Program-made: the position numbers and the translations under genes | In this document: positions 1-64,000 of the stretch, piece by piece | Numbering within the stretch: position 1 is the stretch's first letter | How the letters are laid out: each line of letters starts with the position of its first letter | Origin: Macrostomum lignano | Lineage: Eukaryota | DNA length: 64,000 bases | Assembly: GCA_002269645.1 (NCBI GenBank) | Contig: NIVC01002434.1 | Span: 62,001 to 126,000, forward strand | Reading direction: 5' to 3' | Notes under the pieces: generated by a model | Databases searched by the model: none | What the model was told of the DNA's origin: nothing | The model's input: the letters and a program-made list of their open reading frames with translations, nothing else

Positions 1-360
1 CTAGAGCTCAGCGCTCCGGCACCATAATAACTGATCCGCAATTGCCTGAGTGGTGTAACTGTGTGTTTCGTTCAAACAGTTAATTTTTTATCTTTCAATT
101 CCTTGCCTACGTACGCTTACAAATCGTGTGCGTTGGGGTGGTTGTTAGAGGCTGCGACTCCTCTAGTTCTCCTCTTGCACGTACAATATCAAATATGCAT
201 GGTGTGACTTTAGCCACCAACTCTGATTAAGCTCAATTGTACCATGACCTTTGTGCCCGCAGGGCACTTATTCTTGCCTTTTAATGCCATAAACTACATT
301 TAAGCCCGCTTGCAGGAGTCACATCTACTTTAATGCAAATTAGCGGGCAGTTAAGTATCA

Positions 361-459
361 GATTAAACATGCCTTTTGAGGGAGTTATTTGTATAAATCA
401 CGAGGGCCTGAGGCCCGAGGGATTTATGAAAATAACTCCCGAAAAAGGCATGTGTAATC
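361..459. mobile_element. Palindromic (hairpin) MITE-like element
   Basis: Arms gattaaacatgccttttgagggagttattt.. and ..aaataactcccgaaaaaggcatgtgtaatc are reverse complements around the hub gggcctgaggccc. Confidence 0.65.
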
Positions 460-850
460 TCGTATAAACCATAGACATAAAGACTTTACGGGATATTATT
501 GAACATTACCAAATAAAATCCCGGAGAACGCAAATATTGTCACGGAAAGTCTTTATTTCTATGGATTATTGACATTTAACGCCCGATTGTCTATTTCAAA
601 CTTACTCTTATGCAAATTAGCGGGCAGTTAATGTCATTTAAATTCCTTGCCTACGAATGCCTACAAATCATTTGCGTTGGGGTGGTTGTTAGCGGCTGTG
701 ACTCTAGTTCTCCTCTTGCACTGTCATTAATATCATTAACTGCCCGCTAATTTTGTCCCGCTTTGTCAAGGACACAAATGTCTATGGCACAATAATAGTA
801 ATACCCATGCTTTAAGGGCGTTAATGGGAAAATCAGAGGGCGCCGTTAGT

Positions 851-1198
851 CTGCCCGCAATAAATATACTGATGTATCCCCCTTTTGCCCCGGGCGAGTG
901 TCTATGTGACGCATGTTTTCATTTATTTCCCTAGGTGAATAAATCATTTATTTCCCGCTGCCCCGCGGGCTGATAAATTCGAGACAACAACCATAGACAA
1001 CGAACGGGGGATACATATCATATTCCCCACTCATTTAGCTGTCTAGGGCCAAAAGCACTCGGTGTCTCGATCATTGACCTCGGCTTCGCCTCGGTCAATA
1101 AACGAGACACCTCTTGCTTTTGCCCGCTAGACAACAAAATAAATGGGGAATATATACCATTTACTGCCCTATTTACTGCCCGCAATAAATATACTGAT
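851..1198. mobile_element. Two adjacent palindromic MITE-like elements between 23-bp direct repeats
   Basis: ctgcccgcaataaatatactgat occurs at about 851-873 and 1176-1198. One palindrome at about 868-1020 has ends gatgtatccccc/gggggatacatatc. A second at 1020-1153 has the hub ctcggcttcgcctcgg. Confidence 0.6.
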
Positions 1199-1263
1199 CG
1201 TTATTATTCTCGCCTGCAAAGCTTTCGGCAACTATCGACTACAACAAGCAGTCTAGTCTCGTT

Positions 1264-3117
1264 TCACTTACTACACTCGGGTGAGGCGGTGCCTTTGCTC
1301 GGCCGGATATTTGGGTCCGCGTGCAGATCTAGGCCGCCAGTAAAGTGCTGCCTCTGATCGTAGTCGACGGCGCCGACTCGGACTTGATTGGCCACGACTG
1401 CATGGTTGGCTGAGCTGCCTCTGGACTGGCGCGGCATCAAGCTGGTGCGACAGCACCCGCACCCAGAACTCCAGCCAGGCCCTCTAAAGATATTACGCCG
1501 AAGTTTTTTAGCCAGTCCTCGGTAGATACCCAGGTCCCGCTGTTTGCCTGCATCTGAAGGCGGATGCGCGCCCGAAATTTTCCAAGGTCCAGAACATCCC
1601 GCTCGCACTGAAGGAGAAAGTGAAAGCTCAGCTTGAAAAGGAGATTGAGCAGAGATGGGCTCCAGCCAGTGAGCAACTGCGACTACGCGTCGCCAATCTT
1701 CCGCATCTGCGATGACTTAATAAAGCAAATGGTGAACCTGGACGTACAGCCCGACACCTTACCCGTTGCCGAGGATCGAGGAACTTTTGGCAAAGCTGGC
1801 CGGAGGTGAGAAATTCACAAAGCTGGACCTTTCGCAAAGGTACTTACAGCTACCGCTGGACGCGGCATCACAGAAGCTGTGCACAATTACTATGTGAAAG
1901 GGCCTACTTCGCTACACCAGGCTGCCATTTAGGGTGGCTCCGGCGATTGGCATTTTCCAGCGCCAGATGGACTGTTGTTTCATGCTGAAGGAATTCCTCC
2001 CGTCACCTGTTTTCGTCGACAGGTGATTGGGGGCGCCCAGCAGGACGACGCGTTCAAGTCACTGTGCAGCTAGGCGCCGGTACTGCGACCCACAGAAGCC
2101 GCTGGTGTTGGAGTGCGACGCCTCGCCCTACGGGATCCGTGCTGCCATCAGCCACCGCGTGGCGGCGTCGATCGGCTGATCGCCTTTTGCTTCACGCTCG
2201 CAGCATGATGCTGAGACCCGCCACTCGCAGCTGGAGAAGGAGGGCCTAGCGATCGTCTACGGAGTCAAAAAGTTCCAGGAGCATCTTTACAGTCCAGACT
2301 TCGCACTGGTCTGCGACCACAAGCCGCTGCTCGGGCTGCTGCACCAGTCCAAGCCGATTCCGGCACTCGCATCGGGCAGGATTCAGCGCTGGGCGCTCCT
2401 CTTGGCCGGCTATCAGTATACCATGGTTCACCGCTGGACGCTGCGATCGAGCAACTCGCCGCGACGTGCACCGAGTGCCAAGAGACAAAAGGGCACGTAC
2501 GGACGGTGCCCTACCAGCCGGCATCAAACAGCCAGGCCGAGCGTGCGATGCAAACCCTGAAAGCGGGCACTGGCGTAGCAGCAAAGCGGTACCTTGGAGG
2601 ATCGCTTGGGCCGTTTTCTGCCGAGTGACGTCTCACGCGACGACCGAGAGAGCGCCCTGTGAGCTGGTTGATGGGACGGAGGCTGCACACGTTGTTAGAC
2701 TGAGTCCGCCCTGACTTTGGGCGCTTCGTGTATAAAGGTTGCGGCTCAGCAGGCGCTTTAAAAGGAGCAGCACGACGCCCACGCGTGGGATCGATGACTT
2801 GGTGCTAGTAAACGATTTCGCGAACGACGGTCTCTTTGATCAGACCTGCGACGGTGATGGCGAGTTCCAGTGCCGTGTCTTACCTGCTGTTTTGAAGATG
2901 GATCAGCTGCGCAAGCGGTGGCAGACCGTTTGCAGCAAGAGTTTCTGACACGACTTCAGCGCCGGCGTCTGAGACTGCTACGGAGAGCGGGCCACCGATG
3001 ACCGTCGGCCTGGACGGTGGCCCTCTGGCTGATATTGCTAATGTGACGGATGCGGCGCAGCAGATTCAACGCTCGGAGCATAAAATAGGGCGCCCAGTGA
3101 CAACTGGACAAGCTATA
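1264..3117 (+). pseudogene. Decayed Ty3/Gypsy pol (protease tail, RT, RNase H, integrase remnants)
   Basis: Frame-hopping translation gives LPLIVVDG..LIGHD (protease tail), FTKLDLSQ..YLQLPLD (RT), LVLECDASPYG, SQLEKEGLAIVYGVKKF and CDHKPLLGL (RNase H), and HPASNSQAERAMQT (integrase). There are many stops and frameshifts. Confidence 0.85.
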
Positions 3118-3808
3118 GTTGCTGTTGCGGCGAGTGTCAGCCTGGTGGTCAACACACAGAAGACCGTCGTGCTCTGCGTGCCGGACGACATTGAGGCTGC
3201 GATTTTGTGCCGAGGCGCTGATGGACAGGAAACAGCTTCCGCGTTGTCAGCAGTTTGTCTACCTCGGCGGTCTGGTTCCCGGCGTCCGCGAGGCCTGGGC
3301 TGCCTTTCGTTCTGTAAGGGCAGTCCTGCAGTCCGAGGCCTTACCTGACCGCCAGAGGGCGGCGTTGTTTCAGGCGGTGATCGAGACCGTCCTGCTTTAC
3401 AACGCCGAGACCTGGACGCTGACGGATTCGCTCGAACAGCTGGTCGATGCGGCGCACGCTGGCCTGCTGCGCGTCGCCTTCAAGATCGGCTATGAGCGAG
3501 TCACCAATGCGGCACTCTATCGCCGCACCGGCCTGTCCCGTCCCAGCGAACTGTTGCACCATCGGCGACTCCAACTAGCAGGCCATTTCATCCGAGCCGA
3601 GTCGTACTGCCCAGAGCCGGTGCAGGAGGTGCTGCTGCTAACGCTGCAGGCACCCACCGCGGGGGGCTGGTGCGCACTCGGCATTTCGTCGACTGCCTGC
3701 TGGCTGACGCCGGCGCCCCGGATTCGGCCGGCGGCGTGGCGTTCATTCGCGACCTGGCCTTGAAGTGCGCCCTGGGACGCTAAATGCATATTCTGTTGTT
3801 GTTGTTGT
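3118..3808 (+). mobile_element. 5'-truncated non-LTR retrotransposon (RTE-like LINE 3' end) with (GTT)n tail
   Basis: AASVSLVVNTQKT, then a frameshift, then FVYLGG..AWAAF..VIETVLLYNAETWTLT..RRLQLAGHFIR. This is typical of the RTE-clade post-RT region. It ends in tgttgttgttgttgt at 3794-3808. Confidence 0.8.
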
Positions 3809-3891
3809 ATACCACTAATTGATCAATTTATGAACCTTATGACGACCTTAACAACTACACTGGTAGACATTGAAAAGTATCCACCCTGAGC

Positions 3892-4110
3892 TAGTGAGCC
3901 ACTTCTCTCCTATTGCAACTGCAAGTTACGCAATTGGCATCCCGCGATTCCGGCGCGGGGAACGGCACGATCGTATTATTCAAACTATCGCGCATGCACG
4001 CCATTATTCCTTTAGTGTGCAATTGAATAATACCGGCCGCGTCTCCGCACGCGGGATGCAAGTTGCGTAACTTGCAGTTGCGATCGCGGAGAGTATTAAA
4101 CGGCTCACTA
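3892..4110. mobile_element. MITE/foldback with about 55-bp imperfect TIRs and a TA dinucleotide at both ends
   Basis: The ends read TAgtgagcc..ggctcacTA. Inner arms gcaactgcaagttacgcaa..gcatcccgcg and cgcgggatgcaagttgcgtaacttgcagttgc are reverse complements. Confidence 0.65.
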
Positions 4111-4979
4111 AAAGTAAGCCATTAAAACTAAGAATTAAAAGTAAGTCTAAGTCAAGCTATTCGGTAGCTCATTAAGGGGTGTTGTAACCTCACTTAGTTA
4201 AATATATTTCGGACTGTTGTTGGTCGTTTGGGGGCACGTGATATTGCGCATTTTTATGGCGTATTCACATTTTTTATGCAGAACAATACGTTATTACAAA
4301 CAATTCATTGTTTGTAGGATCGTCAAAGCAGCATTACAATGCTAAGAATCAGCGGTCCCAGTGCGTGACAACGATTCTGGCGAGCGCCGGTAGACAATCG
4401 TTGTCTCGCACTGGGACCGCTGATTATTTATCCATTGCACGTCGCTCTGTAAATCAAATATATAAGCACTGAAAGTAAGTAATCGGTATGTTCTTCCACC
4501 CAAAGCTGAGTCTTTTACCCTGTAAAGGGGAATCGTAATATCTAGCTGATATTTAGCCGACGAATCTTTCGATACATATGACGTCGCTATCCGTCGATGT
4601 AATGCAAAAGTACATATTTGTCGATAGACGTCGGCGACTTCGGATTGCAGGTTAAATTCTGTAAGCAAAATTCCTGCTAGCAAGTTTTATAGTAAAAAAT
4701 TCCTGCTAACTAACTTCGGCAAGCAGCCGATTTTTTGCTAGCGAATCTCTTATACCCTCGATTGTATGCACAACCTAGCAAACATGCACTAAATAGTAAT
4801 ACAAAAAATAAAAAGTGTTGAATGCGCAGGGAGGCAGTTCCGGACATCCAATTTGCACTCCGTGACCCCACTCAGCCTATCCCTTCCCTTTGCCCGAGCT
4901 CAATGAACCGGAAATCTAAGTGTCTGAAGTAGAATCTAAGTGAAAATCCTTCTGTATACTGCAGGAAAAAGGTTGCCGA

Positions 4980-6635
4980 CATCTTTAAAGAGATCTCAGA
5001 GATCCATCCCGCCACTGATCAGCCGGAGCAACAAACGCTCGACTCACTTTTTATAGCGACGCTTACTCCGCACGACAATGTGGTTCACCCGGTACCAATT
5101 CCGCCAGTGCACGCAGCTGGACGGGGAAGCCATCGACAGCTAGTACAACTGACTGTGCAACGCGGCTGAGGCCTGCCAGTTCGGAGAGCTGCGCCAGTCC
5201 CTCATCTGTTACCAGATCGTCGCCTGCTGCCGCAGCGACTCCCTCCGCAAGCGGCTGCTCTAGGTGCCCAACATCAGCCTCCCCGAGGCCCTCCAGCTGG
5301 TGAGAACAAACGAAGCATCCAGCCTGCAGGCGGCCATTATGGAGCGCTCAGCAGCCGGACCAGCTGAAGAAGTGCATGCGGCACGCGACAAGCGCCCCAC
5401 CAGGTGCCCGCCAGCCAGTCCGGCCGACAAATGCCTGCGGTGCGGAGAGCCCGGCCACCGCACATGCAACCGGGCCCAAGGCAAGCGCTGCAGCAACTGC
5501 GGAAAGCTGCACCACCTGGCGAAGACCTGCCTAAGCGGCCGCGCACGCATCAACATGGCAGAGCCTGAGCCAGAGGAACCAGCAGTGGCGCACCTAACGG
5601 AGGCGGTATTCTCCAGCCTCGACCCCAGCCGCAAAAGCGTCACCTTCAAAGCGGTCATCAACGGCTCGAACGTACCCGTCCTGATCGACAGCGGCGCTAG
5701 CTGCAACGTGCTCAGCCAGCAGACCCTTCGCCTAACGGGAGCACCCAAGCGGGCGCTTCAGCCTACACACACAAGGTTGCATCAAGGGTGTCTCAGTCAG
5801 CATCCAACAGAAGGAAGAAGCGGTGCCAGTCTGCCACCCTCCGTCTTGAGTCTCGGTGCATCTTCGAACCGCCGTGGAAAAGGAGCTGAAGAACCAGCTG
5901 GCAGCCGGCATCCTGGAGTGAGTGACGGGGCCCAGCACCTGGAGTTCACGTAATGGTATTCACGCAGGACCCGTTGGACATCAATATAAGTACGTCATCC
6001 CAGAAAAGCAGCCAATACCGACCTTCGAAGAAATCACCGACGAGATGGCATGGCTCCACCTATTTCTTCAAACTGGATGTTGCCAAAAGGCCTTCCACCA
6101 GCTCGAGGTCAGCGAGGAGTCACGGCAGCTGCTTACTTTCTCAACACCTCTAAGCCTGCTCCGCCTCAAGCGCCTTTGCATGGGGATTTACCTCAGCGTC
6201 CGAAATCCTACAGCGCGTCATGACATCCCTGAGCAGTTTGAGAGGCGAGTGGTGGGTCCATAACGACATCATCATCTTTGCCACCACCCACAAAAGAGCA
6301 CAACGAGAGGCTGCGCAACTGCACACAATCACACAGGAGTGCACAGCGGCCCTAACTTTATTTGCCTTGACGCTGCGCCAACACAACGTGACTCTGAACC
6401 CGCGCAAATGTCGCATTGCAACCCAGCAGGTCGACTTCCTGGCCATGCGCCTCTCGCGGCGGCCGGAATCCAACCGACCGAGGAAATAAAGCTGGAGGCT
6501 GTGGCCAACTTCGGTCGTGGGGAGCCAACAACAAGCCTCCGCCTTCCAGTCCATCAAGCAGTCGATCGCACACAGTCCCCGCTGGCCTTCTTCAACAAGA
6601 ACTGCGAGACCAGGCTGATCGTCGACACATGTAAC
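4980..6635 (+). pseudogene. Second decayed Ty3/Gypsy element: gag with two zinc knuckles, protease, partial RT/RNase H
   Basis: Motifs CLRCGEPGHRTC and CSNCGKLHHLAKTC (knuckles), VLIDSGASCNVL (protease), FKLDVAK/AFHQLEVSEESRQLLTFSTP and DIIIF..TLNPRKC (RT), and LAFFNKNCETRLIVD (RNase H start). Interrupted by stops and frameshifts. Confidence 0.85.
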
Positions 6636-7278
6636 ACATGGCATATGCAAAATCAGCATAAACATAGTATGTCTGTACGCAAGCAAATATTGTCTCTCTC
6701 ATCTAGCTATAGTTAAGTAGCTAGCTTTTTGGGTACACCTGGCACCAAATTTCAATCCCCGCGCTCTGCCTGGGTTTGAACTATAGCTATACTGGGTGTA
6801 CATGCAACACACACACTAGCTGAGTTAAAGAAAAAGAAATGAACGCAAACGGAGAGAGGGAGAGAAAGATAGCTAGCTAGAGAAAAAATACTGAACAACC
6901 AAAGCCCGCACGCAGGCTGAACACATTTCTTGGAATAAAAGCTACGTTCTTTCAACGCTTGGCCAGAAAAGCACACGGAAAAACAGCCACTTATTAGACT
7001 AGAGTAGGTTAGAGTTTATCAAATTTAATTAACCAGAAGTGTACATTACTAATAATAAGGCAGCTATAGCTCTCTTAGCTGTCGCAAGTTTTTGCAGTAG
7101 AAATAGACAGCTTGGTACCTTATTTTTCATAGAATTTCGATCATTCAAACTTACAATTCCAAGAAATCAAATCGACAAGCAGCTAGAGGAGCTTCTGGTG
7201 CATTAAATTGTGTTGTCGAGTCTAAATTTCCTTATGTCTTTTGCTTCAGTTGGCCAGCTTCAGCAGCAGCAAGCACCA

Positions 7279-10200
7279 ATGAGCCTTCTGGACGAGGACT
7301 TTGAAGTAATTAGTAGCGATCAGTCAATCAGTCCTTACGAGATGTCGCTTTTGCCACCCCAACAACATCCGCCGCCGCCACAACCCTCTGCTTCTGCTTC
7401 TACCAGTGAAGTTCAGAACCTGCGAGGATATAACGCAGGTATGCCTATAGAAATAGTTCAGTTCTGTTTTTTTAATTTTCATTAAAACAATGTGTATCTC
7501 TATATTAATATTTGGCAGATCAAAATAATTTTAACAAATTTAATATCTTATTATTTTTTTCTAATTTAATAATTAGAATCCAGCCTTCTAGGATTTAGAA
7601 ATTAGAAATTCACTCACTAAAGCAAATTCAGCATCTTACTTAGTGTTTGAGTCCTATCCTTATTTAGGCCTAGGTCTAGAGATCAAAATTTAGATCTCTA
7701 CTAGATCTAAATTAAATCTACTTTTTGAGATCAAATTTTAGGAATTTTTAATTAACTTTCAGATTTAGTTAGAGAATAAGGTTTATAAATCATAATTGAT
7801 TATATTATAGTTTAGGGCCTACCCTATATCATTTATATATTAAGGCTAGGGTGTAGATCTGATAATTTTTAAGACATAGGCCTAAAAATTTCATTATTTT
7901 CTTTCTAGTTCTAAGCCTAAGGATCATTAGAATAATTAGGATTTGGAATCTAGGACTAGGGATCACTATTATATTAGAATCCTAGGATTTATCTTTAGTG
8001 ATGTTTGTTAAATTCATAGGATTTGGGATTTTTGGATTTATAGATCTCTTATTAAAATCCTAGGATTGGGGATTTGAAAATCACTATTCAGAACCCTGGA
8101 ATTGGATTTTTTGGGATCACTATTAGAATCTTAAGATTGGGAACTTGGGAATCACTATCAGAATCCTATTATTGGAATTGTATATGTCCCAGGGCTCTTA
8201 TTTATTCCTTTGTCTAGCCTTACTTGCTGCCACCAAAGTTGTCGTAGGGGTGCTCCCGTACGATACAAAATCCTACCGCTGTAACCAAAGTTGTTACAAA
8301 GCTATTTCTCCTTAACAATTCTACTGGTTGTTAATTGTATTTCTACTGGTTGTTAATTGTATTTCTACTGGTAGCGCATGTACTTCTATTGATAGCGTAT
8401 GTACTTCTATTGTACTTTCTGGCCTAAGCGGTCTACTAGCACTGGCTATTCTATTCCTATATTCCTCTAAAGATATTATTCTCTCAGTCCTGGCGTTCCC
8501 GGGATCAGAGGGTCACAGCTCTAAAGCGAAATCTCTGCCCTGAGGCATTTATTCCTGCTCTGAAGCGATTCTTCTGCCCTGAGGCGAATATAGCACTTTC
8601 TTACCCTGAGGCAATTCTCGCTTTTAGCGGATTTCTGACTCTCAATGTGAGGATTTCAATCTTAGCAAATAACTAAGTCTTAAAAATACTGCGAGTAACA
8701 ATTTCTAGGTTTGCTTATCTGAAGCCAAGAGGCAGCAAACGAATACGAAACGAGTTGAAGCGAAGCGAAGCGAAGCGAAGCGATTTGCGTTTCGAGTTTA
8801 TTATTCCTGGCCCAAACTGGGCTCCTATTTATACACTTTTTCGGCATAAATTTTAACAAAATAATAATTTTCGAAAATATTTTTGCAGATCACAACGTTT
8901 AAACAAAATATTTAGTTATTTGTGCAAATTTGAATAAAAGCTTTCTAAGAAATACCGTATTCGTGCATAAAATAGTTGTTACTTCTTAGGCACTATATCA
9001 ACTTGCCTTCCCTATAGGCAATTTATGAATAATAAAAAAATTTTTTACAGTAAAAATAGAAATTTTTTGAGTGAATAAATTGCAAAGCACACACCAAAAA
9101 TAAAATGAGTGTAGTTATAAAGGCAAACTAGAAAACCATGTACAGACTACTACAAGTACTATTGGAAAACAACTCATATAAAATGGTGCATAAATTTTTA
9201 AGCAAATTTCGCAGGTGCAGATGTCAATAGTCAATGCTACAGGTGCAAAGAACAATGTCAATCTTAAATGCTACAGGTGCAAAGAACAATGTCAATAATA
9301 AATGCTACAGCTGCAAAGAACAATGTCAATAATAAATGCTACAGGTGCAAAGAACGATGTCAATAAAAAACGTACTAACAGAAAAACTTGCTTAGCGTGA
9401 AACTTATCAGTCCCTTTTCAGAAATTGCAGTTATGTGGCAAATCTCGATACTCTGGCCATCCCAGTTGCGCAAAGATCCAGTGTAGCTCGATATTCACGA
9501 GCTGGCGCTGAAATGGGCGGCTGGTGTCGACATCACCTCGGAACCGGTCTGCTGCGTACTGCAGCACGATGACAGCCTCTTCTCTCGTCAGTCGGGCTCG
9601 CAGGTGTCGCAGACTCGGCCACAGATAGGCGCGCTGCGGCAGCGCCTGATCCAGGCGGAGATGGGCGATTCTGCCCAAATAGATTCGTACGCCGTGCACC
9701 ACTCGTTCTAGTGGGACTCCGTGAATCGCGAGAAGGTTCAAAGCGGCTTCATGATGTTGGGGCGGCTGAGGCACGGGCTGCAGCGGCTGCAGTGGCTGTC
9801 TTGGCACAGGCTGATGAAGCGGTGATGGCTGACGCAGTGGCTGTTGCGGCGGTGGCTGCTGTCTCGCCGGTGCTGGCTGTCTTCTCGGCAGTGGTGGCTG
9901 CTGCTGCTGTGGCTGTCGCTGGGGCGGCGCGTGGCGCGGCCGCGGCGTCGACTGCCGAGGTGGCGGCGCTTCGAGTTGTAGAGCGCGCCGTCCTTCTTCA
10001 GCGCATGGCCTCTTGATCACGGACTTAACTGGGGCCTTGGCCTGAGCCTCCAGAATGGCTGCCCGTTTAGCTGGTACTGACTCCGCTGATGCTGCCGATC
10101 GCTTGCTCGTGCCTGGCACGGCTTTTGGCCTTGTCGGCTGCCTCAGCGGTGCGTCCTCCACCGCTGGTTGACCTGCCGCCGACGAGGCAGCTGGCGAAGT

Positions 10201-13200
10201 TTCGAGCCTAGCTGCTGATGGCGCTGGCTGTTGTTCTGGCGATGCAGACCGGGCTGCTGGCCGAACTTCTGGTTGAGCTGGCGGTTGATCTGCCGGCGCA
10301 GCTCCTGGCTGCTGCTCGGCGTTTGGCTCGGCGGCTTGTTCAGCGGCCGGTTCAGCTGGTTGCAAATCTGCCATATCGTCGTCCAGGCCTAATAGCTCTC
10401 TAATGAAATTATCTAGATGATCGTCCTCCATAAATGTTTGCTAATTACCTACAAATGAATGTTCTTAGCTAGGCGGGAGGTGATTGACGGGTCTGAGGGA
10501 GCCGCAGGGGGTTTAATTACATATCCGAAAAACTGGTCCGCATCTTCGTGTTCGCACCAGAGAGGGTTTAGCAAATTTCTAACGAGCTCGCTCATTGGCT
10601 CACACCGTTACTAAGCGTTGCTAGGATTTTCATGCGGAACGAGTTTCGAACAATACCTGCACAATTCTCTATACTCTACTGTTAGTAACGCGCATAACAT
10701 TTTTACTTAATACTGTATATGCAAATTTAATATTTTTGTATTTTTATAGATTTTATGATTTTTACTTTTTTATGAGTTTTTTATAGTCTATTTACACATT
10801 TTTACATGGATTTGGCTTCATCACTTTCGGTAGTGTGAGTAACGCCTCCGGGGAACAAAGCCTATTGCGACTGTGTTCTCTCGGGGTCTCAGATTATATT
10901 GATGTCTTTGTTCGGCTCTTTCATTCTCACCTATCTCTAATGCGTCATCTTCCTCAGCTAACTCAGTTCTTTCACTGTCTGTTGACTCATCTTCTATTTC
11001 ATTCTGCTCAATTTCCTCTTGCTCAACTTCTTCCTCAATTGGCTCGATCTCTCTAGCTCTCCATTGGATTCTTTCGTCCTCCGAACTGTCAGTTTCTACT
11101 ATTGGCTCTAAATGATTTTTCTTACTAATTTGTTGCCTTCCCTTATTTTTCGGCTCTCTCTTTTTCTGTTGTTCTCCCTGCCTTCCCCTATTTGTAGGTT
11201 CCGCCTCTTTATTTGGTTCATTCGGAAAATCTATTTGCGAGTTAGGTACTGGAGTGAGGTTGTTTCGATGTACGAGCATCTTCTCGCCAATCCTTACTCC
11301 GTCTATTTCTCGCTGTACTCGAAATACTGTTTCGGAAAGTCTCGCAAGGACTCTGAATGCTGCTCTTTTCTTGCGGTGAAATTTATGGCTTTCTTCACTG
11401 TGTAACTGCGGATTGTTAATCAATGCGAGGCATCCAACCGGTACATGCTTCGGTGGCTTGTTCTCAGCATTGTCCTCCTCTCTACGGTCCTTTACCTTCT
11501 CTAGCTTCTTTTGCACGAGTTTCTGTGCTTCTTCGAGCCTTTCAGCATGGTTTAGCACATAGCTCGGATAATCGTGATACTGCTTTGGCTTTCGAATAAT
11601 ACTGTCCATCCTAAGATCTGCCTCCCTACCAAATAGCAGGTAGTGCGGCGTGAATCCGGTGGTCTGGTTCACGCTGGTGCGCACAGCTACCAGAGCTGCG
11701 GGAATTAGCAAATCCCAGTCGGAATGATCTTTCTCTACTAGACAAGTTACTATTGACTTTATTTGTTTATTGAATCTTTCGACTAGTCCGTTACTTTGTG
11801 CGTGATACGGTGTAGTGCATGTATGCTTGATGCCATACATCCTACAAAATGCTTGGAACTGACGGCTGACGAATGTCTTGCCATTGTCAGTGTGGATCCA
11901 CTGGCATTGTCCGTATTCGCTAAAGATCCTTTCTTGTATGATCTTAATCACTGTATCCGATTTCTGGTTTCGCACTGGAAACGCAAACGGAAACCGAGTG
12001 GTGCTATCTACTACTGGTAGTACGTAGCGATGACCTCTTCGACTCTCTTTTGAGATCGGTCCAATCAGATCAATATGGATCCTATGAAACGGTTCGCATA
12101 TTGGAAAGGACTGCACTGGCGCCTTCACCTTATTTCCTGCCTTACTCTCCAAACAAGGAATACATTCCGAAATATACTTCTCTACTGCAGTTGCTAGCCC
12201 TGGTCGCCAAAATCGATCGCGTACACGCTGAAGTGTTTTATCACGACCTAGGTGACCTGCGAGAGGACTGTCATGCAACTCTCGGAATACCTCTTTCTCT
12301 ATATTCTCTGGCAACACGACCTTTCGTGTCCCGTCTTCGTCTATGGTCAATAACTCGTCTTCTAGCTTCATCTGCTTATAGAACTTTAACATCTGCTTCA
12401 ACTCTCTAGTCGCATCTTCTGGCAATTTCGGCTCTCGGATACTCTGCTCCTTCCAGGCTATCAGCGTCCTCATAGAAGGGTCGTCTTGCTGAGCTGATGT
12501 CAGCTGCTCCTTCTTAAGCGGGACGAAGAGATAGTCGGTTAGGAGTTTCCGACAAGCGGTCTCACTAACGTTTTCTTCCGCATCCTCATACACTTCTTCA
12601 TCATCAGCGAAAAAATCGCTGGCGTCCTCATACTCTTCTTCTTCATCTTCGAAATACTCTCTTGCATCTTCGTACTCTTCATCGTCTTCTACTTCTTCTC
12701 TAATTGGATCAGTCTGACAGCTCTGGTGCTTGCAGCTTGAGACATTGGTCTGACTTCGGTTTACCGTAATGGTAGGAGGTACTGGACCTATCTCAGCTTT
12801 AGTGCACTTTTCTGCCTTAGTCTCCTGATTATCTTCTAATCTTTCCGCGGGTCGTCGGGATAGTCCGTCTGCATTGGTGTGTTTAGCACCGCTGCGGTGT
12901 TCAATGTCATACTGAAATTCACTCAATCTCTCGATCCATCTACCGAGGATTCCCTGCGCTTCAGTCTGGCGAAGTAGCCATAGAATCGCGCGATGATCTG
13001 TTCTTGCCAGGAATCTCTTTCCGATGAGATAGAATCGGAAGTGTTTCATTCCGTCAACTAATGCTAGCAATTCTTTTCTCGTGATTGGATACCTCTTTTC
13101 CGATTCTTTCATGGCTCTGCTAAAGTACGCGATGGGTCTTTCGACTCCATCGGATTGTATCTGACCTAAGCAGGCTCCGATTCTATCATCACTCGCATCA

Positions 13201-16200
13201 GTGTCAAGCACCATTCGAACTCCTTCGTTGTCTGTGAACTCTGGGTAGGCTAAGACTTCGGTTGATGTCATTTTCTGCTTTAGTAGCGCAAAGGCCTCAT
13301 CATGGCTCTTAGTCCACTTCTCTTTAAAATTCTGAATTCCCTTCTTAGTTAGCTGGAAGAGCGGGTGCGCTGCTTCCGCGTAATTCTTCACGAACCTACA
13401 GTAATAGTTACATAGACCTAGGAAGCTCCTTAATTCTTTAACGTCCTTAGGCGTCGGCCATGACTGAATTGCTTCTATCTTAGCTGGATCTGTCTTAATT
13501 CCTTCTCTACCAACTATGTGTCCTAGATATTTAAGCTCTTTCTGAAATAGGTTACATTTCTTCGGTCTTAATTTTAATCCGGCTGTTACTAGTCTCTGGA
13601 ACACTTCTCGTAGGTGATCCAGGTGATCCTCAAATTTCGTTGAGTAAGTTACTATGTCGTCAATGTACGACATGGCGAATTTATGTTGAATCCCCATCAA
13701 TACTAGGTTCATTAGTCTCTGGAATGTTCCAGGTGCATTAGATAGTCCCTGCGCCATGACCTGATACTCGAACTGTCCCCTAGTTAAAGTCGAAAATGCT
13801 GTCATGAATTTATCCTCTTCCTTAATTGGTACCTGCCAATAACCTGAATTTAAGTCTAAACTACTGAAATATTGACTTCCCGTTAGATGAGAAAAAGTTT
13901 CCTGAATATTCGGCAACGGATACGGATAATAGTTAACTCGAGAGTTCAAGACTCTGAAATCACTGACAATCCTAATTGTTCCATCTTTCTTAGGCACTAT
14001 TACTAATGGCGTCGAATAAGTGCTATAGCACGGCCTTATTAAATTTTTAGCGAGCATATCGTCTAACTGTTCGTCTACTTGCTTCTGCAGATGTGGTGGT
14101 ATTCTGCGAGTAGGTATTCTGACTGGCGTCGTATCCTTTAGCGAGATTTCGTGGGTCACTAGATGAGTGAGGCCCATCTCCTGGCTTGTCTGCGAGAATG
14201 CTTCCCTATTCTCTTTCAGCAGCTCGACTACCTTTTCTTTCTGCTCTGATGATAGCTCATCTGAGATGTTAATCTCCTGAATCCATTCATCAGTATCAGC
14301 AGTTTCAGCGCATTTCGCGGATTTAACTTGTCCGGTGTCATTCTTGGTAACGAAGTACGTTAGTTCTTCGGCTTTTAATGGCTTGGCAATGCCTACCATT
14401 GCTGATTTCCTAATTACTACGTCGTTGTTCTGCCTATTAATCACTTCTACCACACCAGTTCCATCACTCATCGTTAATAAAGTTGGAACCATATCCAGTG
14501 TGTCATCTTTTACTGAGATATGTCCTTTAGTGGTCTCAATCATCATTGGCGTGCCGAAGTTCATTTCTGCTCGTTTAGCTAGTTTGACTGGTATTCTTAA
14601 AGCACTATTAGCTGGCACAACTACCTTGTCGTGACAGTAGACTCGGCACACTCGTACCGGCAATTTAGTAAACTGCATCGGAATGCAAACTCCGGTTTTT
14701 TAAATCATCATCCCTTTGTCAAAGCTCATACTCTCGCAAAAGTTCATAAAGAAATTCATTCCTAGGATATCATCACACTCATGGTTGCACAGCAGGAAGT
14801 CGGTCACAATTTCTACTTCTCCGAACATTATCTTTATTGTCACTTCTCCTTCGATTCGCACAATTGATCCATCGAATGTGGTCACTCTTTGATCAGATGA
14901 CCTGATCTCTTGTTCTCTACATACTCTTCTCCAAGTAATTTTACTTAGGAAGTTACGACCGGCTCCTGTGTCTAACAGAAAGCGAATATTCTGCTTGCGG
15001 ATCTTTCCGTCAATGACTGCTTCTCGGCCTTTCTTCTCTGTGCCGGCATCTAAACTTGTCTCTTCTTCTGCACTTTCATTCAGCTTGACTTACTCTTCTG
15101 GCTTCGGAGTACTTTTCTTGGGTAAGCAATCAGGTGCACGCGTAGTATTTACATTTGGTACTGTATGTGCGTTCGCATGTTTTTTGTTGGGTTTTCTAAA
15201 CTTATTATAATTTTCGCATGATTTGTGCTTGTACTGCTTATTAACTTTGTATGCATTATTTACAAATTCAGAGGCCTGAATTTTGCTCTGGATTTCGCTA
15301 GAGGGACGTGGCCTCGTTATTCGGCCCTCGCTTCTCAGTTTCCCTGATTATTCGGGCGGTTCTGCATCTTCGGAGCGTTCTGCTTGGCACTCCTGCACTG
15401 CTTTGCAATGTGGCCGATCTTCCCGCAGTTGTAGCAAGTCTGCGGCTGTTGTCTCGGCTGACCCTGGTTCGGGTGCTGCTGCCGGGCGAACATTTGCTGT
15501 CGCGCCTGCGCTCCATTGCCATACTGTGGCGGAACGGGCTGCGGCTGCTGCGGCTGGTATCTCTGTGGATACTGCCTGGCTGCCTGAGCGTACGAATAAT
15601 TCTGCGAAAACTGCTGTTGATTATTCTGCATCTTCTCCTCTCTTAGCTCCTGCAAAGCTCTCTTCTGCTGTTCAATCTCGAACTTCTGCTTCCTAATGAT
15701 CTCTTTCAGTCTTTCTTGTTCTTCCTCGCTCTTAGCTACTCTCATGCCTGAATTCCTGCGTGACATGTTCCAGGCTGCTTCCATTCTCCTCAGCATTCTT
15801 CTGGCTTCCTGCAGATTAGCTGGCTGAGCGAAGATCAGTTTCTCGCGGGTTTCCGGTGGAACTCTCACACCCTTGATGAACTGTTCCACGATCTCCTCTT
15901 CCCGCTGTTCCACAGTCATGTTTGGGAAGGCTCGCGAAGCTAGCTCAATTAGACAATCGGTGTACGATTCTACTAACTCATTTCTGCCTTGCATTCGGCC
16001 TCTAAATTCTTCCCTAAACTCTGCTGAACTGCCAATTCTGCCAAAGCGTTCTACAAGTCTTTCTTTAAATTCTTCGTACTCCAGATCATCTGGGAGGTTC
16101 AGACGCTGCACTGCTGCGAATGCAGTAGCCAGGTCGAGGTTCGCGAGAAGCTCTTGCTTCCGGTGATCTTCTTCGATACCCTCAGCTTCACAGCGCTGGT

Positions 16201-19200
16201 CGAAGGCAGTCAGCCAGATCCTGATATCTTGACCTGGCGTGAATTTCTGGATTTTCACATGCCTTTGTGGTCCTAACTCTAACCTGTTTCTTAGCTCTTC
16301 AGCTAGCATCGCAATCGCATCATTTGCGTTGGCCATCTCTGATCTTGTCAGGTTCTGCTATTTCTCTAGTCTTCTAAGGTTTTTGCCGTTTCTCTGATCT
16401 AAATCTCGCCGTTTATCTGATCTAAATCTCGCCGTTTCTCTGATCCTTTACGCTGCCACCAAAAGCTGTCCCAGGGCTCTTATTTATTCCTTTGTCTAGC
16501 CTTACTTGCTGCCACCAAAGTTATCGTAGGGGTGCTCCCGTACGATACAAAATCCTACCGCTGTAACCAAAGTTGTTACAAAGCTATTTCTCCTTAACAA
16601 TTCTACTGGTTGTTAATTGTATTTCTACTGGTTGTTAATTGTATTTCTACTGGTAGCGCATGTACTTCTATTGATAGCGTATGTACTTCTATTGTACTTT
16701 CTGGCCTGAGCGGTCTACTAGCACTGGCTATTCTATTCCTATATTCCTCTAAAGATATTATTCTCTCAGTCCTGGCGTTCCCGGGATCAGAGGGTCACAG
16801 CTCTAAAGCGAAATCTCTGCCCTGAGGCGTTTATTCCTGCTCTGAAGCGATTCTTCTGCCCTGAGGCGAATATAGCACTTTCCTACCCTGAGGCAATTCT
16901 CGCTTTTAGCAGATTTCTGACTCTCAATGTGAGGATTTCAATCTTAGCAAATAACTAAGTCTTAAAAATACTGCGAGTAACAATTTCTAGGTTTGCTTAT
17001 CTGAAGCCAAGAGGCAGCAAACGAATACGAAACGAGTTGAAGCGAAGCGAAGCGATTCGCGTTTCGAGTTTATTATTCCTGGCCCAAACTGGGCTCCTAT
17101 TTATACACTTTTTCGGCGTAAATTTTAACAAAATAATAATTTTCGAAAATATTTTTGCAGATCACAACGTTTAAACAAAATATTTAGTTTTTCGTGCAAA
17201 TTTGAATAAAAGCTTTCTAAGAAATACCGTATTCGTGCATAAAATAGTTGTTACTTCTTAGGCACTATATCATATAAATCACTATTAGAATCCCAAGATT
17301 AGGAATTTAGGGATTACTATTAGAATCCCAAGGTTAAGGATTTCTAATTTGGGGATCACTATCAGAATCTTAGGGTTGGGAATTTGGTAATCATTATTAG
17401 AATCATAAGGTTAAGGATTTCTGATTTGGGGATCACTATCAAAATCCCAAAGTTAAAGATTTCCAATTTGGGGATCACTATCAGAATCCTAGTATTGGAG
17501 ATTTGTTGATTACTATTATAGAATCCTAGGTTTGGGGATTTGGATCACTATCAGAATCCTAAGGTTAAAGATTTCTAATTTGGGGATCACTATCAGAATC
17601 CTAGGATTAGGGATTTGGGGATCACTATCAGAACCCCACGATTGGGAATTTGGAAATCACTATCAGAATCCCAGGATTGGGGATTTAGGGATCACAATAA
17701 CAATCCCAGGATTTAGGATTTGAGGATCACAATTGAAATCCCAAGATTGGGGAAAACAATCTGTTTGAGAAGTACAGTTTAGATTCCCAGGGTTTGAGAT
17801 ATAAAGCTGCGATTTAAAAATGGGTCAACCTATATTTGATAATCTAATCCACTTTCAGATATCCTAGTTGCCAATCCTTCAGCCAATGAGCTGGCTCTGC
17901 AGCAGCTGGTTGAAACAATAAAACAACGCTTCGACAGTCTGCATGGGGGATTGGCCAATAACAATCAGGTATTGGAGGGCTTGACTGCCAAGTTGCAGTG
18001 CCAGCAATTATCAGCAAATAGCTCTGCTACTAGAGGCAGTCCTTCTGGTCAGGATGCTACAGATGGTCAGGTGAATATCATGTTTATTGGTAGTAATAAA
18101 TGTTATGCAGTACATGCATATGTTGTTTCATGATCTTTAAGTCACGATTTAGTAATCCTTCATGCGCAACACCCGGCCAAGCTGGCAAAATGCCCACCCG
18201 AAATTTGGACGTAGTAGTAATTAGGTGACGAGGTATTTAGCCTTTACTATACAGTCATATTTACTCTTGCCGTTTACCCAAAACGTTAATTTTGCTTACG
18301 CAGGTAAGTCGCATTTTTGGTCAAAAAGTAAGTGTCACGTCCGGTTTAAATCAGAGGGTTAGGGTTCCGCATGTATGGTGACAATCATGGTAAAATAATG
18401 TTCAAACCACGGTTTATAGTAATGTACTGATGTCTGATCATGTTTTAACCATGTCTCCACTGTAAAAATGAACAGTGCAAACCCAAGTAGCTTCTCAAAC
18501 GCATTAAACAGGACTCTCAGGAACTGCGCTCCGAGCTAGCAAAGCTGTGCAATCGCCAAGAAGAGTGGCAGCAGACCATTGACGACTACGCCAAGCTGAA
18601 GAGCCAGTACGGCCTGCTGATCAACACTAGAGAGAGGTTGGAAGAGGAGCGGGACGAACTGCTCCGGCGGATACAGCAACAGCAACAGGACAAAAATAAA
18701 CAGACTGAGTCAGAGGCTGCTGCAGCTTTCCAAACCGATGATCAGATGAGGAAGAGAGTCTGCGAGCTGGAGTCTTTGCTGCAAGAGAAGATTGATGAGT
18801 GAGCCGCAATCTCTTGTCTCCCCTCTCCTGTCTCCCCTCTCTTGTCTCCCCTCTCCTGTCTCCCCTCTCCTGCCCCCTCTCTTGTCTACCCTCTCCTGTC
18901 TCCCCCTCTCCTGTCTACCCTCTCCTGTCTCCCCCTGTCCTGTCTCCCCCTCCTATTTCCCCCCTCCTGTCTTCCCTCTCCTGTCTCCCCCTCCTATCTC
19001 CCCTCTACACTCTCCCCTTTACACTCTCCTCTCCGGTCGCCCCCTCTTTAGTCTCCTCATATCCATTTCTCGTGTCTCCGGTCTGCTTACACTTACCTTA
19101 GCATGAGCAGTGAGCAGGCGAACACTTGTTCACGAAAGCTCAAATTGTTTTGCTCCGCAGAATCGCCAGCCTGTCAGACGCAAATTGTACTTTTAGAAAC

Positions 19201-22076
19201 GAACTACAAACGCTGGAAATGACAAACCAGTGAGCATTCAAAAGTTTTTGGAAAGTAAAATTCACGTACATATACTTTACCTGTTTAGTTATAAACAGTT
19301 TTAAACTAATAAGTATTTTTTAATAAACAGGGAATCAAGCGAGGTTGTGGCTCAACTTACGCAGGAGGTGAAGACACTGCGCGGCGAGTTGGACTTTGAA
19401 CGGGCTAAACTGTTGTAAGTGAATAAAAGTTGATATCGTGATAATTATAATTATAATAATACTATAGGGAAGAATTGCCCCAATCTACTAGAAAAAATCG
19501 CCCTAATCTACTGGGAAGAACCGCCCTAATCTACTGGGAAGAATCGCCCTAAACTACTGGGAAGAAGAAGAATCGCCCTTAATCTACTGGGAAGAAGTAG
19601 AATCGCCCGTAATCTACTGGGAAAAATCGCCCCTAATCTACTGGGAAGAAGAAGAATCGCCCGTAATCTACTGGGAAAAATCGCCCCTAATCTACTGGCA
19701 AGAAGAAGAATCGCCCTTAATCTACTGGGAAGAATCGCCCCTAATCTACAGGGAAGAATCGCCCCTAATCTACTGGGAAGAATCGCCCCTAATCTTCATA
19801 GGTACACCTGCCTCCTAAACCAAAACACCTATCCTTCAGCGAACAAGAGCTAAACTTCAAAGACTCTCTAACCGACCTGCGTGAGAACAGCGGCGTTCAA
19901 CAATTGGAGCAGCTCCGAGTTGAACTGCAAAATCGAAAGCGTCGTGAGCAGGAGCAGCAGAGGCTGTACGGTGAAAGCGACCAAGCTGTTAATGACATTC
20001 TCAGACAGGCCGAGGAAGCCAATGCCGAGGTTGACAGGCTGAAAAAGCAGCAAGTTGTCATGGAGACCAGCCTAGCTGATAATGCCCGCCGTATGGAAGA
20101 GATTGTTAGTAAAGAACTACACGAAAGAGAGCGAGCAAACGAACTTGATGAAAGAATAAAACGCCTGATTAATGAGCATTTGACTGAGAGGCACCAGCTG
20201 CAAGAGAGAATTGGGTCAGTTTTTTGCTTTTAAAAGACATTAGTTACAAATTCAATCAACGTATACTCAACAACAATAAATAGTCGCCACCTTTGAGAGT
20301 GCGCAGTAAATTCTAGCTCAGTATTGACTTTTGAGTGACGCAACTTGCGCCACGCGACGCAGAGCTGGGCTGGGTGAGGAGGGATTGGGAAGAGCGGAGG
20401 GCAAAGACTGGATGGATTGAAGCTTCCGCCCGGTTTTCAAATTGTTTTTTTCCAGCATTTTTAAAATCAAAATGGTTGACCAGGTGATAGACGCTGGTCG
20501 AAAGACACTGCCCACTGGGGCAAAGGGCGGCGACTTTTCAATGTTGCTGAGTATATTGAGCGATTTCCAACCTAGGGGGCGTACGATTGTAGCTATTCTG
20601 CCCGTTGAAAACGTTACCGTGACAAGAATCGCTAGGGTGATCGCCAGCAGCCCAGTAGTGACGCTAGCGACTCTTCTCACTCTTTAACGACTCAAGCGAC
20701 TGTAATGCAACGATCACGGCGACTGTCGAGTCAAGCGCGCATCACGTGGGTTGTAGAATCGTAAAAAAGTCGTCCAAGAGTCGTGTTTAAGCGCCTCACT
20801 TTCTACTAACTCAAGTAGACTAAATAGAGTTGTTATAAATGCGAGACACGATTTTAATTCATAAAATGACGCTGATGCGCTTTAGACTCAACTCAGTGAC
20901 TACTCAGTGCTCGTAGAAGCGCCCCAGAGTCACTTGCATCGCCCCAGCGTCGTTTCTGAGTTGCAGATGATAAAACGTCTCAAATTGACTTTTAGGCGAC
21001 TGTTTGACGACTTTTTGGCAACTTGTACCGTGACATCTCGTCGTTTTAGAGTCGTCTAGAGTCACGATAGGAAAGGGAATCTGGGAAGCCTCTTAGGCCT
21101 AGGTACTGTTCTCATTGGGTTGTTACCTAGGCCAAGAAGCGTCCCAAAGTTGTTTTAGAGTTGTTGCAGATGACATGGATAAAATAGGAAAGAAGTGACT
21201 TTAAACGACTTTGAAACGACGAGACGTCACGGTCACGTTACAAGTCGTCAAATAGTCGCTTGAGAGTCACTTTAAAGCGTTTTGTTTCCTGCGGCTCTGA
21301 AACGACTCTGGGGCCGTAAAGTCGTAGTTGAGGCGTTCTAAAGTCACTGTGTCACAACGATTCTTGGACGAATCTTACGATTCTACAACTACGTGACGCG
21401 CTCGTGACGCAACTGTCGCCTCTCCGTCGCATTAGAGACATATGAGTCGTTAAAAAGTCACAAGATTTGCACCAGAGTCGCTAGTGTCACTAGAGTTGTT
21501 TGAAATGACTTTAGCGGCTATTTGGGTCCTAACAGAGGCTATTTGGTTGCTGTCACCACACTTATTTGGGCTATTTATGTGATTTATCACATAACAACCA
21601 GCAGTCCTCCATTCTCAATCTGCAGCCAATTAAAGACGGCCCATCGTGAGGAGCTGAAATCTCAGCTGGAGCAGCAATCCAAAGAGTCTGACCGCACAGT
21701 GAACGACATCATAGCTGCTGCCGAGTGCGACAAGCAGGCCATGCAGAAGGAGATCGGCGATCTGAAAGCGCGCCTAGCCAACGCCGAAGAGCTGCTCAGG
21801 CGTCGAACCGATGAGCTCAACGCCTCAACGGATGCTGTATCAAATATGCAGCGATACTCGGAGAGTCTACAGGCTGAAAGGCACGCCTTGAAACGACAAC
21901 TGGCGGACTGTCAGAGCAAGTGCTCGGAAGCCGCTGATCAGGCGGTGCACTTTAGAAATCTGAGCGAGAGTAGGGCAAATAGGGTCAGGTGAGTTTTTTT
22001 ATTTATGACAATCAGGTGTCTGTGGGTCAGTGGGTCTGCGTCTGTGGGTCTGGGCATAGATAGGTAGATAGATAGT

Positions 22077-22112
<36 letters not shown>

Positions 22113-23650
22113 GACAAACCATTTTTAGTATATTTATTAGATAATTTGCACACACGTATTCTACAAAACGCATTACAGAGAGCTGGAGAGTCAACTATCG
22201 AGTCTGCAGGTCGAGCACACCCAGTTGAGGACAAACTACAGCCAATTGGAGCACAGACTCACTGACAGCTTGGGTCAGGAGCAGACTTGGAAGCGTAAAG
22301 CTGATGAGGCGCAGGACACAATGGGCGAATACGCTCGGTCTATGGACAACTGTCGGCGAGCTTTCGAGCAGGAAGTTCGAGAAAAGGAGACTCTGAAGAT
22401 GGAGCGCGATCAGCTGAAGAGGGAGCGGGATCAGCTGTTTGACCAGGTCAACCGGGTTCGATGCGCCTTTGAGCAGCAAAATGAGACCATGTAATTGCTT
22501 TGATTTTACTAAACATTTCTTAAAACTACTTCTATCTAAAAGTCGGTAGAATTTATAAAAAAGTGTTATACACCTGATTCAGTTTTTTGCACCTGATTCA
22601 CACTCTTTGATTGAACTCTACTCTATTTTCTTAGAACACTACAACTTGTACATGTACATACACGTTTTTTCGGCCGGTAATTGGGTCTGTCCCCTGTTTT
22701 CAGTTCTAAGAAATTCTCACGTCGATTCCACGCTTTTACTTTAATTCTGTCATCATTTTTAAAATACATACTGCATTCACTCTTTTCTTTGCTGTCAAAT
22801 CTTTTTGTTTCTAGCGAAACATTCAATGCGCTCGTCCGTAAATGAAATTCCTTTTGTTTGTTCTTGAATGATAAACATGTAAAGCAAGTCGAAACTTAAA
22901 TTAAAGCTTAAAAAGGTGCTCTGAACGGTAAATTTTTAATAGAAATCGCGAGTATTATAAACTTTAACATTCGTACTGATCTCTTTTTCTGTTTCAACCG
23001 TCTTTGCTAACGTAATTTTTACATGTACGTGTACCCTAGTGAAAATTTTGATACGCGTATACCCGGTACATGTGAAGAAGTTATTTAACTTAAATAATCC
23101 ACATAGCGTTGTTAAAGTCCTGGGAAAGGAATAAAAATATTTTTTTCATTTATTTGTTGTTACATTTGCCTTCTCTAAAACTACATGTACAGCTCTACAA
23201 CCCGACATTTTCAAGACGTTTCATACAGAGACCCGTACTACAGTATAGACACGAATTGAATAAACTCACGATGTATTCGTGCTGCGCTGGGTCTGAGAGT
23301 CACTTTTGGAGAATACTTTTGTTTGACTGGCCTTAGGCAAAAAATTTCCATCGGAATATTTAATATCTATTTTAGGAAGAAAATCTATTGTTTCCATAAT
23401 CAAAATTTTGTTTTCATTGAGATCATGGATTTGGTTTGCACGTCTTCAAATTTACTCTCTATTTTAACAAATTGAACATTTGAAACCGAGCAAACTGTAG
23501 ATTATTATGTAAAAACGAAATACGATTAGCTCTTTTTAATACTAATTACATGTATTTAGCTTTTTATGTAGATTAATACTTTAATTTATTTAGAAGGCAA
23601 ATTTCTTTTCCAGAAACAACAGAAGTCAGCCCGCCCGCAAGTCTTGGTAG
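7279..23650 (+). CDS. Multi-exon coiled-coil protein (about 640 aa) with N-terminal LIR-like motif; possible TNIP/OPTN/NEMO-like scaffold
   Basis: Phase-consistent GT-AG exons: 7279-7438, 17859-18069, 18491-18798, 19161-19229, 19331-19414, 19840-20214, 21626-21988, 22179-22490, 23614-23650 (TAG). Heptad-rich E/Q/L/R/K sequence. The family assignment is inference. Confidence 0.75.
7920..8180. repeat. Degenerate about 30-bp minisatellite with AATCCTAGGATT palindrome (left part, split by the Gypsy insertion)
   Basis: Repeating gggatcactattagaatcctaggattgggaattt-like units. The array resumes at 17277. Confidence 0.75.
8185..9000 (-). repeat. 3' LTR (816 bp)
   Basis: Near-identical to 16467-17272. 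Preceded on the minus strand by the PPT-like agggaaggcaagt. Confidence 0.95.
9221..9365. repeat. About 30-bp tandem repeat (about 4 copies) in the Gypsy 3' UTR
   Basis: The unit aatgctacaggtgcaaagaacaatgtcaat is repeated. Confidence 0.85.
9418..10431 (-). CDS. Gypsy accessory ORF3, 337 aa, Pro/Ala/Gln-rich N-terminus plus about 110-aa C-terminal domain; function unknown
   Basis: Intact ATG-initiated ORF between pol and the 3' LTR on the element's sense strand. A candidate splice acceptor (cattcatttgtAG/g, AG at 10450-10449) lies 17 nt upstream of the ATG. Confidence 0.75.
   Translation of the reverse strand: MEDDHLDNFIRELLGLDDDMADLQPAEPAAEQAAEPNAEQQPGAAPADQPPAQPEVRPAARSASPEQQPAPSAARLETSPAASSAAGQPAVEDAPLRQPTRPKAVPGTSKRSAASAESVPAKRAAILEAQAKAPVKSVIKRPCAEEGRRALQLEAPPPRQSTPRPRHAPPQRQPQQQQPPLPRRQPAPARQQPPPQQPLRQPSPLHQPVPRQPLQPLQPVPQPPQHHEAALNLLAIHGVPLERVVHGVRIYLGRIAHLRLDQALPQRAYLWPSLRHLRARLTREEAVIVLQYAADRFRGDVDTSRPFQRQLVNIELHWIFAQLGWPEYRDLPHNCNF
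10821..15340 (-). CDS. pol: Gypsy pol (protease, dUTPase-like spacer, RT, RNase H, integrase) with two in-frame TAA stops
   Basis: FLLDTGAG (protease), YIDD (RT), LDTDAS (RNase H), HDSPLAGH..CIPC, HIDLIGP, TDNG and GLVERFN (integrase). The 1285-aa ORF 10821-14678 is intact. In-frame TAA at 15090-15092 and 14700-14702. Confidence 0.93.
15335..16336 (-). CDS. gag: Gypsy Gag, 333 aa, with CCHC zinc knuckle
   Basis: Capsid-like motifs (WLTAFD, EQFIKG) and CYNCGKIGHIAKQC. It directly follows the PBS/leader. Confidence 0.93.
   Translation of the reverse strand: MANANDAIAMLAEELRNRLELGPQRHVKIQKFTPGQDIRIWLTAFDQRCEAEGIEEDHRKQELLANLDLATAFAAVQRLNLPDDLEYEEFKERLVERFGRIGSSAEFREEFRGRMQGRNELVESYTDCLIELASRAFPNMTVEQREEEIVEQFIKGVRVPPETREKLIFAQPANLQEARRMLRRMEAAWNMSRRNSGMRVAKSEEEQERLKEIIRKQKFEIEQQKRALQELREEKMQNNQQQFSQNYSYAQAARQYPQRYQPQQPQPVPPQYGNGAQARQQMFARQQHPNQGQPRQQPQTCYNCGKIGHIAKQCRSAKQNAPKMQNRPNNQGN
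15338..15344 (-). promoter_or_regulatory. -1 programmed ribosomal frameshift slippery site G GGA AAC
   Basis: An XXXYYYZ heptamer in the gag frame immediately before the gag TGA. The -1 frame is open into the pre-protease linker. A GAGGG..CCCUC hairpin follows. Confidence 0.8.
16451..16461 (-). promoter_or_regulatory. Primer-binding site TGGTGGCAGCG (tRNA-Leu AAG/UAG type)
   Basis: Lies 5 nt from the 5' LTR end. Complementary to the CGCUGCCACCA 3' end of metazoan tRNA-Leu(AAG/UAG), using a recalled tRNA sequence. Confidence 0.8.
16467..17272 (-). repeat. 5' LTR (806 bp)
   Basis: TGATATAGTG..GGGACA on the minus strand. Candidate TATA box TATAAATA at about 17098-17105. Confidence 0.95.
17277..17750. 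repeat. Degenerate about 30-bp palindromic minisatellite (right part)
   Basis: ggggatcactatcagaatcctaggattgggaattt-like units. Same family as 7920-8180. Confidence 0.8.
18810..19070. repeat. Pyrimidine-rich low-complexity tract (tctcccctctcctg)n, intronic
   Basis: Directly visible C/T repeat. Confidence 0.85.
19470..19795. repeat. About 23-28-bp minisatellite aatctactgggaagaatcgccct, intronic
   Basis: About 12 imperfect tandem copies. Confidence 0.9.
20490..21602. mobile_element. Large foldback (imperfect palindrome) element, intronic
   Basis: 20655-20800 is the reverse complement of about 21320-21500, and 20940-21065 of about 21195-21320. A deleted copy lies at 57597-57676. Confidence 0.7.
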
Positions 23651-24604
23651 TGGTCAGGTGCAGGCGGGTAGCCAGGATTCACGTCAGGGGGGCGGGGGAG
23701 GGACAGACACATCAATCCATCTCCGATGTTACCGATGGAAGCAGAATACAAAGGCAGTAAAAAATTCCCCTTTCAAGGGGGACAATGGTCATGGACATGT
23801 CCGAGTAGGCCCTACCTGCGTGGCTGACTCGGTGAAAAGTCAGATTTTTTCTTCGCTGTTTTCTAATTGCATAGGCCTACAGGCTACATTTTTTGCTTGC
23901 AGCAAAGAATTTTCAAATTGAAATAGAAAGTGTGGGTTTAGGCCCTATCTTTTATAACTGTCTGTGGGACAAGGCCAGCCTACAAGGATGGACTCAGATC
24001 AGAATCTCGCCAGGCTACTCACTATTGCCTATGTAATTAGGGGGGGGGGGCTAACTGATATTTGTCAGAATGCCAAATAGATAGGCCTATCATATAATAT
24101 ATAAAAATATTAGGCTATAGTTAGGCTAGGGGTTGTCAGGTTGATGGTCATTTTGTTTGCTCTGCTACTAGTGCCAGTTTGTCTGCTCTGCTAGCTACTC
24201 TTTTTGTCTGCAAAAAATACTTAATAATACAGTAATTTTCTCTGTCACTAATTATTAAATACAATGACAATTTTATGATATTAGAATGAAATAATAGGCC
24301 TATGCCGCCTAGATAACAAAGTCATTTTATAATAATAGTGATCTAATGACAATATTGTTATTAGATGTATTACTGAATCTACATTTTGTCAAAACAACAA
24401 TATGTCATATACTATTCAAATTATTGGGAATTAGTATTCAAATTAACGAAAATAGCAATTAATTAGGATTATATTGTATATGGGATAAAACAAGTTACAA
24501 ATTATTAAATAAGATTAAATTAATAGCAATACATAGATTTAAGGGAAAGGGTCCAATTTGCTATATTGCCCATCTGCTAGCTACTATGCAATGCAATTAA
24601 AACA

Positions 24605-26875
24605 CTAAGCAAATGATTGCTATGCACACAGTTAAAACACTAGGCCTAGGTAGATGGTTGCTATGCACACAATTAGAACACTAGGTAGATGGTTGCTATG
24701 CACACAATTAAAACACTAGGTAGATGGTTGCTATGCACACAATTAAAACACTAGGTAGATTGTTGCTATGCCCACAATTAAAACACTAGGTAGATGGTTG
24801 CTATGCACACAATTAAAACACTAGGTAGATGGTTGCTATGCCCACAATTAAAACACTAGGTAGATGGTTGTTATGTACAAAATTAAAACACTAGGTAGAT
24901 TGTTGCTATGCATACAATTAAAACACTAAGCAGATGGTTGCTATGCACACAATTAGAACACTAGGTAGATGGTTGCTATGCACACAATTAAAACACTAGG
25001 TAGATGGTTGCTATGCACACAATTAAAACACTAGGTAGATGGTTGCTATGCCCACAATTAAAACACTAGGTAGATGGTTGTTATGTACAAAATTAAAACA
25101 CTAGGTAGATTGTTGCTATGCACACAATTAAAACACTAGATAGATGGTTGCTATGCACACAATTAAAACACTAGGTAGATGGTTGCTATGCATACAATTA
25201 AAACACTAGGTAGATGGTTGTTATGTACAAAATTAAAACACTAGGTAGATTGTTGCTATGCACACAATTAAAACACTAGATAGATGGTTGCTATGCACAC
25301 AATTAAAACACTAGGTAGATGGTTGCTATGCACACAATTAAAACACTAGATAGATGGTTGCTATGCACACAATTAAAACACTAGGTAGATGGTTGCTATG
25401 CACACAATTAAAACACTAGGTAGATGGTTGCTATGCACACAATTAAAACACTAGGTAGATGGTTGCTATGCCCACAATTAAAACACTAGGTAGATGGTTG
25501 TTATGTACAAAATTAAAACACTAGGTAGATTGTTGCTATGCACACAATTAAAACACTAGATAGATGGTTGCTATGCACACAATTAAAACACTAGGTAGAT
25601 GGTTGCTATGCATACAATTAAAACACTAGGTAGATGGTTGTTATGTACAAAATTAAAACACTAGGTAGATTGTTGCTATGCACACAATTAAAACACTAGA
25701 TAGATGGTTGCTATGCACACAATTAAAACACTAGGTAGATGGTTGCTATGCACACAATTAAAACACTAGATAGATGGTTGCTATGCACACAATTAAAACA
25801 CTAGGTAGATGGTTGCTATGCACACAATTAAAACACTAGGTAGATGGTTGCTATGCACACAATTAAAACACTAGGTAGATGGTTGCTATGCACACAATTA
25901 AAACACTAGGTAGATGGTTGCTATGCACACAATTAAAACACTAGGTAGATGGTTGCTATGCACACAATTAAAACACTAGGTAGATGGTTGCTATGCACAC
26001 AATTAAAACACTAGGTAGATGGTTGCTATGCACACAATTAAAACACTAGGTAGATGGTTGCTATGCACACAATTAAAACACTAGGTAGATGGTTGCTATG
26101 CACACAATTAAAACACTAGGTAGATGGTTGCTATGTACACAATTAAAACACTAGGTAGATAGTTGCTATGCACACAATTATAGGTAGATGGTTGCTATGC
26201 ACACAATTAAAACACTAGGTAGATGGTTGCTATGCACACAATTAAAACACTAGGTAGATGGTTGCTATGCACACAATTAAAACACTAGGTAGATGGTTGC
26301 TATGCACACAATTAAAACACTAGGTAGATGGTTGCTATGCACACAATTAAAACACTAGGTAGATGGTTGCTATGCACACAATTAAAACACTAGGTAGATG
26401 GTTGCTATGCACACAATTAAAACACTAGGTAGATGGTTGCTATGCACACAATTAAAACACTAGGTAGATGGTTGCTATGCACACAATTAAAACACTAGGC
26501 AGATGGCTGCTATGCACACAATTAAAACACTAGGTAGATGGTTGCTATGCACACAATTAAAACACTAGGTAGATGGTTGCTATGCACACAATTAAAACAC
26601 TAGGTAGATGGTTGCTATGCACACAATTAAAACACTAGGTAGATGGTTGCTATGCACACAATTAAAACACTAGGCAGATGGCTGCTATGCACACAATTAA
26701 AACACTAGGTAGATGGTTGCTATGTACACAATTAAAACACTAGGTAGATGGTTGCTATGCACACAATTAAAACACTAGGTAGATGGTTGCTATGCACACA
26801 ATTAAAACACTAGGTAGGTAGATGGTTGCTATGCACACAATTAAAACACTAGGCAGATGGCTGCTATGCATACAA
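24605..26875. repeat. 35-bp satellite (ctaggtagatggttgctatgcacacaattaaaaca), about 65 copies, with a 420-bp higher-order duplication
   Basis: The unit is visible directly. 24961-25380 and 25381-25800 share the same variant pattern. Confidence 0.97.
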
Positions 26876-28648
26876 GTTCTGTTTTTATATGCATCCCAAA
26901 ATTTAATATGCCAATTATATATATTGATTGAGACTTGAGAGCCTGAGGCTTAGAACTTGGTCCCACCTACTGTCTTAGCAAGTTTATATGCCAAGCTATA
27001 TACCAAGGGATATGTTATGCTAGGCCCCATTTATATTCCAACAATATATGCTAGATCCTTTCATATATAAGAATTTTCTAGATTAGATGTATCTATCTTT
27101 AATCTACTATCTTCAATCTAGTATGTGCCAAACACAATTGCATATATTTAGCCTATTATTGTATATAACAATTGCAGATATAGTAGGTTTTAGCCTTTGT
27201 ACCTGGGTAGTCCCTAAAGATTAAGAAATAAATCTAGCACTTAGTATCTCCATTGTTGTGGCTAAAATTAATGAAATAATTTTCATTATTTTGAAATAAA
27301 TTATAGCTTCTAATCTCTCAACATGTTTATACACAATAATATGTATTTTCTATATAAAAAATGAAAAAAATTGAACTTGATAGGGTGGGGGTGCATGCCC
27401 TGTGCCTGTGCGCCTCCTTCCTAAATCTGCCATTGGTCTTAGCATTCCCCCCATTTGCCTAAATATATAATATACATCTCCTAGCAATACCCCCTGTCAA
27501 CCTTGACATCTTAGCAATTCCTCCTATAGGCTTTGACATCTTAGCAATTCCTCTATAAGTTTTTATATCTTAACAATTCTCAAATAAATCTTATATGTTC
27601 AACAGGATACTTCTTTTATATAAAGATGATTCATTTTTTATATGACTCTTCTAGTTTCAAATTAGCCTTAGTATAAATGGCTTAGAATAAAAAATAACAA
27701 AAAATTAGTTCCATATAAATGACCTGATATAACAAGAGATTTAGTATATAGCATTTATATTTACTATTGGCATGTGTTTTATATATAAAAGTATTATGTG
27801 CAAAGAATATTGACTATTTTACCAGTATACTTAAATTAGGTTAAAAAGTTTTTTAAATTAAATGAATTGTTGATTTCATAATGTAAAGAAGTTTTAATGC
27901 AATTTTGGCATTATAGCCATGCCATTATAGTTTATTACAGTTTGTTACTAATTGGTTTAAAATGGTCAGGATTTAATATAGCAAAACTTCAATAAGGCTC
28001 TATGCATCTTACATATATTGACAATAAGGTATATTTTTGTTTTTGATGTCAATATTTAAAAATAAAAAATTTAAACTGTCAAATATAAGAAAAGCCAATG
28101 TACTTAGTTATGATTGTTTGTTTGTTTAATCAATAAAATTAACTAGACATTTGTGTTGTAGATATATACATCTATTATCTTATCTATATGAAAATTATAT
28201 AAATGAGAGTGTCTTGCTATGCCAAGTAACATAGTAGAGTATGAGTCAGATTAGAATTGCATATGTGGTCCTAAACTGAGCCTTTAATACCTTGTACATT
28301 GGACAATTTGTCTCCTGTATTAAATAGGTATTATCTGGTCAAAATATGTTATTATATAAAATGTCTTTTATAGATAAAGTGACTTTAGGAGCTTAAAGTG
28401 TAAGGTAAAATATCCTATACCTTTTCATTTTATTTTAACTTAGCCTAAGTTTTAATTGTTAAAGTGTTTTGTTTAACTATGATTTAAAAATTACATATAA
28501 GCTACTAATATAGACAGTCAATTCCATTAAAGTTGCAAATGTTTATTTTTAATTACTTAAAGCTTTTTTTGAAATGTATGATTAAATTTTGTTTAATCTA
28601 TTGGAAACAAAAAACAACAAATTTCAGAGTATCTATTCTAGACTAATT

Positions 28649-30358
28649 ATGGCTTGTCGAAGGTTCACAGTAAGTTTTTTTTGCTATTTTATAAAATATA
28701 TCAATTTGCTTTAAAACATAATATTGAGGCACTTTTGGAAGCAAAATGCACTTTTTGGTGCTGAACCCCCATAATTGAAGCTATGTATTTCTTGCTTGAT
28801 TTATCTGCACATCTACCAATTTTGGCCTCCCAAAACAGGTGTGCGTTGAAGGCAACATTGGCTGCGGCAAGAGCTCATTTATTCGTCATTTCGCCAACAA
28901 ACTGCCGGGATATCTAAATGTACTGGAAGAGCCCGTTGCCCAGTGGACTAGCTTAAACAATAACAATTTGCTAGGCATGATGTACTCCGATCCCAAGCGC
29001 TGGTGTACCGCCTTCCAGGCCTACGTTATGCTGACTATGAGCGATGGCCATTCCAGTTCTAGGGGGGCATCAGCTCCTCCCGTCACTCTGTTGGAACGGT
29101 CGCTTCACTCAGCTTGCCGGGTGTTTGTGGAGAACCTGCATAAGCAGTGAGTGCTAATAGTAGGGGGCCCTAGCCCAGTGGTATAACGCGGCGCTTTGAT
29201 TCTGTGCATGGCCTAACGATAAATAAAGTTAGGGTTGCTGTACACTCCTGTGTGAGTGTGTGCCTGCGCGTATGACTGCGTACGTATCCGCGCGCTTGTG
29301 TGCCTGCTCAGGGGAGTCAGCAGAATGGGCAGTAATGCCTCTCGCCGGTTGTGTGACAATGTCGCTTAAAGTTCGCTGGGGTGCACACAGCCTCCTGCCT
29401 CTGACTAAAAATGAAAACGAAAAAATCCCCAAGGTCTGACTTATTTTCTAGAAGATTACTGCCGCTTTTGGATCTTCTACTATTAGTAATATTTCAGTTT
29501 ATCTTTTAATTTTTGTCCACCAAACAGATCTTTAATGGACAGCATGGACTATCACATTTTGATGGAATGGTACAACTTGTGGGTCAGCGATCAAACCTAC
29601 GATATTGACGTAATCAGTGAGTTTAAGTATAAATCATTAGTATGCTATTTAGTTTTTTAATATATTTGTATTTATTTTTCATACTGTTCTTTCTCTGTAG
29701 TCTATCTTCGCGCTAAACCGTCCGTGTGCTTGGAGCGAGTGAAAAAGCGCAACCGGTCTGAGGAGTGCGATTTGAGCCTTGTAAGTTACAGTCCGAACCC
29801 ACCACCCAGTGTACATGGCTCCCTTCTTATCAGTTCCCTCAGCACCCACCACCCCAGTGAACATGGCTCCCTTCTTATCAGTTCCCTCAGCACCCACCAC
29901 CCCAGTGAACATGGCTCCCTTCTTATCAGTTCCCTCAGCACCCACCACCCCAGTGTACATGGCTCCTTTCTTATCAGTTCCCTCAGCACCCACCACCCCA
30001 GTGTACATGGCTCCCTTCTTATCAGTTCCCTCAGCACCCACCACCCCAGCGTATGTGAATCCCCGGCGCATAACTAAAGTTCATTTGAACCAAACCACAG
30101 GAGCTGCTGGAGCAGCTGCACCAGCTGCACGAAGACTGGCTAATTAATCACAAATTCGGCTGTCCATCTACTCGGGTAGTTGTGCTGGATGCGGAGCAAG
30201 ATTTCGACAGTCTAATGGCTGTCTATGACAGGGAAGTGCTGCCGATTCTGCGCGACTTCGCTGGAGAACCGGCTGTTAACGGGTCCGCCGAATCCGGCGA
30301 GACTGACAAGGAAAACAAGCCAAACAGTTTGGTTGCTAGGCTCGGAGTTTCTCCTTGA
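28649..30358 (+). CDS. Deoxynucleoside kinase (dNK / mitochondrial TK2-like)
   Basis: Exons 28649-28669, 28839-29146, 29528-29616, 29701-29780 and 30101-30358 are phase-consistent. Motifs: VEGNIGCGKS (P-loop), EEPVAQW, LERS, YLR..P..CLERVKKRNRSEE (lid), LHEDWL. Confidence 0.93.
29221..29402. mobile_element. About 180-bp dispersed structured repeat (SINE- or Helitron-like, non-autonomous) in dNK intron 2
   Basis: Reverse-complement match to 63834-64000 and to a 40-bp piece at 6323-6362. Confidence 0.8.
29795..30050. repeat. 48-bp VNTR (about 5 copies) in dNK intron 4
   Basis: The unit gtgtacatggctcccttcttatcagttccctcagcacccaccacccca is repeated. Confidence 0.92.
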
Positions 30359-31169
30359 CGATTTGGTTGATTCATTGTCAGTCAGTTAACCAAGACGGAA
30401 TGCCAATCTAATTTATTGTTTTGTTATATTACTTAGTAGCGGATATAGCAAATTGTAAGCATTTTTAACGTAAGCGTAAATTTTCAGTAGTATTTAAGGA
30501 ACAATTTGAGCATTTTTGTACGCATTCTAATCACTTTATTATTTTTATTATATGGTTTTTTGCTACTTCTGGTGCTTTGATACTAAGTTTTATGCTTATA
30601 AATGGCCATTTTATTATACTGCGTATTTAATTATTAACTAATTTAAGTAATAATATAAAACTAATTTTTGTACTTTTTATAGTACAGCATGATCTATTAT
30701 TTAATAGTAAATTCTATCTACTTGACTTGGTTTCATTTTTTTTTCAAATTTAGCAAACAAGGTGGTTCAGTCTGCGATGTTGAGAATGGAGTTGGAAAAA
30801 TCGGGTTTTTTGTTTCTAGCGCGCTTCCCAGCTTCGGTTTGGCGTGTTAGTCCACGTTTTATTAGGGTTTTGTGAACGGATATGAGCTCTGGAGCTTGTC
30901 GCGCGCTATTCACACGAATGAGGGCAGACCCCGGATGGCACAGTCCATGAGAAAGTCAGGGCCGCTCCGTGTACGTGCTCATGGGTCAGCCGAATGGGCG
31001 GGACTGCTTGCCTTCTGCTGTCGAGTTTTGATATCTATATCTTTTAATCCATAGGCATCGCTAAAATCAGATAAATTATTGTAGAATAAGTTCTTGAACT
31101 TGTTCTCTCCACCAACCAGTCATCGGATGTCCAGAAGCTTCACCTAGATGCAGAGAAGGCCAATTAAAT

Positions 31170-31668
31170 CCTCTCCGGTGTGTTTAACAGGACTAGCCAT
31201 AGACTATCGCAGCCACTTCAACACTCGCCGCTGTGCAAAGCCGCTCCTCTCCGGTGTGTTAACAGGATTGGCCGTTCCTCTCCGGTGTGTTTAACTTTTA
31301 ACAGGACTAGCCATAGACTATCGCAGCCACTTTAACACTCGCCACTATGCGAATCCGTGCCTCTCCGGTGTGTTTAACAGGACTGACCATAGACTATCGC
31401 AGCCACTTCAACACTCGCCGCTGTGCAAATCCGCTCCTCTCCGGTGTGTTTAACTTTTAACAGGACTGGCCGAAGACTATCGCAGCCACTTTAACACTCG
31501 CCACTATGCAGAGCCGTTCCTCTCCGGTGTGTTTAACAGGACTGGCCATAGACTATTGCAGCCGCTTTAACACTTGCCGCTATGCAATGCCGTTTTTCTG
31601 GTGTGTTTAACAGGACTGGCCATAGACTATTGCAGCCACTTTAACACTCGCCACTCTGCAGAGCCGTG
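31170..31668. repeat. About 77-85-bp tandem repeat
   Basis: ctctccggtgtgtttaacaggactggccatagactatcgcagccactttaacactcgcc.. repeated about 6 times. Confidence 0.88.
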
Positions 31669-33045
31669 CCTGCATGCCGATGAGAATGGAGCGCTTTGTC
31701 TATATAAGATACAATGACGGATGTAAATTTTATTTTACATTGCAAAAGAACTGGATTTGCCGGCTACTTTTGCAAGAAATTGACGGATTGGGTGTACAGT
31801 AATGTGAACAAAGGTATTAAGCCTACTCCAGACTAGCTAGTCCGGACTTGGGTAGTTTAGTCTATAGTCTATGGTCTAGCTACCTTTGTTCTGTCTATAG
31901 TAGACCAGTCTAACTTTGTGTTTCTGCATACCAAATCAAAGTCCAGACTAGCTTTTCAAGACCGGACTACCCTAGACAGAGCTTTCTGCACACGGCCCTA
32001 TGAGTAACGTAGATATAATGTACATATACAGTATGTAGCCAGCTGCGATAATCGTACTCGACTCGATCGTACTTGTACTTTTTGGGGGCTGCAAAAATAT
32101 CAGCAGCGGCTAAATTAGACTAACATGTACATATACGGGATTGTCATAGGCAAGTCAATTCTGCTGGACCATCCGGCAGCTGAAAGTACAGTGTATATGC
32201 TATAAAATTAGTGTGAAAAATCACACCGAAAAAATAATCAGGATCCTGATGACACATGATCCTTTTGCCTGTGTAAGTCCTAGCGTGATTCACGTACCAT
32301 CACTGCAGCTACTGACTGACTTTGCCCTAACTAAGTTAGTTTTGCGCTAACACAACAGAGGCGCGGCTTCCTCCAGATCCCATCGTCAGGCTGCTGGTTA
32401 ATTTTGCAGCCACATGCAGTTTGGATCATGGAGTTCGAATGCTAAACAGGCTATAGTCAATCTGGAGACAAATAACCAACTGCAGCCTGACGAGAAAAAC
32501 CTGCCATCGTAGATTCAGTTGTAGAAATTTGAAGCTTATTCGAAACAAGTGTGTTTTGGATGTTTTCACTCTTGCTTGGTCAGAACTTCCACGACTTTAA
32601 CGATTTTTATTACAACTTAGATTTATGAGGTTTGTGAACGTGTTGGACTAAAAGCTACATATGTATTTGATAGCTAGTAGGAATCTTCTATCCAGACGTT
32701 CTCTTTATCTCCATGCCACTGCAGTCCCATCTCTGCACTGACTGCAATCAACGCTGCATGCCCATCCCCTGGGGGCAGAGGGGTTCCCGTGAGGACAAGA
32801 ATTTGGGCCTGTTAATATATCTGAGTATGCTGTACACCTGTTCTTTCTAAATGTTTCTTTTGGTAGCAAATCAATTTGCTCGCATGAATGATTGAATGCT
32901 ACTCTATATATTATCTATTTACAGGTATACAGGCATAATACCCATTATACATAATCCGGTTCACTAATTGCAGTGCCACTCGACTGTACTTTTAATTTGA
33001 TAATTTTCCAGTTGCAACTTGTATGCATTTATTTTACACCTTTGA

Positions 33046-33798
33046 AGGCACACCTGTCAGACACTCTGATAGGCACACCTGTCAGACACTCTGATAGGCA
33101 CACCTGTCAGACACTCTGATAGGCACACCTGTCAGACACTCTGATAGGCACACCTGTCAGACACTCTGATAGGCACACCTGTCAGACACTCTGATAGGCA
33201 CACCTGTCAGACACTCTGATAGGCACACCTGTCAGACACTCTGATAGGCACACCTGTCAGACACTCTGATAGGCACACCTGTCAGACACATCGATAGGCA
33301 CACCTGTCAGATACACTGATAGGGACACCTGTCAGACACACTGATAGGCACACCTGTCAGACACATCGATAGGCACACCTGTCAAACACACTGATAGGCA
33401 CACCTGTCAGACACATCGATAGGCACACCTGTCAGACACTCTGATAGGCACACCTGTCAGACACACTGATAGGCACATCTGTCAGACACACTGATAGGCA
33501 CACCTGTCAGACACATCGATAGGCACACCTGTCAGACACTCTGATAGGCACACCTGTCAGACACACAGATAGGCACACCTGTCAGACACTCTGATAGGCA
33601 CACCTGTCAGACACTCTGATAGGCACACCTGTCAGACACTCTGATAGGCACACCTGTCAGACACTCTGATAGGCACACCTGTCAGACACTCTGATAGGCA
33701 CATCTGTCAGACACTCTGATAGGCACACCTGTCAGACACACAGATAGGCACACCTGTCAGACACACAGATAGGCACACCTGTCAGACACGCTGATAGG
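33046..33798. repeat. 25-bp minisatellite aggcacacctgtcagacactctgat, about 30 copies
   Basis: The unit is visible directly. Confidence 0.95.
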
Positions 33799-34139
33799 CT
33801 GCACAGAGCGCTCAACAAAAAAGAATTGCTATGGTTTTCCAGGCCTTGCGTGCGCGTTGAACCGTGTTTGACTTGAGCACTGCTCATTTTGGACAATAAG
33901 ATGGCGAGGAGGCTTTTGCAGCGGAGACGAGATCGGTGATGCGAATTTCAGCATGACTGCTTTCTCGTCTTCTGTTCCGGGTCAAATGTTTTTTGTCTTC
34001 TGCTATCGTTACACGCGTATGGTTACACGAGTGTGGCCAAGGCGTTTTATTCGTGTTGATCTGTAGCGAAATTAGGCACTCCAGTGACTCTCACGAAGAA
34101 TTTTGAATTTTTCAAACTCTTCATTGAGATTTTAAGAAT

Positions 34140-34730
34140 AAAAGAATCTCTGGTGAGATTTTGAGGCTATCTGGAATCTCTAGTGAGATTTTGAGACTAT
34201 CTGGAATCTCTGGTGATAATTTGAGACGATATGGAAACTCTGGTGAGATTTCGACACTATCTGGAATCTCCTGTAAGATTTCGAGACTATCTGGAATCTC
34301 TGGTAAGATTTGGAGTCTATCTGATCAATCTTTGATAAGCTTTAGAGACTAGGAATCTCTGTTGAGAACTTGAGACTATATTTAATCTATGGGGAGATTT
34401 CGAAACTAACGGGAATCTCTGGTGAGATCTTGAGACTAACGGGAATCTCTAGTGAGATTTAGAGACTAACTGGAACCTCTGGTGAGAATTTGAGACATAG
34501 GGAATCTCTCATGAGATTTTGAGACTATCTGGAGTCTCTCGTGAGATTTGGAGACTATATGATCAATCTTTGATGAGCTAAGAGACTAGGAATCTCTGGT
34601 GAGAATTGGAGACATCTTTAATCTATGGGGAGATTTTGAGGCTAACGGGAATCTCTGGTGAGATTTCGAGGCTAACGGGAATCTCTGGTGAGATTTCGAG
34701 GCTAACGTGAATCTCTAGCGAGATTTTAGG
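34140..34730. repeat. About 30-bp minisatellite with AATCTC-N4-GAGATT palindrome; second block at 35575-35846
   Basis: ggaatctctggtgagattttgagactatct-like units. Confidence 0.88.
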
Positions 34731-35179
34731 ACTCGCTTGTATTTTGGAACATTCTCGTGACTTCTTAGTTTTTTTTCAAAGCTATTTGTGAGAATCTCTG
34801 CTTGCAAAGCTATGAAGATTTACGAGTCTCTCTGCTGTCGCTGAATTTTACTGGGCACTTGAAATAGCTCGTAATTTGGGACGTTTAACTGACAAGCAAA
34901 TGACCTTGATGCCAGCATTAGTTATGCCGTTTTTCGCTGGCAAGGCTGGCTGTTGTACACGGAATTAGTTAATATGCGCAATGAAAGGCTGCAGCAATTA
35001 TTGTGTTTCTTCGGAAAAGAGAATATCTAATCGATATTGAACAAATATTTCTTTTAAAGGTGGACTGCCGTGTTTTCAGTGCTAATAGTTTTCTTTCCTG
35101 CGCTGTATTTCAAATAGACATCAGCATAAATTGTGACTCACGAGTTTGTGAATATATAGCTATATCTGATCAGAATTAG

Positions 35180-36530
35180 CACCTGTTCATTGACACTTCA
35201 GACACCTGTTCATAGACACTGCTACCTGTTTATAGACACTGCTACCTGTTTATAGACACTGCTACCTGTTTATAGACACTGCTACCTGTTTATAGACACT
35301 GCTACCTGTTTATAGACACTGCTACCTGTTTATAGACACTGCTACCTGTTTATAGACACTGCTACCTGTTTATAGACACTGCTACCTGTTTATAGACACT
35401 GCTACCTGTTTATAGACACTGCTACCTGTTTATAGACACTGCTACCTGTTTATAGACACTGCTACCTGTTTATAGACACTGCTACCTGTTTATAGACACT
35501 GCTACCTGTTTATAGACACTGCTACCTGTTTATAGACACTGCTACCTGTTTATAGACACTACTATATGATTAATCTTTGATGAGCTTAAGAGACTAGGAA
35601 TCTCTGGTGAGAATTGGAGACTATCTGTGGAATCTCTGGTAAGAATTTGAGACATCCTTAATTCTATGGGGAGATTTTGAGACTAACGGGAATATCTAGT
35701 GAGATCTTGCGACTAACGGGAATCTCTAATGAGATTTTGAGACTAACGGGAATATCTAGTGAGATCTTGCAACTAACGGGAATCTCTACTGAGATTTCAA
35801 GACTAACGGGAATCTCTGGTGAGATTTCAAGACTAGTGGGAATCTCCTGTTCATAGACACTGCTACCTGTTTATAGACACTGCTGACACCTGTTCATAGA
35901 CACTGCTGATACCTGTTCATAGACACTGCTGGCACCTGTTCATAGACACTGCTGGCACCTGTTCATAGACACTGCTGACACCTGTTCATAGACACTGCTG
36001 GCACCTGTTCATAGACACTGCTGGCACCTGTTCATAAACATTGCTACTTGCTTACATGTAGCGAAGCCTGTTTACAGGTTGTGAAGCCTGTTTACAGGTA
36101 GTGAAGCCTGTTTACAGGTATTAAAGCCTGTTTACAGATAGTGAAGCCTGTTTACAAGTATTAAAGCCTGTTTACAGATAGTGAAGCCTGTTTGCAGGTA
36201 TTAAAGCCTGTTTACAGGTAGTGAAGCCTGTTTACAGGTAGTGATCGAAGCCTGTTTACAGGTAGTGAAGCCTGTTTACAGGTATTGAAGCCTGTTTACA
36301 GGTAGTGAAGCCTGTTTACAGGTAGTGAAGCCTGTTTACAGGTAGTGATCGAAGCCTGTTTACAGGTAGTGAAGCCTGTTTACAGGTATTGAAGCCTGTT
36401 TACAGGTAGTGAAGTCTGTTTACAGGTATTGAAGCCTGTTTACAGGTATTGAAACCTGTTTACAGGTAGTCAAGCCTGTTTACAGGTATTAAAGCCTGTT
36501 TACAGGTAGTGAAGCCTGTTTACAGGTTTT
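35180..36530. repeat. Compound array: 20-mer gctacctgtttatagacact, 30-mer block, 23-mer acacctgttcatagacactgctg, 20-mer gaagcctgtttacaggtagt
   Basis: Sub-arrays at about 35180-35560, 35575-35846, 35847-36050 and 36060-36530. Confidence 0.9.
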
Positions 36531-37089
36531 GAAATATGTTACTGTTCTATATTATCAGATACGGAGTTGTTATTTATTGTGATATACGAACGTATTCTTC
36601 TTCACAGTTTTTTGTTTCTTTCAGATAAAATATGTACTTTTTATTTTAAGTACATCCACAATTAAATCACGTGTTCGCATTGATGAGTACGAGAACGCGT
36701 GTATTTCTTAGAACAAATTGATTAGAGGAATTAAAAAAAGAAAGGTATGCTAATTAGCGCCCAGTTGGATCACATGCCTTTGTCGAAAAGAAACTGCAGT
36801 AGTGTCTTCTGGTACATTCGTACTGCGTCATCTAAAAGAAGCATCTCTGCAAATCTCTCATCGTTAAAAATCTCTTTTGAGATAGAAATCAAGCTAATTG
36901 AATAAAATTGTGTGGAGCCTCTGCGTTTACAAAACTACTGATTATAATTTCAATGAAACTGGACTTTAAATCTGCAGATGTACAGTGGGTTGCTAAGCAA
37001 TACTGTTTACAGAAGTTCTAGTCCGATTTCTAAACTCCAAGTCCAAGCTTTCTCTTACTGTCACGTGACCTCAGCTTAATCAGCGATTT

Positions 37090-38982
37090 TCATATTCGAC
37101 TGAAACCTCGGCCGGATCTCCGCGTATCGGCGTCGAAATCGTTGTCAAGGTGATCAGAGTTCCACCTGGCTCTGCCCAGCAGACTTCGAGCCTCTGTCCT
37201 GGCTTCCAGCGGCGCGTCGAACTCCTTCGAAGCGTGCGCCGGGGTTTCCTGAAGCTCCATGTTGGACGTTTCAACTGCGCCAGCCTGCTGGTGCGCGCGC
37301 TGTCCGCGGCTGACGACGGCCTCGTAGCAGTGCAGCAGAAGATCGATGAGCTCAACAATGGAAACCATCGTCAGGCCGATGAAGATAGACAGCAGGCCGC
37401 CAATTTGACTGAGAAACGAAGTCAAGGATAGAACCTCCTTCTCTTCGACTTTGTGCAGATCGAAATTCGGCCGGATCAGCTGCACGGACAGCAGGTTCCG
37501 TTCGAGGTGATCGACGCCGCGCAGCAGCTGGAAGGCTCCGGCGGGGTCGCCGGCGGACTGCAGCCTGATGGCCTCTCGGTAGTCGGCCAGCTCAAGACGG
37601 TCGCGCAGTCGCTTGTAGACTCGGCTCTGCAGCATCTGCAGCTGGAAGGACTTCGCTGGCCAGTCGGATGTCGATCGCTCAGTCTGGTAGCTGAAGAACG
37701 AGCAGGGCAGAGTGCAGGATGGCACGACGTCCTTGGCGTACTTTGAAATCACCTTCTTCTTGCACTTGATGTAGTGATAAACTCGTTCCAAAGCGGCTAC
37801 GCATCTTGCATGGAAATCGGGGCTCCAGTTGCAGCTGGTTTCGTTCATGAACTCTCGCAGGCCGGTGCAGTACGTGAAATTGGACGTCAGTACAAGGGGA
37901 TACTCGATGGCTTGACAGCCGCAGGTCTCTAGGATGTCGCGCTGGATTGTGACCTGCCTGCAGCTGTCCTCGCTGTAGCCGTACTCTGCGCCGAACAGAC
38001 TGAGCAGCTTGGGAGTTTCTGGCGAGCAGCGACCGTAGGGCGGCTGCTTTTGAACGTTCAGAACGTTTTTCAGCTTCACTTCGGTTAGAGAGCCGGACTT
38101 CAGGTGGATGGCCTCGTGGTTCATGTCCGGGTAGGTGTCGCCGGCGTGGATGGTGAATACTGCGCCCGATAGTTGCGTGCTGATGTCCATGGTGTAGCAG
38201 TCCACGCAGTTGAGATTCTCCAAGCTCCAAGCGTTGTCCAGGTAAATGGCCATCTCAACCATACTAGTACTGTTGCGCAGGTGCTCGCTTAGGTCCAAGG
38301 TGTAACAGTTCAGGTAGTTGCCGTGCACGAACGCTCTGAACGTCCCGGCCGAGGCGGAGTCGTCGATCGAGTCGCCGTAGTCGCGGCTGCAATAGTGCTG
38401 GTTGCGGGCGCTGCCGTTGCGCACAACGGCTCGACAGTCCAGAATGAAGTCGCGAAGCGAATGCCCCAGATCGGCCGCGCCAGCCGGCAGGCTCTCCAGG
38501 TAGGCGGCGAAGCCAAGCGAGCCGGAGAAGTTGTAGTACACGTGGCGAGTAGACAGGTTGTAGAAGTACATGTGCCTAGTGGCCAGCTCCACGGCGGTGG
38601 CGAATGCTCGCGGATATTTCCAACCCTGGCCGCGCAGACGCCGCTTGCCCTGCGAGGACAGGGGCCGCGCGTTGCACACGGTGACGGACGGGAAGGGCGA
38701 ATTGGCATCCTTGAGCACGCGAGGCGGGTGCATGACGTCGTACTCGATGAACTGCCGGATCAGCAGGCTCAGACAGAGCAGGCAGCTTGCGAACAGCAAG
38801 CCGACAAAGAAGGTCCAGAGCAGGCGAATGCGCCGACTATCCGACTTGACGATGCGCGGAATTCCTCGGATTGTGGTGTTCTCGCAGAACCGAATAAACT
38901 GACGGTGCAGCTCTTGGCTGAGTGGTCGCCGAACGGCTGCGACGACCTCAGGGCCGTCGCTATTGCTGCCGCAGAGCTGCAT
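37090..38982 (-). CDS. ENaC/DEG (ASIC/FaNaC superfamily) sodium channel subunit, 630 aa, intronless
   Basis: FCENTT.RG pre-TM1, TM1 (LLWTFFVGLLF..), FPSVTVCN, GNYLNCYT, Cys-rich thumb (PPYGRC, YSEDSC, CGC, CTLPC), TM2 (SQIGGLLSIFIGLTMVSIVE). Confidence 0.93.
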   Translation of the reverse strand: MQLCGSNSDGPEVVAAVRRPLSQELHRQFIRFCENTTIRGIPRIVKSDSRRIRLLWTFFVGLLFASCLLCLSLLIRQFIEYDVMHPPRVLKDANSPFPSVTVCNARPLSSQGKRRLRGQGWKYPRAFATAVELATRHMYFYNLSTRHVYYNFSGSLGFAAYLESLPAGAADLGHSLRDFILDCRAVVRNGSARNQHYCSRDYGDSIDDSASAGTFRAFVHGNYLNCYTLDLSEHLRNSTSMVEMAIYLDNAWSLENLNCVDCYTMDISTQLSGAVFTIHAGDTYPDMNHEAIHLKSGSLTEVKLKNVLNVQKQPPYGRCSPETPKLLSLFGAEYGYSEDSCRQVTIQRDILETCGCQAIEYPLVLTSNFTYCTGLREFMNETSCNWSPDFHARCVAALERVYHYIKCKKKVISKYAKDVVPSCTLPCSFFSYQTERSTSDWPAKSFQLQMLQSRVYKRLRDRLELADYREAIRLQSAGDPAGAFQLLRGVDHLERNLLSVQLIRPNFDLHKVEEKEVLSLTSFLSQIGGLLSIFIGLTMVSIVELIDLLLHCYEAVVSRGQRAHQQAGAVETSNMELQETPAHASKEFDAPLEARTEARSLLGRARWNSDHLDNDFDADTRRSGRGFSRI

Positions 38983-39904
38983 GCCTGTGAGGCTTTGTTG
39001 GTGCTTTGCTTTGTCGAGCCACTGGAGGTACGAGAAGACGCGCTAAGCTTCTGCTGCGGCTGCTGTCTCAAAAAAGCCGAGTGAGTTTGGCAAGTGAATT
39101 GCTGATTAGTCAGGTACTGACAGCCAATAAGAGCGGCTAAAAAAATGCATACAGTAGCCAAAGAAAAAGGACGAAATGATTGACAGAAAGTTGGGAGCCG
39201 GGGGGGAGGAGAGAAGCGAAAGGTGTTGCTTGGATGGGAGTGGAAGAGAAGCCTTCAAACAGTTTGTGAAATTTGAGTTGCAGCAGCTTCTGCGGGGGAG
39301 TTCACCGCGTCGCTGATAATACAAGGTACTTAGCCAAAGGTGTGTAGCAGGCCCATCACCTGTCCCCATACACACATTTCTATCCCTACACTCCCTGTAG
39401 CATATAGTTCCTTACCTGTTACACCTCGGCGCGTAGCCTCCAGTGTGAGGATATTGGGATATGCAATAGCCATCTTCCTTCACGTACCGCGCCATGCATC
39501 TCACCACCTCCTAATTTTCCCCTTTCTATACTCCAGAGATCCAGTTTTCCAGAGATTCCTTCCGCTATTTACAGGTGCTGGATCTGCTGAAATTTGCGAT
39601 AGACTATACCGTTTGGAAACCGATATGCTAGGAAACTTCCTATAGTTTACTTGTCAAGTATTTGGCTCGATTTTTCTTGAAAATAAGATGGAGGGTCGAA
39701 TTTCCGATGCGTCGAGGCAAAATCTGTAACGCACAGTTTCTCCTTGAGGGTTCATGAGATGAGAAATTTTGTTTGAGAATCTGCACTTTTGCCTGTTCTG
39801 CGCGGAAATCAATGAGCCACCTGAAGACTTTGTATCAAATTAACTATAAAACTATATTATTAGTCTGTTCAGGAGTATCCATTGGTACGTACGAGTCAGC
39901 ATCT

Positions 39905-40290
39905 CTCACTGAGTGTCCATCAAAGCCTCACTGAGTGTCCATCCAAGTCTCACTTAGAGTCCATCCAAGTCTCTCCGAGTGTCCATCCAAGTCTCTCCGA
40001 GTGTCCATCCAAGTCTCTCCGAGTGTCCATCCAAGTCTCTCTGAGTGTCCTACCAAGTCTCACTGAGTGTCCATCAAAGCCTCACTGAGTGTCCATCCAA
40101 GTCTCTCTGAGTGTCCTACCAAGTCTCACTGAGTGTCCATCAAAGCCTCACTGAGTGTCCATCAAAGTCTCACTGAGTGTCCACCCAAATCTCACTGAGT
40201 GTCCATCCAAGTCTCACTGAGTGTCCATCCGAGTCTCACTGAGTGTCCATCCGAGTCTCACTGAGTGTCCATCCAAGTCTGACTGAGTGT
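39905..40290. repeat. 22-bp minisatellite ctcactgagtgtccatccaagt
   Basis: About 17 imperfect copies. Confidence 0.92.
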
Positions 40291-40754
40291 CTATTCTGGA
40301 CGTAAACCTGTTAAATAAAAAAATCAACAGTCAAATATTCAGCACGCACACAGACTCAACTACTGCAAGTAGAAATTTGAGCTCCCGCAGAGACAAATGG
40401 ATGTAAATATTATAATTTCAACACTGATCCCATAATGAAGCATCCTCGCTGATTGGATCAGCAGTACACCCAGTATCCTTCCAATCAATGATCGTGTGGG
40501 CAAGTCAATGACCGTCTTTTCCATCTATATGATTTGAGCTGGTAGCAACGCGAGAGGCCCAAGGTAACTTAGCACAGAAACCCGTAAAAGCATATATGAC
40601 ACTAACCTGACCACCGTCTAATCTGAAAACAGCTTTATGGTGAGTACCTGCCGTACTTGATTTGGAGCATAATAATTACTTGTCGTTTTTCTACTTTTAC
40701 CAGTATAACTGCATTAATTGAGTTCGTACAGCATGGCCTCCTAACTCATTGGCT

Positions 40755-42090
40755 ACAATGGATTGCTAATCTATAGCCATATCTGCTGGGTGAAGGAACA
40801 GAATGGATTGCTAATCTATAGCCATATCTGCTGGGTGAAGGAACAGAATGGATTGCTAATCTATAGCCATATCTGCTGGGTGAAGGAACAGAATGGATTG
40901 CTAATCTATAGCCATATCTGCTGGGTGAAGGAACAGAATGGATTGCTAATCTATAGCCATTTCTGCTGGGTGAAGGAACAGAATGGATTGCTAATCTATA
41001 GCCATTTCTGCTGGGTGAAGGAACAGAATGGATTGCTAATCTATAGCCATATCTGCTGGGTGAAGGAACAGAATGGATTGCTAATCTATAGCCATATCTG
41101 CTGGGTGAAGGAACAGAATGGATTGCTAATCTATAGCCGTATCTACTGGGTGAAGGAACAGAATGGATTGCTAATCTATAGCCATATCTGCTGGGTGAAG
41201 GAACAGAATAGATTGCTAATCTATAGCCCATATCTGCTGGATGAAGGAACAGAATGGATTGCTAATCTATAGCCATATCTGCTGGGTGAAGGAACAGAAT
41301 GGATTGCTAATCTATAGCCATATCTGCTGGGTGAAGGAACAGAATGGATTGCTAATCTATAGCCATATCTGCTGGGTGAAGGAACAGAATGGATTGCTAA
41401 TCTATAGCCATATCTGCTGGGTGAAGGAACAGAATGGATTGCTAATCTATAGCCATATCTGCTGGATGAAGGAACAGAATGGATTGCTAATCTATAGCCA
41501 TATCTGCTGGGTGAAGGAACAGAATGGATTGCTAATCTATAGCCATATCTGCTGGATGAAGGAACAGAATGGATTGCTAATCTATAGCCATATCTGCTGG
41601 GTGAAGGAACAGAATGGATTGCTAATCTATAGCCATATCTGCTGGGTGAAGGAACAGAATGGATTGCTAATCTATAGCCATATCTGCTGGGTGAAGGAAC
41701 AGAATGGATTGCTAATCTATAGCCATATCTGCTGGGTGAAGGAACAGAATGGATTGCTAATCTATAGCCATATCTGCTGGGTGAAGGAACAGAATGGATT
41801 GCTAATCTATAGCCATATCTGCTGGATGAAGGAACAGAATGGATTGCTAATCTATAGCCATATCTGCTGGGTGAAGGAACAGAATGGATTGCTAATCTAT
41901 AGCCATATCTCCTGGGTTAAGGAACAGAATGGATTGCTAATCTATAGCCATATCTGCTGGGTGAAGGAACAGAATGGATTGCTAATCTATAGCCATATCT
42001 GCTGGGTGAAGGAACAGAATGATTTGCTAATCTATAGCCATATCTGCTGGGTGAAGGAACAGAATGGATTGCTAATCTATAATCATATCT
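40755..42090. repeat. 45-bp minisatellite aatggattgctaatctatagccatatctgctgggtgaaggaacag, about 30 copies
   Basis: Highly homogeneous unit. Confidence 0.97.
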
Positions 42091-42557
42091 CGTAAATCCA
42101 GTAACCTGAACTTAGTCGCATTCCTTAGCTTATTAGATTTTTAGAATTTTTATTAGCTAACAGTTTTTAGCTGTAGTTTGAACTTCAGCAGTACAGAGAC
42201 GGAAGTCAGCTAAGCTTAATATATGTTTTCTACAGTGCAGCAAGTCCCATATTCTGGCAGCCAGGCAGCCTCAGGAAGAATTCGTGTTGGCATTTGTCAA
42301 GCGAGTCGATTTGTCAAAGCAGGCAGTGCATTGTAATGAATTATTGAGCTGTGAGGCTGCTGGTGGGTTGTTGAAGCCGCAGCCGTCATTTTATGACGAA
42401 TTCTCAGCCGTATCAGCAGACTGCAGCCCTTTATCGTTATCCTTGCAGGATGTGCACTTTTAAAGTTTTATATACCTAACTGTATTTATACCAGACTCAC
42501 ACGGGCGCACTTAAGATCTGTGACTTCAGGTCAGCAAGGTGAATCTGGAACAGAAAA

Positions 42558-44067
<1,510 letters not shown>

Positions 44068-44449
44068 CTCCTCTTCTTTTCTCTCCTCTACCATTTCTTA
44101 ATATTTCCATAATAAACGCAAATTTAACTTTGATAAACTCCGTATTGAAAGAGTCAGCAACTGATAGCATTGAAGTTGGGTTTGGTGTGTGCGAACGGCA
44201 CAGGCCTATCGAGTTACTTTAGTAGGGCCCTGACCAAGGTCATTAAAGATCCCGGATCCGCGCTATCAGGTAACAATGGTGAGCCGGCATGGCTCATTAG
44301 ATGCGAGCGTTTTATGCAAGAGTTTACTCATGTGCTATTGAAGGGCAATGCAGGCACCCTGTAGCACTTAACTGCATCTTGATTGGATCAGTCTAGGGAA
44401 GGAATTGTATAGTTTGGATTGCTTCTTTAAATAACCGATAGCTAATTAG

Positions 44450-44985
<536 letters not shown>

Positions 44986-45317
44986 GACTTATTTACATAG
45001 CTATTCAGCTAAAAAATGAAATTCCCAATAGGAATTAGCAGCACTTGTTTCCGCCATCCCCCTGCCCGGCCTCAGGCGTGGGATCGCTGCGGACTGGCGG
45101 CGGGGGTCGGACCGCAGTTGCATATTTTCTGGTATCGCGGTGTCGGCTTTTGCAGGCTTGAGAGGAAATAAATTATTAATATTTTTGTTGTAGTTGAGCG
45201 GCTAAATTTTCTCTGCTTTTGCCGGAACTGAATATTTTGCATGATTAGACGGCTCTAGGAGAATATAAGTATGTGGAATACTTCTACTACTGATAAAATT
45301 TAGCTACTTCACGTTTT

Positions 45318-45640
45318 AAAATCGGCGCCACTTTGTGTCAGAATCGGCGCCACCGTGTGTCAGAATCGGCGCCACTGTGTATCAGAATCGGCGCCACTTT
45401 GTGTCAGAATCGGCGCCACTGTGTATCAGAATCGGCGCTATTTTGTGTCAGAATCGGCGCCACCGAGTGTCAGAATCGGCGCCACTTTGTATCAGAATCG
45501 GCGCCACTGTGTATCTGAATCGGCGCCACCGTGTATCAGAATCGGCGCCTCCGTGTGTCAGAATAGGAGCCACCGTTTGTCAGAATCGGCGCCACTTTGT
45601 ATCAGGATCGGCAGCACCGTTTGTCAGAATCGGCGCCTAA
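45318..45640. repeat. About 21-22-bp minisatellite gtgtcagaatcggcgccact
   Basis: About 14 copies. Confidence 0.92.
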
Positions 45641-46339
45641 TAGTTTCTACATGTACTTTATTGTTGATATGTAGTTGTCAGGGTGACATGGCCTTCACAC
45701 TTTATTCTCGTCTTGTGCTCTCCTTTTCGGTTTAGTACAGTTGGAAGTGGAAATTTTAATTTTTAAGTGCCTTTTATTCATTGGACAAAAAGTTTATCAA
45801 GTCCTTTAAAATTTGGTATGGCTCTACTGCAGCTTTGGTAATTGAAAATGTCAAGAGACTTTTCTATTGTTTGTAAAACATCCAATCCTATAGATATTAT
45901 TTATTCATACTTAAATCAGCTTGCAGCTAATCAAGTTGCAAATTGTCATTAAAAGTTACCAAAAGTCCAATTAAAGTGCATCATAGTCTGTGCAAGTAGC
46001 AGACTCATTCGTTTGTGTGCTTTTGTGCTATGCCCAGCTCTGAGAAGCGCTCTGATTGGCGGCTAATTTGCACTTGAACTGGCTATTTTTGGCAGATAAA
46101 CTGAATTTAATACACTTTAGATGAGGCTATGTTGAACTTGAGTTGGATATTGTGCTATACCTTGACAGGAAAACCTATATATTCGCTTTAATTGGGCAAG
46201 ATAAGAAAGTCACAAGGCGAAGATGTACAGCACCCCTTGTGCGCGTGCGTGCTCAGGGGTCAGTGGAATGGGGGTGGGGCTAGCTAGCTAACTGCAGATA
46301 ATTGCCTTCTCGATTGGCCCAAATGTACATTCTCTCTTA

Positions 46340-47899
46340 TTGATAAGCAGGCTGGTCGCAGCTATAAAGCCGGTAGAACCAGATAATGTTAAGAAACGTT
46401 TTTCCTCCGACGCGTCTACTATGGAGTCGCATCGACCAGAACTGAAAACGGTGGCCCATTCGGCACCAGTCAAACTTCTGTTGCTATGCAATGAGGCCAT
46501 GCGGAAGCGATGCCAGTGTCTGGCCGGGCTGCTCCAGTCCGCTGCCTGCCACGATCGTCGGCTCCTAACTGTCCAATTGAAATGCGTCACCTTTGCGGAG
46601 ACTGACAATGGCGATGGAGCATTCTCGATGTCGGCGAAGACGTACTTGCAGCTGGAGAGCACCGATGTTGTGCTCTGCATGCTCCGGGTCGGCCGGGTGC
46701 AGGTGGCGGCGTGGCGCCAGCTCGTTGACATGCTGGCGGCGCGACAGGCTCGCTTTCGCGCCGTCAAGAACGACAGAAATCAACATCCGGTGATGCTCCT
46801 CCAGTGCTGCGGCGCCGCCTACGCTGTGGACGAAGTTTCCGAGAAAACGGCTCCGGACACGGACCCGAGCTCGGTGGATTGGCGGCTTCGAAGTTGGCTG
46901 GCCGGTCACGCCAACTGCCAGCCAGACGATCTCGCCAGCGTCAGCGTCGACAACAGCAGCGCCGGGAAGGCACTGCGTCACCGACTGTTTGGCAGGCGCT
47001 ATCGAATTCAGGTCGAGTTCGCTGACTACGCCTGCGCCGCTTCGTCGATGCCTCGGCGGCATTCGCTCTATCGACTCACCAGCGGTCGAGCAGCTGCCGA
47101 CGGAGGCTGCAGCCCCCAGGCCGTCGTCAAGCGGTGCCTCTCCCTGGACGACCAACTGGACAGTAGTGCGCTGGACGAGTCGGGCTACTGCTGCTTCAAC
47201 AGCACCAACAACGAAGACAAGCTGGCAGTTGAGCACAAGCAGCAGTTGTTCCATTTGGATTTCATCAAACCAGCTGGCGCAGCAGCTACGCTGGTGATCG
47301 CTGCCACCAGGTCGTGCTCCGTAGAAGCGGAACTCTGCTTGAACAATCTCAATAGTCGTGGACACCGCGCCTTGTTCATTGACGCATTCGCCGCTTCATT
47401 GCAGAACAAGGGACTGCAGCCGCAACCGCCGCAGCCACAGCAGAGACGGATGTCAACTTTGCGTCTGTTGCTGAGTGGCCGACGTCGCAATGATCCAGTC
47501 GTTCAGCTGGCCGACACTCTGGCCCAGCTGACGCCTCAGTCGGCTAGCGGAGTCGTTCTTCTGTTGTTCTGCCGTCGGCATCGAAGTCGCCTACTGGCGG
47601 AGCTTCTCCGCTGCGCTGCTCAACCGGAATCGAAGTTGACCGCCCTGCCGCAAGCCGTCTTCGTTGCCATCGTTGGTCCCGTGACCGAAGTGGAGTCTCA
47701 GCAGCTGCGACAGCTGGGCAACTGCAATGATCTGCTTCGCTGCCAGCTGGACGTGATCTGCTGTCCGGAGGGTCTGGCCGGTCAGCGGGTGTTGAGCTGC
47801 CTGGTGCCCGGACTCGCCGCCATGCTCCGACAGTTGGAAGTGGCGGCTGCTGCCGCCCACCGACCCTGCAAGTTCAGAGCAGATCGAAAAATGCCTTAA
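46340..47899 (+). CDS. Uncharacterised alpha/beta protein (about 490-519 aa), single coding exon
   Basis: Long GC-rich ORF in AT-rich flanks. Candidate acceptor AG at 46349-46350 and first in-frame ATG at 46421. No family was recognised with confidence. Confidence 0.7.
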   Translation: MISRLVAAIKPVEPDNVKKRFSSDASTMESHRPELKTVAHSAPVKLLLLCNEAMRKRCQCLAGLLQSAACHDRRLLTVQLKCVTFAETDNGDGAFSMSAKTYLQLESTDVVLCMLRVGRVQVAAWRQLVDMLAARQARFRAVKNDRNQHPVMLLQCCGAAYAVDEVSEKTAPDTDPSSVDWRLRSWLAGHANCQPDDLASVSVDNSSAGKALRHRLFGRRYRIQVEFADYACAASSMPRRHSLYRLTSGRAAADGGCSPQAVVKRCLSLDDQLDSSALDESGYCCFNSTNNEDKLAVEHKQQLFHLDFIKPAGAAATLVIAATRSCSVEAELCLNNLNSRGHRALFIDAFAASLQNKGLQPQPPQPQQRRMSTLRLLLSGRRRNDPVVQLADTLAQLTPQSASGVVLLLFCRRHRSRLLAELLRCAAQPESKLTALPQAVFVAIVGPVTEVESQQLRQLGNCNDLLRCQLDVICCPEGLAGQRVLSCLVPGLAAMLRQLEVAAAAAHRPCKFRADRKMP

Positions 47900-48223
47900 T
47901 TAATAGCTTTGATTTTTAACAAAAAATGATGATGATAGCATTTTTATCACCTAAAATTTGGCTCAATAAAATATGTTTGTCTTCGACGATAGTGATTTTT
48001 ACCCTTCGCAGAAGTTCAATTCAACTAAAGAAAGTAGTGCGTAGATTGTTAACACATTTTTTGTTAGAAATGACCCACTCTGTGGCCAAATCTATCTTAT
48101 TATATTGACTATAATAAAATGTGTGATGCTATATAGGTTGATTGGAATATTGAAAAATTGGCTCCGATGAATAGCAATATACCCATCACTGGTTCTACAA
48201 TACCGTCTCAGTTTAATATGAAT

Positions 48224-48352
48224 TTAGCGGCCGTCTCCCGAGACCCCGAAAACCCCGGGGTTTGGGCCACAGACACCAGAACACCAGCTGCTGCTGAAGC
48301 TATAGTCTATGGTCTGAACCCTGGGGTTTTCACTCTGCGGCCAGATGGCTGA
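48224..48352. mobile_element. Small MITE (about 130-150 bp, about 28-bp subterminal IRs); second copy at about 55292-55445
   Basis: gaaaaccccggggtttgggccacagac and gtctatggtctgaaccctggggttttc are inverted. Both copies start ttagcggccgt. Confidence 0.75.
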
Positions 48353-48819
48353 AGTGGCCTATGTAGGAGTGTATTGAATCTGTGATGCCGAAAGCTTTGC
48401 ATCAAGTGAGGATTTACGAATGTCACTTTCGTGCTTCAATCTTAGAATCTAAACTGTAGGATTCAAGACTTGAAGGCGGTATAGTTAGGGATAAGCCTCT
48501 AGAAATTAGTCTAAAAAGATAAAGAGAATTAATTCAATTTTCTTTGCTAGCTCCGCGCAAAACTAAGAAGGTTGGCAGTGGGGACTTGGGAGCAGAAAGT
48601 GGCTCATAGATCTGGCCAGTTGCCTAATTTGGGAAGACGGTTAGGGTTCCTGCGGGAGCTGCAAGTCAACTGCATCAAATTTGGACTTTTGCTTTTGATA
48701 CTCTTCTTGTATGGGAGCAAGAGTTTTTTATACACTGGCGAGTTTTAGGCTAAAAAATATAGCTTATCTTGCTTTTTCTGCTTCTAAATAAATGGCCAAT
48801 GTAGTTAATAAGGTGAAAA

Positions 48820-49500
48820 AGTAGCTAGGTTTGATGAGGTGCAAGAGTAGGTTTGATGAGGCGCTTAAGTAGGTTTGATGAGGCGCCAAAGTACGAGCGT
48901 AGGTTTGATGAGGCTCCAAGATAGGTTTGATGAGGCTCCAAGATAGGTTTGGTGAGGCTCCAAGATAGGTTTGATGAGGCGCCAAAGTAGGCTTGGTGAG
49001 GCGCCAAGATAGGTTTGATGAGGCGCCAAAGTAGGCTTGGTGAGGCGCCAAGATAGGTTTGATGAGGCGCCAAAGTAGGCTTGGTGAGGCGCCAAAGTAG
49101 GCTTGGTGAGGCGCCAAGATAGGTTTGATGAGGCGCCAAAGTAGGTTTGGTGAGGCGCCAAGATAGGTTTGATGAGGCGCCAAAGTAGGTTTGATGAGGC
49201 GCCAAAGTAGGTTTGGTGAGGCGCCAAGATAGGTTTGATGAGGCGCCAAAGTAGGCTTGGTGAGGCGCCAAGATAGGTTTGATGAGGCGCCAAAGTAGGC
49301 TTGGTGAGGCGCCAAAGTAGGCTTGGTGAGGCGCCAAAGTAGGCTTGATGAGGCGCCAAAGTAGGCTTGGTGAGGCGCCAAGATAGGTTTGATGAGGCGC
49401 CAAAGTAGGCTTGGTGAGGCGCCAAAGTAGGCTTGGTGAGGCGCCAAAGTAGGCTTGGTGAGGCGCCAAAGTAGGCTTGATGAGGCGCCAAAGTAGGTTT
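48820..49500. repeat. 22-bp minisatellite aggtttgatgaggcgccaaagt/aggcttggtgaggcgccaagat
   Basis: About 30 copies of alternating variants. Confidence 0.95.
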
Positions 49501-49732
49501 TTGGTTCCCCATAATGTATTTTTGTAGTTTCGGCATGTTCTTCATATTGCAAAGTATTGTTCTGGCGTTCAAAAAGTATCTTAGAAACGTGATGTCTGTA
49601 TACAACGGTAAAAAGAGGGCAATAAAAGTACAATAATGAATGCATCTCAGCTGGTGGCCCAGGCGGCTTACTCGTGCAAATTCAATATATGCTCAAAATT
49701 TACAGTAGTACACTTTGTACTTTCAATTCTAG

Positions 49733-51462
49733 TCGAATCGCTCGGCAACTTGTCAGGAAGAAGTGGCGACCACAAGCAGCCTGTTTCTGTCGGTGGTGAT
49801 CGGGCTGTTCAGCCTGGTGATTGTGCTGGGCCTGTTCGGCAATTCGCTGGTCATCCTGGTGATCCTGGCCAACAGGCACATGCGCAGCACCACCAACATC
49901 CTCATCACCTCGCTAGCTGTGGCTGACCTGCTCTTCATCACACTGTGCGTACCGTTCACGGCTCTGTTCTATCGATTCACCTGGAAGTTTGGCCACTTCT
50001 GGTGCGTCATGTTTCAATATTTCACCTATGTGCCCGTGTATGCCAGTGTCTACACTCTGGTACTCATGAGTTTCGACAGGTGCGTGTACTATTTTGTTAT
50101 AATATGCTTATACTCAGGTTACGGGCCTTTAGAAAGGCTGTTATTTAGCAATTTGACAAGAAGTATAAGCATAATCCGCGATTTAGATGTTCTTAAGTGA
50201 ATAATTACTAACGATAGTTTTTGTTTCTTCTTCCACTTATTACTTCCAGGACGTCTAATAGAAAATACTAATAAATTAAGGTTTTTAAATCTTATAAAAA
50301 TAGTAATAAAAGACTACCCCGCCATTGTGAGTTCAGTCAGTTCACGGATCAACAGGTTCACCCCGTGGCTCCGCCTCAAGGCCCCAGCAAAATGAGCAGC
50401 AAAACGTCCTGTTGTTGAGTTGCTCTCAACCCAGTTCACGGGCGTTACAGCGGAGCCTCTGGCAATAGCAGCAATAGTACAGTTTGATTACAATCCATCC
50501 TTGTCCCATCCGTCAGGTACCTGGCCGTGGTGCACCCCATGCGCAGCATTGGCTGGCGAACCAAATCCAACACTCTGCTGACCGTCGCTGTCACCTGGCT
50601 AGTGATTTCAGCTTCGCACGTGCCATTCGCTATGGGCGTTGGCGTCACCACGATCCCAATGAGCAGCACCTGTCTGTGCAACAATTCAGCTGCGAACTGC
50701 ACCACAATATCCGAAGTTGGCATCTGCTCCTACGTTGGCTTCTACTCGGATCCGCTGGCCGGCCGGTTCAGCCTGATTGGCAAAATATTCTACGCCGCAT
50801 TCAACATTCTGGGCTACGTGCTGCCCTACGCGCTGATCATTACTCTGTACGTCCTGCTGGTGAAACGGCTGCTGTACGATCGGTCGTCATCGCGCCTGCC
50901 GCAGTCGATTGAGGCTGTAAAATCCAAGCGACGCGTCACCCGGATGGTAGTAACCGTCGTAGCCATATTCGGCACCTGCTGGCTTCCCATTCACGTGATT
51001 TTCGCTCTGCAAAGCTGGCACGGCGACCTAGAGGAGGTTTGGTTCAGATACCTGCAAGTGGTGTCGCAGGTCCTAGCCTACATGAACAGCTGCATGAATC
51101 CCATTGTCTACGCGTTTGTTTCCGACAATTTTCGTCAAGCGTTTGCCAGTTTTTTAACTGGCATCCGATTGAAGCCCAAAACGCGAGATGTCGCTGCCGC
51201 TGATAATGGCAATCGGCGGTGCAGGCCGTTGCTTGAGCAGCTGCATCAACAGCGGGAAGATTTTGGCTTCAATCTGGAGCACCAGGAGCTCGATCACCAA
51301 CTGCAGGTTGGCAGTGAATTGAGCAATAGTAACAAAGCACAGGCCGATGGAACTGCTGGATGTGCGACCATGGAGATGACGCCGCTGTGCGGAGCTGTGC
51401 AGCTGACTGTTCAAGTGCATTCGAGCGCAACTCGCGATGCCGAATACGCCGAAGCGAGCTGA
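49733..51462 (+). CDS. Class A neuropeptide GPCR, allatostatin-A/galanin receptor-like
   Basis: Exons about 49733/49757-50079 and 50517-51462, with the intron splitting the DRY Arg codon. Motifs: GN..V, MRSTTN.LI..LAVADLLF...CVPFTA, ASVYTLVLMSFDRYLAVVHP, CWLP, NSCMNPIVY. The N-terminal exon is uncertain (candidate ATG 49636, MNAS). Confidence 0.9.
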
Positions 51463-52189
51463 CGATGTTTTTTTCTGAGTAGCTTTTCTTTTGTCAAGAA
51501 AAATCTAAGTAAATGGGCAACTGTGTCGAATAGCTCTAATTGGAATGAGACTAAAATCTTAGGGAGAAAAAACACCGGTTTGAGGCAGTGCGCAAAGCAA
51601 AGTACAGGCCAGAAGTGCAGGTTTTTTTGTTCATTAGCTTGTTGTCGACTAATTAGATGAGACTGGAGACGGAAAAGCGCTGGCGGCAGCTTGTATGCGG
51701 ATGTTGAACTACGCTGTTTTTTTACAATATTACCAAAGTTACAATATTCTGTGTTATCCGCAATTCAAAGTGTATGTTGTTTGAGAAAATATTCCCAATT
51801 TTCTATTACGTTTCAAGTGGCAGTCTCATTAAAGTACCATATAGATTTCCAATATTAAAATATTTTTTGTCAGTGTCAAATTGTTTAGTCTGCAAATCAA
51901 GCGATAATTAATTAAAAAATAACAAATTGCAGCATCTATTTCAACAGCCGGGCAGCAGAAGTGATAAAAAAAACTCTTCCAATAAATAATATTCATGTGT
52001 TAGCGTGAAGTTCGTGAGCTGTCGAGTGCAAATAAAAATCTACAAAACCATACAAAAAACTGAAGAAGATCATAGAAGATTCGAAGCGCTTTACTTGAAA
52101 ACAATTTCTCATATAGTTACAAGTGATATCTAATAAAAATCGTGTTTTTTGTAAATATTCCTCGAGTTTCTATATATTGGACACAATTA

Positions 52190-55100
52190 TCAGTGGCGCA
52201 GACTCTCGACAATTGGCGGGAATCGAACCTGGCGCTGCGTTTCCGTTCTGTCCGGCTCGTCATCCGTTGACTCGTCTGTTTCGCTGCCCGATTCAGCGTC
52301 GGCTGGCCGGTGGCGGCCCGGCTGCTTGTTCTGGCCGTCCGATCCGACCGCTGCCACCACCGTGTTTGATCTGTGCGCTCGCCACGACGGCTGGGGCAAG
52401 TTGTCGGACAGATTGAACGACTTGAACTCCTGTCAGTTTGGATTGGGGGGTAGGACAGCCTGATTAGCTCCTATCGTGTAAGCCAGTGAAGAGTAGCTGC
52501 TGGATTTAGATGGATGGCTAAATGGGGGGGAGGTCCTTTCCTAGAAGCTGGAAGACTATAGGGGATTTTCGATGGTTAGTATGTGGGTTGCTGACAGATA
52601 AATCCCGGGCAGAAATCTGCAAAACTCTCCAGAAATGTGTCCTATGAACCCCCTGCCCCATGGGAAAACCGACAAACACTCGACTGTTGCCAAATCGGCT
52701 GTTTGTTTGTTTCAATTATCTGACAAAACTTTGACGACATAAAAATACAGATTGATTTCAAAAGTACAATTGATAATTATAGTTGGTCTATAAGAACTGA
52801 AAACTCTGGCCCCGAATGGTTACTCACGGTAGTTTTGAGCACAGTGTACGGAGTGCACACGGAGCCAGCTGCGACTGCTCGGTGCGTTGACGCTCCGCCG
52901 TATTCAACGCGACGATCAGTTCGAGTCAGCCGGATTCGCTCGAAGTCTTTCTCGGCTTTAGCGCCAATTAGCGGCTGCGGAGGGGGCGAAGTTTAAGTAT
53001 GTTGGAAGTTCTCTGTGAGATTAGCCAGTTAACAGTTAACATAACAGAGCCATAGCCAGTTAACAGTTAACATAACAGAGACATAGCCAGTTAACAGTTA
53101 ACATAACAGAGCCATAGCAGTTAACAGTTAACATAAAAGAGCCATAGCCAGTTAACAGTTAACATAACAGAGCCATAGCCAGTTAGCAGTTAACATAACA
53201 GAGCCATAGCCAGTTAACAGTTAACATAACAGAGCCATAGCCAGTTAACAGTTAACATAACAGAGCCATAGCCAGTTAGCAGTTAACATAACAGAGACAT
53301 AGCCAGTTAACAGTTAACATAACAGAGCCATAGCCAGTTAACAGTTAACATAACAGAGCCATAGCAGTTAACAGTTAACATAAAAGAGCCATAGCCAGTT
53401 AACAGTTAACATAACAGAGCCATAGCCAGTTAGCAGTTAACATAACAGAGCCATAGCCAGTTAACAGTTAACATAACAGAGCCATAGCCAGTTAACAGTT
53501 AACATAACAGAGCCATAGCCAGTTAACAGTTAACATAACAGAGCCATAGCCAGTTAACAGTTAACATAACAGAGCCATAGCCAGTTAACAGTTAACATAA
53601 CAGAGCCACAGCCAGCTATCAGCAAAGTTATTCTGAGCTACGAACATATATAATACTGTGTTATTGTTTACCTTATAAACTCCCGTGTCTCCGATGGCTG
53701 GCATAGTCTGCGAACGAATTTTCAGCGAACCATTCTCAGCATCCGTTGAGTTGTCCTGAAATCAGGATGATAAAAGTAGAAACCGATGACAGACCCAGAT
53801 TTTTGCTCAAGCTGCCCATATTACATATTGTAAACACGCATGTTTAGTTTCAGGAATAAGTCAACTAGTCAACTCCAGTTTAGGCTTCTAGAAGTTCTAG
53901 CGCATCTTTTAGCAGCAAAATATCCTATTACCCCCCCCCCCGGTAGTCGACATCAGACTAATCTCATTACCTGTTCGTCACCGCTGGCGCTGGCATCGAC
54001 GCCTTCATTTTTTGAGTCCGCTAATGTCCGCTCGTCATCTTCCTCAGCTTCCTGCTCTCCGAGTGTGACGACTGGAATTAAAACCAGCAACGATACTACA
54101 CTGTTTAGTCCCTGATCTGCAAAAATATTTATAGCTACTGTCACTAATTTGCTTACCGTCTTCAAAGAATTTTTGTCGATCAATCTGAGCCTGCATCCAC
54201 GTTTTTCTGACGCCGATGTCCCACGGTTTAGGCTGAAAGTAAAAACCAGTGAATATAGACAAATGATGTGAACTTGAGAGTTAAAATGGAGCCTGAAACA
54301 CTGGGTCCCAATTTCTCTAGTCCAGTTCCTTCATTTGGAGCCAAATATCTCCCACTGTGCCTAAAACTTGACGTTACTTACATGAGAATGATTAGTAAAC
54401 ATAAACATTATTAAGAGATAACATAACGGAGGCATAACATAACATTACTATCGCTCTTATTCTTCATACAAACATATAAAAACAGCGTTTATCTTGGTCA
54501 TCTCGTCGTTTAAGCATTTGAAGCTCCAAATGAAGGAATTGGAACAGAGAAATCGGGACCCAACGTTTTGGGCTCCATTTTGACTCGTAAGCTCACATCC
54601 TCTTAGGATTCTGCGTTAATTTTATATCCTACGTTTATATCTCCCGTGCCTAAAAATAGTAAAAAAATGGCACAGGCTCGACTCATCGATTTTATGAATA
54701 TTTTTTATCATGCTTATCTTTTTGATTTTGTACCAAGATTGGCTTTTAGCTAAAATGATTCAAGCATTCAGACAAAAAAGTCAATATTGACTTAGGCTTT
54801 GCTCATAAATATGCACTATATCGAGATCGTGAGCCTCATATAATTAAAACCTTTTATTCTACGTCAATGAAGACTCACTACTGAGTGTAAAAAGCATGGC
54901 AAAAAGATTCATAAAACCAGTGAGCCGTGAGTTGAGCCATGTTTGATTTTTAGACACTAATATCTAAATAGAATCCTAATTTTCTAACAAATGAATTACT
55001 CTAACTATGAAACTAAGCAGGATGTAACAGACAGGCTCACCTGTCCGAATGTCCCCACCGCTTCGCCGCTGATGGTGAACAGCTTTGCTGTACAGTCAAC

Positions 55101-58100
55101 ACTGGCTGTCACGACAAACTCGCCAACCTCAATTTCGGCCAAGTCCACCGACACGATGGCGGCGTTGTGAGCTCGAAACTCTTGCAGACAGTGCGGCGAG
55201 TTGGTCTCTAGCTGCAGAAAAAATCGAGAGGATTAGAATTCAGCGTTATTCCTTTTGATAATCCGGATTCCTTAGGCCACAGATTCATTCGCTAATGCGT
55301 TTAGCGGCCGTCCCCGACGCCCCGAAAACCCATCAGGGGTTCTGGCCACAGACACCAGCTGCTGTTGCTAATGTCAATTGGGAGCAGCAGATGCTACTGT
55401 CTATGGTCCAAACTCCGGGGTTTTCGCACTGCCGCCATGCCGCTGCGGCCTAGTTGGAACTGCAAGCTTTCAATTTAATCATAGATACTGAAATCAGACT
55501 TGCGAGACTGAACGTTTTCTGTCTATGGTCGACACGCGTTGGCATAGCGGAGCTCAATTTAATCCTGGGGGGCATCAATTTGATCATTCTATGTTTTCTA
55601 TGCACATTTTCACTGTCATCGTAATTTTCACGACATCGACCAGCCAGCCCAAGTACACCGCAGGTCAGTACAACAAGATTAGCGATGAGAAGTAAGGTCT
55701 GATTGTCACCGCTTTAGGGCGCGGCGATAGTCCGCTGAAGTTTATTCCAGGGAAGTTTATGCCGAGGTTTATTCCAGGGAAGTTTATGCTGAGGTTTATT
55801 CCAGGGAAGTTTATGCCGAGGTTTATTCCAGGGAAGTTTATGCTGAGGTTTATTCCAGGGAAGTTTATGCTGAGGTTTATTCCAGGGAAGTTTATGCTGA
55901 GGTTTATTCCAGGGAAGTTTATTGCTGAGGTTTATTCCAGGGAAGTTTATTGCTGAGGTTTATTCCAGGGAAGTTTATTGCTGAGGTTTATTCCAGGGAA
56001 GTTTATTGCTGAGGTTTATTCCAGGGAAGTTTATGCTGAGGTTTATTCCAGGGAAGTTTATGCTGAGGTTTATTCCAGGGAAGTTTATTGCTGAGGTTTA
56101 TTCCAGGGAAGTTTATGCTGAGGTTTATTCCAGGGAAGTTTATTGCTGAGGTTTCTTCCAGGGAAGTTTATGCTGAGGTTTATTCCAGGGAAGTTTATTG
56201 CTAAGGTTTATTTCAGGGAAGTTTATGCTGAGGTTTATTCCAGGGAAGTTTATGCTGAGGTTTATTCCAGCCTGCATCGCCGGGCAGCCAGTCAATCTAA
56301 ACATTTTTTGACTCGATGATATCCAGCGCTAAAGTGTTTATTTGTCTATTGTGTCGAATTCTGTTTTCAGTTTTTCTCAACGATAAGTAAACGACCTGTG
56401 TTATAGCACTGGATATCTAACGTTATATGAGTAGAATGATCAAATTGATGCCCCCAGGATCAAATTGAACTCCGCCATGCCAGCGAGTGTCGACCATAGA
56501 CAGAAAACTTTCAGTCTCGCAAGCCTGATTTCCGTATTTATGATTCAATCGAATGCTTGCAGTACCAACTAAGCCGCAAAAAGGAATAATATAATCTGTG
56601 GCATAGGCTTACAAAACGATTGCAAGATCAAAGAGGATTCCTTGCAACACTTTGTTCAGCAGAAATTTATAACTGTTTATGACCAACAATTCATGAAAAA
56701 GCGTTCTTCATCAAGCCAGTCTAATTTTAAGCACTTGCTAAAACTAGTGCAATCTAAGGATGTGCACTCTAAAGAGGGGCAGCAATCTTTACTTGGCAGA
56801 GCATCGGAGTAAATTTATTGATTTTTTGTTCATCAATAATATTAGCTTACATCCCTTGCCAATTTCATTTCAAGGTCATGCACAAAAGTGCTTCTATGGA
56901 TCGTCTTTGATACACAATCGGTTTTGTAACTATATGGGCCGCCGTATGATAAATTAGTATAAGCACCACTTCTTGCTAAATTAACATATACACAAATTTA
57001 ATTTAGCGGTAACCACGCCTGACTTTCACGCCACGTGAAAATTGTTTTAATCAGACACAGACCTGCTCTCGCTGGAACAGTGCGTAGTTGGCTATGCTCC
57101 AGGTGCGCACGAAACCGGCCGTGTCTCCCGTGACCAGCGTGCTGTCCCGCTTGTTGGACACCATCGCTAGAACGCACTCGCCAGCTTCTGGCCCGCCTTC
57201 CGCAGCGCAGAACACCGCCATCTCGTGTCGGCGACCGTGCACGCTCCAGAACCGGATGTGCCCAGCCTCGCTGGTGAGCAGGAAGCCGCTCTCTCTGTAG
57301 CGTCGATCAGCCGCTCGCTTCTTTAGGAAGATCAGCTTGTCGACCGGAGCGGGCGTCCTGGCTGGAGGTTGGTAGGCTGATCGGTGGCGGGAGTTCGGGC
57401 GACTGCGGCTCCGGCTCCGGCTGCGACTGCGAAGGTCGCTGGCGCCCCGGGTTAAAGGCGGCGTCAGGCCCTGGGCACGGCACATCTTCTTCTCACTGCA
57501 GTGTGTTGGATAACGATGGTTGACGAAGTTTTTTTACGAAATATAGAACATGGCCAATGGTGGTGATATGCTGTAATCATTTGACGCAAGACGCAAGACG
57601 CTGGTCGAAAGACACTGCTCACCGGGGCAAAGGGTTGCTGAGTATATGTCCAGGCTTCGCCACTTATAACAACCAGAACGAACAATTAACACAATAAATC
57701 ACGCTGTATAGCAAAGATCCTAAAGTATATCAACATCAGTACCGCTCCTACTTACATCGTTTCATGATAGCCTTCACGCAGTTTCAACAGCAACTTCTCG
57801 TGATCGGCGTTCCAAACAAGGACGGCGCCGTCGTAACTCGCCGTGGCTAGGAGATCCGGCGGGCAGAAGTCGCAGCTCAGAATGTCGTCCTCGTGCCAGA
57901 CGCCGCCTTTCCATTCTAGGGGGGCTCGCTTTGTGTCCTGAGCGCGAGGTTTTTAGGTTTTGGAGATGCTATAGAGTTTAGAGTTTAGAGTTTAAAGCTA
58001 TAGACTATAGAGTTTAAAGCATTGGTGAAGTAGGGAAGAAAGTGGGGTGTTGGGGCGCAACCACACTTTGAGCCATAGACCTATTCTGTAACAAACGACG

Positions 58101-61100
58101 CTACGAAGTTATTTTGTCTATGGTAAAAATTCGACCCGGAAAAGACAATTGAGAGCAGATTAACACTCACATCCGGGTTAGAATCGCGATAGCAGACAAC
58201 CTCTCGACTCCAGCCGACCGTCAGAATTCTCTGCTGCATTGGCGCAGCCACCATCCCGGTGATCTCGGCGTCCGCAGTTTTCTCCAGTTCGTGCAGCACC
58301 TGACCAGTTTGAAAGTTCCACACCTTCATGCTGCCGTGACGACTGCCGGTGAACAGACGGCGGTAGGTGGCATCGTAGGCCAGACACGTGACTTCTTCTT
58401 TGTTATGCGCGTCGGCAAATGCCAGGCATTTATTGCCGGTGTCCAGTTCCCACGTGGTCATGCTGGAGTCGTCCGAAGCGGTGGTGACCTGCTTGAATGT
58501 CGGGTTGTAAAGCGCCGCACACAGTTGCGCCTTGTGCGTCAGGATCAGTCCGGGCACCGGGTCAGCGGCTTTGCCTGAAGTTTTAGTTCAAAAGCTTGGG
58601 CTTCGAAAACTTGCAAAATGTGTCAAGATATCGCTGAGTCATGTTGTCAGCATCGCTGAGTCATGTTGTCAGCATCGCTGAGTCATGTTGTCAGCATCAC
58701 TGAGTCATGATGTCAGCATCACTGAGTCATGTTGTCAGCATCACTGAGTCATGTTGTCAGCATCACTGAGTCATGTTGTCAGCATCGCTGAGTCATGTTG
58801 TCAGCATCACTGAGTCATGTTGTCAGCATCTCTGAGTCATGTCATTTTCGCTTGTACTTCAGTATGCACTGCTGAGATGTAGAATTTCTGTATTTAGCGC
58901 TAAGAAAACAAGTTAAAATTAAAAAGTTGTGGCGTCGCAAAAAAGTTTTCTACTTATATTTAGACGGGATAAAATAATTTTGCTTTGATTAACAGAAAAT
59001 TATTCTACTTACATGACATTACTTACTGGTAAAAGCAAACAGATTTACTAAGTAACCTCAATTCTAAATCCTGGAGTTTATTTTGAGCAGTGTAGAACCT
59101 ATTTGGCTCCGTTAATCACATGACATAAAAACGTAAAGCTAAAATCAAAAGCTACTGAGCAGACGGATAGTTAATAACTAAGAAACGAGGCTATTCGGCT
59201 GATAAGCAAGATAAGCACATAAATTATGTATGTAAAAGTATGTAAGAGCCAGACATAAACATTCTCGCTACGTAAGATCTTACCGTCTTCATCGTCGCCT
59301 GAAATTTGATTTTTTGAATGATAATTTATTTGAATTTTGGTATTCGATAGCGTTTACCCTGGCTGATCGGGGTGACTACTCGTAAAGTTGTTGCTTGCGC
59401 ATGTGCGCATTATGCATGACTGTTAGTAGTAAAAATTGACGAAAAAGTTCACCTTTTGGACTTCCGGTATTATTCAACTACAAAAAGTTAGAGTGGAAAG
59501 GCGAGAGATGGGATGAGAGAAAAGATAAAAGAGGAGAGAAGAGGGGAAAGGGGCGAGAGGGGAGAGAAGTAGAGAGGGGAGAGGGGATAGAAGAGAGAGA
59601 AGAGAAAGAGCTGAGCAGAGGTACAAACTTTAAGCGGGCCGGATTGCTATTGTGAAGTTTCAAAGGACCCGATCGTGCCGGATAAAGAGGCTTCGAAGGC
59701 CGCATATAACCGCGCCTTGACCTACCTAATCTGCAACTGCTGAGCACCCACATGCACAGGCAACACACCAACAGCTTGAACATAAAAATCCTAAAAATCA
59801 TCCTAAAAAAAAGGCCCCCTAAAAATCAACTTGGCATCTGTTAAGAATCACACTCGCAGGCATTAGGAACCACATTGCTTACCTAGTCGGTATTGCAGAA
59901 TATTGTCCGAGCTGCACAGGTAGACAGTGTTAGATCCCAGGTGCAGGGTCAGCGGACTGCCCATGTGGTCAGGCAGTTTGTCAGTGACAGAGTAGGGTAT
60001 TCGGACAGTCACAGTCTGAACGCAGACGTGCGCCTTCAAGTCCCAGGCTTTGATAATGCCGTCACGGGCGTAGCTCAGTACGCAGCCCTGTTTCTCGTGA
60101 ATTTTCACGGACAGCACTGCATTGTTGTGGCCCTCGAGCAGGGCCGTGTGCTTGGCCGTCACGTAGGGGTTCCAGAACCGGACTAGATGATCGTGCGACC
60201 CGGTGACGAGTAAGTTGAGAGTCCAGTTGATGTCGAAGCACTCTGCCCCGCGACGCAGCTTGAAGGTGTACAGAGTTCGACGATGTTTCAATTCGTAGAT
60301 GACAACGGAGTTGTTGGGCGCCGCGCTGCAGGTCACGGTGCAGTTGTTGTCCGGCAGGTAGGCCAGTTCATTGATCGGCTCGGTGTGCAAGCCCTCGTGG
60401 TGGAAGGCGTCCACGCATTTGGTGTGGCTAGCCATCTCGTAGTACCAGATCCTCTGGCTGCGATGGTTCGGATCTGGCGGGATGTCGAACAGCTGCTGCA
60501 TGGGCTTCTTGAACACGAATTCGGTCAGGTTACCACCGTCGTCGCCAGCAAACAGATGGCTGTCCGTGTTGGCAGCCTAGACGGATTTGGTTGACGCGTG
60601 GTTTGTCACTTATAGTAGAGCCAAAAATGGCATTTCTTTAAATCGATTTATTCCTCTAATAATACAACTACTCCCCCAAACAGTCAGTCTGCAACCCCTC
60701 CCCCGAACACAGAATCAGTCTGCAACCCCTCCCCCGCACACAGAGTCAGTCTGCAACCCCTCCCCCGCACACAGAGTCAGTCTGCAACCTCTCCTCCCTC
60801 ACACAGAGTCAGTCTGCAACTCTTCCCCCCCCCCACAGAGTCAGCGTGCAACCCCTCCCCCCACAGAGTCAGTCTGCAACCCCTTCCCCCCCCCCACAGA
60901 GTCAGTCTGCAACCCCTCCCCCCCACAGAGTCAGTCTGCAACCTCTTCCCCACAAGTCAGTCTGCAACCCCTCCCCCCCACAGAGTCAGTCTGCAACCCC
61001 TCCCCCCCACAGAGTCAGTCTGCAACCCCTTCCCTCCCACAGAGTCAGTCTGCAACCCCTTCCCCCCCACAGAGTCAGTCTGCAACCCCTCCCCCCCCCC

Positions 61101-63630
61101 ACAGAGTCAGTCTGCAACCCCTCCCCTACAAAGTCAGTCTGCAACCCCTCCCCTACAGAGTCAGTCTGCAACCCCTCCCCTACAGAGTCAGTCTGCAACC
61201 CCTTCCCCCCACAGAGTCAGTCTGCAACCCTCCCCCCCCCACAGAGTCAGCCTGCAACCCCTCCCCCCACAGAGTCAGTCTGCAACCCCTCCCCCCACAG
61301 AGTCAGTCTGCAACCCCTTCCCCCCCCCACAGAGTCAGTCTGCAACCCCTCCCGCACAGAGTCAGTCTGCAACCCCTCCCCCTACAGAGTCAGTCTGCAA
61401 CCCCTCCCCCTACAGAGTCAGTCTTCAACCCCTTCTCAGTGCTCATATGTAACAATTGAGCAAATCAAAATGTACCAATAGTTACGAGTACAACAACAGG
61501 AAAGGAGTGAGTGCATCGATAGTCTAAACGCTTGACAATCAAGTTTACAAGCATATATATATCGAGTACGAAGTTTTCGATTATGATTTTGTAATATCGT
61601 GAAACAAATAGAAAAAATTCCGTTTAATCTCTGGGTTTTATCTCAACAGATCAATGTATTATTGTTAGTTGGTTAGCTCCATACTGTAGCGAATATCAAT
61701 ACTGACATCCGGCAATTGAATTCATACAATCCAGGTGACTGACAAACCAGTGCACGAGTTTAGTAGTCACCTCCCGACACCAGATAAAACAGACTATTAA
61801 AATTTCTAGTTGAATCTCACCATAAACAATACTTCAGAAGCCTGAAACGAGGAAGTTAACTTTTGATGAAGATAGCTTTTCTTTCATTAATTAATAAAAC
61901 TGTTCCCCAACAATATCGCGAGGGAGTGCTCAAAGCGAAATGTGCCGTTAAACTATCAATTAAGCAATTAAGCAACTCTACAACTGGGTTAAGTGGCACT
62001 CAGCTAACTCAAGCTCTTTTCACTTCTACTAACCCTCTCTCCTCCCCTCTATCGCTCTCTTTCCCCTCTATCCCTCTCCTTCCCCTCTATCCCTCTCTCC
62101 TCCCCTCTATCCCTCTCTCTTTCCCCTCTATCCCTCTCTCCTCCCCTCTATCCCTCTCTCTTTCCCCTCTATCCCTCTCTCCTCCCCTCTATCCCTGTCT
62201 CTTTCCCCTCTATCCCTCTCTCTTTCCCTCTATCCCTCTCTCCTCCCCTCTATCCCTCTCTCTTTCCCCTCTATCCCTCTCCTTCCCCTCTATCCCTCTC
62301 TCTTTCCCCTCTATCCCTCTCTCCTCCCCTCTATCCCTCTCCTTCCCCTCTATCCCCCTCTTTCCCCTCTATCCCTCTCTCTTTCCCCTCTATCCCTCTC
62401 TCCTCCCCTCTATCCCTCTCTCATCCCCCTCTATCCCTCTCTTTCCCCTCTATCCCTCTCTCCTCCCCTCTATCCATCTCTCCTCCCCTCTATCCCTCTC
62501 TCTTTCCCCTCTATCCCTCTCTCCTCCCCTCTATCGCTCTCTCTTTCCCCTCTATCCCTCTCTTTCCCCTCTATCCCTCTCTTTCCCCTCTATCCCTCTC
62601 TCTTTCCCCTCTATCCCTCTCTCCTCCCCTCTATCCCTCTCTCCTCCCCTCTATCCCTCTCTCTTTCCCCTCTATACCTCTCCTTCCCCTCTATCCCTCT
62701 CTCTTTCCCCTCTATCCCTCTCTCCTCCCCTCTATCCCTCTCCTTCCCCTCTATCCCTCTCTTTCCCCTCTATCCCTCTCTCTTTCCCCTCTATCCCTCT
62801 CTCCTCCCCTCTATCCCTCTCTCCTCCCCTCTATCCCTCTCTCTTTCCCCTCTATCCCTCTCTTTCCCCTCTATCCCTCTCTCCTCCCCTCTATCCCTCT
62901 CTCTTTCCCCTCTATCCCTCTCTCCTCCCCTCTATCCCTCTCTCTTTCCCCTCTATCCCTCTCTCTTTCCCCTCTATCCCTCTCTCCTTCCCCTCTATCC
63001 CTCTCTCCTCCCCCTCTACCCCTCTCTCCTCCCCCTCTATCCCTCTCTCCTTCCCATCTACCCCTCTCCCCAACCCTCTAACCTCTCTCTCCTTCCTTTC
63101 TACCCATTCTCCTTACCATCTATCTTCAATATCAGCCAGCGTATATAAAACCATATTTTTGCAGCAAAAAGACATACAAAAATAAAACAAAATACAAAAA
63201 TCAGTGCAAAAATCTACCGACAAAGTCAGGGCAATCATGATTACCTCCTTCCTGAAGAAGAACTTCAGCACAGTCGGCACGGATTTCATTCCGTACAGGA
63301 TGTACTCCTCTTTGATCACGTTCGACGCAATGTCGTAAAATTTCAGCTCCCGTCCAGTTGTTGACAGCACAAGCTTGTGGCAGTTGTCCATGAACACGGC
63401 GTCGATGACCCACTCGCTGAATAGCCGCTTGCCGGCAGAGCTGCCCGCCGTTGCCAGGTCAACCGGTGGATTCTGCGTCTCAAGATGGGATTCGAGTTTG
63501 AGCAGGCAGTCCCACAGCATGATGCAGCCGGTCTTGCTGACTGAGATCGGCCGAGTTGGACTGCCGGTCAGCAGCAGGCGGGCTGTTGGTTCTTGCTGTT
63601 GGTTTCGGGTGAAGCGGTTTATACTACTTG
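52190..63630 (-). CDS. WD40-repeat protein, WDR49/WDR64/EFCAB8-like; 5' end probably outside the window
   Basis: Phase-consistent exons: 63245-about 63630, 59883-60576, 58171-58574, 57756-57937, 57063-57495, 55041-55211, 54157-54232, 53971-54116, 53672-53755, 52828-52974, 52190-52429. Motifs LLVTGSHDHLVRFWNPYV..LEGH, HEDDILS and FRAH. Confidence 0.85.
53020..53612. repeat. 31-bp minisatellite gccagttaacagttaacataacagagccata, intronic
   Basis: About 19 copies. Confidence 0.95.
54265..54599. mobile_element. MITE/foldback with about 75-bp TIRs, intronic
   Basis: gatgtgaacttgagagttaaaatggagcc..gggtccc..ttccttcatttggagc is inverted at about 54525-54599. Confidence 0.8.
55444..56578. mobile_element. 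Foldback element with about 148-bp TIRs enclosing a 27-28-bp minisatellite
   Basis: 55444-55591 and 56432-56578 are reverse complements with scattered mismatches. Internal array ctgaggtttattccagggaagtttatg at 55735-56270. Confidence 0.85.
58630..58842. repeat. 22-bp minisatellite atcgctgagtcatgttgtcagc, intronic
   Basis: About 9-10 copies, each containing TGAGTCA. Confidence 0.92.
60680..61437. repeat. About 28-bp minisatellite acagagtcagtctgcaaccc(C-run), intronic
   Basis: Direct, with a variable C-run. Confidence 0.92.
62030..63110. repeat. About 1.1-kb polypyrimidine tract (cccctctatccctctctctt)n, intronic
   Basis: Direct. Confidence 0.95.
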
Positions 63631-63833
63631 TACAGACGAGTTAGTGAGTAGTATGTTACGCTATTTGAATCTTGTCTTTTGTTCATTTGTCGATTGAAGC
63701 AAGAAATTATGCTATCTAGACGGGATTTCTGATCCGCAAGGAAAGCCCCTGATTTATTAGTCAATGTCCTTGCTTCATAAGATTACCTCATTGACGAAAG
63801 GATTCACTTTGCTCGATTTCAATATTTTTTATT

Positions 63834-64000
63834 AGAGGCAGGGGGGTTGTGTGCACCCTGGCGCACTTTAAGCGACATAGGCACACAACCGGCGAGAGGC
63901 ATTACTGCCCATTCCGCCGACTCCCCTGAGCAGGCATACAAGCGCGAGGATACGTACGCAGGCACACACTCACACAGGAGTGTACAGCGGCCCTAACTTT
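63834..64000. mobile_element. Copy of the about 180-bp dispersed structured repeat
   Basis: Reverse-complement match to 29221-29402. Runs to the window edge. Confidence 0.8.

What the first reader, a model, noticed from the sequence alone, without database searches (positions are those of the whole stretch)
9418..10431. Gypsy element carries an intact non-envelope ORF3 in the env position
Seen: a 337-aa ATG ORF lies between pol and the PPT on the sense strand. It is visibly much more GC-rich than pol, and a plausible splice acceptor sits 17 nt upstream of the ATG. It has an acidic N-terminal patch (MEDDHLDNFIRELLGLDDD), a long Pro/Ala/Gln disordered linker and a compact about 110-aa C-terminal domain (HHEAALNLLAIHG..FAQLGWPEY). 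There is no signal peptide, furin site or transmembrane helix. Known: env genes of errantiviruses occupy this position and are expressed from spliced subgenomic RNA. Inference: this is a different accessory protein, for example a captured gene, transactivator or anti-silencing factor. It remains intact although pol has two stops.
Basis: partly seen in the sequence, partly recalled or inferred. Interest (0 to 1): 0.72.

Follow-up and report, generated by a model that had tools for sequence, protein, structure and literature searches.

The report
Flatworm retrotransposon's swappable regulator gene
A branch of jumping genes in a flatworm carries, where a viral coat gene would sit, an extra conserved gene that matched no catalogued protein family and that elements exchange as a module; it likely works as the element's own gene-activating switch, which is untested.

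Summary
Confirmed: a 337-aa non-envelope ORF (10431-9418, minus) lies between pol and the PPT of a 9.1-kb Ty3/Gypsy LTR element. It is a real gene family. Its C-terminal domain has 148 matches in this genome at 26-87% identity, dN/dS 0.04-0.26 in 15 unsaturated pairs, and a confident five-helix model (pLDDT 90) with no Pfam or PDB match. Homologues are Macrostomum lignano proteins plus one unnamed relative. (1) The proposed splice acceptor is not conserved; a CCAAT/TATA-type internal promoter is the better candidate. (2) ORF3, 3'UTR and U3 are swapped as a cassette onto nearly identical gag-pol cores. (3) A non-autonomous satellite lineage keeps only a mini-gag and ORF3, both conserved. Intactness in this one copy proves nothing. 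Best mechanism (about 40%): a nuclear activator working like foamy-virus Tas, through an acidic N-terminal helix and the folded domain. Rivals are an anti-silencing factor and an RNA-export factor. No function was shown. The scan had not found this family on other DNA; it had noted other non-env cargo genes in this genome.

The parts
9418..10431 (-). ORF3, 337 aa, non-env accessory gene
   Evidence: family; selection
9421..9759 (-). Folded C-terminal domain (residues 225-337), predicted five-helix bundle, no family or fold match
   Evidence: pLDDT about 90
10393..10422 (-). Acidic amphipathic N-terminal helix (residues 4-13), candidate activation or docking motif
   Evidence: (net -7 to -11 in the first 30 residues of 20 of 20 members); role inferred
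9952..10158 (-). Conserved short blocks inside the disordered linker (about residues 92-160), including basic KR clusters (candidate nuclear localisation signal) and a short helix at 121-131
   Evidence: role inferred
10511..10600 (-). Candidate internal promoter: CCAAT at 10598, a conserved block around 10539, and a TATA-position element that is degenerate in this copy (10526-10511)
   Evidence: no start site mapped
10449..10450 (-).
9187..9390 (-). 34-nt tandem repeat (5 copies) in the ORF3 3' UTR; not shared by the other ORF3 types viewed
9001..9013 (-). Polypurine tract
8185..9000 (-). 3' LTR; U3 with TATA at 8833-8827
10821..15347 (-). pol frame (PR, RT, RNase H, IN), -1 to gag, two internal stops
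15335..16336 (-). gag with CCHC zinc knuckle
16451..16461 (-). Primer-binding-site-like sequence (tRNA identity not tested)
16467..17272 (-). 5' LTR; TATA at 17105-17099
8181..8184 (.). Target-site duplication TATA (partner at 17273-17276)

Best explanation
ORF3 is a conserved, soluble accessory gene of a flatworm Ty3/Gypsy clade, exchanged between elements together with the LTR promoter region, and it likely encodes a nuclear activator of the element's own transcription, probably made from an internal promoter. Shown: the gene, its selection, its non-env anatomy, the cassette exchange and its retention in non-autonomous elements. Inferred, step by step: (1) a CCAAT/TATA promoter between pol and ORF3 makes a short ORF3 mRNA independently of the LTR; (2) basic clusters take the protein into the nucleus; (3) the helical domain docks on element DNA or chromatin, directly or through a host factor; (4) the acidic N-terminal helix recruits co-activators and raises LTR-driven genomic RNA, as foamy-virus Tas does.
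For: Gene under selection: dN/dS 0.04-0.26 in 15 of 23 chosen pairs, with synonymous sites saturated in the other 8. Activator-like anatomy: acidic N-terminus (net -7 to -11), basic disordered middle (+6 to +20) and a folded, net-basic domain (+1 to +10) in 20 of 20 members, none with a transmembrane-like stretch. Promoter-like upstream DNA: TATA 65-125 nt before the ATG in 7 of 17 representatives (shuffle mean 0.6, max 4 of 200) and CCAAT in 8 of 17 (mean 1.1, max 5); a shared block at -104 to -135 in 14 of 20. The same block, with a TATA, precedes a stand-alone domain-only ORF with no gag or pol nearby (L070). Cassette with U3: identity to L032 and L033 is 94-100% per 250-nt bin across gag-pol, then 44-70% over ORF3, UTR and U3; RT dS 0.03-0.06 where ORF3 dS exceeds 3 or is saturated. 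Non-autonomous elements, which need transcription but borrow enzymes, keep ORF3 whole in 13 of 16. Precedent: Tas is 209-308 aa, has an acidic activation domain, is made from an internal TATA promoter and diverges along with its U3 targets (PMC3798896 section 3.2); internal promoters after pol exist in Tor elements (PMC4402516 passages).
Against: No DNA-binding fold was recognised, and no binding or activity was tested. The motifs shared among U3s are not enriched at the internal promoter (3 of 17, shuffle max 4; the second motif 0 of 17), unlike Tas elements that occur at both promoters. Those U3 motifs are clade-wide (23 of 31 and 11 of 31) and look like host factor sites (Fox-, STAT-, E2F-like labels recalled, not tested), so the LTR may not need an element-encoded activator. 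Co-inheritance with U3 is also expected from adjacency alone. The TATA is degenerate in the window's own subgroup and absent in the L059/L060/L062 group; the 17 sequences are related, so the shuffle counts overstate independence. The annotated homologue P0001 starts at an ATG upstream of the TATA position, so its transcript model begins further upstream. Acidic amphipathic helices also serve as generic docking motifs. An automatic filter over all 325 pairs kept 29 with median dN/dS 0.55, max 0.96; the top pair has dN above 1, where this estimator is unreliable.
Confidence: 0.4

Rival explanations
1. ORF3 is a counter-defence protein: it binds or displaces a host silencing component (chromatin or small-RNA pathway), and its diversification and swapping reflect an arms race.
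For: Many deeply diverged ORF3 types ride on nearly identical gag-pol cores. Short conserved motifs in a disordered linker suit host-protein binding. Retention in non-autonomous elements fits a local benefit. VANC proteins diversify with tandem-repeat targets (PMC5735166 abstract), and this copy has a 34-nt tandem repeat behind ORF3.
Against: The domain shows purifying, not diversifying, selection in the pairs tested (no site-level test run). The tandem repeat is not a shared feature of the other UTRs viewed. No chromatin-reader or RNA-binding family matched.
Confidence: 0.25
2. ORF3 is a post-transcriptional factor like Rev or Cer1 CERV that exports or stabilises unspliced genomic RNA.
For: CERV shows that a Ty3/Gypsy element can encode such a protein (PMC10309623 abstract and one section). 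ORF3 has basic clusters and a leucine-rich N-terminal helix; both autonomous and satellite elements need RNA export.
Against: The export-signal-like leucine spacing of the window copy is not kept across members, while acidity is. No conserved splice acceptor near ORF3 suggests a retained intron. No CERV-like domain order.
Confidence: 0.13
3. ORF3 acts outside transcription, as a particle, trafficking or cell-state factor (for example helping entry to the germ line or changing stem-cell cycling).
For: It occupies the env slot, and the satellite also keeps a selected mini-Gag, which hints at particle-level functions. The domain is a generic helical bundle like many adaptors (best Z 7.3).
Against: No signal peptide, membrane segment or myristoylation-type start (start residues); conserved basic clusters favour the nucleus (inference).
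Confidence: 0.17
4. ORF3 is a decayed env, a captured host fragment or a chance GC-rich frame without function.
For: High GC lengthens frames; this ORF3 type is single-copy and its nearest DNA relatives are broken.
Against: dN/dS far below 1, a conserved start helix and stop position across members as distant as 25% identity; no env features; no host homologue.
Confidence: 0.03

Closest known systems
Foamy virus Tas (Bel1) and its internal promoter (PMC3798896 section 3.2)
   Same: 3' position next to the LTR, about 300 aa, acidic segment plus a separate domain, candidate internal TATA promoter, high divergence alongside U3.
   Different: No sequence or fold link found; acidic segment is N-terminal; host element is a Ty3/Gypsy retrotransposon without env; no shared element between the two promoters; no activity shown.
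Non-env ORF3s of bdelloid LTR retrotransposons (GDSL esterase, DEDDy exonuclease; PMC5408684 abstract)
   Same: Third ORF in the env slot of an invertebrate Ty3/Gypsy element, modular behaviour.
   Different: Those are recognisable captured enzymes; this protein matches no family and is mostly disordered.
Cer1 CERV (PMC10309623)
   Same: Lineage-restricted accessory protein of a Ty3/Gypsy element with novel predicted domains.
   Different: CERV is spliced, shares exons with gag and has three domains with a Cys-rich ring; ORF3 is one exon after pol.
VANC anti-silencing proteins of VANDAL transposons (PMC5735166 abstract)
   Same: Element-encoded protein that diversifies between related elements together with non-coding DNA.
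   Different: DNA transposons in plants acting on DNA methylation; no homology found; no target shown here.
Errantivirus env (PMC13524379 passages) and Tor env with internal promoter (PMC4402516 passages)
   Same: Genomic slot; internal promoter after pol in Tor3b/4b.
   Different: No signal peptide, transmembrane domain, furin site or Cys-rich ectodomain; the flatworm errantiviruses in that paper are GAG-ENV-POL.

Membership tests
Ty3/Gypsy LTR retrotransposon | Two LTRs, TSD, PPT, gag, and pol in the order PR-RT-RH-IN | tested here: met
Ty3/Gypsy named clade (Mag, CsRN1, Gmr1/Osvaldo, Mdg3) | RT placement against reference elements | not tested
   No named references in hand; nearest outside RT-RH hits are mostly unnamed at about 45-50% identity
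Errantivirus env | Signal peptide and transmembrane domain | tested here: not met
   maximum 19-residue hydropathy 0.45-1.11 in 20 members
Errantivirus env | Furin site and Cys-rich F- or gB-type ectodomain | tested here: not met
   no furin site and 2 Cys in the window protein; 1-4 Cys in 20 members; two-thirds disordered
Errantivirus env | Spliced subgenomic mRNA | tested here: inconclusive
   acceptor not conserved; only assembled contigs were available
Foamy virus Tas | Sequence or structural homology | tested here: inconclusive
   no Pfam, profile or viral-structure match; absence from lists does not exclude remote kinship
Foamy virus Tas | Internal promoter upstream of the gene | tested here: inconclusive
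   CCAAT and TATA enriched over shuffles; no start site mapped
Foamy virus Tas | Acidic activation domain | not testable with these tools
   acidic helix present in 20 of 20; activity untested
Foamy virus Tas | Binds response elements in both the internal promoter and U3 | tested here: inconclusive
   the two U3 motifs tried are not enriched at the internal promoter; binding untested
Foamy virus Tas | Encoded by a spumaretrovirus with env | tested here: not met
   Ty3/Gypsy-type element without env
VANC-type anti-silencing protein | Sequence-specific loss of silencing marks on own element | not testable with these tools
   needs chromatin data
CERV/Rev-type export factor | Required for export of unspliced genomic RNA | not testable with these tools
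   needs knockdown and RNA localisation
Captured enzyme ORF3 (GDSL, DEDDy) or J-domain cargo | Recognisable Pfam domain | tested here: not met
   0 families at E 0.1 in 20 of 20 members

The most novel reading that the evidence does not exclude
This Ty3/Gypsy clade has independently become a 'complex' retroelement. It encodes its own promoter-specific activator of a new fold from an internal promoter; activator and U3 form matched, exchangeable regulatory cassettes; a satellite lineage with a specialised mini-Gag captures each cassette; and the host may have kept a domain-only copy (L070) as a dominant-negative brake.
Probability: 0.2. Interest if true: 0.87.

Novelty: new variant of a known kind. 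Interest (0 to 1): 0.64.

Why it matters
Extra ORFs of animal LTR retrotransposons are mostly env or recognisable captured enzymes, and few have a known function. This one is a protein family with no catalogued match, kept by selection across a whole clade, moved as a module with the promoter region and retained by non-autonomous satellites. If it is an activator, it is a retrotransposon parallel to Tas or Tax and shows how complex retroviral regulation can arise without an envelope. If it counters silencing, it is an animal parallel to VANC. The host has transgenesis and an LTR reporter has been used in it (PMC12801592 passages), so both readings are directly testable.

Tried and rejected
Family and fold searches: Pfam gave only Gp37 at E 0.018-0.14, below cut-off, and nothing for 20 members. 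PDB sequence profile: one hit at E 5.7. Foldseek PDB and viral libraries: 0 hits at E 0.001. Wide structural alignment: best Z 7.3 (Gle1 CTD, rmsd 3.6, 113 aligned), tied with KaiA and MUN, within the range of generic helical bundles. This shows neither a known fold nor a new one. ESM Atlas: no usable hit. Word-seeded protein search: 0 of 103 candidates. Profile search of 1.84 billion representatives: 8 hits, 5 true homologues and 3 weak bacterial repeat matches that I rejected. Metagenome contigs: none of 217 pattern matches confirmed; viral contigs were not scanned. RNA: no holder on record as RNA; contigs of guessed-RNA runs cover ORF3 but show no joint to 10449 or to the L041 ORF3, which cannot show absence, start sites or level. 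The U3 tree was mostly unresolved (2 of 11 branches supported), so ORF3-U3 co-evolution was not shown. Domestication of L070: fewer substitutions in the ORF than in flanks at p 0.14, 0.024 and 0.39 for three pairs, unresolved. No dimer prediction was obtained. Literature: 8 searches listed no description of this ORF3; four gene identifiers of homologues occur in 0 papers and not in the supplements of PMC12801592 or PMC5730564 that were held. An earlier classification of this host's LTR elements cited by PMC12801592 was not read, and subscription papers, Repbase entries and bioRxiv supplements were not searchable; any of these may mention the ORF.
Full report
The element. The window holds a 9.1-kb LTR retrotransposon on the minus strand, 17272-8185, with a TATA target-site duplication and LTRs of 806 and 816 nt that differ at 9 of 806 aligned sites. 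It encodes gag with a zinc knuckle and a -1 pol frame with PR, RT, RNase H and integrase; pol has two internal stops. ORF3 runs from 10431 to 9418, 337 aa, GC 0.62 against 0.44 for pol. Homologues of ORF3 and pol are labelled Macrostomum lignano hypothetical proteins. GenBank models of that species were derived from transcript assemblies (PMC5730564 passages), so homologous regions are transcribed in some form, possibly as part of genomic RNA.

A gene family, not a chance frame. The last 113 residues have 148 matches in G000 at 26-87% identity, a lower bound; 20 of the best 30 sit in stop-free frames of 287 codons or more. A distant member found 151 matches, many new. I fetched 54 ten-kb loci, chosen for diversity and mostly for open frames, so not a random sample: 25 have RT upstream on the same strand, 21 have gag or pol pieces without RT, 8 have neither. 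For the domain, 15 of 23 chosen pairs give dN/dS 0.04-0.26 and 8 are saturated at synonymous sites; an automatic filter over all 325 pairs kept 29 with median 0.55 and a maximum of 0.96 from a pair with dN above 1. The window's own ORF3 type is single-copy, and its nearest DNA relatives (69-77%) are decayed. Outside this species' records the only homologue found is an unnamed Logan pair, P0002/P0009, with the same motif order and at most 45% identity to scored G000 copies, so probably from a related organism (inference).

Anatomy. Twenty full-length members share an acidic N-terminal helix, short conserved blocks around window residues 92-160 with basic clusters, length-variable low-complexity linkers and the C-terminal domain. 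AlphaFold2 gives the domain five helices at pLDDT 90 and pTM 0.82 and leaves the rest disordered except helices 4-13 and 121-131. No member has a transmembrane-like stretch; the protein is not env. No family or fold was recognised.

Expression. The AG at 10449 is specific to this copy. Conserved instead are a block 104-135 nt before the ATG in 14 of 20 members and a TATA at -72 to -111 in 11 of 20; in 17 representatives TATA (7) and CCAAT (8) exceed all 200 shuffles. The sequences are related, the TATA is degenerate in the window's subgroup, and one annotated homologue starts upstream of it, so the internal promoter is likely but unmapped. Tor3b/4b elements use such a promoter for env (PMC4402516 passages).

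Cassette exchange. Against L032 and L033 the window element is 94-100% identical per 250-nt bin through gag-pol, 90-92% in the bin before ORF3, and 44-70% across ORF3, its UTR and U3; L043 diverges from the pol tail onward. RT dS among these is 0.03-0.06 while ORF3 dS is above 3 or saturated, and the RT and ORF3 trees differ in branch lengths and grouping (no formal topology test). Old ORF3-U3 modules therefore sit on one young core, most simply through template switching (inference).

Satellites. Sixteen loci form a non-autonomous lineage: LTR, a Gag-like ORF of 191-197 aa with an altered Cys/His end (whole in 12 of 16), an unrelated non-coding spacer of about 0.8-1.4 kb, usually an open pol tail, ORF3 (whole in 13 of 16) and LTR, with LTR pairs mostly 99-100% identical. 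The core is shared among satellites with different ORF3 types, while several share ORF3 and LTR with an autonomous partner (L044/L045 with L043, L042 with L041, L068 with L047, L037 with L040). The mini-Gag is under purifying selection (for example pN 0.021, pS 0.213 for L052-L053). Recent capture from helpers could by itself explain why satellite ORF3s are whole.

Mechanism. An acidic helix, basic clusters, a folded domain, a probable internal TATA promoter and linkage to U3 together resemble foamy-virus Tas (PMC3798896 section 3.2). I commit to a nuclear activator of the element's transcription at 0.40. Against it: no DNA-binding fold, no motif shared between U3 and the internal promoter, clade-wide U3 motifs that resemble host factor sites (labels recalled), and linkage explained by adjacency. 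Counter-silencing (0.25), a particle or cell-state role (0.17) and RNA export (0.13) remain open; activation and counter-silencing are not exclusive. It may work like Tas but is not a member of that family.

Literature seen. PMC12801592: passages, one section, supplementary table 1, term search of five supplements; the word ORF does not occur in its main text. PMC5408684 and PMC5735166: abstracts. PMC10309623: abstract and one section. PMC3798896: passages and part 1 of section 3.2. PMC4402516, PMC7828637, PMC5730564, PMC13524379: passages. Eight searches listed no description of this ORF3. The scan's own notes hold no look-alike sequence but report J-domain and double-RING cargo genes in other elements of this genome, unchecked here.

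Verdict. Observation confirmed; interpretation partly supported. Non-env third ORFs are a known kind, but this family, its cassette exchange and its satellite lineage are a new variant. Interest 0.64.

Noticed in passing
L034-L039, L042, L044-L046, L048, L049, L052, L053, L067, L068: Non-autonomous satellite lineage with a selected mini-Gag (about 35-42% identical to the helper Gag over its first 150 residues) and an open, usually ATG-less pol tail of 130-170 codons; how or whether the tail is translated is unexplained.
   Followed up: partly
L070:7273-7818, also L083 and L084: Domain-only ORF (118-119 aa) behind the internal-promoter block and a TATA, no gag, pol or LTR found in 10 kb, in three copies with shared flanks and annotated as a gene; possible host-retained derivative, selection test unresolved.
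   Followed up: partly
window 8827-9000 and U3 of 31 relatives: U3s share a TTTGTTT-type motif (23 of 31) often 27-46 nt before the TATA, and a TTC-N3-GAA-type motif (11 of 31), both far above shuffles; resemblance to Fox and STAT sites is recalled.
   Followed up: partly
window 16451-16570 and 8230-8290: Two further primer-binding-site-like sequences lie inside the LTR itself, besides the one after the 5' LTR.
   Followed up: no
window about 10880-10900: The integrase tail has a YNLRPR stretch, recalled as resembling the chromatin-binding motif of foamy virus Gag; kept in satellite tails.
   Followed up: no
window 7975-8181 and 17276-17757: The element is inserted into a degenerate repeat array of about 35 nt that continues on both sides.
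   Followed up: no
window about 5260-6720 (+): A second, decayed Gypsy-like element with zinc-knuckle, protease and RT-like pieces by eye.
   Followed up: no
L036 about 5600-6950 (element orientation): An insertion with RNase H-like coding pieces interrupts ORF3 in a satellite whose LTRs are 99% identical.
   Followed up: no
window 24507-26900 and from 42420: Long 35-nt tandem array (63 overlapping copies listed) and a large simple-repeat array.
   Followed up: no
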